From Eledone cirrhosa (Eukaryota), in assembly GCA_964016885.1 (NCBI GenBank), contig OZ024741.1, positions 176,080,001-176,144,000 on the forward strand: a stretch of 64,000 bases of DNA, written 5' to 3'. The notes beneath the pieces were generated by a model. The model searched no databases and was not told the origin of the DNA. It worked only from the letters and a program-made list of their open reading frames with translations. A program made the position numbers and the translations under genes. Below, in pieces: positions 1-64,000 of the stretch. Each line of letters opens with the position of its first letter. Position 1 is the stretch's first letter.

Positions 1-489
1 TTCGTTTCGTTATTTGTTTTTATCGTCTCCGTTGAACCGGTACGTACTCACGCTCTATGCAAATTAGTCTGCCCACTACTAATTTTCATAGAAAAAGCAT
101 ATAACGATATGTGCTTTTACGATTCTCTAGAAAGGCCGGAAGATAGGTAAATATTGCTGATGAGATGTAACAACATCGAAACTAGTCCAATATTCATTGT
201 CTGACTTTCTGGAGAATAGAGGAAAGGTGTTTCCTCAAAAACCAGTATGACTCTAAAAACCGGTTTGTCTGTGTGTTTACATACAGAATAGCTGGACACT
301 CACAGTAAAGTGACCAGTGAAAAACTCGGTACATCTACATATGTACACGTGTGTGTATTCATATGCATACTAGTATTTCAGTATACATATGTGGATGTAC
401 ATTCTTAACTTAATTGTTTAAGCGTCAGTCATACAAAAGTGAGTTACAAACGAAACGAAATTTAATTTCGTTTCGTTATTTGTTTTTAT
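1..489 (+). mobile_element. Non-autonomous Penelope-like/retrozyme unit (cut by window edge)
   Basis: Contains HHR 150-194; ttcgtttcgttatttgtttttat is directly repeated at 1 and 467 (period 466); ends in (TA)n. Confidence 0.5.
150..194 (+). ncRNA. Minimal type I hammerhead ribozyme
   Basis: aatattg-CTGATGA-gatg(taacaa)catc-GAAA-cta-GTC-caatatt: 7-bp stem I, 4-bp stem II, palindromic stem III (actagt), GUC cleavage triplet. Confidence 0.85.
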
Positions 490-507
490 ATATATATATA
501 TATATAA

Positions 508-578
<71 letters not shown>

Positions 579-1204
579 TGGCAGGTCGCTCTTCAGAACT
601 ACTGGTAAGGACGTCGGCAACTAACCTGACAGACCCATCCAGCTTCCTTTGTGAGGAGGGTGATTTTGGTTACCCTGCGGAATGAAAAACCGAACCCATA
701 AATGGCTGAAAAACTCAGGTGAGTCAACGGCCATCCAATAAACTATTTCTTTTTAATGTTGAGCGAGAGACTCATACTTTTTATTAAGACACTTCTCTGG
801 CAGAGGATCACTCTGATATAAGACCTGCGACTTCATTTGTATCCAATGGTGTAAAGCATTTCTACTTTTTGGGTAAATGCATTCGATGTGCAGAGAGTGG
901 GATTCGCTCCATACAAAGCCTTTCCTCATTTAAAAAAGCTTCAAGCTCAGGTATTGCTTGATATGTGATATATTTGCAATGCATGGCATTGTTGGCTGTA
1001 GACAACTCCCTAGCAGGACTGATAGGCCACATCTGTGATGCTTATGTTTAAGTATCAAGTGATGGCATTACTCAAAATATTCGTATATATTTGTATGACT
1101 ATATATGTATATATATAAAATTGTATGTATATATGCATTTATATGTATATATATGCATTTATATGTATATATATATAGGTATACATATATATATATTCAT
1201 ATAT

Positions 1205-1247
<43 letters not shown>

Positions 1248-1284
1248 CATATATATACATACACACACACACTTACACACACAT

Positions 1285-1317
<33 letters not shown>

Positions 1318-1318
<1 letters not shown>

Positions 1319-1935
1319 CATCATCATCATCATCATCATCATCAGGTTTAGCGTCCGTGTTCCACGCTTGCATGGGTTTGGACGGGGGTTTTCCCACTTG
1401 AGGCAAGAGTGGTTGTCTTGCTCGCATAGGACTGTCTGGCGGGTTTTCTACAGTTGGATGCCCTTCCTAACACCAACCACATTTACAGTGTGGGGCTGGG
1501 AGGTTTTTACCGTGTTGCCTACACGGCCACATTACAGCGTGGACTGTCTGGCGGGTTTTCTACAGCTGGATGCCCTTCCTAACACCAACCACATTTACAG
1601 TGTGGGGCTGGGAGGTTTTTACCGTGTTGCCTACACGGCCACATTACAGCGTGGACTGTCTGGCGGGTTTTCTACAGCTGGATGCCCTTCCTAACACCAA
1701 CCACATTTACAGTGTGGGGCTGGGAGGTTTTTACCGTGTTGCCTACACGGCCACATTTACAGCGTGGACTGTGTGTTTTTTGTCGTGACACCTACACGAT
1801 CTCATTTGTTTCGGCCTGGATGTTGTGGGACCAACATAACTTTACATTGAAAGGGGCGGTGTGGGTGGGGTGGAGGTGGTGGGACGGGGGTGTGTTTTGA
1901 TAGAGATGCCTACTGACTGTAGTAGGTTTTTACTT
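1318..1935 (-). mobile_element. RTE LINE 3' UTR fragment with internal 3 x 112-bp tandem repeat
   Basis: Near-identical to the 3' UTR (about 30528-30920) of the RTE ORF at 30925-31647; (GAT)n tail; repeat units start at 1429, 1541, 1653. Confidence 0.85.
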
Positions 1936-2005
1936 TTAATATCATTGTATATATATATATACAATGATATTAAATAAATGGAAACTATATTTATAAAACC
2001 ATATT

Positions 2006-2068
2006 TATTTTATTATATATATTTCAAATGTACCAAAAGACTTTGGTATGCTTTCTTAAGATAAAATA
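2006..2068 (-). ncRNA. Decayed hammerhead ribozyme (CTTAAGA core), family of 26292/26415
   Basis: Reverse complement tattttat-CTTAAGA-aagcatacca..tggtacattt-GAAA-tatat-ATA-ataaaata; flank aaatggaaactatatttataaaaccatattt shared with the 26.2-26.5 kb element. Confidence 0.6.
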
Positions 2069-2131
2069 CAAAGTTTATTTTATAAATAGAGACTTACCCA
2101 GGAAAATCATACCTTATCAGTTGGATATTCT

Positions 2132-2213
<82 letters not shown>

Positions 2214-2302
2214 AATTTCGTCGCAAAGGTCCAGGAAAAAAGACTGCTCTATGTAGGTTACAGGACTTAATAGTTATGTAATAAACAACATAAGGCAATT
2301 AT

Positions 2303-2361
2303 TTCATTTACCAGTGGTTTCTTGAAAGCAAACGAAATTTATTTTCATTCATCAGAATGAA
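2303..2361 (-). ncRNA. Hammerhead ribozyme (left arm of fold-back element 2212-2600)
   Basis: rc: ttcatt-CTGATGA-stem II-GAAA-ccactg-GTA-aatgaa. Confidence 0.7.
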
Positions 2362-2506
2362 AAAATCCTGGTGTATTTATTGACCGGATTTTAAAAACAA
2401 AAATATAATCTCTATATATAATCTATATATATAATCTATAATCCTCACTTTCATATAGATTATATTTTTGTTTTTAAAATCCGGTCAATAAATACACCAG
2501 GAATTT

Positions 2507-2565
2507 TTCATTCTGATGAATGAAAGCAAATTTCGTTTGCTTTCAAGAAACCATTGGTAAATGAA
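2507..2565 (+). ncRNA. Hammerhead ribozyme (right arm of fold-back element 2212-2600)
   Basis: ttcatt-CTGATGA-a-tgaaagcaaa(tttcg)tttgctttca-a-GAAA-ccattg-GTA-aatgaa; 6-bp stem I, 10-bp stem II. Confidence 0.8.
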
Positions 2566-2605
2566 ATAATTGCCTTATGTTGTTTATTACATAATTATAT
2601 GTATA

Positions 2606-2668
<63 letters not shown>

Positions 2669-2672
<4 letters not shown>

Positions 2673-3037
2673 GAAAAAATGGAGAATTACATGGTCAACA
2701 GTACAAAAAAGGGGATATATTTACAGTCTAAAGTTTCACTGATAAAGATGTCTAAAAATTGCTGAACACTAAAGCAGTGCCACTCAATTTTAAATACGAT
2801 GTTAGCTCGATCAGATATTCGGAAACTACAGTTTCTTTGTACTGGGGACCATGTTATTCTCCACCTTTTCAATCTTACTACTCCAAGAAAAACTTACATA
2901 AGAATACAAGAGTAATCATAAACTCGTCATCTACGTAAACCTCTTGTTGTGTCAAACAACGCCGTACGCTAAAACTATCCATAATAATAAGTATTCACAA
3001 CCTCTAACTGGATTACCTATAAAGATATTTTGTTATC

Positions 3038-3040
<3 letters not shown>
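2669..3040. mobile_element. Decayed fold-back element between (TA)n tracts
   Basis: About 40-bp imperfect inverted repeat (2671-2710 vs about 2832-2872), right arm followed by tactACTC tail; no intact HHR core. Confidence 0.45.
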
Positions 3041-3101
<61 letters not shown>

Positions 3102-3103
<2 letters not shown>

Positions 3104-3150
3104 TTTTACAGGACTAGAACTGTTTCATTCTTTAGAAATCATCAGAAATC
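3102..3150 (-). ncRNA. Hammerhead ribozyme (left arm of fold-back element 3098-3461)
   Basis: rc: gattt-CTGATGA-tttc(taaa)gaat-GAAA-cag(ttctagtc)ct-GTA-aaatc. Confidence 0.7.
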
Positions 3151-3180
3151 ATCTGAGATTCCTGATGATTTCTAAATAAT

Positions 3181-3362
3181 TGTTTCTACTTTAGGCACAA
3201 GGCCAGCAAATTACCCAGTACATTACTGGTACTTTATTTTATCGACCTCGTAAGGATGAAAGGCAAAGTTAACCTCGGTGGGATTTGAACTCAGACTGTA
3301 AAGGGATGTAACTATGCTAGAAACCATGGCGTCCAACCCTCTACCGATACTGCCAATTCACC
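3181..3362 (-). mobile_element. tRNA-derived SINE, family A, with 16-bp target-site duplication
   Basis: A box TGGCAGTATCGG, B box GAGTTCAAATC, core gcctttcatcc..gtcgataaaataaagtacc (Meta-domain-like, from memory); TSD atgatttctaaataat at 3165-3180 and 3364-3379. Confidence 0.9.
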
Positions 3363-3459
3363 AATGATTTCTAAATAATGAACCAGTTCCAGTCCTGTAG
3401 AATCTCATCTATATTAAAACTTTTATACTCTGCTATGTATTGAGTACCTTACTTACTGT

Positions 3460-3498
<39 letters not shown>

Positions 3499-3576
3499 TT
3501 TTTCTTTAGGCCGTTTTGGAAGCCTCAACAATGCAGATGGGTAATTCTCCGGGTAACAATATCCGGTGTGAAGAGA

Positions 3577-3666
3577 GAGATGTAAGTGAATGTAAGAGAT
3601 GTAAGTGAATGTAAGAGATGTAAGTGAATGTAAGAGATGTAAGTGAATGTAAGAGATGTAAGTGAA
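3577..3666. repeat. 19-bp minisatellite (gagatgtaagtgaatgtaa)n
   Basis: About 4.7 perfect copies. Confidence 0.9.
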
Positions 3667-4564
3667 CTCAGGATCATAAGGTCATGAGTTTGATTCTTGT
3701 ATTAAAGTTTGGAACAAGTCATAGCATTTTATGTTACAACTTTTAACTCAGAAGAAAGTGAGCATGAGCAGTAGTTGGGGTTTAATTCGACAAGAGACCC
3801 TTCCAATGGTTTGTCTCACACTATCACTTGCTTAACAACCATGAAACTAATAAGCTCTGGGTTCCATCCACATAGTGCAAGCATAGATATGTGATCATAA
3901 ATCTGTAAGTCATTGTTTGACAAAATTCTTTGTGGTATTTAGTTATGATCAATTATGTTAATGTGACTGAGTGGTCTAAGTTTCTGCTTTATGGTACTGA
4001 TATCTTTGGATGCCTTTATTTGAATTCCACCACTGCCATTATGTTACCCATATCACAGGAGTGGGTATGGGTGGAACACCCACATAAGGGAAATGTCATG
4101 CAACATGGTTTTGGCTTTTGTGTTCTAAATTCAAACTTTGCTGAGGTCAACTTTGTCTTTTGACCATCTTCTTCGATCGATAAATTGAAGTACCATTCAA
4201 GGAAAAGGGTTCAGTTAACCTACTATCTATCTAAAGTTTTGATCATGTGCTTTGAAATATTCTGTATGTTTGACTAAAAATTCTAAATCCAGCTCTGTAT
4301 CTAAATTACTACAATAAAAAAGAACTGCTCTAAAAAAGAAAAACAAACTAAAAGAAAAACTGCAGAATGTTTAGAGTATTGGTCCAGATGCCATGTGTTC
4401 TGATTATATGTTATGAGATCCAATCCCATTGAGGTCAATTTTGCCATTCACTTTTCATAGGGAAAGCAAATAAAGGACTGAAGCCAATATAATTGATTAT
4501 ACACACACCCCCAAAAAAGAAATCCTGGCTTTTGCCTAAATTATTATTAGTGCTATAATTCATA

Positions 4565-5225
4565 TTTGAAACTCCCTTTCAATTCTTATTCTTTCCTATT
4601 TCTTACTGAGTTTCAACTTGACACCTGAGGCAAAATTTGGAAATACACACATTGTGTTATAAATGGTGCTAAATCAAAATGGTGCTAAATCAAAATAAAT
4701 GGTGCTAAATCAAAATCATTCAATGTGGGTGTTAGACTCCACCAAGGTTACATGCAGTCACCTCTCCTGTTCATTATTTTCATAAACAGGCAGTGGATTG
4801 GCAGTATTGGTAGAGGGTCAAACGCCATTCTTTGTTGCAAAGAGTTATGACCCTTTATTATCTGAGTTCAAATCCCGCTGAGGTTAACTTTGCCTTTCAT
4901 CCTTACGGGGTCAATAAAATGAAGTACCAGTAATAATTGTACCAGGATAATTGCTGGCCTTGTGCCAAAAGTAGAAACAATTATTTTCATAAACAGGATT
5001 GCCATGCACAGCCAGTTTAGAAGTGGCATTATAACAAATGGGTGTTGGATCAGGAATGAGTGGGCAAAGAAGGGAGACACATTTAACAAACAATTGTCTT
5101 ACATCAGTAAATGTGTTTCGAAGGTATTTAAATTGATAATGCCCTTCTCAGGACATGGACTGTGCCAGTTAGCACTATTTCCTGTATCTTTTGCAAAGAT
5201 GGCTTTCCAGGTATCTGGTTTAAAT
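4565..5225 (-). mobile_element. R4/Dong LINE 3' end, interrupted by a SINE
   Basis: Reverse complement matches 48090-48340 (ccagatacctggaaagccatc...ggcattatcaattta; aaattttgcctcaggtg). Confidence 0.75.
4789..4982 (+). mobile_element. SINE family A with TSD
   Basis: Full head, core and tail; attattttcataaaca duplicated on both sides. Confidence 0.9.
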
Positions 5226-5411
5226 TTCTTCTTCTTCTTCTTCTTCTTCTTCTTCTTCTTCTTCTTTATTATATTGAGAACCACTCATACAGTGGGGTTA
5301 ATTAAATTGATATAAGACATCATATATATAATTGTGTCATGTTCTGACTGAGAAATTTAATTGACAGTCCCTTCCTGAAAAATGTTTAGCCTTGTGCCTA
5401 AATCAGAAACA

Positions 5412-5445
<34 letters not shown>

Positions 5446-5632
5446 GAGCGGTGAATTGGCAGTATCGGTAGAGGGTTGGACACCATGCTTTCTAGCATAG
5501 TTATGTCCCTTTACAGTCTGAGTTCAACTCCCGCCGAGATTAACTTTGCCTTTCATCCTTACGGGGTTGATAAAATAAAGTACCAGTAATATACTGGATA
5601 TTTTGCTGGCCTTGTGCCTAAAGTAGAAACAA
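5446..5632 (+). mobile_element. SINE family A
   Basis: Same consensus, preceded by (TTA)n tail of an older copy. Confidence 0.9.
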
Positions 5633-6764
5633 TTCTTCTTCTTATTATTATTATTACAAATCCCACAGGACCACTTTCACCATGCTTTCCTCCTACCAAT
5701 TCACAACACTGGACCTTTCCATCCAACTGAGACACAATAATCACTTTATTGGTGGTGTCATGATAAAATGTAGCTAGTACATGATGGAAAGTATTAGTAC
5801 TGGTGCCCCATATTCATGCCCCACATTTACTGTTTATCTTTCATAAAATTTTGAAACCACTCAATCATTTTCTTTTCCTTCTCTCATCATACTTTGTGTC
5901 CTCTTGAGGGTGCTACATCAATTTTCCAATGCTGTCTTTTCAGGTTTTCAATAATAACATCAAGAACAACAGGTCTTCTCTAACTCATCTACACATCACA
6001 TTGGATGTTGAAGTATTAAAATAGCATGATATTATCATCATCATCATCACTTCCATCATTAATAATATCATCTCTGCCAAATAGCCAGTGGCTTCCTTAT
6101 ACTGAGATTAGATGAGGGAGGGAAGGAGAGAATGAGAGAGAGCGGGAGAGTGAAAGAGAGAGAGAGGGAGAAGGTGTGTGTGTGTATGCATGTGTATGTG
6201 TTTTGACATACGCAGCTGCTTCTAAAAGAAAGGTTTCTACACAACTGGGAACACTAGATATTAAAATGTACATATTGATGAGTTCCCTAAATCATATTTC
6301 TTCAGAAGCTTCTTTATTATTTCTCTATCATCATGGTAATGGAGGAGGATAATGATGACAAGAAGCATAATGATGATAGATGTCCTATCATTTCCAGTGA
6401 CAACTGCCATATTTCCCCCCAGCAGTTCCTTAGCTAATTTGATTTAATAGTGTTCAAGTTGCTATATAACATCTTCAAGCATTCATCACTTCTGTTCCTT
6501 CCTCCTCACTCTTATTCTGCCCAATCTTTTATTATGTAACTGTGCAGTAGGGAGATTGGCATGAATATTCACAATGATTGGGATGTAAGTATGAGGCAGA
6601 GACCAAATAATAGAATAGGGGTAGCTGGTCACTTGCCATGAGCCTACACACCATGAACTCTACTTCATTTAATTTGTTCAGTTATTTGTAAATATATCAT
6701 GTACATCACATGGGTTTGACCTCTGTTAGTTCAGGCAGTAAATGTTCTAGTTATTTGATCAATG

Positions 6765-7020
6765 GATCAGCCTGTTTGTGAAATTAATTTGCATGTGACT
6801 GAGCATTCGATATACAAACGTACCCATAATTAAATTCTCAGGAAGATTCAGTGTGACACATTGTGTGTCAAGGCTGGCTCTTTGAATTACAAATACATTT
6901 TTTCTTGCTGAGAGGACTAAGCAGCATGAAATAAAGGATCTTTCTCAATGACACAATGTGCCTCCAGGAATCAAACTCATGACCTAAACACCCTAACCAT
7001 TGAGATTTTTCATCTCCACA
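6765..7020 (-). mobile_element. Decayed CORE-like SINE (family B)
   Basis: Degenerate match to gagcaatgtgaaataaagtgtcttgctcaagg and tRNA-like head seen at 17528-17677. Confidence 0.55.
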
Positions 7021-8705
7021 TATATACATACAACCTGTACATACATTATTTGCATTAGCACTAACTACTAAACTACAACACCGGTTTTAGAGAGTGAGGA
7101 AGGCATCCTAAAACTAGAGAAATAGCCCAAATGCTTGCAAAACTGTGAAGTCTGTTAAAAGTATTCAATATCCAGATGGTAGTGGTAAACTTGGTTAGGG
7201 ATTAAGCCTACCACCCAACAAGGCTACAGCATGAATAGAACTCAAAATACAAATAGTCAGAACAAATAATGCTAGGCAACTTAGCCAATGCTCCATCCTG
7301 AAAATAATAAAGGAGAAGTCTTTGAGGGATTTGTATTCAGAGTGTAATGAGGTAAAATAAATATTACAAAGAATTTTATCCTATGCTCCAACAAATTTTC
7401 TGATTTCCCATATGAGATGGTTTGACTCTTTTGATACTAATATGCTTCAAACTGCATTTAGTTTAATGATACAAACTAGCTCATATTAAAATGTTCATAT
7501 CTAAATCAAAATCTTCCATCATATATTCTAACTTAGAAACTTATGTAAAGTTATGTACCAAACACTATCTTAATAATATCAAAGTTAATTATTATATTAA
7601 ATCCATTGAAATTCTTGATTATTTCCAAAATTAATTGAAACCTAAGGACTGTATTTCATGTGAAATATAGTAATAAAAGGAGTAAAAGAGATGATTAAAA
7701 ACCACTATTGTTTGGAGAATGTGATTATATCTTATATATCAAGTAAAAATGATGTAATTTATACAATCTCAGATTTCTACCACAAATTGTTCAGATCATT
7801 CCACCCAGTCAGTGAATGTTATAATTAAAGGAAAATACATTTGTCCAATTCAGACAGATGATATTTCTAGCTACATATCCTAATTGAATTATTTTGAGAA
7901 CTTTATTAACTTAAAGTTTAATTGGGTTTGAATTTGTAAATTGTTCGCAAATTGAGCTAAATGAATATTTGCAGACAGTATTTAATATGTCTGGCTTTGA
8001 ACTTTGAATTAAATAAAATACTTCTAAGTTAGAAAATATTGAGTTGATTCTGAAATGGATTTTTCATCTTATTTCTATGTGTAGGGATCCCATTTCACAC
8101 AATATTTCTAATGAAAGACACTGCTTAATATTTTCAAATCATCTGGAAAGTAATAAAGATTTTGGAGGATTTAGTAATATAACTAGACTGGTGTTTGAAA
8201 CAAATGTTCTTCCATAAATTATTATAGAAGCCTCTTAGATATATTTGAGCACTTTAATCCTTTTCTTACCATATTTCTGATGAGAGATACTGCTCATGAT
8301 TTGCAAATTACTTTGAAAATCTTCAAGAATCTGAAAGGATTTGGAGATATAACTTTCTCATTATTAAGATGATGTTTGGAGCATAATTTAACATGTTCTT
8401 ACATAAAATAATGAGGTTTTCATATGAACCCAAACACTTTGAAATAAACAGCTTTGTAATATAGAATCAGGGGCTGGCTTCTGGCAGTTTATTATCAAAA
8501 GTATAAAGGAGATAGGGTGTGATTTATGCTAGATGTCGGTGCTATATAAGTATGTGTGGAAAATAAGGAACCATTTACGTTCTTGTAATCTATCTAAGAA
8601 AGGTCTGCATGGAAAATTCCAATCCAGCAGAAGCAATCAATATACATGTTATGTATTTGAAACTCTGATGTGAAAGCTCATAAAATACTTGTCCATTATA
8701 TAAAG

Positions 8706-8910
8706 GTAGGTGTATTGGCAGTATTGGTAAAGCATTGAACAAAATGTTTTGCAGTATTTAGTTACGACCTTTTACATTCTGAGTTCAAATCACAGCTGGG
8801 TCAAATTTGCATTTCTTCCTTTTGAAGTTGATCAAATAAAATACTAGTAAAGACAAAGAGGTGATTTAATTGACCCTTGTCCCCTACATTACTGGTCTAC
8901 ATTAGAGACA
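8706..8910 (+). mobile_element. Decayed SINE family A
   Basis: tggcagtattggta...gagttcaaatc...gttgatcaaataaaatac. Confidence 0.7.
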
Positions 8911-9537
8911 TTTATATAAAACACTATCTGTTTTACCCAGCTATTATGAATAGATAACATTTTAGATTTGTTGCTGCCAAGAACCTCAGTGTCTTCAATC
9001 CATAGAGTGGTGCCCTCTTTCACCAAATCAGGTTGATGTTGTGTTTAAAATAGAATAGCTGATATAGTGGATATTACTGGCTGTTCTTCGTGGCAATACT
9101 TTTGCTGTCTTGTCCATGGGGCATAGATAGCATATGATGTTCAACTAAAGGTGGGGTGTTTGCTAAGTTTTTGTTACAACTTTTTATTGCTTTTATTTTA
9201 GGTTTGTATTTATAAAAATAAAATAAAATATATCATTGTAAGTAATTTAAAGCTTAATAAACTGTACTATTTGAAGATTTTGCATCCCAACCATAGACAT
9301 AAGCCACATAAGAGCTTTGATGTAAAACTGTTCACTTTTCTTGATTTGTTGATATAACACCTTGTCAACCTGGTCAAGTGTGGCATACTTATAAACATTA
9401 TTCAGTTTAAGCTGTTTAGGAGACAAACTTTTTGAGATATTTATTAGTAGTGGTCTCTAATTTTTTGATTGAAGTACAAATAAAAAATAACATTGCTGGT
9501 GCCCTTAAAATAGAAAGTAGTTATATAATTGTTATTA

Positions 9538-10520
9538 TCATCATCATCATGGGTTAGATGAATTGTCCTGTTGTGTCAGGTGTCCATGCTTTGCTTATAC
9601 AGAACTGATTTGGGCTTGGTTTCTACAGCAGGGCATACTGTATATCTGCTTCAGCTTTGGTCTGTGCCCATGGGTAGTTGGGTCTTCTGTATTACTGCAT
9701 AACACCAGAGATCTCAGTCCTGTGTCATCGCCTTTGAGAAGTCAGCTTTTATCACATCATCCTAAGTCTTCCTCGGTCTTCCCACTCCCAGGGTTCCATC
9801 AACTTTGAGTACTCTGCACCTTGTTAGGCAGCTGTCATCCTCCATATGCATCACATGTCCATACCAATGTAGTCTCCTCTTGCACACAACATTTGCCCAT
9901 GTCTCACTACCATGCAACATTGCTGTTCGTATGCACGCATCATACAGTCTGCCTTTCATTTTGAGGGAAAAGCCTTTTGTAGCTAGCAGTGGTAGTAGCT
10001 CCCTGAACTTCTTCTATCCCATTCTTACTCTGGCTACTGTACTTTCAGAACACCCAACCCCACGGCTATTTCAGTCACCTGAGTAGCAGAAGCTGTCTAC
10101 TGTTTCTACAGAGCCCTCCCAGAATTTGGTAGCACTTGTTTCCTGCAGTCGTTTACTGCTTACTGTCCCAGTGCAACTGCTACATGTAAAGCCTACATTC
10201 TTAGCTAAACTTCCTGATATCCTACTACATCACTTTTGTACCCATAGTTGGCATATGGAGCAGAGGATGGATTTTCTACCAACACTTTTCTTACATACTG
10301 AGCAAGGCCATTTTCCCGAGGGGTTCTGGGTTCTGTTTTCTCTTCTACTTACCTTAGTCTTTATCAGGTTGACTTTAAGACCGCTTCTTTCTAGGCCCTG
10401 CTTCCATGTTTGGAATTTCTTTTCTAGTTCCACCATAGATGAAGCTACGAGTATAAGATCATCCTCATTCAGAAGTTTCCATGGGCAACTGGTCTTAAAC
10501 TCCTCTCTTATAGCCTGTAT
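9538..10520 (-). mobile_element. RTE LINE, decayed 3' part
   Basis: Peptides GLKVNLIKTKV, KWPCSVCKK..C..C.LWV, MKGRLYDACIRTAMLHGSETW, RRLHWYGHVMHM, GRPRKT; (GAT)n tail. Confidence 0.9.
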
Positions 10521-10815
10521 ATCAATCCAAATTCTTGATTATTTTCAAAATCATTTGAAAAATATAGTAAGATCTTTCATTGGAAATATAATAACACATT
10601 GGAAATATAATAACACAAGTGTTAACCTGCAAAACCAAGAAGAAATTGATGCACATTAATTTCTTTAGAGCTACATTTCTATAGCATAGCTAACATATAC
10701 TTGGTATTGAATGGTCATGCAATTCTAATAGAAAAGTAAATACACACACATGCACACAAACATGTACACATACAACACACACATATATATATATATGTAT
10801 ATGTATATATATATA

Positions 10816-11146
10816 CTAGCACATTTACCCGGCGTTGCCCGGGGTTTGAAATGCAACAAAGAAACAAGAAACAAACGATAATATTAGTGATTTATCTTCA
10901 AATGAATCTGATGTTTATATTTCTGTCAATAAAGTTGGTTATCTCCCTTTTTATAAGGATTGTCAATAAAGCTGGTTATCTCCCTTACATCAATTTTGCT
11001 ACTGATAATTTTGATATCAATTTTTTATTGCTCAACGTGGGTCGATTTGAAAATTTGGTCAAATTCGGTTGGTAATTGTAAAAGCCTTAGGTATCCAATG
11101 TTGTACACAGCCACACACACATCCTCGCTTTTATATATATAGAAGA
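10816..11146 (-). mobile_element. Non-autonomous Helitron
   Basis: rc begins A|TCTTCTATATATATAAAA and ends with GC hairpin cccgggcaacgccggg then CTAG|T; no TSD. Confidence 0.75.
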
Positions 11147-11165
11147 TATATATATATATATATAT

Positions 11166-11420
11166 ACAAGGTCTATTAGAAAAGTATCTAACCTTAAGCT
11201 GGGAAAAAATGTGGATTTGTTGAGTTTCAATAGTCAAATCACTTTGAGTAGTCACTTTGCACTTCCACACACTTAGCTCGGTGATCCTTCCAATGTCTGA
11301 AGCATGTCCAGAATGCTTCTTCTGGAATTGCTCTCAGTTTCGTCATCACAGTTTGCATGATGTCTTCTCAGCTCCCAGAGATGTCAGAAGAAGATATGTC
11401 TGGGGAACAGGAAAATTGAC
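11166..11420. mobile_element. Possible Tc1/mariner terminal relic
   Basis: TA-caaggtctattagaaaagtatc resembles mariner-type TIR; partner TIR not found. Confidence 0.3.
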
Positions 11421-11934
11421 AAATGAGTGAAATGTCTTTCTTTTCCAATAAACATTGAATTAATTGGAACAAATGATCTAGTGTGTTGTCATGTTGCCAA
11501 TTTTACAAGCTGCCAATTTTACAAGGCTGACTGATACAGTCTGTTGTGGAGAACTCAATCATGAAGACATTGGAAGTCTTTCTGATACCACTCCTTTGAA
11601 TCTGGTTGCTTTTTAGGTGTATATTAGTGATGAAAAACACTTTGGTAGAATACATGACATTGATTTTGCTCTACATCTGATTTGTTATTTGGACTTTTAA
11701 TGTGCTGTTGTTTGTAGGTCATATATATATATCTATGTCTCATTTCCAGTTTTAACAACATTCAGGAACTAGTGATCCCTGTTGGCAGTATCAGGCAAAA
11801 TGAAAATGTTACAAGTAATTAGTACATCACATGGGTTTGTATACACATTAGTATACACATTGTATACACATTAGTATAGACATGGGTTTGTGCTTGCCAG
11901 TGGGATAAGGAACTTTCTAGTTGCACATCCCATG

Positions 11935-12260
11935 AATGACCATGGGATGTGCAACTAGAAAGTTCCCTTCGAAGGCACAAATTCGAGCAAGGTTGTCTTT
12001 GGAAGACCAGCACTAACTCGTACATACCAGCCTCCCCACTCCACACCACTCCACACCACTGATGTTGTCCAAGGGAAAGACAATGACCAATACAGCTTGG
12101 CACCTGTGATGTCGCAACTCATTTCTACAGTTGAGTGAACTGGAGCAATGTGAAATAGAGTGTTATGCTGAAGGACACAATGCATTACACAGTCCAAGAA
12201 CTGAACTCAAAACCTCCTGATTGTAAGCCCAATGCTCTAACCACTATGCTATATGCCTTC
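11935..12260 (-). mobile_element. CORE-like SINE (family B)
   Basis: ctcatttctacag.tgagtgaactggagcaatgtgaaata core (MIR/CORE-like in rc) and tRNA-like head. Confidence 0.75.
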
Positions 12261-12317
12261 ATATCGATATATATTATATATATGTCAAAACTTTTAGTTG
12301 GTTGTTACAGCATACAG

Positions 12318-12380
<63 letters not shown>

Positions 12381-12385
<5 letters not shown>

Positions 12386-13222
12386 TCAGCATCATCATCA
12401 TTTTACGTCTGCTCTTCCCTGCTCGCAAGGGTGGGATGGGTCTTATTCAGCACAGCATCTATCCACTCGTCACGGTCCTTTGTCATCTCCACTGTGAGCT
12501 TCAACGATCTGAGGTCTGTTCTCACCAACTCCGCCCATGTTTTCGTGGTCTACCTCTACCACGTCTTCCTTCAACTGGCATTTCCTGGCACTTCTTCACC
12601 CATAGGTCATCCTCCATGTGCATCACATGTCCACACCACCTCAGTCTCCTCTCCCGTACACTACATTCTATCACTCTCAGACACAGTTTCTCTCTCCAAA
12701 CATTCATGCTGGGTCATTCACGCACATTTACACTGCACATCCAATGGAGCCTCATTTCTCTCCAGCCGTCGCATATCCTCTGCAGTTGCTGCCCATGTCT
12801 CACTACCATGCAGCATCGCGCTCCTCACACAGGCATCATACAACCGGCCTTTCATACGCAGGGAGAAACCCTTCTTCGTCAGCAGAGGAAGCAGCTCCCT
12901 AAACTTCTTCCAACCCGTCCTTATTCTAGATACTATGGCCTCGGAACACCCTCCTCCCATTCTAATCTGATCTCCTAGGTACCGGAAGCTATCCACCACT
13001 TCTATAGCATCCTCCTGCATTTGAAAAATGTGTTTATCAATGCGACTTCTACTGTCTAATTTCCCTGTACATCTACTGCATACCTATTTCTCCCTACCTG
13101 TTTGTTTGCCTGCTATCCCGCTACATTTCTTGTGTACCCAGAATCTGCATTGTGTGCATTTTATAGAATTTATGCCAGTTCCTTTTCTGCATATCGAACA
13201 TGGCCATTTCCGTGACGGAATC
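12381..13222 (-). mobile_element. RTE LINE 3' fragment inserted in (TA)n
   Basis: KWPCSICRKG..C..C..WVHKKC, VVDSFRYLGD, SRIRTGWKKF, AMLHGSETW, RRLRWCGHV, GRPRK; (GAT)n tail; TA tracts both sides. Confidence 0.95.
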
Positions 13223-13299
13223 ATATATATATATATATATATATATATAACTGTATGCTGTAACAAGCAACTAAAAGGTTTGACATATATAAACTATAT

Positions 13300-13480
13300 A
13301 TAGATATGAAAGTTTGACCCTGACGGCAGAGCTCAAGCCGTTTCGATGGCTATATCTGAACGGCCTTTTCTGGACGGCTATTTCGACGGCTATTTCTGGT
13401 CCAGAAATAGCCACTCTACTACCCTAAGTATTGAGTACTCTGGTGCGTTATGGTCCATCTGGTTCCTTACCACACCTTCA
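13300..13480. mobile_element. Fold-back element with 3' half hammerhead (family of 16541 and 39360)
   Basis: rc GAAA-cggct..gcc-GTC-agggtc; tail gtattgagtactctggtg..atggtcca shared with 16.7 kb and 39.4 kb. Confidence 0.6.
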
Positions 13481-13723
13481 TTATATATATATATATATAT
13501 ATCCCTGGCTTACTCACTTTCTTCAATTTTCTTGCATCTAATGCGCATTGAGCACACTGTCCCCCTCACTACTTGTATATAATTCTCATAACAAATCATT
13601 TATTTCTCCTGTTTGATTAGTTAGTATACATACCTTTGATATATATATATATATATATATGTCCCAAGGCTCTGATACCATCAACACTATAAACACAGAG
13701 CTGACATATCTAAGAACTGACTA

Positions 13724-13779
13724 ACTGCTTGATGAGGTCATAGCCATTCAATGGCTATCATCGAAATACATATAGCAGT
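13724..13779 (+). ncRNA. Hammerhead ribozyme with C3U lesion
   Basis: actgc-TTGATGA-ggtcatagcca(ttcaa)tggctatcatc-GAAA-tacat-ATA-gcagt, then AATAAA; element between TA tracts. Confidence 0.65.
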
Positions 13780-13824
13780 AAATAAAGGATTATTAGTTCA
13801 TGCAATTGACTTATGTTTCATCAC

Positions 13825-13889
<65 letters not shown>

Positions 13890-13893
<4 letters not shown>

Positions 13894-14120
13894 ATAATAA
13901 TAAATTTGAAGACTCAAATCCAAAGAGGGCTCGATAAGGATAAATATATATCAAATATATAAGAACCGTAGAGCAAATATTTATTAAAATAACAGATTAA
14001 AGTTTAAGCAAAGAATCGCTGCTTTCACCTTTAACGGGATCTTCTGAAACTCAGAAGATCCCGTTAAGGGTTAAAGCAGCGATTCTTTGCTTAAACTTTA
14101 ATCTGTTATTTTAATAAATA
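13890..14120. mobile_element. Fold-back HHR element, CAGAAGA family (HHR 14001-14051 on -)
   Basis: About 70-bp inverted arms; rc agttt-CAGAAGA-tccc(gttaa)aggt-GAAA-gca..tg-CTT-aaact; copies at 17141, 33549, 61966. Confidence 0.8.
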
Positions 14121-14284
14121 TATATATATTTATATATATATATAAACTGTAACAAGGAATTAAAATGTTGACAGTATCCAACTGTTAAAAATGTTATCAC
14201 AATATCCCATTCAACCCATGCCAGAATGGAGAGGTGAATTTAAAATGATGATGATGATATGTATATATAAATACACTCACACAC

Positions 14285-14410
14285 AGACAACTGGCTTCCA
14301 CATCATAATTTCACTGACAAGGCAATGCCCAATCCAAGGTGCCACACTATAAGACTGAACTCAGAACCACATGGTTGTGATGCACACTCCTTAACCACTC
14401 AGCCATGCCA
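14285..14410 (-). mobile_element. Decayed CORE-like SINE
   Basis: tRNA-like head in rc (ggcatggctgagtggttaagg...gagttcagtc) and acaaggc core remnant. Confidence 0.5.
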
Positions 14411-14793
14411 TGTGGTTGTGAAATTTATGCAGTAAAAATTGAGATTTATTTGTTAAATAGATAATTGGTGATCGTCAATGAATAAAAAAGAGATTTTTCT
14501 ATTCTAATTTTTATGCAAATGTTATAAAGTGGGTACTATGTCATTTACCAGTGATTCCTGCTCAATGAATTAATGTGTCAACCATGATTTGTAGGTGCAT
14601 TTCCTAGTAGATACTTCCATTTTTGCTTTTTTATTATTCGTGTTTCCATTTAAATTTGATATACACTTACTATATATTAGAAAACAGGAGACAAAATTGC
14701 ACTCAATCTTTAATTATAGATGAGGTGTAAAATAATAACATCAAGGTCAGAGCTATAAACATATCAAATAAAACTTCAAAGTTGTGGAAATAT

Positions 14794-14845
<52 letters not shown>

Positions 14846-14896
14846 GATATATATATATATATATACTTATATATATATACGTACATACATGCATAC

Positions 14897-14929
<33 letters not shown>

Positions 14930-15060
14930 TACATGTATATTTATGTGTGCGTATGTCATAAATTTCATGTCCAGACATTTCACCAAATTGCTTTATTGTA
15001 TGATTTATTTATTTAGAATGTTTAATAGTTTATAGCATCAATGCCACACCCCTCCTCTCT

Positions 15061-15148
<88 letters not shown>

Positions 15149-15240
15149 TCTGCTGCTGCTGCTGCTACTGCTACTACTACTACTGCCGCTGCTGCTGCTG
15201 CTCTTGCTTCCACCATTACCACTACTACCAAATGTACCAC
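15061..15240. repeat. Compound trinucleotide microsatellite (CTA)n(TAA)n(CTG)n
   Basis: Direct inspection. Confidence 0.95.
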
Positions 15241-15339
15241 TAACAACACAAGGCTAACTTTGCAGGTCTCATGACAGATTCATACTCATTGGTCGGGGTT
15301 CTTTTTGAGGCAATTTTGTAACTGTGGTCACATGCAAGG

Positions 15340-15712
15340 ATATAGCCTATTTATTCTAGACCTGATAGAAATGGAGAGAATGAGATATATGTGCAATCTA
15401 AGTGGGACAGAGAGACACAGCTTGGATGATCTGAGGGAAAAGTTTGGTTTAAGAAGAATCTGTGGTGGTGTGCAGGAGGATGATCATGGATGATGATCCC
15501 TGGGTGAAGAAGAGCCAGGAAATCTCAGTGGAAGGAAACCACAGTAGAGGTAGATCAAGAAAGACCTGGCCAGAGGTGAGAAGAGCTGACCTGAAATCAC
15601 TGAAACACATGGCAGATATGATGAAGGAAAGTGGTAAATGGAAGAGTTTTGTGCTTAGAAAGACCTGTTGAATCCACACAAGCATAGAAAATCGGATGTA
15701 AAAACAGTGATA
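15340..15712 (+). mobile_element. RTE LINE 3' fragment
   Basis: RYMCNL..LREKFGLRRI, WVKKSQEISVEG..RGRSRKTW. Confidence 0.8.
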
Positions 15713-15714
15713 AT

Positions 15715-15898
15715 AATTGTTTCTACTTTTGGCAGAAGGCCAGCAATTACCCCAGTGCATTACTAGTGCTTTATTTTATCGACCCCGTAAGGGTGAAAGG
15801 CAAAGCTAACCTCGGCAGGATTTGAACTCAGAATGTAAAGGGCCATAAATCTATGCTAAAAAGCATGGTGTCTGACACTCTACCGACACTACCAATCC
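15715..15898 (-). mobile_element. SINE family A
   Basis: Full consensus in rc; tgataataat on both flanks. Confidence 0.9.
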
Positions 15899-16540
15899 TA
15901 TGATGATAATAATGATCCATAAAAATACACAATACATGAAAGAAATAGGTGGATCACACCACTAGATCATTGGTCATAGGTTGTATTCATTTCGACAACA
16001 TTGGCTTGAAAAACAACAGTTTCTTCATGTGCTATCACGTCAAAGAAAAACACCTGATGTTCTCTTAAGAAGTTCTATGGGCTTATAGGCTCTTCCACAT
16101 ATGCCATAATCTAATGAAGGATAAAAGTTATAGAACATAAAAGAATATGTATGTATATTATTATCATTATCATATGTCTGATTTTCATGCTTCTATTTGT
16201 AGGGTGGGTTGTCATCATTCAAGAACAGATGGGTGTGAGAGAACTTATCTTGGTCTTAAATTCCATATTTGGCTGGGTTTCTATGCCAACAATCTTATAA
16301 AGCCTACTGGATTTATTTAATATTTACTTACAGTAGTACCACTATAAAGAGGGTACTGGTTGTATTTTATCATGGCACTAGCACTACAACTGTTGCTATA
16401 TGCTCAGCCAGTGTGCAAAGTCCTCTCAAACACTATATAATCTCCATTTGATTGCTAACCTCTTCACAAAATGTATTGCGCGTGTGTGTGTGTGTTTATA
16501 TATATGTATACATACATACACACACACACATATATATATA

Positions 16541-16732
16541 TGAAAAGATTCAGGACCCTGATGGCTGAGCTCTGGCCATTTCGACGGCTAGATCCGAACT
16601 AAAGCGCCAGTATTCGAATGGTGAGAATCTAGCTGGGGTCCTGAATCTTTTCATATCACCAACACTACTACCCCAAGTATTGAGTACTCTGGTGGCTTAT
16701 GGTCCACCTGGTATTTTACCACACACTATCTC
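16541..16732. mobile_element. Fold-back element with 3' half hammerhead
   Basis: Inverted arms atatgaaaagattcaggaccc / gggtcctgaatcttttcatat; rc GAAA-tggc..gcc-ATC; gtattgagtactctgg tail. Confidence 0.65.
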
Positions 16733-16944
16733 ATATATATATATAAATACTTTGTAAAAAGGCTGACCATCAAACATGCACAAGGACATAGTTATAAACA
16801 CACACATACACATATGCATGTGAAAATATGTAGGCACTCAAACACTCACATATGCCCACATCCATGAAAAGAAATATGTTTATATATATATATACCCAAC
16901 ATCTTATAGATCACAACAAATGCAACATGTTTTTGACAAATCAC

Positions 16945-17032
16945 TTATCTGATGAGCAGATCAATAATGGAGTCCGATCCATCAGTTCAATGGGTGACCT
17001 TGAGCCAATCCTCAATGAAACACGTGTAACAG
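16945..17032 (+). ncRNA. Candidate decayed hammerhead with long branched stem II
   Basis: CTGATGA (16949) ... GAAA-cacgt-GTA with palindromic stem III acacgtgt, AATAAA just downstream; stem I and base of stem II pair poorly. Confidence 0.45.
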
Positions 17033-17080
17033 TTTGATACACAATAAAAAAACTAACATGTAAACGAAACTTGGTTTTCC

Positions 17081-17140
<60 letters not shown>

Positions 17141-17145
<5 letters not shown>

Positions 17146-17323
17146 TAAAATAACAGATTAAAGTTTAAGCAAAGAATCGCTGCTTTCACCCATAACGGGA
17201 TCTTCTGAAACTTTAATCTGTTATTTTAATACATATTTGCTCTACGGTTCTTATATATTTTATATATATTTATCCTTATCGAGCCCTCTTTGGATTTTAG
17301 TCTTCAAATTTATTATTATTACT
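17141..17323. mobile_element. Fold-back HHR element, CAGAAGA family (HHR 17162-17212 on -)
   Basis: Same family as 13890-14120; arms joined at the aaact stem I sequence. Confidence 0.8.
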
Positions 17324-17344
17324 ATATATATATATTTTTAACAT

Positions 17345-17677
17345 TTACATTTCATTTTACGTCCGCTTTTTCCCTGCTTGCAAGGGTGGGACGGGAACTG
17401 ATTCTGGCTTGATTTCTACAGCTGGATGCTCTTCCTAACACCAACCTCTTTACAGTGAGTGCTCGTGCTTTTTTGCCGTGGCACCTCCATGACCACTTTG
17501 CAGTAGAATGATATGGACCCCAGTCCCTATCATCTCATTTCTACAGCTGAGTAAACTGGAGCAATGTGAAATAAAGTGTCTTGCTCAAGGAAACAACACA
17601 TCACCCGGTCTGAGAATTGAATTCACAACCTCTCGATTGCAAGGCCAGTGCTCTAACCACTAAGCCATATGCCTCCA
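17345..17677 (-). mobile_element. CORE-like SINE with RTE-derived 3' tail
   Basis: rc: tRNA-like head, ccttgagcaagacactttatttcac core, then ggttggtgttaggaagagcatccagctgtaga and cttgcaagcaggg tail shared with RTE 3' ends here. Confidence 0.8.
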
Positions 17678-17795
17678 TCATATATATATATATTGGATTT
17701 TAGTCTTGAAATGTATTATTATTAATATATATATATATATATATATATCGATCCGATTTGGATTGCCTCGGAAACATAACCTTATTATGTAACAA

Positions 17796-17869
17796 GCTGT
17801 CTGATGATGACACGACACTCGCACACAGAACAGTGTGGCCAGTGTCGTCACTGAAATATATATCACAGC
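17796..17869 (+). ncRNA. Hammerhead ribozyme with long stem II
   Basis: gctgt-CTGATGA-tgacacgacact...agtgtcgtcact-GAAA-tatat-ATC-acagc; palindromic stem III. Confidence 0.8.
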
Positions 17870-17870
17870 A

Positions 17871-17950
17871 TTACGGGGTCGATAAAATAAAGTACCAGTA
17901 ATGCACTGGGTAATTGCTGGCCTTGTGCCAAAAGTAGAAACAATTATTAT
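17871..17950 (+). mobile_element. 5'-truncated SINE family A
   Basis: Core and tail only. Confidence 0.85.
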
Positions 17951-18443
17951 TAAAGGACTTGAACATCTGAAACTACTTCGCTTTTCCTTATTCTATATAT
18001 ATATATATACTTTACAACACATTTTGTTTGTTATGAAATATAGATTTGAACTCAGACAAATAATCCTGCTTTATTTAATTATGTTCGCTTGTTATTTTTG
18101 TGGAAGCTAACTTTAAAACTTGACAGTGTAATCAATTGATAATACTGCAGTAACTGTCTCTAAGATGTGTAGATTATATTAGTGAATAGGATACAGTAGT
18201 GTTGGTAGGGGTGGGGAGCTCTGAAGGTGGAGTTGATATTTTTCACATGTGGACTTATTGCCAACCAAAGCTAACATTCCATATGAAGCCATCCCTGTCT
18301 TTCTTCTCATGTATTGCTATTTGTATTTACCTTTCTATACACCCATCTAATTATGTATGGAATACTTTGAGAGTGTCAAGCTGCTAATAAAATCACAAGC
18401 AGCAGATGTATTTCATTTCAGTGTTATTATTAGTTAGGTAAAA

Positions 18444-19290
18444 AGGGCGGTAGACTGGTAGTATTGGTAGAGGGTCGTACGCCATGCTTTGATGCATAGA
18501 GTTACGCCCCTTGCCATTCTGAGTTCAAATCCCGCCGAGGTTAACTTTGCCTTTCATCCTTACGGGGTTGATAAAATAAAGTACCAGTAATGCACTGGGT
18601 AATTGCTGGCCTTGTGCCAAAAGTAGAAACAATTATTAGTTAGGTAAAAAGGGCGGTGGATTGGTAGTATCGGTAGAGAGTCGGACACCGTGCTTTGCAG
18701 CATAGAGTTACAGCCTTTACGATCTGAGTTTAAATCCCGCTGAGGTTAACTTTGCCTTTCATCCTTACGCGGTTGATAAAATAAAGTACCAGTCATGAAC
18801 TGGGATCGATTTAATCAACTTTCCACTCCCCCAAAATTGCTCCCCTGGTGCCTATAGTAGAAAACATTATTAGTTAGGTGAAAGGGTGGTAGTGTGGCAG
18901 AATCGGTAGAGCGTTGGACAATATGCTTTCCAACATAGAGTTATGTCCCTTTATGTTCTGAATTCAAAGGGTAACTTTATATTTCACCCTTTTGGGGTTC
19001 ATAAAATAATGAACCACTAATGCACTGGGGTCAATTTAATTGCCTTTCCCTTCTCCCCAAATTGCTGCCTGAATAAAAAAAAAATTATTAGGTAGGTAAA
19101 CGTTTGTGGAATGGCTGAGATGTTAGAACAATGGACACAAAGTTTTTTATTCCACCCCTTTATGTTCAAATCCCATCAATGTCAACTTTACCTCTCATTT
19201 TTCTTTGGTCAATAAAATAAAGTTGATATAACCGACTTTCCACTTTCCACAAATTGCTGGCCATTTTTTCTAAATTTGAAATCATTATTA
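18444..19290 (+). mobile_element. Head-to-tail array of four SINE family A copies
   Basis: Heads near 18444, 18651, 18884, 19100, separated by tattagttaggt(a/g)aa-like spacers. Confidence 0.85.
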
Positions 19291-19922
19291 GTTAGATAAC
19301 TAATCCATTCCTCAATTAGTTTAGTGGAGACTTCTGGTGTCCATGGCCCTAGGGCTACCTTCGTACTCACCAGCATAGGCACTGAACAGGTCAGCTGCAG
19401 GTGTGAGCCTCATGAGATGGAATGGATCTTCCAGTACATCTTCCTTACCATCCTTCAGGGAAATGCCTTCTACATTCTGTCCACCTCGGCTGTGGGGTAG
19501 CCAGCATGTGGGACCCCACTTGCTCACTATAAAGAGAGATGGGGAGGATGAGAGAGATGACAGTGGGAGTTCTGTCCTTCCGTGTTCGGAAACATTACAC
19601 CTGTCGAGAGTGTATATTGATGAAGTCGATCAATTTAAGTCCAGAATGTTCACAGAGCTACACTCTATAGCTTGCTGTCCGTCCATGCAATTATTTTCTT
19701 TTCCCTGTGTTGCACAAACACATTGTATTAGCACTGCCTGGCCAAGTAGTTAAATAGTTCACTTTACTATTTCTACATCACCATAACATTGTTTTCATTA
19801 GTTTACTAACTAGATGGTTATTTAATTGCACATGCTCACACATGAAATCGTAGACATATAAACAATTTATTATTGTACAAAATATAATTTAGATATATAT
19901 CAGATCAAAGAATGGTATTTAA

Positions 19923-20695
19923 CTAATGTATTGGTATGCGATGGGGCCCACCCACACTCCCGGCGGACAAAATAGAGAAGGCGTTTCCCCGAAGGACGGC
20001 AAGGGAGACGCGCTGGAAAAACCACTCCAACTCGCGGGGCTCACACCTCCAGCTGGCCAGCTCAGCGCCTATGGTGGTGAGTAAGGAGGTAGCCCTGGGG
20101 CCGAGGACACCAGAACTCTCCACTGCCAGGGGTACGACCGCAAACCTGTCGGAGAGCGACCGGTATTTGAGGAGTTTGGCCCCCTCAGCCCGACGTGCAG
20201 CAGAACCTGGGTCAGTTGCAGACTGCACCAGTTTGCGGCTGCAGAAAGTGTCGGTGCAAGTGGCATCCCAGACGAGGGGTTTACCACCGCGGTACAGGAA
20301 GATGGTCATGCCATCTGGCCTTTTGCCGTCCCCTCGATCCAGCCCTGGGAAGGGAAGCCTGCAACGTCCAAACCATGCTTAATGACCTCGTTGAGGGCAG
20401 CATGGCGTGGAATGCGGCCGGCACTGTGGCGATAGGAAAGCGGGTGGAGGCCGAAAGAGTCCACGCTGGAACCGCAGCGACATTGGTGTGGCTGGCAGAT
20501 CCACAGGCCGAGCCTCAGGGAAACGCTGATTCGCAGGCTATGGTTGTCTAGCTGCGTGGAGTGGAGAAAGAGGGCAGAACATGGAGCCAGGCACCACTGT
20601 GGGGTTTGGAGGCCGCACGAAAACAAGCAAGGCGGTGCTGGTCGAGCTGGCGCGTGAGCCTGCCTGTGCCCAGGCTGCACTAGATGGCATCCCAA
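19923..20695 (-). pseudogene. CRE element zinc knuckle and restriction-like endonuclease (frameshifted)
   Basis: SLRLGL..HQCRCG..D..GLH, RHAALN, RPDG, VWDAT, AE..K..KY, PLAVESSG..G, QRVSLAVLRGNA. Confidence 0.85.
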
Positions 20696-20821
20696 GTGCG
20701 TTGGGGGGACTTGCCATCAACAGGGGGAGAAGGAGGAGGAACGTCTACTGGGCTAAGTCCCAGCTAGTTCCACGTCTCACAGGCGGCCTCACGTTCTCTG
20801 AACACAGAGGGTTCTGTTGTC

Positions 20822-21877
20822 TTATGAAGAACCCTGCTGACGAGGATGCGGCACGAGGTTACCGACGAAAGATATGCCAGCAAAGCTAGTGAGATCGGGG
20901 ACCGGAGGCCAAGGCCGCCATATCTGACCGGTAAAGTGGCCTCGCCACCCTATGTCGTCAAACTTGACGTTGCATATCCTATCGGCTGCTGGTCGGATAC
21001 AAGTATCGAGGTCAGCGAGGAGAGATATCTGGGTGTAGCATGGGACGCTGCGGAGTGTATAGAGGAGATTCGGCATGGCGAAGCAGTTCCTCAGCAGAAA
21101 AAGAGCTGGGTGGCCGTCAATCAAGCCCAGTCGGTTCGTGAGAGTCTGAAGCTGTTGAAGCCTGGACCTGATGGTGGAGCGGATGGCCGGCGGGTGGATC
21201 GTTGACCCGAGTATGAGGACATCCTCTTTGAGGGTCACCTGAACCTGGCGGAGAATGGACCGCACGTCCAAGACGGAGGCTGCAAAGCTCGCAGCATCGA
21301 GGCTGACGTTCACCACCTCCGACTTGGCCGAGTTGACCTGGAGGCCGATTCCCGCCAGGGCAGGAATCACCGATTGAAGGTCATGGCAGACAGTCCGTAC
21401 GGGCCCGCCCAACGTAGCATCATGCTGATACCAAACGTTGAGAGGCGCCGTGATACTCCGAGCGATGTGGTCAATACCAAGGGAAAATAGGAGGGGTCCC
21501 AAAGGGTCGCCCTGTTGGACTCCAATAGCCGAGAGTACGACCGTATCAGCAGCTAGGAGCATGCTCGGAGCTCCATATGACAGGTAGGCCAGCGGGTAGG
21601 CAGAGGGGGCTCGACTGAGGTAGTTCTCGAGCAAATGATCTCGGCGTAAAGAGTTAAAGGCCTTGCTCATGTCAAGCTTGACAATGAGGTGCCTGGAGTC
21701 CCTAGATGCCGGTACCGATGGGCAGCTGCTGAAGAACTGCCTGATTGCATGAGCGGCTCCCTCACAGCCACCGGATACGCCAACACCCAGTTGCACCGGA
21801 CTAAACTCCTCACCCAGTTGGTGTGTGACGGACTTGCAGATCACCTTGGCAGCCAGCCTCCGGAAGACATTGTCCAC
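20822..21877 (-). pseudogene. CRE element reverse transcriptase
   Basis: FRRLAAK, QLGVG..GGCE, KLDMSKAFNSL, GVQQGDPLGPLLF; catalytic YLDD reads YQHD. Confidence 0.9.
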
Positions 21878-22971
21878 AGCAATGGGGCGTATCCCACCCT
21901 CTTTCTTCCTGAGAGTGGTGAGGCTGGCCGAAAAAAGGAGGCGTGGGGCCTATTGGTGAGCGCCACAATTGCACTCAGAAGGCGGAACCCGGCCTCAGTG
22001 GAGAGGGGGGATGTCAACTCCTTGAGGTGGCCTGGTCGGAGACCATCAACACCTCCGCAGCTGCTAGCTGGGAAGGACCTGATGGCGGACATGATATCTG
22101 CATCAGTAGCCACAAGGAGCAAGTGGGGGTCGGGTGGGGGTATGTGGCTGAGATCAGTGGGTGGCTCAGGGTGTTTGAGCCGTAGAGCAGCCAGGACCTC
22201 CTTGGCGGGCTGGAGGACAGTTTCCTCTGAGGCAACAACTCTGACTGCGGCCGAGACATCACCCATGATAAGCTTTGCGTTTACCTGGTCACGCAAACGC
22301 TTGGCGCTGGCCTCGGGGGTGGAGGATAGAGGGTACCTGAGGGTGAGGTTTGTGGCGTCCCTGGGCACGCTTGGAATTGGCACTCGCCCAAATGACGAGA
22401 GATTGGCGTTGACGAAGGCTGCTGTTGACGGGCCGCCCCGGTCAGCGTCAGAGCTGGGGAGGCCGAGGGTGAGTGAGGCGAAATAGAACAGCCGCTCCCA
22501 GTCACTGGCTCGATTGGACTCCAGGGCGCTCTCAATCGAGGAAGCGAGGGCGTCGGCTACCGACACCCATGCCGCTCTCGGGATCCTGAGTGGGATCTTC
22601 CGGAGCCGCCTGAGCCGAGCGATGTTGACCAGCGAGGCTCGGGCATCAGGCAAGCTCGCTGTCCCATCTGGTGGTGTGCCAGACGGCCGTGGCTGGGAAC
22701 ATGTGGGGAATAGGTAGCTCCTGCACGTCCACGCTGCGAGGGCATTGGAACCTCGACGAGTCAAGCCAACGCAGCTGAAGTGGTGGAAGCAGCCGCACCC
22801 CAAACTGTTCCGGCCCCTCTTCTGTTTGTTAGTGGTGCTGCAGGTGTCGATTTGGAGGGGTGGGGGATGGGGCGTTGGGCTGGGGACTAGGGCACCGAGC
22901 GGCATCAGGGGTGGGTGGCTGCCGTGTGTGGGTGGAAGGGAAAGTGCTGGTAAGAGGGCTGCATAGCTCAC
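21841..22971 (-). pseudogene. CRE element N-terminal region with PHD-like finger
   Basis: 376-aa ORF with CGCFHHFSCVGL..WTCRSY, and GGVDGLRPGHLK typical of the start of CRE RT. Confidence 0.75.
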
Positions 22972-24119
22972 CTATATATGGAGGTGCCAGAAAACGAGAG
23001 CGAAAAGGGGCTGCATGAAGGGGGAGACACAGGAAGGTAGAATGGCAGTAAATGAATGAGTGAATGGATGGGTGAACACGAAAAAAAGGGGGGGGGGGGC
23101 AAGGGGTTGTTCCCAACGGAAAGACCCAGAGTTCAGCACGCACACATGCGAGCGACTGAGCAGTTTGTCATAGGACCTAGTGGCTGGTGGTGAGTCACTG
23201 ATGCTGGGGTTGGCTTCCTCTTGTTAATGGTAGAGTTGTTGTTAATGACACTGTTGTCATCGTTGCCTTCCTCTTGTTAATGGTGAAGATATAGAGCGAA
23301 ATACAAAATCCACCAGCAGGAAATTATATAAAAAAGTATCTAGAAATAAAAGTCAACGTTTCTGTCTGGGATATAAAGATTTGTTTTACATTTTCGCAAA
23401 CATCGTAACGATATTCTCAATGGACGCGCTTACAATATTTGAATATAACTGAACCAACGTGTCATTTAATTTGAAAAGTGGAGCAAGTCAAAGGAGAATA
23501 GTGAATTTGGAATGTCAATCCCTTGTGATTTGTTCTTTTTTTTTCAGGATTTATACTCATTTTTTTATTTTTTTTCCCTTCAAAAGGATGGAGGCGTTTT
23601 ATCTCCTCATGAAACTGACATTACTTAATGATGTTCGTCATCTATGGCTTATTCATATGTATTATTTCATAACTCTAGAGAACTTTTAGAATGTTTGTGC
23701 AGTGTTCTGTGTCCAGCCAGGTTTGTACAACAGGTAAGAAAAATGATGATTCGGTGATGGTTTCTTCTGATAGGAGCCTCTTCCACGTCGGAAGATCGAA
23801 GTGTGTTTTCTTGTCTTCTTCCATACTTTCATAAACGGCTTCGGAGATTTAAAATTATGTCTCAATTGGTGCTTCCATTTCCACACGGTTCTATTTGTCT
23901 TATTTACAAAAATATATTTCTATATATTTCTTTATTTATTTCTCTTATTTTAGTATAATATAGTGAGTTGTCACCAGTGATGTTTGAAGTTCCTTCATTG
24001 ATAAGCAAAGAATCGATGTGTTTATATTCTCATCGTTAAATTGTGGATCCATATATTCGCGTTGAATAATGATAAGACATTCATTCGCTATGACTTATAT
24101 ATATCTTTTCCTTTTTAAC

Positions 24120-24260
24120 TTTTCGTTTTCGTACAATGAAAATGGCTTTGTTTTACTGGCAGCATTTTCAACAAACGACCATCTTGCTTTCCATTAAAGC
24201 ACTTATTCAAACCTTTGGCTAAGATATTGATGGCCATTTGATTCACTCGTTCAGTCTGTT
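24120..24260 (-). mobile_element. Possible ancient LTR-retrotransposon integrase relic
   Basis: rc translations QTERVNQMAINILAK and, after a frameshift, SFVENAASKTKPFSLY resemble the end of a Gypsy integrase core. Confidence 0.3.
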
Positions 24261-25034
24261 ATCATTTTACAACAAAACTGCTTCTCTTCATTTTGATTTT
24301 GTTTTATTTACTTGATCTTGTCTTTCTCTTGAATGTATGAGGGATGCACATGCATTTGTTTGTGGGTGAGTGCACCTTTGTGTTTGCAGGTGTCTGTAAC
24401 TTTGTGCACTGCAACTTCCACAATTTTCTGAGTTTGACATGTGCATGCGTGTTTGTAAGTGTGTATGAGAAATTAACAAAGGGGTGCAACAAGAAGAGGG
24501 AAACTGTGCAGGAAAAACATCCATTCAATACATACAAGGAGACATAAAATGATGATGATATATATGAAAATATGTGCCCCAGCATAGCCTTAGCGGGATG
24601 GCCGGAAAAGGTCAGAGAGTAAAAGAATATGCAGATATATATCATCACATTATCACCATTTGATGTCCGTTTTGTCTGCCAGCAAGTGTTGATTACTTCA
24701 ATGGTGGTATTGAAAGTTCAGGCACGCAAGGGGCCCATATCTCACATATGTTTTTGCACAAAGTACATCAAGAACATTTTTATCATGGCACCAAAACTAG
24801 GGAGGTATTCATATCTTTTACAAAACTGATAAGTCCTTCTTGCTTTTTCTTTGGCATGTTTTCTATGGCTGAATGCATTTCTTATCACCCACCAACTTAT
24901 ATGATGTACTGTGTACAGTGTTCATGGGGACAGTGCTAGATAGGTTGACGTGAATGACTGAAAGGTTTTCACAAGTTTTTTTGGTATAGTTTACTGACCA
25001 GAACAGAATGTGTGTGTGTGTGTATATATATATA

Positions 25035-25558
25035 AATGTGCAGAGCACTCAAAGTCAATGGACACCTTGGAATGAGGAGACCCAGGAAGACTTGGGACAA
25101 GGTAATAAAAGCTGATCTCGCACAATTGCACATCTCAAAAGTGATGACACAGGACCGAGATCTCAGGCATTGCACAGAAATACAGTAGACCCAAATTTCT
25201 ATGGACACAGGCTGTACCTGAAGCATATATATAGTATGCAGCACCCATACATCTCCCATGAGGACAAGCTACATCCAGTAAAAACTCACGTCCACACTGT
25301 CAAGTGGTCATGTCGGTGACATGACAAAAAGCTTCTAGCCCATACTTGAAAGTGGTCATGTAGGTGTCATGGCAAAAAGCACCATGTACTCACTGTAAAT
25401 GAGGTTGACACAAGGAAGGACATCAAGCTGTAGAAACCAAGCCCAAATCAGTTCTGTATGAGCATGGCATGATCACCTGACCATGGCATTGCTTACAACA
25501 GAGTTACTCATTTAAACCATGCCTCGTGGAAGAGTAGATGTTAGACAATGATGATGAA
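25035..25558 (+). mobile_element. RTE 3' end and 3' UTR
   Basis: CRALKVNG..RRPRKTWD, aggaaggacatcaagctgtagaa motif, (GAT)n tail. Confidence 0.75.
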
Positions 25559-26058
25559 TTCGGAAAATTAACAAAGAGAAGACAATGAATGTAAACCAGA
25601 CAAAACAAAATTATAAATATGTTTATATGTAATTATGTGTGGGACCATACCTACAGCTTATAATTAATGGTTTAGTGTAAATGTGTGAATATGCACACAT
25701 ACTCACACACAGACACACAGACAAGCACAGACACACACACACACATACACGCACACACACACATTTATATGTATTTAAATACAAATCTTATTTGATATCT
25801 ATTGATACAAATAAAACTATATTTGCAAGTAAATACGCACATACACATGTATACACAAACATATATATATGCATGTATTTAGTTACATTTATATTTATGT
25901 ATATTTATCCATATAAATTATGTCCACTATATTAAGATGTTTAAATGTAAACATATTTTAATTTGGTGTATCTTAAAATATCAAGACCTTTCATGACATT
26001 AACATTCATATATCAATAAATTATAGCATTGTATATATATCAATTTAATATCTGTCTG

Positions 26059-26102
<44 letters not shown>

Positions 26103-26291
26103 AATGAAAAATGGCGTGCTGTGTTGTTGCATATGTGATATATATATATATATATATATATGCAAAAGTTTTATTTAAAATTGTTGGGTTACAACAAGTA
26201 AATATTTTATAACTGATATAAAGCACTCAACAAGTTTTGGAGTAGATATACGATATTAAACAAATGGAAACTATATTTATAAAACCATATT

Positions 26292-26357
26292 TATTTCATT
26301 ATACATATTTCAGGGATACCATATTAAAAATATGGCATGCCTTCTTCAGACAAAATA
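26292..26357 (-). ncRNA. Hammerhead ribozyme (left arm of fold-back element 26160-26525)
   Basis: Exact inverted copy of 26415-26480. Confidence 0.8.
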
Positions 26358-26414
26358 CAAGTTGATCAATATTTATGGTACGTCAAATTTATTTATAAAA
26401 CTGCTTATATATTG

Positions 26415-26480
26415 TATTTTGTCTGAAGAAGGCATGCCATATTTTTAATATGGTATCCCTGAAATATGTATAATGAAATA
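26415..26480 (+). ncRNA. Hammerhead ribozyme (right arm)
   Basis: tattttgt-CTGAAGA-aggcatgccata(tttttaa)tatggtatccct-GAAA-tatgt-ATA-atgaaata. Confidence 0.8.
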
Positions 26481-26799
26481 AATATGGTTTTATAAATATA
26501 GTTTCCATTTGTTTAATATCGTATATATATATATATATATATAATTACATAAATGTATATATATATATCATCATCATCATTGGTTTTACATCCATTCTGC
26601 CAAGCTTGCATGGGTTGGATGCACGGTTTCTCTCCATTCACAGTGTTCTTCGTCATCATCAATTTAATGTAAGCTCTCACAATCTCTGCACATGTCTTCC
26701 TTGGTCTACCTCAATTGCAGTATCCATCATTTGAGATTCATTTGCAATTGTTCACCCAGCGATGTTCATCCATATATATACATAATTATATTAAGATAT

Positions 26800-27770
26800 A
26801 AAATTGATTTTCTTATTATCTCTGATCTTTTTAATAATGTGCTGGATGTTCATGTTAAGAGAGGGACTGAGCTATTAACTGACCACTATCTAGTTATCTG
26901 CAACTTGAGACTACCTAACGACAAAGAAGCCCACAAAATGGGCAGGCCAAGGGTAATATGGAAAGAGTTGATGGATAAGGAAGTTAGGACCATGTATGCA
27001 AATTGTATTGCATCCAAATCCAGAGAACTCCCAAAGCAAATTGAGGATGTTGAAACTGTTCAGCTCAGCAATTTCTCCTTTATCTCTTAAATGCTGCAGG
27101 CGAAAGAGGCTTGGTGTGGCACTGGATGGCAGGATGACCCTTTAGCTCTGTCAAGAGGTCAAAGATGCCATCTGAGCAAAGAAGGAGGCCTACAAATCTT
27201 GGTTTGGAAAGAAGTCCTCATTCTTGCACTCGCAGCACAAGCAAGCATGAAGAATAACAGCAGAGACAGTAAATGTATCCACCAAAGTTAAGACATTGGG
27301 AGGACTTTGGATTTAAGCTAGAATCTGCCTTCAGATCAGCAAATAAAGTGTTTTGGCAGACCATCCGCCGACTTTGTAATAAGAAGTCCTCCTTCACAAC
27401 TGATATCAGGAATGTGTCTGGGATTCTCCTCTCTTCAGAAAAGTACATCCTTGCAAAGTGAAGAGAATACTTTGCTAATCATCTAAACCCGATCACAACA
27501 GCATCCTCTGATGTACATGAGTTGCATCCTGGGAGCGGTGACTCATCTCCAAGAGGCTGACGTTATAAGAGCAACTAAAGAGCTCAAATGTGGCAAGGAA
27601 GCTGGGGAAGATGAAATCTGGCCCATGATATTAAATGCCTTAAACATAGAAAGTATTCTCTGGCTGACTAGTATGTGTCATGTCATCTGGATCTCTGAAA
27701 ATGCAGCTAAGCAATGGCAATTGGGAGTGATAATCCCAATTTTCAAAAAGTGAGATAAGAGATTGTCCAA
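26800..27770 (+). mobile_element. RTE LINE of Expander/Rex3 type, decayed EN-RT linker
   Basis: VLDVHVKRGTELLTDHYLV, WEDFG.KLE..F.SANKVFWQTIRRL, AGEDEI, WQLGVIIPIFKK. Confidence 0.8.
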
Positions 27771-27879
27771 ACTCCATAGCTTCCACTAATTTTGAGCAGC
27801 CATATATAATAAAATGTATATATGTATGGGCGCTCAAAGTTGGTGGAAGCTATGGAGTAGAAAGTCCTAGGAATATTTG

Positions 27880-28350
27880 GAATGAGGTGTGTTCACAGCA
27901 GACCTAGCACAATTACACTTCTCAAAGGCGATAACAGAGAATTGAGATCTCTGGTGTTATGCAGTAAAACAGAAGACTATCCCTCCCACTAGACCTACCT
28001 CTCCACCCCTATGCACCTCCCCACAACAGGCCCCTGTCCACACGGTAAAGTGGTTGTCTTTGGTGCCATGTCAAATAACACCGTCCACACTGTAGACTGA
28101 TCGTATTGGTGAGAACACAACAAAGCCCCCAGCCCACACTCTAAAGTTTTACACATGTCATGATAGAAAGCACCCAATGCATACTGTAAATGTGGTTGGC
28201 ATTAGGAAGCGCATCCAGCCATAGAAACCAAACCCAAACCTGTTCTGTATGAGCAAATCACCTTATCTGGATTGTCTTACAACTCATCTAACCCATACGA
28301 GTGTAGAAAAATGTACGCTAACCGGTGATGATGATGATGATGATGATGAT
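27880..28350 (+). mobile_element. RTE 3' end and 3' UTR
   Basis: rc matches about 9685-9740; ggttggcattaggaagcgcatccagcc motif; (GAT)n tail. Confidence 0.75.
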
Positions 28351-28471
28351 GGGGCCAAGTTGTATCAGCCTTAGCCTTTCCCTTGGATGACATCAGTGAT
28401 GTGATGAAGGGAGATTTACTGAATTACCTGTGGTGTTAATACAGTGGTTTTCTGTGTGTACACACACACAT

Positions 28472-28529
<58 letters not shown>

Positions 28530-28695
28530 ATGTATGTATGTATGTATATGTGTAGATACGTACTCATACACACATACATATATATATACATATACATATG
28601 AATATATATGTATATGTATGTATGTATATATATATATATGTAAATATATATATATGTGTGTGTGTGAATGTATATATGTATATATAAAATACATA

Positions 28696-28812
28696 GGCGC
28701 GTGGCTGAGTGGTTAGAGAATTGGATTCGCAATCATGAGGTTGTGATTTCAATTCCCTGACTGAACGATGCATTATGTCCTTCAGCAAGACACTTTATTT
28801 CACGTTGCTCCT
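28696..28812 (+). mobile_element. CORE-like SINE, 5' half
   Basis: ggcgcgtggctgagtggttaga...gtccttcagcaagacactttatttcacgttgctcc. Confidence 0.8.
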
Positions 28813-28974
28813 TCTGTCTGGATTTGCGACCAACAGATAGTATTAGCAATAGGAAAGACAAATGGAAACATTGTTTCCTCGGTCCAATTTGACGAGCTCC
28901 ACCTCACTTGTTAAGCAAATGATGTCTGAGATCTGTCGATCGACTGTTGATATATTTATATTATATATATATAT

Positions 28975-29345
28975 ACGTGTATTCCGGGTTCAATCAGGGG
29001 TAGCCAAAGTAAGTAAAGTACTCAATACAAAGTAGATTATATAATTGTTTCTATTATAGGCACAAGGCCAGCAATTACCCAGTGCATTACTGGTACTTTA
29101 TTTTATCGACCCCGTAAGCACGAAAGGCAAAGTTAACCTCGGCGGGATTTGAACTCAGATCGTAAAGGGACGTAACTATGCTGGAAAGCATGGCGTCCGA
29201 CCCTCTATCGATACTGCCAATATAATGTTTAAAAATGATGTACTCTACTATGTATTGAGTACCTTACTTACTTTGGCTAGCCCTGCTTGAACCCGGGATA
29301 CACATATCTTTTAGCACCTAACCGTGCCCTCAACTATCAGATTAA
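28975..29345. mobile_element. Fold-back of element tail (family of 3098 and 41130) with SINE A (29043-29221, -) in the middle
   Basis: Inverted arms carrying gtattgagtac.ttacttactttggcta..ttgaacccgg. Confidence 0.7.
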
Positions 29346-29389
29346 ACATTATATATTATATATATATGTATATACATGTACTATACATA

Positions 29390-29927
29390 CTAGCAGAAAA
29401 CCACCCTACGGGTGGTTTTCTGCTAGCATGTGTAGTGTGTAAATTAATATTATACACAAATAAATATATGTATGTAAATATGATACATCAAATAAAATCA
29501 TAATTGACAATATACACAGATATAATCAGTAATCCATGATATATTAAAAAAAAGACGACATTATACGTATATAAACTCCATTAGGAGAAAAATTAGCGAT
29601 GGATATATATGCGGTTATAAGTGTTATAATATAACGGCCACTAACTGGAAGTGTTGACATTTGATAATTTTAAAGAATTGAATTTTAATAATATTTAAAT
29701 AAGCTATAACATATATTTAATGAACAGCCACGAAATTTAGCACATAAATTATGTAATATTCATTCATTATTTATAATAAAAGTACCAGTAATGCACTGGT
29801 AATTGCTGGCCTTGTGCCTAAAGTAGAAACAATTATTTATTGAAAGTAATCCCACTTATTTTACTAACAGGGTAAAAAAATATATTCTGGACGCAATTCC
29901 GCAGACCTTCCTTTATTATAGTTAAGA
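29390..29927 (-). mobile_element. Non-autonomous Helitron
   Basis: rc starts A|TCTTAACTATAATAAA and ends in hairpin plus CTAG|T; SINE tail fragment inside (29775-29835). Confidence 0.55.
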
Positions 29928-29964
29928 TATATGTATATGTATATATATATATATGTATATAAAT

Positions 29965-30069
<105 letters not shown>

Positions 30070-30109
30070 TTCAAAATATTAACAAAATAGATATTCTTGT
30101 GATCAAGTA

Positions 30110-30176
30110 TATTTTATTATACATATTTCAGAGGTACTGAGTTAACTTCAACAGTACGTCCTCATCAGATAAAATA
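30110..30176 (-). ncRNA. Hammerhead ribozyme (left arm of fold-back element 30061-30485)
   Basis: Inverted copy of 30277-30343. Confidence 0.85.
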
Positions 30177-30276
30177 AGATGTTGCATGACATACCCTGAC
30201 ATATTAGATGGTTAAGATTCAGTCATGGTAGTGAATCTTAACCATCTAATATATCAGGGTATATCATACATCATCT

Positions 30277-30343
30277 TATTTTATCTGATGAGGACGTACT
30301 GTTGAAGTTAACTCAGTACCTCTGAAATATGTATAATAAAATA
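30277..30343 (+). ncRNA. Hammerhead ribozyme (right arm)
   Basis: tattttat-CTGATGA-ggacgtactg..cagtacctct-GAAA-tatgt-ATA-ataaaata; perfect 8-bp stem I. Confidence 0.85.
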
Positions 30344-30527
30344 TACTTGATTACAAGAATATCTATTTTGTTAATATTTTGAATTAATATTAATAACTCC
30401 AGAAAACCAAATACTGTTGAGTGCTTCCAATCTATTGTAAAACTCATTCTTTGATTTATTCATTGAACCTTGTTTAACCTTTAAATATATATATATATAT
30501 ATTTATATATATGTGGGTGTATATATA

Positions 30528-31665
30528 TCATCATCATCATCATCATCAACGTTTAACGTCCGTGTTCCACGCTTGCATGGGTTTGGACGGGGGTAGTCCC
30601 ACTTGAGGCAAGAGTGATTGTCTTGCTCGCATAGGACTGTCTGGCAGGTTTTCTACAGTTGGATGCCCTTCCTAACACCAACCACATTTACAGTGTGGGT
30701 CTGGGAGGATTTTACCGTGTTGCCTACACGGCCACATTACAGCGTGGACTGTGTGTTTTTTTGTCGTGACACCTACACGATCTCATTTGTTTCGGCCTCG
30801 ATGGCGCGGCATCAACATAACTTTACATAGAACGGGGTGGTGTGGATGGGTGGGGGTGGTGGTGGTGGGACGGGGTGTATTTTGTTAGAGATGCCTACTG
30901 GCTGGAGTAGGTTTTACTATATATTTAGGTAAAGCGGGTCTTCTCTGTTACTGAGTACCGCCAAAGGTCTCGGTCCAGTGACATTGTCTTGGAGAGGTGT
31001 AAGTATATGATGTCGGAGTTTATCAGCTCGTCCCAGGTTTTTCTAGGTCTGCCTATTCCGTGACTACCGTCTATCTTTATTGCCCTGCACTTTGTTATAC
31101 AGCTATCGACTTTCATGCGCATCACGTGTCCATACCAACGTAGCCTTCTCTCGAGTAAACAACATCTGATCCCTCTTATCTCTAATTTTTTCCTTAGTTC
31201 GTTTATGCTTTGCCGTTCACGTATATTACTGTTACACATCCAGCGGAGCATGCAAGCTTCGTTCCTCTCTAGTCTGCGTATATCCTCTGCACACAATGCC
31301 CAGGTCTCACTGCCATGCAGCATTGCTGTTCGTATGCAGGCATCGTACAACCTGCCTTTCATTTTTAGGGAGAACCCTTTAGCAGCTAATAGTGGTATAA
31401 GCTCTCTGAACTTTTTCCAACCAGTTCTGACTCTAGCTACAGTACTTTCAGAGCACCCTCCCCCACTGCTGATTTTATCGCCCAGGTAACGGAAGCTGTC
31501 CACTATTTCTATAGAACCCTCTGCGCAATTGAAAGAGCTAGTATTTTGTGGGCACTTGCTGCTACTTATTGCACCAGAACACCGGCCACATGTAAAATCT
31601 ATGTTCTTAGTTAGCTTACCTGTGATCCCACTACATCTTTTATGCACCCATACTTTGCATTTAGG
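30528..31665 (-). mobile_element. Young 5'-truncated RTE LINE (intact 240-aa C-terminal ORF 30925-31647 plus 3' UTR)
   Basis: HKRCSGI..CGRC, IVDSFRYLGD, ARVRTGWKKF, AMLHGSETW, RRLRWYGHVMRM, GRPRKTW; (GAT)n tail; TA flanks. Confidence 0.95.
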
Positions 31666-31904
31666 ACATATATATATGTATATATATAACTTGTGGTTTA
31701 CATTCTATTTTTTTTTTATTAGGCATATATGAGTTATTTTTTCTATACTTGTTTAATCTACAAAGATAATGTCATAGCAACAAGTGCCTGTTTTGTTGTC
31801 ATGGATTCTCTGATTAAATGTCTTACTAACATGAATGAACTGTACTTGTGCTGATTAGGCCAATATTTCTATGTATAGGGTTCAGCTGTGTCTATCTACT
31901 ATTG

Positions 31905-31936
31905 CTACTACTACTACTACTACTATACTGCTGATG

Positions 31937-32011
<75 letters not shown>

Positions 32012-32358
32012 TACTGCTGCTGCCAGTTAGCAAATTCGGGGCTGTTTAATGATGGTGTGTTACTAAAAATATTTCAATATCGCTTGTTACTTCTACTTCT
32101 ACTAATAATACTACCACCGCCACTACTAAGACTATCATCACCACTACCACCACTACTACAGCTATCACCACCACCAACACCACTACTACTACTACACCAA
32201 CACCACCACTACTACAGCTATCACCACCAGCACTACAGCTATCACCACCACCGTCACTACAACTGTCACCACCACCATCACTACTACAACTATCACCACC
32301 ACCACTATTACTACTACAACTACTACTACTACTACTACTAGTAATAATAATAATAATA
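31905..32358. repeat. Compound (CTA)n/(CCA)n/(TAA)n microsatellite
   Basis: Direct inspection; includes a degenerate ctacagctatcaccaccac higher-order unit. Confidence 0.9.
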
Positions 32359-32618
32359 ATTGTTTCTACTTTTGGCACAAGGCCAGCAATTACCCAGTAC
32401 ATTACTGGTACTTTATTTTATCGACCTCGCAAGGATGAAAGGCAAAGTTAACCTCGCCGGGATTTGAACTCAGATCGTAAAGGGAAGTAACTATGCTGGA
32501 AAGCATGTCCGACCCTCTACCGATACTGCCAATTCATAATAATAATAATAATAATAATTGTTTCTACTTTAGGCACAAGGCCAGCAAATGTCCAGTGCAT
32601 TACTGGTACTTTATTTTA
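32359..32618 (-). mobile_element. SINE family A, one full and one truncated copy
   Basis: Consensus match; embedded in (TAA)n. Confidence 0.9.
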
Positions 32619-32669
32619 ATAATAATAATAATATAATAATATTTTAATAATAATAATAATAATAATAAT

Positions 32670-33282
32670 GATTTCTTTATTAACCACAAGGGTTTACATA
32701 AAGTAGACATTAAGGACAGTGCAGGACAATACAGTACGTTACAAATGTGCATTTCTGCGTGTAAAAAACAAAAACAGAGGATCTAACAAAAAATAACAAT
32801 GAAAAATTCCCCAATAGGGGGGAGGCTTCGGAGGGACATTTGTGGAGAAAGCCGAGTAAAAGGCCACAGTGACCCTGACCACCAAGGCAAGTGCCCTCTC
32901 CCAGTTTTCCACCTTTAATTTACAGACATATACTCAGATTAGGCCCATTCACTCGGGCCATACTTGCCTCTCTCACCCATCTTTCAACAAAATGCTGGGA
33001 AGAGAGCACTTCCCTCTCTACTCTGATTTTCCTTTTCAAATGAAATTTGAAAAAGTCAATCAGGGCATCACCGAAGAGGTAAGTGCTCGTCTTCAGCCCT
33101 TTCAAACGTGTCCACCATACTATCTCTTTCGCCATGGCCACGAGACAGATACAAACTGCCTGCCCTTCCCGGCTAAAGGAGGAGGGCGGGGCAATCCTCA
33201 CGATGGACTCAGATGATAGCCGGATCCGTCCTACACGCGACAGCAGGTGTTCGACATAAACCCACAAGTCAGCAATTTTCGG

Positions 33283-33283
<1 letters not shown>
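32670..33283 (-). mobile_element. Tx1/L1-type LINE 3' end in (TAA)n
   Basis: C-terminal ORF LVAMAKEIVWWTR..FVERW; AATAAA then (TTA)n; related to 44880-46520. Confidence 0.75.
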
Positions 33284-33338
<55 letters not shown>

Positions 33339-33548
33339 GCCGCTGCCCTTTTTGCTGCTGCTACTCCTATTACTCACAAGCACACACACACACACACATA
33401 CATATATATTTATTATGCAAACAAACAGTTATATCTATCAGTTGGACTAATGGAAATAATATAATCATATATACACACATATATATATATATATACAATA
33501 GAAGATAGTCTAATAGATTAATACATATATATATATATATATATATAT

Positions 33549-33812
33549 AGTAATAATAATAAATTTGAAGACTATAATCCAAAGAATAAATATATAGCAA
33601 ATATATCCAAAGGATAAATATATATCAAATATATAAGAACTGTAGAGCAAATATTTATTAAAATAACTGATTAAAGTTTAAGCAAAGAATCGCTGCTTTC
33701 ACCCTTAACGGGATCTTCTGAAACTAACAAAGTCAATCTGTGAACCCGTTAAGGGTGAAAGCAGCGATACTTTGCTTAAACTTTAAACTTTAATCTGTTA
33801 TTTTAATAAATA
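33549..33812. mobile_element. Fold-back HHR element, CAGAAGA family (extended HHR 33667-33740 on -)
   Basis: rc cagattga-ctttgtt-agttt-CAGAAGA-tccc(gttaa)gggt-GAAA-gca..tg-CTT-aaact-ttaatcag. Confidence 0.8.
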
Positions 33813-33904
33813 TATATATATATATATTTGACGTTATAGTCACTTATATATTATGAAATACTGGTGGCTTCATGCTCACAATAATTTCTATACTTTCATT
33901 TATA

Positions 33905-33982
<78 letters not shown>

Positions 33983-34074
33983 CATATATATATCATCATC
34001 ATCATCATTTTACATCTGCTTTTCCCTGCTTGCAAGGGTTGGATGGGTCCTATTCAGCACAGCATATACATTCA

Positions 34075-34108
<34 letters not shown>

Positions 34109-34335
34109 CATACATACATACACATACATACATACATACATACAAACAAAAACACATACATACATGCATATATATATGTATATATATATATATTAAAGAT
34201 TTAAACAAGATTCAATGAGTACATCAAAGAATGAGTTTTACAGTAGATTGGAAGCACTCTACAGCAAATAGTTTTCCAGAGTTATTAATATTAAAATACA
34301 AATATTAATAAAATAGATGTTCTTTTGATTAATTA

Positions 34336-34390
34336 CATTTTATTATACATATTTCAGAGGTACAACAGTACGTCCTCATCAGACAAAATA
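34336..34390 (-). ncRNA. Hammerhead ribozyme in fold-back element 34192-34461 (family of 30061)
   Basis: rc tattttgt-CTGATGA-ggacgtac(tgtt)gtacctct-GAAA-tatgt-ATA-ataaaatg; opposite arm has the core deleted after CTGATGA. Confidence 0.8.
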
Positions 34391-34454
34391 TATTTTGTCT
34401 GATGATAATAAAATGTAATTGATCAAAAGAACATCTATTTTATTAATATTTGTA

Positions 34455-34499
<45 letters not shown>

Positions 34500-34529
34500 A
34501 GATCAAAAGATGGTTAAAAGAGTTCCATG

Positions 34530-34600
34530 TATTTTATTATGCGCATTTCAAAAACAAATATCATCATGCAATAACATTTGTGTTTTCATCAGATAAAATA
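34530..34600 (-). ncRNA. Hammerhead ribozyme (left arm of fold-back element 34490-35220)
   Basis: rc tattttat-CTGATGA-aaacacaaatgt..atatttgttttt-GAAA-tgcgc-ATA-ataaaata; palindromic stem III atgcgcat. Confidence 0.8.
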
Positions 34601-35060
34601 GGAAGGCATGATATGAAGGTTAAAAAACACTTGTGGATAGTGCAGTTTTAAATCAACATATGAAAAGTAGTTTTAGATTGATGTGTGATATTGAGAACAA
34701 AAAAAATTGAGGGGGGGGGGGGTGAAAAAGAGGAGGAGATGAGAGTAAAAAATGGAGGGGGAGGAGTATAATGAGGAAGGATGAGATAGGAGGAGAGATG
34801 GGAGATAGAGAGAGAGAGGGAGATAGCTTTTATAACTGAGAAAAATATATTGTTTTACATAGAGAGGTTGAAAAACCGTTGGAAGATAATGTATAAATTA
34901 AAAGAATTTGAAAATTAACGAAGAGAAAAATAATGTAAAGTTAAGGTTTGTATATTGAAGGGTTTAATAATATGTGCGATGATTATGCACATATTATTAA
35001 ACCCTTCATTTAAAACTGCACTATCCACAAGTGTTTTTTAACCTTCATATCATGTCTTCC

Positions 35061-35131
35061 TATTTTATCTGATGAAAACACAAATGTTATTGCATGATGA
35101 TATTTGTTTTTGAAATGCACATAATAAAATA
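35061..35131 (+). ncRNA. Hammerhead ribozyme (right arm)
   Basis: As 34530-34600 with one stem III change (tgcac). Confidence 0.75.
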
Positions 35132-35339
35132 CATGGAACTCTTTTAACCATCTTTTGATCTTATATATTATGTATACTCCAGTCCTACAAACTGTAGAGT
35201 GCTTCTTATCCGATATCTGCAATGCTAAAAGAATGTAGGGTCAGGTGTTACAGCAGGGGTGTGAAGAAGGACAGGTGCCAGATGGAGTCTTAAAGGATGT
35301 GTAGGAAGAAGTGTACACAAGAAGGTTATGAAGATTACG

Positions 35340-35940
35340 GACATATTGATGATAACTATGGAAGAGGAAAATTTGGGATGAAGTGCTAAAAGCTGTCCTT
35401 GTGCAATTAAACCTCACAAAAGTGATGACAGAGATCTTTGGCATCATGTTGTATTGCAGAGGACCCATGTGCACAAAATGAAATGAAACAAACACGTCGA
35501 GGACACACATGTCTGCACCAATCACCATGCCCAGATTCACTGTCCCTAGTCTTAAAATCCCACTCTCATTTGCTAAATATTCCACACACCTAGTTGATAT
35601 CGAACTTGCTTATCTGTACCCCTCCAACACTCTACCCTGATACACATCATCTGCCAGAACCATGCATATCTGTATGAAAGCAGGACACACTCGACATCTG
35701 ATCTCCCACAATGCTGTTGCCAGGAGAAAAAGCGCATAGTCCACACTGTCTGCTGATCCTGTGCTACAACAATGAAACCACCAAGTCCATCATGTAAGGT
35801 GGTTGTGTTGGTGACCTGAGAAAAAGCACACTGTGAGGTGGTTGTGCTCATGACATGACAAAAAGCTCCCAGTCCACCATCTTAACAACCCATCTAACCA
35901 ATGCATGCAAAGAAAATGGATGTTAAATAATGATGATGGT
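35340..35940 (+). mobile_element. Decayed RTE 3' end and UTR
   Basis: gggatgaagtgctaaaagctgtcctt..aacctcaca resembles RTE C-terminus; (GAT)n tail at about 35930. Confidence 0.55.
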
Positions 35941-36874
35941 ATATATGAGAGAGAGAGAGCGAGTGTGTGTTATATAAACATATATTTTTATATTCAGATA
36001 TAAATACATTTAACTATTAACAATCCTACCTCATTCACACACACAAATTAGTCACATATATTTGCAATTGAACACACAAACACACACAAACATACACATA
36101 TAGATACACACTGACAAACAGACTGACATACAGACACACACATACACGCACATATATATATATATATATCATCATCATCATCATCCTCGAAGAACTGATG
36201 TAAAACGGTGATGATGATGATGATGATGATATATATATATATGTGCATATGTGTGCGTTCATATATACACTCACATGCACAAACATATTTAATGGCTTTG
36301 ATACAAACACATTAGATTACTAAGACACTTATATGTATAGGCAGGTGATCTAGCTATCTCTCTCTCTCTCTCATTCTCTCTCTCTCTATATATATATGTA
36401 TATATGTATGAATATATATATATATAATGCTTAGATAAAGATTCCTGTAGTCTGTAAACCACATATTGATATGGACATACATTATACATTACACTATGCA
36501 GAATCACACACATCTGCACATACACACACACACTCACACTCACATACACATATATGAATATAGACAGATACATTAAAAATCTATGACAGAACCTAGTTAC
36601 ATACAAACATTGACATCTGTATTTATAGTCATATCAAGCAGCCTCTACTACTACATTCATACTTTCATACATACATAAAAGTATACGCATACACTTACGT
36701 ACATACATACATACATACTTTTATATATACACACATATATTCATACAAACATACACACATATAAACATAAGTAGAAACTTACTTATATACCAACTAACTC
36801 TATATATATACCCACATCAACTACACCACATATAAACATACACATATATATCCTGTTGTCAGGAGACTTTCAAC

Positions 36875-36911
36875 ATGTCTGAGCAAATATTTGTCACAAT
36901 TAAATATGGCG
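36875..36911 (+). CDS. C22orf15: C22orf15/CXorf65-family protein, coding exon 1 (MSEQIFVTIKYG)
   Basis: Acceptor ttgtcag at 36862, ATG 36875, donor G|gtgagt; resembles family N-terminus MFI.(V/I)..G recalled from human C22orf15 and CXorf65. Confidence 0.8.
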
Positions 36912-37469
36912 GTGAGTTAAATATATTTTGTCTCACATCTCCCTTGTATTTTTCCATATAGAAGAAATTCTATTTATTCTATTTATTTCTTTTGCTTTGT
37001 TTATTGTAAAAAAAAAAAACAGTTGAACACTAAAATCAAAGCTTCCTGTCTCTGTTTATATTGATTTCTTTTGATTAGGTGTAAATGATTTTGTTGTTGT
37101 TGAGTAAGTGTTAGAGGTGAATAAGTTGATTCCAATGTTACATCTTGGTTCAATATTATATTCAATTGTCTTCTTTCTTTCTTCTATGCTAAACTGATTC
37201 ATTTGTTTACACTATATTGTTAACCCTATTAATACATACCTTCCCAAGCCCTCACCCAACTATTTCTATGCTAAAAGGTTGCCCATTTTGAAATGTTCAT
37301 GCTTATATTATGAACTACCATAATTTTATTTCAGAAGTTTTTGTTAAATAATATTCCAAACATCAGTTTACCAATAAAAAAAATCTTTAGTTATATCACT
37401 GAATTCCTCTCAATTGTTGATTATTTCTACATTATTTTCAACATTATTTGCTACTATACATCTCCAATA

Positions 37470-37700
37470 CTATGGCCATGTGGTTAGAATGTTTCAGGAA
37501 AGAATTTCTGGACAGATTTTACAGGCAAAACTAACTGGCAGGAGACTCAGGGGTAGACCATGAGCTTGGCTGGTCTCACTTGGGGATCCATCTGGAGCAG
37601 TTGAAGATGGTTGCTTCTGACAGGATATGCTGAAAGGAGTGTTTGAGAACCCTGTCCCCACGGCCCTCTCAGGAATAAGTAGGTGAAGAATAAGAAGTAA
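37470..37700 (+). mobile_element. RTE (Expander-like) 3' fragment
   Basis: YGHVVRM..GRRLRGRP. Confidence 0.6.
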
Positions 37701-37849
37701 AATTTAGAAACATTACTGTCCAAGATATTCAAATTGTCCAGTATGGGACATGGAGCTCATGTTGAGACTCACTAAGTTGGAGGGTAAGCAGAATTGTGTG
37801 CCTTTCAATGGAGTAGAAAAAACACCTACATAATAATAATTGTTATTGT

Positions 37850-38630
37850 TGGACAACATGCTTTTTGGCATTGAGTTACGGTCCTTTACATTCTGAGTTC
37901 CAATCACGCTGAGGTTAGCTTTGCCTTTCATCCATACAGCCTCAATAAAATAAAGTACGCACTGGGGTTGATATAATCCACTTTCCCCTCCCATTTAAAT
38001 TGCTGGACTTGTTCTTAAAGTAGAAACAATTATTATTATTATTATAGGGCAGTGAATTGGCAGTATCGGTAGAGGGTCAGGCACCATGCTATCCAGCATA
38101 GAGTTACGTCCCTTTACAGTTTGAGTTCAAATCACGCCGAGGTTAACTTTGCCTTTCATCCTTACGGGGTCGATAAATTAAAGTACCAGTAATGCACTGG
38201 AATAATTGCTGGCCTTGTGCCAAAATTAGAAACAATTATAGGGCAGTGGATTAGCAGTATGGGTAGAGTGTTGGACAATATGCTTTATGATCTAGAGTTA
38301 CGTCCCTTTGCATTCTGAGGTCAAATCCTGCCAAGATTTGCTTTGTCTGTCATCTTTAAGGGATCAATAGAATAAAACACCAGTCACACTAAGGTTGATT
38401 TAATTGACTTCCCCTTTAGAGCAGTGGCTTGGCAGAATTGTTTGGCCATTGGATAAAATGGTTTACATATTTGTTTCATCTCTTTATGTTCTGTGTTCAA
38501 GCTTGACAGGGTCAACTTTACCTCCCAGCTTTCTGGGGTTCAATAAAATAAAATATCAGTTAAGAACTAGGGTTGATATAATTAACATACCCATTTTACC
38601 CAAAATTGCTGGCTTGTGCCAAAATTAAAA
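37850..38630 (+). mobile_element. Head-to-tail array of four SINE family A copies
   Basis: Copies near 37850, 38047, 38241, 38420. Confidence 0.8.
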
Positions 38631-38666
38631 ACACTTAATATTTTAAGTTTAAATAACGTTAATGGT

Positions 38667-38711
<45 letters not shown>

Positions 38712-38761
38712 AATAATGGCACAAAACAATGTCATTTCACTTATGTATGAACAGCTAATAA

Positions 38762-38930
38762 ATGTTTCTACTTTTGGCACAAGGCCAGTAATTATCCTAG
38801 TACGTTACTGGTACTTTATTTTATCGACCCCGTAAGGATGAAAGGCAAAGTTAACCTTGGCAGGATTTGAACTCAGAAGGTAAAGGGGCATAACTATGCT
38901 GTAAAGCATGGCGTCCGATCCTCTACAGAT
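38762..38930 (-). mobile_element. SINE family A
   Basis: Consensus match in rc. Confidence 0.9.
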
Positions 38931-39359
38931 ATACGAGTACTAGAACTAAATGTTTTCTTTCTACTTTATATTCCATTTCTTGAAAGAGTTATTCCATTCT
39001 CATTAATTCATTCCAATGTTTGGCATGTATTCAGCAGCTGGATAACTTTCCTGGCATGGAACAACAACAGAGTGTACTGTGTGCATTTATATATCACAAG
39101 TAGAAGCATTTTATTCATACTGAAAGAGTTTTAATAGGTGTGTTTTTGTGTTTATATGGCTGTTCCTGTGTACCAATCTACTGGTATTGTTATTGTTGTT
39201 TAGCCCCAACTCAACCCCAATGAAGCAGATCTATGATAAAAGCATTCTATTCATGGCCACTCATCTCTTAAATGGTTTGTATAATACAGAGTTATCTAAC
39301 ATCTCTTCTCTTAACTTAAGATGGTAAGGAAACATTTGGGGGACATGTTATATATATAT

Positions 39360-39553
39360 AATGAAGGAAGTGTGGTAAGGAACCAGGTTTACCATAATGC
39401 ACCAGAGTACTTGATACTATGGGTAGTACAGTGGGTAATATGAAAAGAGTCAGGACCCTGACGGTTGAGCTCCAGCCCTTTCGACAGCTATTTCTGAACT
39501 CAGTGAGTTCAGAATAGCTGTTGGACATCAGCTGTCGGGGTCCTGACTCTTTT

Positions 39554-39555
<2 letters not shown>
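39360..39555. mobile_element. Fold-back element with partial hammerhead (family of 13300 and 16541)
   Basis: gaaaagagtcaggaccc / gggtcctgactcttttc arms; rc long stem then GAAA-gggct..aacc-GTC-agggtcc. Confidence 0.65.
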
Positions 39556-39629
<74 letters not shown>

Positions 39630-39654
39630 TATAAATATATATATATATATATAA

Positions 39655-41130
39655 TCATCATCATCATCATCATTTTACATCTGCGTTTCCCTGCTTGCAA
39701 AGGTGTGACGAGTCCTATTCAGCACAGCATCTCTCCACTTGTCACGGTCCTTCGTCGTCTCCTCCGTGAGCCTCAGCAGTCTGAGATTTCCCCTCACCAA
39801 CTCCACCCATGTTTTTCGTGGACTTCCTCTACTGCGTCTTCCTTCTACTAGCATTTCTTGGCACTTCTTTACCCCACGGTCATCCTCCATGTGCATCACA
39901 TGTCCATACCATCATTTTCTTCTCTCCCGCACAATACAACTTATCCCTCTTATACACACTTTCTCTCTCAACTCATCCATGCTTGGTCGTTCATGTACAT
40001 TGACATTGCACATCCACCGGAGCATGCTTACTTTATATCTCTCCAGCCATCGCATATCCTCTGAAGTTACTGCCCATGTTTCACTACCATGCAGCATCGC
40101 GCATCTCACATAGGCAGCATATAACCAGCCTTTCGTACGCAGGGAGAAACCCTTCTTTGTCAGCAGAGGAAGCAGCTCCCTAATCTTCTTCTAACCCATA
40201 CTTATTCTAGATACTATGGCCTCAGAAAACCCCCTCCCATGCTAATCTGATCACTTAGGTACCGGCAGCTATCAATCACATCTGTAGAACCTACCTACAT
40301 TTGAAAAATGTGTCTATCAATGCAACTTCTACTGTCAAATTTTCCTGAACATCTACTGCATACATATTTTTCCCTACCTGTTAGTTTGCCTGCTTTTCCA
40401 CTACATCTCTTGTGTACCCAAGATCTGCATTGTGTACATTTTATAGAATTGATGCCAGTTCCTTTTCTGCATATCAAACATGGCCATTTCCCTGATGGAA
40501 TCAGGGTTTTGTCCTCTTTTCTACTTATCAACACTTTGTCTTAGCTAGGTTCACTCTCAGTCCTCTTAATTCCAACTGCTTTTTCCATAGCCAGAATTTG
40601 TTCTCTAGCTCCTCTACTGATTTTGCTATAAGAACCAAATTGTCAGCATAGAGAAGTTCTCAAGGGCAGCCAGTCTTAAACTCCTCTGTTATGGGGTGGA
40701 GGACTATAATGAACAAGAGCGGGCTGAGGACCAAACCCTGATATACTCCTATTTGTATCTGGAATTCCTCACTAAACTCCATTCCTACCCTCACTTTACT
40801 GACAGCACCTCTGTACTAAGCTTGCACTGCCCTCACAAGCCATTCCTCAAGACCCTGTTTCGTTAGGGACCACCAGATGACAGATCGGGGTACCCTATCG
40901 AAGGACTTATCTAGGTCAACAATAGCTAAGTATAGTGTTTTATCCTTCTCTAAGAACCTCTCTTGTAGTTGTCTCACTAAGAAGAGAGCATCTGTTATAC
41001 TTTTCCGAGGCACAAAACCAAACTGCATCTCATCTAGTTTTACCCTTTCTCTAATTAGTTGCGCTAATATCCTTTCTGCCACTTTCATAACATGATCAAT
41101 CAGTTTCATGCCTCTATAATTGCTCCTACA
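39655..41130 (-). mobile_element. RTE LINE, RT domain to 3' end, decayed
   Basis: KLIDHVMKV.ER, MQFGF, VDLDKSFDRVPR, QG..LSPLLF, LYADNL, Cys-rich insert, AMLHGSETW; (GAT)n tail. Confidence 0.95.
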
Positions 41131-41536
41131 AAACTATAACTGTTTCATTCGGGAGAAATCACCAGGAAAGACAACTGTCAATGTAATATGGTGGTATTTA
41201 TACATTTTCTAGTGGTAGGAGAGGGTCGTGATTTGGATGGATGGAGGTCATTGGCTGATGGACTTAAAGAAAGACCATTCTTTAAAAACTATGCTTAGAG
41301 AAAAATACATAGTGATAGAAGGCAGAAGTAAATTCATACTAAGTACCTATAGACAAACCTATAGACAAACACAAACACACTAAGAGGCACTCCTAATTTT
41401 TAAGGTTCATTTATTCCAAGCAAACAATGGGTATTCATTGAGTGGCAATATTAAGATGTTCTGCTAAAGGATGGTGAAGACTTGAAAAATGGTCAGGTGT
41501 CTACAATCACACACACACGCATATATATATATATAT

Positions 41537-41575
<39 letters not shown>

Positions 41576-41880
41576 TTCAAGGTTCAATTATGCTAAGCAG
41601 TTGAAAAAGAAATTCTCTAAATATAGTTTTTAAAGAATTCCCTTTCTTTAAATCCATCAACCAATGACCTCCACCCATCCCAATCACAACCCTCTCCTAC
41701 CACCAGAAAATGTATAAATACCACCATATTACATTGACAGTCAGATTCCCAGATGATTTCTCCCAAATGAAACAGTTCTAGTCCTGTAGAAGCTATTTCT
41801 ATATTAAATATTTATACTGCGTTATGTATTGAGTACCTTACTTACTGTAGTTACCCCCCGATTGAACCCGGTATAAACAT
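41130..41880. mobile_element. Fold-back Penelope-like element (family of 3098) with decayed HHRs
   Basis: About 165-bp inverted arms (41135-41300 / 41615-41780); CAGATGA..GAAAcag..ctGTA at about 41745-41792; gtattgagtaccttacttact tail. Confidence 0.75.
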
Positions 41881-42128
41881 ATATATATATATCTTTGTTT
41901 TTATAACAGGCTGAATGATTTGGGGTGGATAATCGCAAAAAAACTTAAGTACCTGTATATGTCACTGTTGTACCTAATATGTATATGTGGTCCACCCTTG
42001 CAAGCAGCGAAAAGGGGAGATAAAATGATGATGATGTGTGTGAATATCATCATCATCTTCGTTTAAAGTCCATCTTCCATGCTAGCATGGGCGTTAACAA
42101 AGATGATGATGATATACATCTTTGTTTA

Positions 42129-42173
<45 letters not shown>

Positions 42174-42175
42174 TA

Positions 42176-42213
<38 letters not shown>

Positions 42214-42215
42214 TA

Positions 42216-42255
<40 letters not shown>

Positions 42256-42284
42256 TACATATAGGCTCTGCCAATTGTAACTCC

Positions 42285-42720
42285 TGTTTGCAGATGTCCT
42301 AGTTGTTATGGTTGAATCTGCAGAAGAACTAAAGAAGAAATTCCAGACTTGGATGCAAAATGTGGAATCAAAATGTCTCAAAGTCAACTTAGCCAATACT
42401 AAAATGCTAATAAGTAGGAATGACGAGAGAGCGCTAATTCCACCAGGGAAATGGTTATGTTCAATATGCAAAAGTGAAAATACATTGTAGAAAAAAGATA
42501 AAATGAGCATAAGAGGGATTAGATGCAGTGTATGAGCTAGTATGAACATGTGATCCATATGATGGCTGATAGTAGCATAAAAAAGCTAGTGGAAATTGCA
42601 GAGGGGGTAGATCAAAGAAAACTTGGGATGAAGAGGAATAAGCTGTCCTTACAAAGCTGAACCTTACACAGCAGATGACTTGGCTTTCCATGTGAGCATG
42701 ATAAAACAAACATGGAGAGG
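42285..42720 (+). mobile_element. Decayed RTE LINE fragment
   Basis: [38 protein letters not shown]. Confidence 0.8.
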
Positions 42721-43394
42721 ATGGTGGTAAAAAAAGAGAGGTGTATCACTATTTAGATACTCCATCTCACTACCTCACTAACTAACCTCTCACTCCTAAC
42801 TAGATATTGCTCTTACATATATAATCTGTCTCCATTTCCCCTCCACTGTTTCTTTCTTCCCATTCATTCACAACCCTGATTCCTGTCCAAATGAAGTCAG
42901 CATGGAAAGACACAATGTGTTGCTAGATGTTGATTGTTCAGCCTCTCATTTAATGATACATTGTACCTCTCTTTTAAACAATATCCCCTCCCATCTTCCT
43001 GTTCTTTACTATTTAGCCTTCCAGTTTTTCGCCACAATAAACACACTTCAGCTCCTCTCCTCCACCTTAGTATTCCCATCGTCCCTTATCCGAGGTTGTA
43101 AGTTCAAGCATGCCAGCATGGAAAGTCATATGCACACCACAATACACAGCCAGATATAACTTTTAAGACTACATTTCACTCTCACTCTCTCCCTCAGCAA
43201 GCAGCATCTAGCCCCTTGCTCATACCTCCACCCACTATCACTGCCTTACCTGCTTGTCTGAGCAACCCTAATCACAAAAATGTTAGTGCCCTTGAGCAGG
43301 CCCATGATATGATTGGCATCCATGCAGAATGTAGATTTTTCATCACCTCATCACCCAATGTTCTACACAGAGCAAAAGAAACTAAAAAAATAAT

Positions 43395-43540
<146 letters not shown>

Positions 43541-43641
43541 TTGTGTATGTATCTGTGTGTTTTATACTAGGCTATATGAATGTTGTGTCTAACTCACTCT
43601 GTACAATATATTAAGCCATCTTATTATTGTTCATGAATCTA

Positions 43642-43865
43642 GGGTGGTGGATTGGCAGTATCGGTAGAGGGTCTGACGCCATGCTTTGCAGCATAGAGTT
43701 GCGCGCCTTTATGATATGAGTTCAAATCCCGCTGAGGTTAACTTTGCCTTTCATCTTTATTGGGTCAATAAAATAAAGTACCAGTCACTCACTGGGGTCG
43801 ATTTAATCGATTTTCCCTTCCCTTTCAAAATTTCTGGCCTTGTGCCTAAAGTAGAAACAATTATT
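43642..43865 (+). mobile_element. SINE family A (long variant)
   Basis: Consensus match; ttattgttc..gaatc on both flanks. Confidence 0.9.
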
Positions 43866-44172
43866 GTTCTTGAATCAACTGCATCAAAACATTTTCTCTC
43901 AAACTTCACAGTGTGAAGTGAGTGCATGTCATCAATAAGTAGATATATGATAGATGATGATAGATTATGGGAAAAGCACCCAAAGGAAATCATCACACTG
44001 AGATCGCCAGCCCAACACAGTCCCTCTATCAATGTATATCTCCTCTTTTATATTTCTAGTATATAAAGATATTTGGTATTGGAAAGTAAGTATTTCTGTG
44101 AAGCTCACCAAGTTATTTTCCATTAATAGATTTCAATACTCAAATGCATCTGTTGTGAAAACTGCCAACATA

Positions 44173-44273
<101 letters not shown>

Positions 44274-44879
44274 TGTGTGTGTGTGTGTTCGTGTGTGTGT
44301 GTGCGTGTGTGTGTGTGTAAAACTATTGTTAACTTTAGAATACATATGATTGTGTATTTATGTTTAAATCTATATTGTACTACCAGATTTTTAGTTATAT
44401 GCATAGAATTCTATTCATATGCATATATATATATAAACAAATTTATATATTTATATATATAATATAAACATACATATATATGTATGAGTGTATATATATA
44501 TGTATGTGTGTGTAAGTATGTAATACAAATATATATGTGTGTGTAAGTATGTAATACAAATATAAGAACGTATCTATTTTTATCATTACTATGTTAACAA
44601 ATAATTTTTTTCATGAACAGAAATCAAAATCTTCATAAATATATGGTCAAACAACTCTCTATTGGTAAATCAAAATGCCAATATTTAACACAGCTAACTG
44701 AACTACATCATGTTCAGCAACTGCCTGGTGCAAATCACTGCAAAGATGACAGCACTCAATGAGAAACTATCTATGGGGTTGGACAGCTTTCTAGATAGAT
44801 ATATGCTAGATATATGGGAAGCAGACATTAAACGAAAGTGATGATAACGATTATGTTTTTAGCTCAAGAGTTCGATACC

Positions 44880-46520
44880 TGGTGGACTCAGCTTATAGCT
44901 GGATCCGTCCTACATGCAACAGTGGATGTTCAACATGAATCCACAAGTCAGCAATACTCATGTATTGGATGAGTGCATGCAGGATGATTTTGTCATCCCA
45001 TGTGCACCTCAGACAGACACAGCTGCCGGCACTTCCATGCATATAAAGTTTATCTCGAACTGGAAATACTCCCCAGTAGCACTACCAGGCCAAGAATTTC
45101 TGGAAGTTTTCCATTGGCCCTGGACTGAAAAAGGTGTGTATGACATAGGCTAGTTGGTTTTAGTCAATAAGCAGAGTTTCCTCAATAACAATGTCATTTT
45201 TGCTCATTACTAACCCTCTATAGAATGCAAAGGTGAAGTTTCCACCTATCACAGTGCCTAATTAGCAAAGGGTTGTAAACATTTGAAGTCATTCCAGTTT
45301 CCAAGCATTCCTTCCCAGTCTCTGCTTGACCCAGGATTGCAGTTCCATCAAAGAGACGAGCTGGGGAAAAATATGCCTAGTGAAAGGTGTCCACACTTGT
45401 TCATTCATCATCAGTCACATCATTCCCAGTTCTCCACACAATGGGTGTTGACAGCAGATCGGCTGCCTCACCATTGGAGTGCTTCCCTTCCACAAAAAGT
45501 GAAAGAACAAATACTCCCGTGCTGTCAGACGAGGCTTAGGACAAGGCACGATCGTTGCGTGGTAGTAGATGATGGATGCAATGTATACATTTGCCTTTTC
45601 TGCCTGACCTTTCAGGGGTAACATTCTCTCGGCCCACTTCTGGGTGAAAGTGGCCACTCTGCTCATCACTTCATCCAAGCATTTCTCTGTCTTGAGATCT
45701 GGACCAAACTAGACCCCAAGCAATTTAACCAGTCTGTCCAGCATCCAAAGAATCTATTGGACAGCATAGATCTTCCTCTCCAAGTGTCGAGCCACTGTCC
45801 CGACCAACATTTCCTGGTTAATCTTTACTCCTATCACCACCTCATACTCTCTTACAGTATCTCCTCAATGTGTTTGGAATTTGACACTACTACGGTCACA
45901 TTGTCAGCATATGCTAACATGATTTTCCAGATCCTATTTCATGCACGATGCTCGTTAATGTATCCAATTCATACAGTAATTGCTCTAGAGCAACACAGAT
46001 GAGAGGAGACAACCTTAGGAAACCAACCACATGATGTTGAAAGGTTCTGAAAGATGACCGTTCACTCTCACCCCAGAGCAGATGATGCTGTACATTGCAG
46101 CAATCCACCCTCTGAAACTGGGCCCAACGCTGGTTGTCCTGAGGACCATCACTACATATCAATGATCGAACCTATCAAATGCTTTTAATTGATCTAAGTT
46201 GATCAGGGCCTCACCCTGTCCATGATGTATTGCATGATGTAGAAGTTGTCGTAGATGGACCTGTCTGTCACACCAGACTACTGATGACTAGCGCGAACCT
46301 TGTTGCTAACACCTTGACCAAAATTATGAACTCTGCATTCAGTAGAGTAGAATTATGAGCCTGATATTATCTACACTGTTCTCTTTGTTCAGGTCCTATT
46401 TTACAGTGCTACTGCTCCTCAACTCACAGAATTGGGAATTCACCCATCTGTTGCCATTTGCATTATATGTCTACCACGAGGTCACCAAACTAGCCTGGCA
46501 TGTGTATTTAAGTCTTGCAG
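44880..46520 (-). mobile_element. Tx1/L1-type LINE, decayed RT region
   Basis: INLDQLKAFDR, AYADNVT, KWAER.LPLKG, FHFLWKG, ELGM. Confidence 0.75.
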
Positions 46521-46639
46521 CGCAGATCATCCAAACCAGATGATTTACCCCTCACACAGCCAGTGATTGCCTCCCATATTTCAGTGGCTGTTATCAGCCT
46601 TTCACAGCACTTTGGCTCAGTAAAAATTGCACTCTCATT

Positions 46640-48368
46640 GCTGTCTTTAGTGCTCAACTAAACAAATTATGGCCACAAAATAGACAACAAAACCACAAAT
46701 CACCTGCTTTTTATGAATGACGTGAAACTGTATGCCAAAAATGACAACTAATTGGAAGGTGTTCAGCAATGATGAAGGGGTCAAATTTGGACTGGAAAAA
46801 TGTGCCAAAGCAACATTCAAGAAAGGCATTAAGTCAATGGAAATAGATGTGAATACAGTAATTAGCAAACTAAAATGGGATCCAGGGATTAATGAAGGTC
46901 AAAGTATTAACCATACAAACATGAAAGAGAGAATCAGGAAAGGGGTATTACAGGAGAGAACGTATTGTCTTGAAAACTGCTTAATTTGAAAAGTAAATTA
47001 TCTGCCATAAATGTGCTTGCAATCCCAATTATCATTTACAGTTTCAATATCATAAATTGAAACCTTAATGAAATTAAGAGAATGGACACCAAAATCAGGA
47101 AGCTTTTGATCTGTAATAACATCACCCAAAAGAAGATGTGAATCGCCTCTATTTCCTTAGACAAAACAGAGGTAGAGGAATAATCCAGCTCGAGCTATCA
47201 TACAGGATATCAACCATTGGACTCAATCAATACCTTACGACCACAGATGACTGGATGATGAACATTGTTGAAAGTAAAAAGAGGTTACATTCATTCACAA
47301 ATTAAAGTAAGAAACATGTGGAAGGATTGGGAATACAATTTGAAAATAATGGTGATTCTGCAATTAAAGCCACAAAGAATATCAATGTGTTGGCAAAAAC
47401 ATGAAGGCCAAGAGAAGCTGTGCACCAAAGTTGGAGCAAAAAGCATTGCATGGGTACTATGTTCTCTGTAGCAAACATGAAGATCTCACCCATCAGTGGC
47501 TATGGAGTTCTGGGCTAAAGACAGAGAGTTAGGGTTTCATTTTGGCTGCACAAGAACAGTGTATTTCAGTGTGCAACGTTTAAGCCAATGTGATCAGAAA
47601 TGGAATTGACCCAAAATGTTGATTCTATGATGAGCATGTTGAGACCATTGACCACCTGGTTTCAGACTGCAAAGTATTAGATCCCCAGGAATATGAAATG
47701 AGGCATGATAGAATGGGGCAATAGTTACACTGGGTAATGTACAGGTTTTATGGTCAGCAAGCAGAGGGAAAAATGATACAACCATCACCCAGATGCAATG
47801 ACAGAAGGGAAGAATGTGACAATCCTATGGGATTTCCCTGTAAATACTGAAAGAACAATCAAGGCCAACATACCTGATATAATTGTGAAGGGCCTTAAAG
47901 AGGAAACATGTTTCTTAATTGAATTGAGCTTTCCATCAGATCTTAACATCTTGAAAGAGTTTGGAAAGCTCAGTAAGTATAAAGATCTATGAATTGAAAT
48001 TGAGAAAATGTGACATATTAAGGCCTGTACATTATCAGTGATAGTCAGTGCACTTGGAATGATAAAAAAGTGAAATGAAAAATACTTTGACCAGATACCT
48101 GGAAAGCCATCCCTTCAAGAGATACAGAAAATAGTGTTGAATGGCACTAGCCACATTCTGAGAAAGGCATTATCAATTTAAAAACCTTCCAAAGACATTT
48201 ACTGATATATATGTGTCCTTGCGGCATCATTTGTATGACAATTGATTGTAAAATGTGTGTATTATAAAATTTTGCCTCAGGTGCCAGGTTGGCATGCGGC
48301 ATGATTAAAGAAAGAATCAGAATTCAAAGGAAGTTTCTAATCATCATAATAATAATAATAATAATAAT
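46640..48368 (+). mobile_element. R4/Dong-clade LINE, decayed RT C-terminus, REL endonuclease and (TAA)n tail
   Basis: HLLFMNDVKLYA, FGLEKCA, AINVLAIP, GRGIIQLE, ILAAQEQ, ETIDHLVSDC, ILWDF..ANIPDI, KLSKYKDL. Confidence 0.9.
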
Positions 48369-49429
48369 ATATTTTCTTAAACATTGGCACAAGGCCAACA
48401 ATTACAGAGGAAAGGGGTAAGAGAATTATATGAAACAGAAAACAAGTAATAATAAATATTTATGCAAAACACAGCTTATATTGAAATATGACTTTAGCAT
48501 TTAAACCAGCCATATCTGTCCAGAATTCTTTCACCTCTTTCAGTTCAAACCGACTATAACCTGTGACTCCTACTGATGTTAAAGTATTGTTCTTAAAATA
48601 AATAATATCAAAATCTCATAGATTCGATATTGTGTGAGATAATTATGTGAGATAAAGCTTTTACAGAGAAAATATAATAGTAAATATAGAATAATGTAAA
48701 TGCTAAGGGGTTAAGTTAACCTACTGCTTTTGAATTCAAAGCCTTACAGTAAATAACTGCCAGTACAGAGGGATAGTTATAGTAATTGCTATTTATGACA
48801 TTCAGAATCTAGAAGATAACTTAAGATATCTTCAGTTATCTTCTTCATGTGTGGTGATGTCATTAATTAAATAGGGGTAAAAATACAAACGAAGGAAAGA
48901 AAATATTTTTGGTGTGTATGAATCAAAGAGGGTAGCTTAGAGTGTTTGAGTTAAATTTGCCTGATCTAACACTTGGAGTCCTGACTCCTATATATATATA
49001 TATATAAACGGAAAAAATGAAACAAAATTTGATTTCTCACTCTTAGTACAGCTGTTACTTAAATATAAGCATGTATACATACATACATATATGTATACAG
49101 ACGTACAGTAGTATGTATATATATACATACATGCACATTAACGGCTGAGCAGCCTAATTTGCATATCGAGAGTTAATCGGCCGGTCGCACTGACAACGAT
49201 AAACGGACAAAATGAAACGCTGTACGGTTTAATTCGGGATGTTTGTTTACAAACACACCGAGCATTATAATAAATGTTCAGTAAATCCATACTCTACATA
49301 TATATGTGTGTATGTATGTATATATATATATATACATACTACTGTACGTCTGTATAGATATATGTATGTACGTATACATACTTATATATATATATATATA
49401 TAGATATATATATATATTATATATATATA

Positions 49430-49680
49430 TATCATCATCATCACCATCATCATCAACGTTTAACGTCCGTGTTCCACGCTTGCATGGGTTTGGACGGGGG
49501 TTTTCCCACTTGAGGCAAGAGTGATTGTCTTGCTCGCATAGGAATGTCTGGCAGGTTTTCTACAGTTGGATGCCCTTCCTAACACCAACCACATTTACAG
49601 TGTGGGTCTGGGAGGTTTTTACCGTGTTGCCTACACGGCCACATTACAGCGTGGACTGTGTGTTTTTTTGTCGTGACACC
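49430..49680 (-). mobile_element. RTE 3' UTR fragment in (TA)n
   Basis: Near-identical to 30528-30775. Confidence 0.9.
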
Positions 49681-49984
49681 ATATATATTATATATATTAT
49701 ATATATACCCAATTTCCTTTTTTGTAAAGGCTGATGGTTTGTCGAAGACCATGTCAGAAGCACTAACCATTCAGATGAGCCATACACATTCCTGTATTCT
49801 ACTGTGTGCTGTGCATTTTTTTTTGGTGGCAGCAATACTAGACAGGTCATCATGTCCTTGAAACAATTTAACTACTGTCAGTTTTTCTGTGGTTGCTTGC
49901 TCCTCTTATCTTCTGCCACTTTACTGTTGACAATTCAAGAGCACATGACACTTATGAAATTACCTTCTCAGTTAGCCTACCTCT

Positions 49985-50960
49985 CCGTGCATTTTATGGA
50001 GTTACTATCCACATGTTTTTGACATATTGAGCATGGCAATTTACTTGGTTGTCTCTGAATCATATCATCTTAATTATTTAATAAAATTTCAGTCTTTGCT
50101 GGATTTACTTTTAGATGATTTGATTCCAGATTTTATTTCCATGCCTAGAACTTCTTCTCTATCTATTCAACAGTTTCTGTCATGAGGGCTATAATAATAT
50201 AATAGTATACATGGACATCCAGTATTGAATTTCTGTTATGGCCTGGAGGACAGTAATGATTAGGAGGGACTTGAGAACTGATTTTTGGTGTATACCTAAT
50301 CACATATTAAATTCATCAATGCATCAAGTGTTAACACTCATCCTGCTAACTGCATCCCTCTACATGGATTATACTACCCTCAAAAATCATTTACCTATCC
50401 AAAGCTTCCAGGGTCGTCAAATGATTATAGAACATGGGCTTCTATCAAGACCTTTTTCAGGTCAACACTACTAAGTATAACAGGTTGGTGCAACTGTATT
50501 TGTCTAACTAGTAATATAGCATATGTAGTGCTTCTTCCTGGCCCCAAAACCAACTATCTCATCAAAATTAACTCTACCTCTAATCTACTTTGCTTTCATT
50601 CTTTCTGTAACCTTCATAACTTGATCTAACAGTTTGATACCCCTATATTTGCGACTCTCTTGTATGTCTCCCTTACTCTTGTAGCAGTTGACAATGATTC
50701 TACTAGACTAGTCATTGGGTAGTCACCTACATATGCTACTTTGTTTACTATAATAATAACAAATCTGTGACCTACTCCTTCAGATAGTTTAGCTGTCTCA
50801 GAGACAATCCCTGAAGAGGCAGCTGCCTCCTCTACCTTTATTTCTTTAAGCACCTTATCCATCATTCTGCTGTCAATTTTGCTGATCCCTCAGTTAAGTC
50901 GACTTGAAGTAAATTCTTACTCTCACATGCATTCTCCTCATTTATCAATGTATCATAACA
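49985..50960 (-). mobile_element. Strongly decayed RTE LINE RT region
   Basis: AAASSGIVSE, VDLKKVLI, KLPCSICQK remnants. Confidence 0.7.
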
Positions 50961-51632
50961 ACACTTTCATGTTTCATTTTCTTTTGGTGTAGGGTCAGTA
51001 TGGATAAGTGATTCACTGTTGTTTCATATGCATTTCTCTCTAATGATGACTTGGTTCCCTCTTGTACAGGCTCTTGCAATTTGAAATTCTTCACAACTCT
51101 GATCCTCTTGTTGCAGGATATTAGCGAACATCTTACTTTGTTCCTACCCAATATACATTGTTGTTGCTCTTCAGCCATTGCTCGATTCTGATGGAGCAGA
51201 ACTATGGAAAAATGTTTCCAAGTTTCAATTGATCCCATCTTTGTTAAAAGAAATATAATATAGCGATAACTGCACTATTCTAAATGCATATATGCATATC
51301 TTTTTTAAGATTGTAGAGTGTGATGTGAGGTATATTACATTGATATTCCTATTATGCCACACAACTATGTAGGATCTGACCCATCTCTATTTAGCACCCT
51401 GTATATATGCACCACACAGTTGTATAGTTTATTGCTGTAAGACCTGGTGGAATTGTAAAAACTGACTTGATGAATGATTCTTTTGCTTGCAATGCTTGAA
51501 TTCAATGATTGATTTTTTTCCCTGAGTATTGTTGAAAAAAAGGTTGCTTTTATCGTTTTATATACTAAATTCATTTAATAGCTTGTTCTCGCTTTTCTAC
51601 AAAATGAAATTTTTTTTCTTTTTCTTTTGTAG

Positions 51633-51719
51633 ACAACCAGCATGTTATTCTTAACCCAAACTGTACAATGCTTATATTTACAGAATGGTTAAAAAAGAAA
51701 TGTATATATGACAAAAACT
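51633..51719 (+). CDS. C22orf15: C22orf15-like exon 2 (DNQHVILNPNCTMLIFTEWLKKKCIYDKN)
   Basis: Long polypyrimidine tract plus ag, donor gtaagt, 87 nt, phase 1-1; N..C motif as in CXorf65 DNQQFLVNTNC (recalled). Confidence 0.88.
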
Positions 51720-52179
51720 GTAAGTATGTTCCAGCAATCTTTATTACAAACAACTGCAGAAAGTATCCATCTTATATTGATTTTATTATTGAAGCAGCAG
51801 CCACAGAGTGTAAGCAACTACAATACAGGAGATTATAAATGGGTAGTTGTTATATTGAATCCCACTTGCTTTAGTGCATTAGCACAATAAGCAAAGTGAA
51901 ATGGCAGTAAATATATAATGATATCGTGTATAGGCTTAAAGTCTTGAATTATTATTTTTAGTGGCGAGAGAGTATAGTCGATTAAGTAGGCTTTCAATAC
52001 ACAATGGGTAGTTTTGTAGTCGACACTTGAAGCAAAGTTAACTTCAGCAGATTTGAACACAGAACATAAATGTTGTTAGAGAATTGCAATATTTGATCTA
52101 TCTCTGTAAGGCTTGAATTTTAATCTCACTGCACTAAAAGATGCATTTTATTTACCAGCAGTTTATAAATAAAGTACAA

Positions 52180-52347
52180 GAGTGGCCTGAGGACCGAACC
52201 TTGATGTACTCTTACTTGTATCTGGAATTGCTCACTAAACTCCATTCCTACCCTGACTTTACTGACAGTATCTTTGTACAAAGTTTGCACTGTCCTCACA
52301 AGCTATTCCTCAACACCTAGTTTCCTTAGGGACCACCAGATGACAGA
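52180..52347 (-). mobile_element. RTE RT fragment
   Basis: Matches 40720-40885 (VHQGSVLRPLL). Confidence 0.8.
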
Positions 52348-52494
52348 TATATATATATATACATAAAATATATAATATATTCTCCAAATTTGCTTAAACA
52401 TACACACTTTCTTTCTGTGGCGGTTTTTTTTTCTTCTTTTCTTCTTTTTATTAAACATTTTGTCTTTGCCTTTCACCTTCAATCTCTCATTCTA

Positions 52495-52530
52495 TCTTCT
52501 GATGAAGGTCTAATGTCCGAAACATTAACA
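52495..52530 (+). ncRNA. Decayed minimal hammerhead (family of 58384)
   Basis: tctt-CTGATGA-aggtctaatgtcc-GAAA-cattaaca with mismatches in stems I, II and III. Confidence 0.55.
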
Positions 52531-52638
52531 CACTTTTCACACACAAATATCAAATCCACCTTGCACATTTACTTTTGCCTCAGCCCCTTTCATCAGTGCA
52601 TCTTAATTCTGAATCTATCATTTTCTTTTCTCTTTTAG

Positions 52639-52755
52639 TGGATATTGATTTAATGGACTTATCTGGACAGATATTAAACTTATCTTCTTCTCAGCGTTGG
52701 TATGCAAATGAAGTTATTAACATGGGTGAAACGTATATTCCTCTGTCTGTGGAGC
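52639..52755 (+). CDS. C22orf15: C22orf15-like exon 3 (LDIDLMDLSGQILNL...ETYIPLSVER)
   Basis: ttttcttttctcttttag acceptor, gtaagt donor, 117 nt, phase 1-1; IDL.D..G and YA......TY motifs of the family. Confidence 0.88.
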
Positions 52756-52804
52756 GTAAGTTAAATCCTTATACAAGATATACCAAGATTCTTTTTACTT
52801 AGTA

Positions 52805-53100
52805 GATATTGTCTATGGGTGTATATATGTCACGATAAAGAAGTATCGTGTAGATGTCATGATAAAAAAGCAGCCAGTCCAAACTGTAAGGTCGTCGTGT
52901 AGGCGCCATGATAAAAAAAGCACCAAGTACTCAGAATGAGGTTGGTGTTAGGAAGTACATCAAGCTGCAGAAATCAAGCCAAAATCAGTTCTGTATGAGC
53001 AAGACATGATCACCTGATCTGGCATTGATCACAACAAGACAACTCATCTCACCCATGCTACCGTGGAAGAATGGACATAAAACGGTGATGATGATGATGA
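52805..53100 (+). mobile_element. RTE-type 3' UTR fragment
   Basis: ggttggtgttaggaagtacatcaagctg motif; (GAT)n tail. Confidence 0.7.
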
Positions 53101-53483
53101 TATATATATATACATATATATATGTATATTATATTTTGATTTTGAATACCTCAATATGCTAATGTTTTGTACTTTAGATTTGTTAGTAGTGTTAGTAGTA
53201 AGTAATGCTTATTGTACAAATGTGCATGCCTCGGAGTATAACATATTTTTTTCTCTTCTTCCCTGTTAATTTCTTTCTGATGAAGTGTAATGCATACAAT
53301 TGCATTGGACTATGCAGTCAGCACATTTAGTTCGTTTATTTAATTGTACTAAAACATGTTAAAGATTGAACACTCAATAAATTTCTCCTTCTGACCACTT
53401 CTTCATGCCTAGTACTTCCTGTTTTTCCTGGTACCATACTTATACTTATGTGTAAAACAGTGCTCGATCTGTTGAAAGAGAGT

Positions 53484-53747
53484 TTATTTAGTGTAAAACA
53501 AAGTTTCATACATTTAGCATGTATGTACTACCAATGGTTTCAAGGTCCAGTAATGGACACCACTGTATAATGGAGGAGGCACTTTTAAACTGGCCCTTCA
53601 TTCAAGCATGTGTTTGTCCATGTGTCTGAATGAAGGGCCAGTTTAAAAATGCATCCTCCATTATATAGTAGTGGCTATGACTGGACCTCAAAACCATTGG
53701 TAGCACATACATGTTAAGTGTATGAAGCTTTGTTTACACTAAATAAA
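53484..53747. mobile_element. Fold-back element with variant hammerhead (CTGAATGA core)
   Basis: About 120-bp inverted arms; atgtgt-CTGAATGA-agggccagt..actggacct-(G/A)AAA-ccattg-GTA-gcacat. Confidence 0.6.
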
Positions 53748-53796
53748 TTTTGTATGGTGCTCCAGTGTACCAATCTACAAATATATGTACATGGAC

Positions 53797-54110
53797 CCAA
53801 GCATAGCTCAGTGGTTGAGAGTAAGAATTTCAATTAGCTATCAAAACGTAGAGCATTAAATCCAAATATTTGACATCGTGGGCAAGTAAGTGCTTTTACT
53901 ATAATTTGGGTTTTATCAAAGCTTTGTAAGTGAAATTGTGTGGAAGCCCGGCAGGTGGATTGAATTGTAGTTCATTAATCCAGTAATGCTAAGTATTGTT
54001 TCATACTGAATCTGCCTGAATAGTATGTTACGACTACACATGTTAATTCATGTGTTAAGCCTTCAGTTTATTGAACGACTGAATTCTCATTGCGGAAACC
54101 AATAAAGGAT
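53797..54110 (+). mobile_element. Decayed CORE-like SINE
   Basis: tagctcagtggttgag A-box head, gtgggcaagt core remnant. Confidence 0.45.
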
Positions 54111-54404
54111 TCATCACTGTAATGTAAATATACAGAACTGCTGACCACTCAGCAATGAGCTAAAGATTTGCTAGTGCATCTATCAATTGTGTTGAAGCTT
54201 TAAGCAAAGAATATAATTTATATTCTTATATTTAGGAACTTATCCTGATGGAAAAGAAAAACACAACAATATAATTATGAAATAATGAGCTGAAAATAGA
54301 ACCATTCTTAAATTGTTCAATCTGCTTGAAAGGGGGACATAAAAGTTAGTGCTACTGTAGCATGTAGTTTACTACAGCATATATAGTCTAATGATTGGAT
54401 TAGG

Positions 54405-57300
54405 GTTCATTTTGTAGTTGTGGTAGACTGCATGCTGAAATGTAAAGGATAAGGTAAACAACATGGTGAACTGTAAACAACTGACTAGACCACACACTGA
54501 ACTTCAAATAAAGACATAGATGCATGCTGAACAGCAAATGACCATTTAGACTGCATGCTGAACTGTAGATGACCAGGTAGACAGATCAGTGAACTGAAAA
54601 TTGTCAGGTTAACCATATGCTGAAGTTCAAATTACGAGGGGGACAAGACATTGGACTGTAAATGACCAGATTGACAGCATGGGGACCTGTAAGTGTAGAG
54701 TGAAACCACACAGAACTGTAATTCACCAGGTAGCCTGCATGCTGAACTGTAAATGACCAAGTAGACCAGATACTGAACTGTTAATTTACCAGGTAGAATG
54801 CACACTCAACTGTAAATATTTAAATAGACTGCTCTCTCAACTGTTAAAGACCAGATGGACCACACGTATTGTAAACCATGATAAAGATTACACGCTGGAT
54901 TATAAATGACCAGATAGTACATAAACTGTATTGTAAATATACAGGAAGATCATACACTGGACTTATATGACCAGTTAGACAACATGTTGAATTGTAAATG
55001 GCCAAGTAGACCACAAATTGAGCTGTAAAGAACCAGGTAAACTGCATCCTGAATTACCAATGATCCGCTTGACCTCATGTTGAACTGTAAATGAGGAAGT
55101 AGACCACTTGCTGCACTGAAAGGAGGAAGAAAATCACATGTTGAACTATAAATCAACAAGAACTGTCAATGTTCAGGTAGAGCACACTCCGAAATGTAAT
55201 TAACCAAGTAATCCACTCACTGAATAGAATATTGACTGGAATACCTCACACTGAACTGAAAATCAAGTGCACCACATGCTCCATTGCAAAGCCACCAGGC
55301 AGACAGCATGTTGAAGTATAAATGACCACTTAAACTGCATGCTGAACTGTAAATGCCAAGATAGACCACACTGAAGTGTAAATGCCCAGATAGACCATAT
55401 TGTAAATCGTAAATGACCAAGTACTCCGCACACGAAATGGTAAAAGAAAAATAAACAGGTAGACAGCACACTGAACTGTAAATGATCAAGTAGACTGCAC
55501 ACTGAACTGTAAATATAGAGGGGGAGGGGGATCACACACTAAACTGTACATGACCAGATAGATCATGCTGAATGATGAGTGACCAGGTCAATCACAGGCT
55601 AAGCAGTACATCAACAGATAGACCACATAGTGAACTGTAAATAACCAAGTAGACAATATGCTAAACTGTAAATGACCAGGTGCCACCACCCCTCGAAAAC
55701 TGAGCTGTAAATGATCAAGTAGACTCCATGGCCCAATCGAGTGCATGCTGAATGATAAATTACCAGATGGATCACACAGTGAGCTATCAATGAGCAGATA
55801 AACCACATACTGGACTGTAAATTACCAAAGACACCACATACTGAGCTGTATATGATGAAGTAAACTGTAGCTTGAATGATAAATAACCAGGTAGACCACA
55901 CTGAACTGAAAATAGACAGGTAGCCCATATGCTGAACTGTACGTGTGCAGGTAGACCATCCACAGAACTGTAAATGATCAGGTACATCCCATGCTGAACT
56001 GTAAATTGCACAGAGAACTGAGAAATTCCAGGTAACAATGGACTGTAATTGATTAGGCAGACCACATACTGAGTTGTAAATTACCAGGTAGATAATACAC
56101 TGAACTGTAAATGACTAGTTGGACTGCACACTGAACTGTAAATGACTAGGTAGACCACACACTGAACTCTAAATGACTAGTTAGACCACACACTGAACTG
56201 TAAATGACTATGTAAACTGCATGCTGAACTGTATGACAAGGCAATAAAAGAAACAGTGAACTGTAAATCATGACATAGACCACACACTGAACTGTAAGTG
56301 ACTAAGGAGAACAATTGATGAATTGCAAAGGACAAGGTTGACAACATGCTGAACTGTAACTGATGAAATAAATTGCATGTTAATTTGAAAATGACCAGAT
56401 AGTCGGCATGCTGAACTATAAATGACTAAGTAGATTACACATAATACTATAAGTGACCAGGTAGACCACATGTTCAAATGTAAACATGTAGGCAAATCAC
56501 ATGTTGAACTATATATACGACCAGGTAGACCATACACTAAACTGTAAATGACGCGTTAGACCATATGCTGAACTGCAAATATGCAGCTACCTAACACAAT
56601 GAACTGCAAATTACCAGATACACCACATGCTGCAATGCAAATGACCTAGAAGACTTCTCATTGAAATATAAATAAATAGGTAGACTGAACACTGAACTGT
56701 AAATGATGAGGTAAGCCACACACTGAGCTGTAAATAACAAGTGTAATGCTTTCTGAAGTGTAAATGATTAGATAGAACACATACTAACCATATACTGAAC
56801 TGTGTATAAACAAGTACACAACACACTGGACATGTTGCCTACATAGTGAACTGTAAATTAACCATCATTGCAAACTAGAATATAAACAGAGAGGTAGACC
56901 ACAAGCAAACTATTTACTGAACTGAACTGACAATGATAAGATAGACCACATGCTGAACTGTATATGATGAGGTAAACCACAGCTTCAACAATAATTATAC
57001 ATAGGGTCCACACCCTGAAATCTATTTGATCTACCTGGTCATTTACAGTTCAGCATGCAGTGTAAATGGTCATTTGCTATTCAGTGTGTGATCTACTTTA
57101 TCATTTACAATTCAGTATGTAGATTACCTGATCATTTACAGCACAGCATGTGGTATGCATGCTATAATGTAAATGGCCAGGTAGACCACATGTTTAACTG
57201 TAAATGACAAGGTAGACAATACATTGAACTGTAAATTGCCCGAGAGACTATCAACTCAACTGTAAATGACCAATCAGACCACACGGTGAACTGTAAATGC
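54405..57300. repeat. Degenerate satellite, unit about 31 bp (aaatgaccaggtagaccacacactgaactgt)
   Basis: Tens of diverged copies; best preserved at 56100-56230; inverted block about 57025-57160. Confidence 0.9.
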
Positions 57301-57754
57301 GATATGCTAAACTGGCAGCCGTAAGTTAATGTAGAAGATGAAATTATCCCCAAAGTCCTTCGATCATTGATCCACTATATAAGATCTAACTTGCCTGTTA
57401 AACACAAACTTCTCTACTTTAAAATTATGACCACGTCTATAATTTAGAAATAACATCACCGTCATCCTAAAACGAATAAATGGATGTCAAAATTTATGGA
57501 AAATAAACGAAAATAACTTTTATTTCATTATTAGTGAAAAGTCATTTATAATATTATCGAAAAAAAAATGCAAATTTGCAGTTCAGCCAACAAATATCTT
57601 GAAGCTACTCAACCAAAAGTTTGATTTAATACAGAGTCATTTCAATGATAAGAATTGTATCTGTATTTTCCATACCAACTAATTTTGTTGCTTATTGTTT
57701 AATCATAATAAATAATAGTATAGACATATTCAATGATATTTTTATATATTTCAG

Positions 57755-57823
57755 GCGAGAATGGAAACACTAAATATGTTTCGTTATTGGAAAATTTAGA
57801 CAAAGATCATCCTGATCTTTATA
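57755..57823 (+). CDS. C22orf15: C22orf15-like exon 4 (ENGNTKYVSLLENLDKDHPDLY)
   Basis: tttcag acceptor, gtaagt donor, 69 nt, only phase 1-1 is open; resembles TRYESLLENLDDHYPEL recalled from human C22orf15. Confidence 0.9.
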
Positions 57824-58383
57824 GTAAGTATTTTTCTTTGTGCAATATTTGTTTACTTGTGGATACAGCATGACAAAATGTTTAAGAAATCGTGTGGTCG
57901 TGGACTTGATCTCAGTGCATGGCATCTTGAACAATTATAAGTTACCATAGTTTCGAGTGAATCCAAGAATAAAATTGGGTAAACAAAAATTGTTTAAAAG
58001 TGCATCAAGTGGACTGCACTTATAATTCAATGAGTCAGCATTGTTTATCAGGTTAAAGGTGAATGCTCTGTAGAATACTTATTTGTGTGCATGTCTATTA
58101 CAAGAGCAGACAGTTCGAGTGATCAAATAGATGGTATATTAACTGTCGAAACTGATGGGATTCTATTTCATTCCATTCTCTCACTTATTCTTGAATAAGT
58201 GTCAAGATTTTTTAGTATGTGTATTTGTGTGTGTGTGTGTGGGGGGGGGGTATACATGTTTGATATCAAGCAAACGATGATATATATATGAATGTAAAAT
58301 GTAAACAGAAATAACAACACAATCGGTAGAGTATATATGGAAGGAATATATTAGGTTAACGCTTAAAAATAGCAGGAAGAGGG

Positions 58384-58419
58384 TTTTAACGTTTCGGACG
58401 CTAGTCCTTCATCAGAAGA
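58384..58419 (-). ncRNA. Minimal hammerhead ribozyme in partial tandem repeat 58309-58650
   Basis: rc tctt-CTGATGA-aggac(tagc)gtcc-GAAA-c-GTT-aaaa; second decayed copy about 215 nt further along the + strand. Confidence 0.75.
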
Positions 58420-58814
58420 AAGAATGAGAAATTAGATTGAAGGGTCGGTGGGGTGGAATGGGAAAATATGTCTTTAGATAAAAATAACAGCTTCATTCAT
58501 GTTGCCATCTCTTAAGGTAAACATAAATAACAACACAATCGGTACAGTATATGAAAGAATATATTAGGTTAACGCTTGAAATAGCAGGAAGAGGGTCTTA
58601 ACGTTTTGGACGCTAGTCTTTAATCAAAAGAAAGAATGAGAAATTATAAGGATTGATGGGATGGGCAGGACGATATACATATAGTTTAATTGTTTGTAAC
58701 TTCACGTTACAATTGGTTGACCAACTTGAGCACTCGATGCATAGTTGGGTCCGTTTTAGTATAGAATGTGGTGTTGTACATTTGGTCTTATACTATGGTC
58801 GGTTAATGATAATA

Positions 58815-59177
58815 ATTGTTTCTACTTTTGGCACAAGGCCCGCAATTATCCCAGTGCATTACTGGTACTTTATTTTATCGACCCCGTAAGGATGAAAGGC
58901 AAAGTCAACCTCGACGGGATTTGAACTCAGACCGTAAAAGGACGTAATTATGCTAGAAAGCATGGCGTCCGACCCTCTACCGATACTGCCAATCAACCGT
59001 TAATGCTAATATGTGTTTCTACGTTAGGCACAAGGCCAGCAATTACCCAGTGTATTACTGGTACTTTATTTTATCGACCCCGTATAAAGTTAACCTCGGC
59101 GGGATTTGAACTCAGAATGGCAAGGGCCTACCTCTATGCGTCAAAGCAAGGCGTCCGACCCTCTCCCAATACTGTCA
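58815..59177 (-). mobile_element. Two tandem SINE family A copies
   Basis: 58815-58995 and 59014-59177. Confidence 0.9.
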
Positions 59178-60979
59178 ACGTGGAGTCAAAATATCATCCT
59201 TAAGTGTTTTCAGGTTTGATGCACGATTCCCGATTGATCAGCTGAAGGTAATAATGTGTCGATTGAGCCCGACTCTGGAATCAATAGCTCTTGTCATTAA
59301 GGAAACCATTGCTTTATTTATTTATTGTTTTACGTAAATGTTAATATACATTTCAGCAATTTACCACGTGCTTAGTAGCATTACTACAGTCACTGGACTT
59401 ATTTGAGTGAAACAAAAACGTAAATGAAACAAACAGAAATAAACATGAGACAGCACCAAAGTATGAAAACTAAATCCGTTTACAAGTTACTTCGGCTTCT
59501 ATACAATTGTTACTACAATATTTTATTTAGACTAGAGCTACAATTCTTTAATGAGGATTGAAGGCTCTGCATTCTTTCTTTAAGGAAATTAGTTTCATAT
59601 GTGGAATGAATTACATTTGACTGAAAATCAATTGAAAGTACAGATGATATTTTTGCGTTATTCTTCTCGTTGATAGATTATTTATTGAACTACTAAGGGT
59701 AAGATGCAGGGTGATGTGTCACATTCTATTCAAATATAAAAAGAGATAAAGAAAGGAAAGACATTACCTAACTGGTGATTGCCTGAATATCGACGAGATC
59801 CAGCTAAGATTGAAATACACATAGGATTGGGATTTTAAGATTGTTAATCTTCAGTACGAAGAGATAAATAGGTAATAGATTCGAACACAATTCTGTATTT
59901 TGATTTTATTTATAATCTTTGATACTAAATACCAAAATATCAAATACATTATCCACTTCACAAAATTAAACAGAAAAGACTCATCCAAACTACGCTTGAT
60001 ACTAAAGATTAATTTAGATTCTCTGTCATGATAAATAAGAAAATGGATGTTAGGCATGAAGCTGTATTTTCAAATTCATATTCTGTTACTGCTTATGGAC
60101 AATATACTTAACTTCCAATAGCTGATTCAGCAAGATGTGTGTGCTGGTACAGTTTACCAAGTTATCTCACCTCTGACCTAGACACATAATTTTCAATAAA
60201 TGTCTCAACTAGATTTATGTAAACGTAAGTAAATTGTACATTTCATAACACTGAAAACATATAGACTGATTTGTTAGCTTTCAAACATGAGCTCAGACTC
60301 ACCTGGAAGTGTTCAGAAAGTAATGGCAAACGTCCGCAGCTGTTAAATACTCTGCTAGGAAACATTTTAAATCGTTGCCCTACAGTTTAGAAATATTTTA
60401 GCTATATCTCTCCCAGACCAAACCTTATTCGTTTCTTTATACTAGATATATGTGCAGGCACATGGCTTAGCGGTTAGGTTGCTGGGCTTACGTTCAAAAA
60501 GTCGTGACACCAACAGCAACTCAATACTAATGCAACTAGGGTGAACAGAAGCAATGACATATTATAGCTTTATAATTTTATTCCCACCGATGAGAAAATT
60601 CGTGACACTGGTCTCTCCATTCTGAAAGATAAACACTTCTCGCAGATGAGAATGTCCCCATGATCTATGGACCATACTAAGCTTATCCATTTAGCTAGCC
60701 TGATTTTCAGTCATCTGCAATTGATACTGGAGGTCGAATCTTTACAAGTAAGTACACGAGAAAAAAGAAATTACCTCTAATTAAGTGCCTATCTACATTA
60801 ACATTGTTATCCAAATGTTTCTATATTTCACATTTCACTTGTCAAGCCAAACGTCAATGCATGCACTATGCTATTATAAATAACACCAAAGAAATTTTAA
60901 TCTATTTAATTAGAATGGATATTTCCAGTTTTTCTTCTATACTTATCAATAATGTAACGAAATGACATTGTTCTTGCAG

Positions 60980-61104
60980 ATAAGTTGGAAAGTTTCTCGG
61001 GAAGTTCCAAACCTCAGACAAGAAGTGTAAGTGAGAAATCAAAAAAGTCTGGCAAAAGTCATAAATTGAAGTCGGCACATTCGGCAAACATAAATCAGCG
61101 CTAG
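60980..61104 (+). CDS. C22orf15: C22orf15-like terminal coding exon (NKLESFSGSSKPQTR...NINQR*)
   Basis: ttcttgcag acceptor, phase 1, basic low-complexity tail, TAG at 61102-61104; an internal gtaagt at 61027 could be an alternative donor. Confidence 0.75.
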
Positions 61105-61682
61105 CAGGCCAGCAAATTAATGCCTATGACTATGAACCAAACATTTCGCTTGAATTTAAAGTTCCTTCCTTCCGATCCTTTGAGGAAATAGATTTTGGAA
61201 GCAGATGACACATCTTACATGTACTATCTCCTTTTTAACAACCCACCCGGAAATATCCTGTGTTTGTATTGAATTTTAATGCATAAATAATGTAAAGGAA
61301 AAGCCCGAGGTAGTTTTACAGAAAAGATTATCTATTGATGTACATGAATCCTCAAACAATCAATTCAATTGATTAGCATGGTTAGCTTTACAGTAAAGTA
61401 TAAAGTCCCTCAAATTAAAGGGACGGAATAACTATTGATCCGATGTTCAAGAAACAATTCGCGATATTAATATTAAACCATTTTCTTACAAGTTAACAGG
61501 TCATTGAACGATACCGTATCCTGTGCAAATGTATAATAGCACAGTAGATATTATTTTCTGTGACTGTTTTGAACCCATTAAGGAAGAATCATTGTATTGA
61601 CTAAAAAACATACTAATAAATTCACACATCTGCTTCACAACTATTGACTCACGCGAATCCTGGTTTACAGATATAGAAGCTG

Positions 61683-61777
<95 letters not shown>

Positions 61778-61856
61778 TTATCTTCCTCTCTCTCTCTCCG
61801 CCTCTCTCTCTGTATACCTAGCTATCTATCTATCTACTTACATACCCACCTACCTA

Positions 61857-61925
<69 letters not shown>
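61683..61925. repeat. (TATC)n-(CT)n-(TA)n compound microsatellite
   Basis: Direct inspection. Confidence 0.95.
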
Positions 61926-61933
<8 letters not shown>

Positions 61934-61965
61934 TGTATATATATATGTACATATATATATGTATA

Positions 61966-62189
61966 TATTTATTAAAATAACAGATTAAAGTTTAAGCAAA
62001 GAATCGCTGCTTTCACCCTTAACGTGATCTTTCAGAAGATCCCGTTAAGGGTGAAAGCAGCGATTCTTTGCTTAAACTTTAATCTGTTATTTTAATAAAT
62101 ATTTGCTCTACGGTTCTTATATATTTGATATATATTTATCCTTATCGATCCCTCTTTGGATTTTAGTCTTCAAATTTATTATTATTACT
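61966..62189. mobile_element. Fold-back HHR element, CAGAAGA family (HHR core 62030-62078 on +)
   Basis: ttt-CAGAAGA-tccc(gttaa)gggt-GAAA-gca..tg-CTT-aaact; same tail as 17141-17323. Confidence 0.8.
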
Positions 62190-62196
62190 ATATATG

Positions 62197-62248
<52 letters not shown>

Positions 62249-62775
62249 GGGTATAAATCGAAGTTATAGCCGCAGTATAGTAGATACCAATCGAATTGTT
62301 TGAGGCAATCACAAAAGCACTCAGTGATGTGTGAAGTTAATACGTTTTCTTCCAGAGTAAACACAAAAAGTTAATAAAGTGTGATATCAAGAATAAAGCG
62401 ACCAAAAGCATGTTGCCTTAACTACACAACAACAGCGATATATACAAACAGGTCGAACACTACCCTGGACCACTTCGAAAGGACATAAATTGATAACATT
62501 CTCCGGTAGGTTTCTGGGAACCCGGAACTATACACGACGGGTTGCCTAATGTATACGCAAGTGATAGATGTATCTGTTGATGAAACAGGAACATCCCTTT
62601 GTCGGTAGATTTTCGTTCCGGAATATCTGACTTGGTTCGGTCGCTAGAAGACATTGTGGCACTCTACTGTAGTAGTAAATTAGCTAGTGTCATCACGTGA
62701 CTTTTCTCAAAAGAGGAAGGTCAAATCGACCGAACTTTTGACGGATGAATTCAAAGTGCACACACTCTCTCTCAG

Positions 62776-62930
<155 letters not shown>

Positions 62931-63119
62931 TATATATGTATGATTAGTTAGAGTATGTGTTAGTTAATCACCGATACTTCAGTATGCAGGGTAGGGCACG
63001 CGACGTAGTACGCAGGGGGGTCTGTTTACCCCGGAGTATATTTATAAACATGAGTAAAAGTCATCTTTTGGTCTTTCTGTAGCTAATTGGCTTTGAACGG
63101 AATGTGCGACACCTTAAAT

Positions 63120-63340
63120 ATATTTGTTTTTTATTCCCCGTGTTTCTGTCACCTGTCTGTACTTCCCAGTTGTGGAAGTTGCGATCGAATTGCGACAGTT
63201 AGTCTTTGACACAATCCTTGAAACACTTCTTCCTTCATCCAACTCTCCGTAACGTATCTGCTTGGGGATACAACTATCGTCCAGCCGTATTATAGGTAGA
63301 ATATCGGACAAAATATCATTTGGCATATCCTTACGCCTCT
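63120..63340 (-). mobile_element. RTE/BovB-like 3' fragment
   Basis: IIRLDDSCIPKQIRYGELDEGR. Confidence 0.65.
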
Positions 63341-64000
63341 TTCTATTTAACCTACCGGGGTCGAAAAGTTCTAATACCAATCGATGAGATAAACTATACG
63401 CTTTCCGGAAATATGAGTGGATTTTTAATAAAGTTAGATATCATAATATTCAAATATTATGAATGCATTTCACATATTCATTCATTCAATTGGAGAATCT
63501 ATTATGTATTTCTTCGTTATGCAAAACATAATGTTTTCTCATTTGTTTTCTGAACATGTCACAGTTATCTCACAACCGCTGGGAATACCAACAGCTCAAT
63601 TTAAAGCCTCATATATATGAGATAACACTATACTATGGACTATACAATGGATGAGATTCACACCATACTGATTAACACATTGAAAGTTACAAGCGCAATC
63701 GAAAGCAACAGAAAAGCAGAAGCGCTATGTTAAAAAAAGTATATCAAAATGTTGTACTTCTGTACATCCATACATTAACAGACATACATGATTAAAGAAT
63801 AGCAGCAATATCATATGAGAATATATGTGTGTATATTGACCAGAATCAAGGAGGGCAGTAGTTAGAAGAATCTCCAACAGCTGGGAAAATCCTCAGCCGA
63901 TTTCGAATCATAGCTCTATCAAGGAAACTGGATAGCCTCGAGTTTCTTTCATCTTTACAATATGCATATTGGAAAACCCAAATATCACCCACCTTATATA

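Follow-up and report, generated by a model that had tools for sequence, protein, structure and literature searches.

We identified a hammerhead-type motif with adenine in place of uridine at core position 4 (A4) in the pseudo-LTR of a young Penelope-like element (PLE) of Eledone cirrhosa. The motif came to light in a stretch of 64,000 nucleotides, referred to below as the window. In its way of working it resembles the known hammerheads of PLE pseudo-LTRs; it differs from them in that the canonical core fails at U4, throughout the family.

Five CAGAAGA cores are present in the window, at four loci (C3 at 14046(−), 14052(+), 17207(−), 33720(−) and 62033(+)). An earlier note on this DNA had described four loci with this core, a U/U at the base of stem II and a CUU site, and all five cores agree: each has U10.1/U11.1 and the CUU triplet. 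Behind each core come a short stem II with U·U as its closing pair, GAAA, a 5-bp stem III and CUU. The copies, said to be nearly identical, are 97–99% identical over their shared part. Only the minus-strand arm at 33.7 kb contains the complete motif. The other cores are cut relative to C3 at −5 (14046(−) and 17207(−)), −1 (14052(+)) and −3 (62033(+)).

The arm at 33.7 kb (33550..33745, minus strand) is the 3′ end of the PLE, a long-tail arm that is 5′-truncated at −25 from C3 and ends in (TA)n. Its type I hammerhead-type motif spans 33740–33667 and includes the extended stem I with a 7-nt bulge exactly as claimed earlier. The outer stem I comprises 8 bp (33740–33733 with 33674–33667), the bulge lies at 33732–33726, and the inner stem I comprises 5 bp (33725–33721 with 33679–33675). 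The core C3-A4-G5-A6-A7-G8-A9 occupies 33714..33720 with A4 at 33719. Stem II (33701..33713) consists of U10.1·U11.1, 3 bp and a 5-nt loop. The remaining part (33679..33700) comprises G12-A13-A14-A15.1, stem III (5 bp including A15.1-U16.1, 7-nt loop) and the CUU triplet. From hammerhead numbering, the predicted scissile bond lies between 33680 and 33679. A T>A change at 33668 leads to the loss of one outer stem I pair.

Every window locus is built up from two 5′-truncated arms in a head-to-head arrangement within (TA)n. At 33.7 kb, the inverted partner arm (33745..33813, plus strand) is a short end that starts at +8 and lacks the 5′ core; in every transcript it base-pairs with the minus arm. 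At 14.0 kb, a long-tail arm cut at −5 (13890..14051, minus strand; core 14046) has one stem II change; the short inverted arm (14051..14121, plus strand; core 14052) begins at −1, carries G12U at 14072 and is without the 5′ strand of stem I. The locus with core 17207 consists of a short arm cut at −5 (17138..17212, minus strand) and a long-tail arm from +41 (17208..17323, plus strand), joined via a 5-nt stem I microhomology. Here the partner arm gives a perfect, bulge-less stem I by inversion. At 62.0 kb, a long-tail arm cut at −3 (62030..62189, plus strand; core 62033) is combined with a short inverted arm that starts at +3, within the core (61965..62031, minus strand). At 14.0, 33.7 and 62.0 kb, a long hairpin formed with the partner arm (about −91 to −107 kcal/mol) is predicted to sequester the motif. 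We regard the four window copies as by-products that are likely inert. The earlier note treated them as a hammerhead family as such; they are instead fragments of an autonomous Penelope-like element and do not stand alone.

Three helices with an open stem I can form around the core, and in a typical copy (L012) all pairs are Watson-Crick or G-U. The motif departs from the canonical core C3-U4-G5-A6-N7-G8-A9 at position 4 only. G12-A13-A14, A15.1-U16.1 and H17 are all present, whereas the canonical G10.1-C11.1 is replaced by U·U. The assignment as a hammerhead-type motif is supported. A 5-bp stem III together with a bulged stem I makes its anatomy monomer-competent. The hammerhead fold has a predicted energy of −12.4 kcal/mol, compared with a predicted minimum of −15.6 kcal/mol, in a model that ignores core contacts. 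Calculated pair probabilities are 0.72–0.95 for the outer stem I, 0.82–0.85 for stem II, 0.27–0.35 for stem III and 0.05–0.07 for the inner stem I; folding z-scores of the motif are 0.74 and −0.77. Within the family no covariation was seen, the motif being without lineage variants.

The Rfam hammerhead model gave no match at the four loci at E-values up to 5. Its sole match in the window was a canonical motif at 139–210, below the gathering score, and the canonical-U4 motifs at 2513(+), 26423(+) and 30285(+) were without a match as well. The expectation that standard searches would miss the variant is thus correct for the four loci, but the miss is not attributable to A4 alone, because canonical-U4 motifs of the same window were missed too. 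Canonical-U4 motifs of other repeat families are located at 157(+), 2355(−)/2513(+), 3145(−), 26423(+), 30285(+) and 34382(−), and a lone CAGATGA copy of a family otherwise U4 at 41750(+). The window also contains a degenerate tandem array of ~3 kb with a 31-bp unit (54400–57300) and a SINE-like dispersed repeat of ~180 nt in both orientations (3175–3362, 4767–4942, 15712–15899, 18424–18599, 29039–29226, 38026–38395, 58811–58998 and others).

An upstream walk from longer copies led to reverse transcriptase (RT) and GIY-YIG fragments and then to a near-complete element (L048) with a repeat unit of 3,004 nt. It comprises a pseudo-LTR (a truncated upstream copy), an ORF from the ATG at 1869 and a second pseudo-LTR, with hammerhead cores at 1690 and 4694. 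The single ORF encodes a protein of ~700 aa, in which the RT is followed by a C-terminal GIY-YIG domain. We located the motifs RW(G) at 37, DKT at 115, YRDD at 346, the CxCx5C linker CNCRNRVDC at 564, NIVY at 582, AYIG at 597, CDLC (CxxC) at 662 and CKH (CxH) at 690; a CCHH motif is absent from the protein as judged by eye. Of 8,000 proteins scored in a search with this protein, 551 had E-values of at most 1e-30, and the best match showed 56% identity. Pfam and PDB searches gave no match, nor did a metagenome scan with a single protein, and no sister family above ~39% protein identity was present among the fetched loci. The element also occurs as partial tandems that form pseudo-LTRs and as 5′-truncated and inverted copies, targets (TA)n and is ~3 kb long. 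The parent is a Penelope-like element with protein motifs that match the Hydra clade as described in PMC8557442, the clade being assigned from these motifs. A canonical hammerhead is expected in the pseudo-LTR of this clade; a hammerhead-type motif is found there, but with A4. The L048 locus also contains an open 730-aa ORF of another Hydra-like family (7251–9440(−), 38% identity), adjoined by an inverted partial copy. Elsewhere in the genome (G000:C2:61196558–61197529), the tail of the element occurs in seven head-to-tail copies with ~150-nt spacing.

The pseudo-LTR contains a spliceosomal GT-AG intron (L048 828–1587). The motif is located in the second exon, ~100 nt after the intron and ~180 nt before the ORF start. 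Most long copies keep the intron, and it is precisely missing from 262 genomic copies, so the element has passed through RNA; joints across the intron also occur in the sequence runs compared, which are contigs of unrecorded kind. At the 3′ side, copies end at one of two fixed positions, +69 or +156 from C3, both downstream of the predicted cut after +40, and all long copies extend through the predicted cut site. Non-LTR retrozymes (Cervera and de la Pena 2020, PMC7229834; bioRxiv 10.64898/2026.07.22.740005) resemble the family as short animal repeats that are linked to PLEs and carry a type I hammerhead. In general, however, a non-LTR retrozyme is a non-coding head-to-tail unit with one hammerhead each and, as far as the covered text of these reports goes, occurs as tandem fragments, whereas the present family has an ORF-bearing parent and inverted, truncated arms.

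In the genome of 3.0 Gb, a pattern with positions 4 and 7 left free resulted in 19,325 exact matches, compared with 0 for a reversed-pattern control; the motif is therefore not due to chance. When the 5′ strand of stem I was required, A4 was present in 10,307 of 10,371 copies (99.4%), which confirms that the variant was amplified as such. The 64 others (28 T, 18 G and 18 C, counted by eye) are at the level of post-insertion change, and 10,307 A against 28 U rules out a family that mostly reads CTGAAGA. Without the stem I requirement CTGAAGA gave 547 genome matches, and 27 of the first 30 examined were inversion-junction chimeras without stem I. They take their CTG from the antisense arm at the junction (e.g. 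loci L049–L077). Inversion junctions that rebuild the canonical CTGAAGA are hence a pitfall in counting U4 copies. We also inspected copies chosen by their upstream splice junction, regardless of the motif (70 fetched from the first 100 of the 262 listed, 69 distinct). The motif is reached by 67 of them, 66 with A4 and one with a gap. Rare substitutions amount to 1.4–2.2% per site, so the family is young, as had been proposed. A sequence run under a second organism label also covers the motif, and among 40 of its 171 rows no difference at position 4 occurs, too weak a result to carry weight. As to a U4 subfamily as founder, none was found; matches with U4 and a free stem II (n = 140) look like scattered single changes among the first 100 listed. 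A4 is the founder state of the family.

To compare the motif with related elements, we scanned 77 metagenome loci (best 80 of 247), leaving position 4 free. Sense-strand motifs were found in 37 of the 77 loci, 40 of them distinct; shuffled controls gave 2, 0 and 0 matches. The 40 loci without a match may lack a pseudo-LTR or have other variants. Position 4 is U in 39 of the 40 motifs, C in one and A in none, so A4 is derived. Stem II is closed by U·U in 17 of the 40 motifs and U17 occurs in five; the triplets are GUA (30), GUC (5) and GUU (5). The published Hydra-clade table (Craig et al. 2021, PMC8557442) contains 25 families, all with U4, which its search descriptor required; counted by eye, 14 of the 25 have U·U at stem II and 10 have U17. 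Natural U10.1·U11.1 has been reported in hammerheads elsewhere as well (PMC3088659). U·U and U17 are thus no oddities of the present family, contrary to what the first description of the motif implied. The Hydra-clade elements share with it the type I topology in the pseudo-LTR, U·U, U17, (TA)n targets, a short element and protein motifs (PMC8557442). In contrast to their search-imposed U4 and their listed GUH triplets, the present family has a fixed A4, CUU with G15.2-C16.2 and a 5-bp stem III with a non-palindromic 7-nt loop. The scan of 600 kb of unselected genome sequence yielded 42 motifs, of which 34 have U4 and 8 have A4 (2 per shuffle), corresponding to about one motif per 14 kb. All eight A4 motifs belong to this Penelope-like family, and the CUU triplet also occurs in one U4 family. 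The genuine oddity is therefore A4; CUU is infrequent, and U·U is nothing unusual. At L012:2530(+) we observed a hammerhead-like motif with C4 (CCGAAGA), a palindromic stem III and a GUA triplet. No earlier report of a natural U4A hammerhead was found in the literature searched, which covered text rather than figures and most supplements, so that a report or a rate may exist there. The natural core variants compiled by Perreault et al. (2011, PMC3088659) likewise include a position-4 change (U4C in a viroid) together with U·U. Those variants, among them U4C, U3-A8 and A6C, are rare isolates and U4A is not named in the covered text, whereas here it is fixed in more than 10,000 copies.

Based on these results we favor, at about even confidence, the view that a recently amplified Penelope-like element carries the motif as its pseudo-LTR hammerhead, with a U4A change that likely slows cleavage and a fold that is likely kept by selection. 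In the corresponding mechanism, the protein of the element would nick (TA)n and the RT would prime at the nick. From an internal start at +69 or +156, the RT would copy RNA that is mostly uncut and read through the ribozyme. It would often stop near the 5′ edge of the motif, yielding short inverted pairs like the four window loci. Slow or protein-assisted cleavage, probably dependent on the outer stem I and the bulge, would be tolerated or even useful, since fast cleavage, we propose, would detach both the cap and the RT start sites from the remaining RNA. Poseidon from Anolis carolinensis (Frangieh et al. 2024, PMC11167929) also has two internal RT starts downstream of the hammerhead cut and two 3′ ends, and it is also copied through an uncut hammerhead site. 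It belongs to another PLE clade, with a canonical core and a tail of 30–40 nt, whereas the tail of the present family has 87 nt; the Poseidon hammerhead has been assayed.

The strongest alternative, which we consider a serious but somewhat less probable explanation, is a dead relic. U4A would have abolished cleavage in the founder, which could spread because the ribozyme was not needed; the conserved block would be kept by youth or by an overlapping function, e.g. a promoter start or a binding site of the element's protein. The pattern of constraint bears on this question. Lineage variants, i.e. those common to at least 4 of 69 copies, occur as linked haplotypes and mark source lineages. None of the 76 motif sites carries one, compared with 13 of 135 sites in the non-coding flank (after removal of 25 pattern-fixed sites) and 6 of 240 at the ORF end. 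Comparing the motif with the non-coding flank resulted in a Fisher p of 0.0048 (0.0005–0.028 at thresholds 3–6), a statistic that rests on few linked source lineages with non-independent sites. Against the nearest 80 nt of flank alone, the counts are 0/76 and 5/80, a difference without significance (p 0.059). The closest variable position, −22, lies one base beyond the invariant block. This block extends over the complete motif, the outer stem I and the two loops included; its extent and the intact state of all core positions other than 4 in the family speak against a relic. The absence of variants from the 76-nt motif suggests selection on its sequence; an overlapping promoter or protein-binding site could, however, yield an equal invariant block.

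A second, sequence-unrelated family with A4 supplies evidence for both sides. Its unit of ~502 nt occurs in tandem and inverted in (TA)n, with 456 exact matches in the genome (loci L064:1047–1160, L099–L106 and L227–L276), and no ORF match was found in nine loci checked. It fits better with retrozymes than the Penelope-like family does. Its motif combines an 8-bp stem I and G10.1-C11.1 with a long stem III and a GUC triplet. When none of the seven core positions was prescribed, the first 100 of the 456 matches, counted by eye, comprised 58 CAGAAGA, 9 CCGAAGA, 9 CAGCTGA (A4 with A6C), 7 TTGAGAA (U4 with a U3-A8 swap), 3 CAGATGA and 14 singletons. The core labels cluster in a tree of 57 copies (midpoint root, unsettled bootstrap). 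The TTGAGAA group forms a single clade (100/100) that is placed among C4 copies, a nesting that is weakly supported. One pair of stem III occurs in A-U, G·U and G-C forms. Compensating stem changes and a U4 lineage with a swapped U3-A8 pair argue against a dead relic; they point to a core that may be maintained while position 4 is free to be A or C. Together with the viroid U4C, which is weak in vitro and sufficient in vivo according to the covered text (PMC3088659), this tolerance would count in favor of slow cleavage with a selected fold. The spread of the A4+C6 lineage (9/100), on the other hand, suits a core that is not needed and suggests that a weak core is no bar to amplification. The hammerhead fold, predicted to lie above the energy minimum, would also count against our preferred reading. 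The second family thus provides a natural core series of A4, C4, A4+C6 and U3-U4-A8. Some of its lineages have a duplicated GAAA-stem III module.

Further points, most of them in line with a dead relic, come from the literature and from the ends of the copies. As far as the covered text of the published mutagenesis goes, single changes in CUGA leave low activity, and a second change brings no rescue apart from the C3-G8 swap (PMC9901934). PLE hammerheads are often weak at cleavage (PMC4209133). In vitro, a PLE hammerhead was found to be protein-assisted and dispensable for insertion, which its mutants left unimpaired (PMC11167929), and Naiad PLEs are described as spreading without canonical hammerheads (PMC8557442). 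In the present family, 564 genome matches start at the cut site and 500 one base upstream, i.e. the truncation points show no cleavage footprint; about 12 of the first 30 cut-site starts listed are true truncations and the rest are mostly point changes. Efficient cleavage is disfavored by the weak published CUGA mutants, the copying through the site and the lack of a pile-up of 5′ ends. In 802 kb of unselected sequence, 19 of 36 arms start within −8 to +3 (12 short and 7 long; paired arms are not independent), with a mode at −5. These starts could mark a transcription start that overlaps the motif, as the relic explanation allows.

The A at −5 is part of a sequence that resembles the initiator consensus YYANWYY, and the hotspot at −5 may be a transcription start. 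It is not specific for A4: one U4 family has 7 of 11 ends within 1–7 nt, and most others are without a hotspot. A ribozyme gated by its position, with transcription starting at this A, seems rather unlikely to us. The 5′ copy, with only the 5-bp inner stem and with A4, would be switched off and keep the cap and the RT start sites. In the 3′ read-through copy the outer stem and the bulge would rescue A4 and allow cleavage.

A fully active core variant, in which the bulged stem I would contact loop II and offset A4, cleavage would proceed at a normal rate and religated circles would template the RT, appears quite improbable. The monomer-competent anatomy fits this explanation, as do A4 as the majority state in two sequence-unrelated families, the published circle model (PMC4209133) and the suggestion that tertiary contacts offset core variants (PMC3088659). 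It conflicts with the lack of A4 in the 40 motifs of related elements and with the published CUGA mutagenesis; roughly half of the arms terminate immediately 5′ of the core instead of at the cut site, which the circle model does not predict. Least probable is that A4 is kept as part of a CAG splice acceptor that lets splicing rebuild or remove the ribozyme: the 5′ strand does resemble a branch point, pyrimidine tract and CAG, and an intron of the D. virilis Penelope ends at helix I (PMC4209133), but for retrotransposed RNA the reading is largely refuted, as the used donor is joined to an AG within 25 nt of the core in 0 genomic copies and to the acceptor ~100 nt upstream in 262, no core joint occurs among 15 of 64 joints listed, and the donor exon lacks CTG at its end.

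What hammerheads do in Penelope-like elements is still debated in the covered literature as an open question (PMC8557442, PMC11167929). More than 10,000 copies with a change at a normally invariant core base represent a natural experiment on this role. If the ribozyme is gated by its position, A4 would be an adaptive brake that has arisen in two or more mobile families of a single animal genome, and it would offer a direct handle on what the hammerhead does in these elements. If the A4 motif cannot cleave, cleavage would be dispensable for transposition in vivo. If it does cleave, U4A would join the natural core repertoire, and searches based on CUGANGA would undercount ribozymes.
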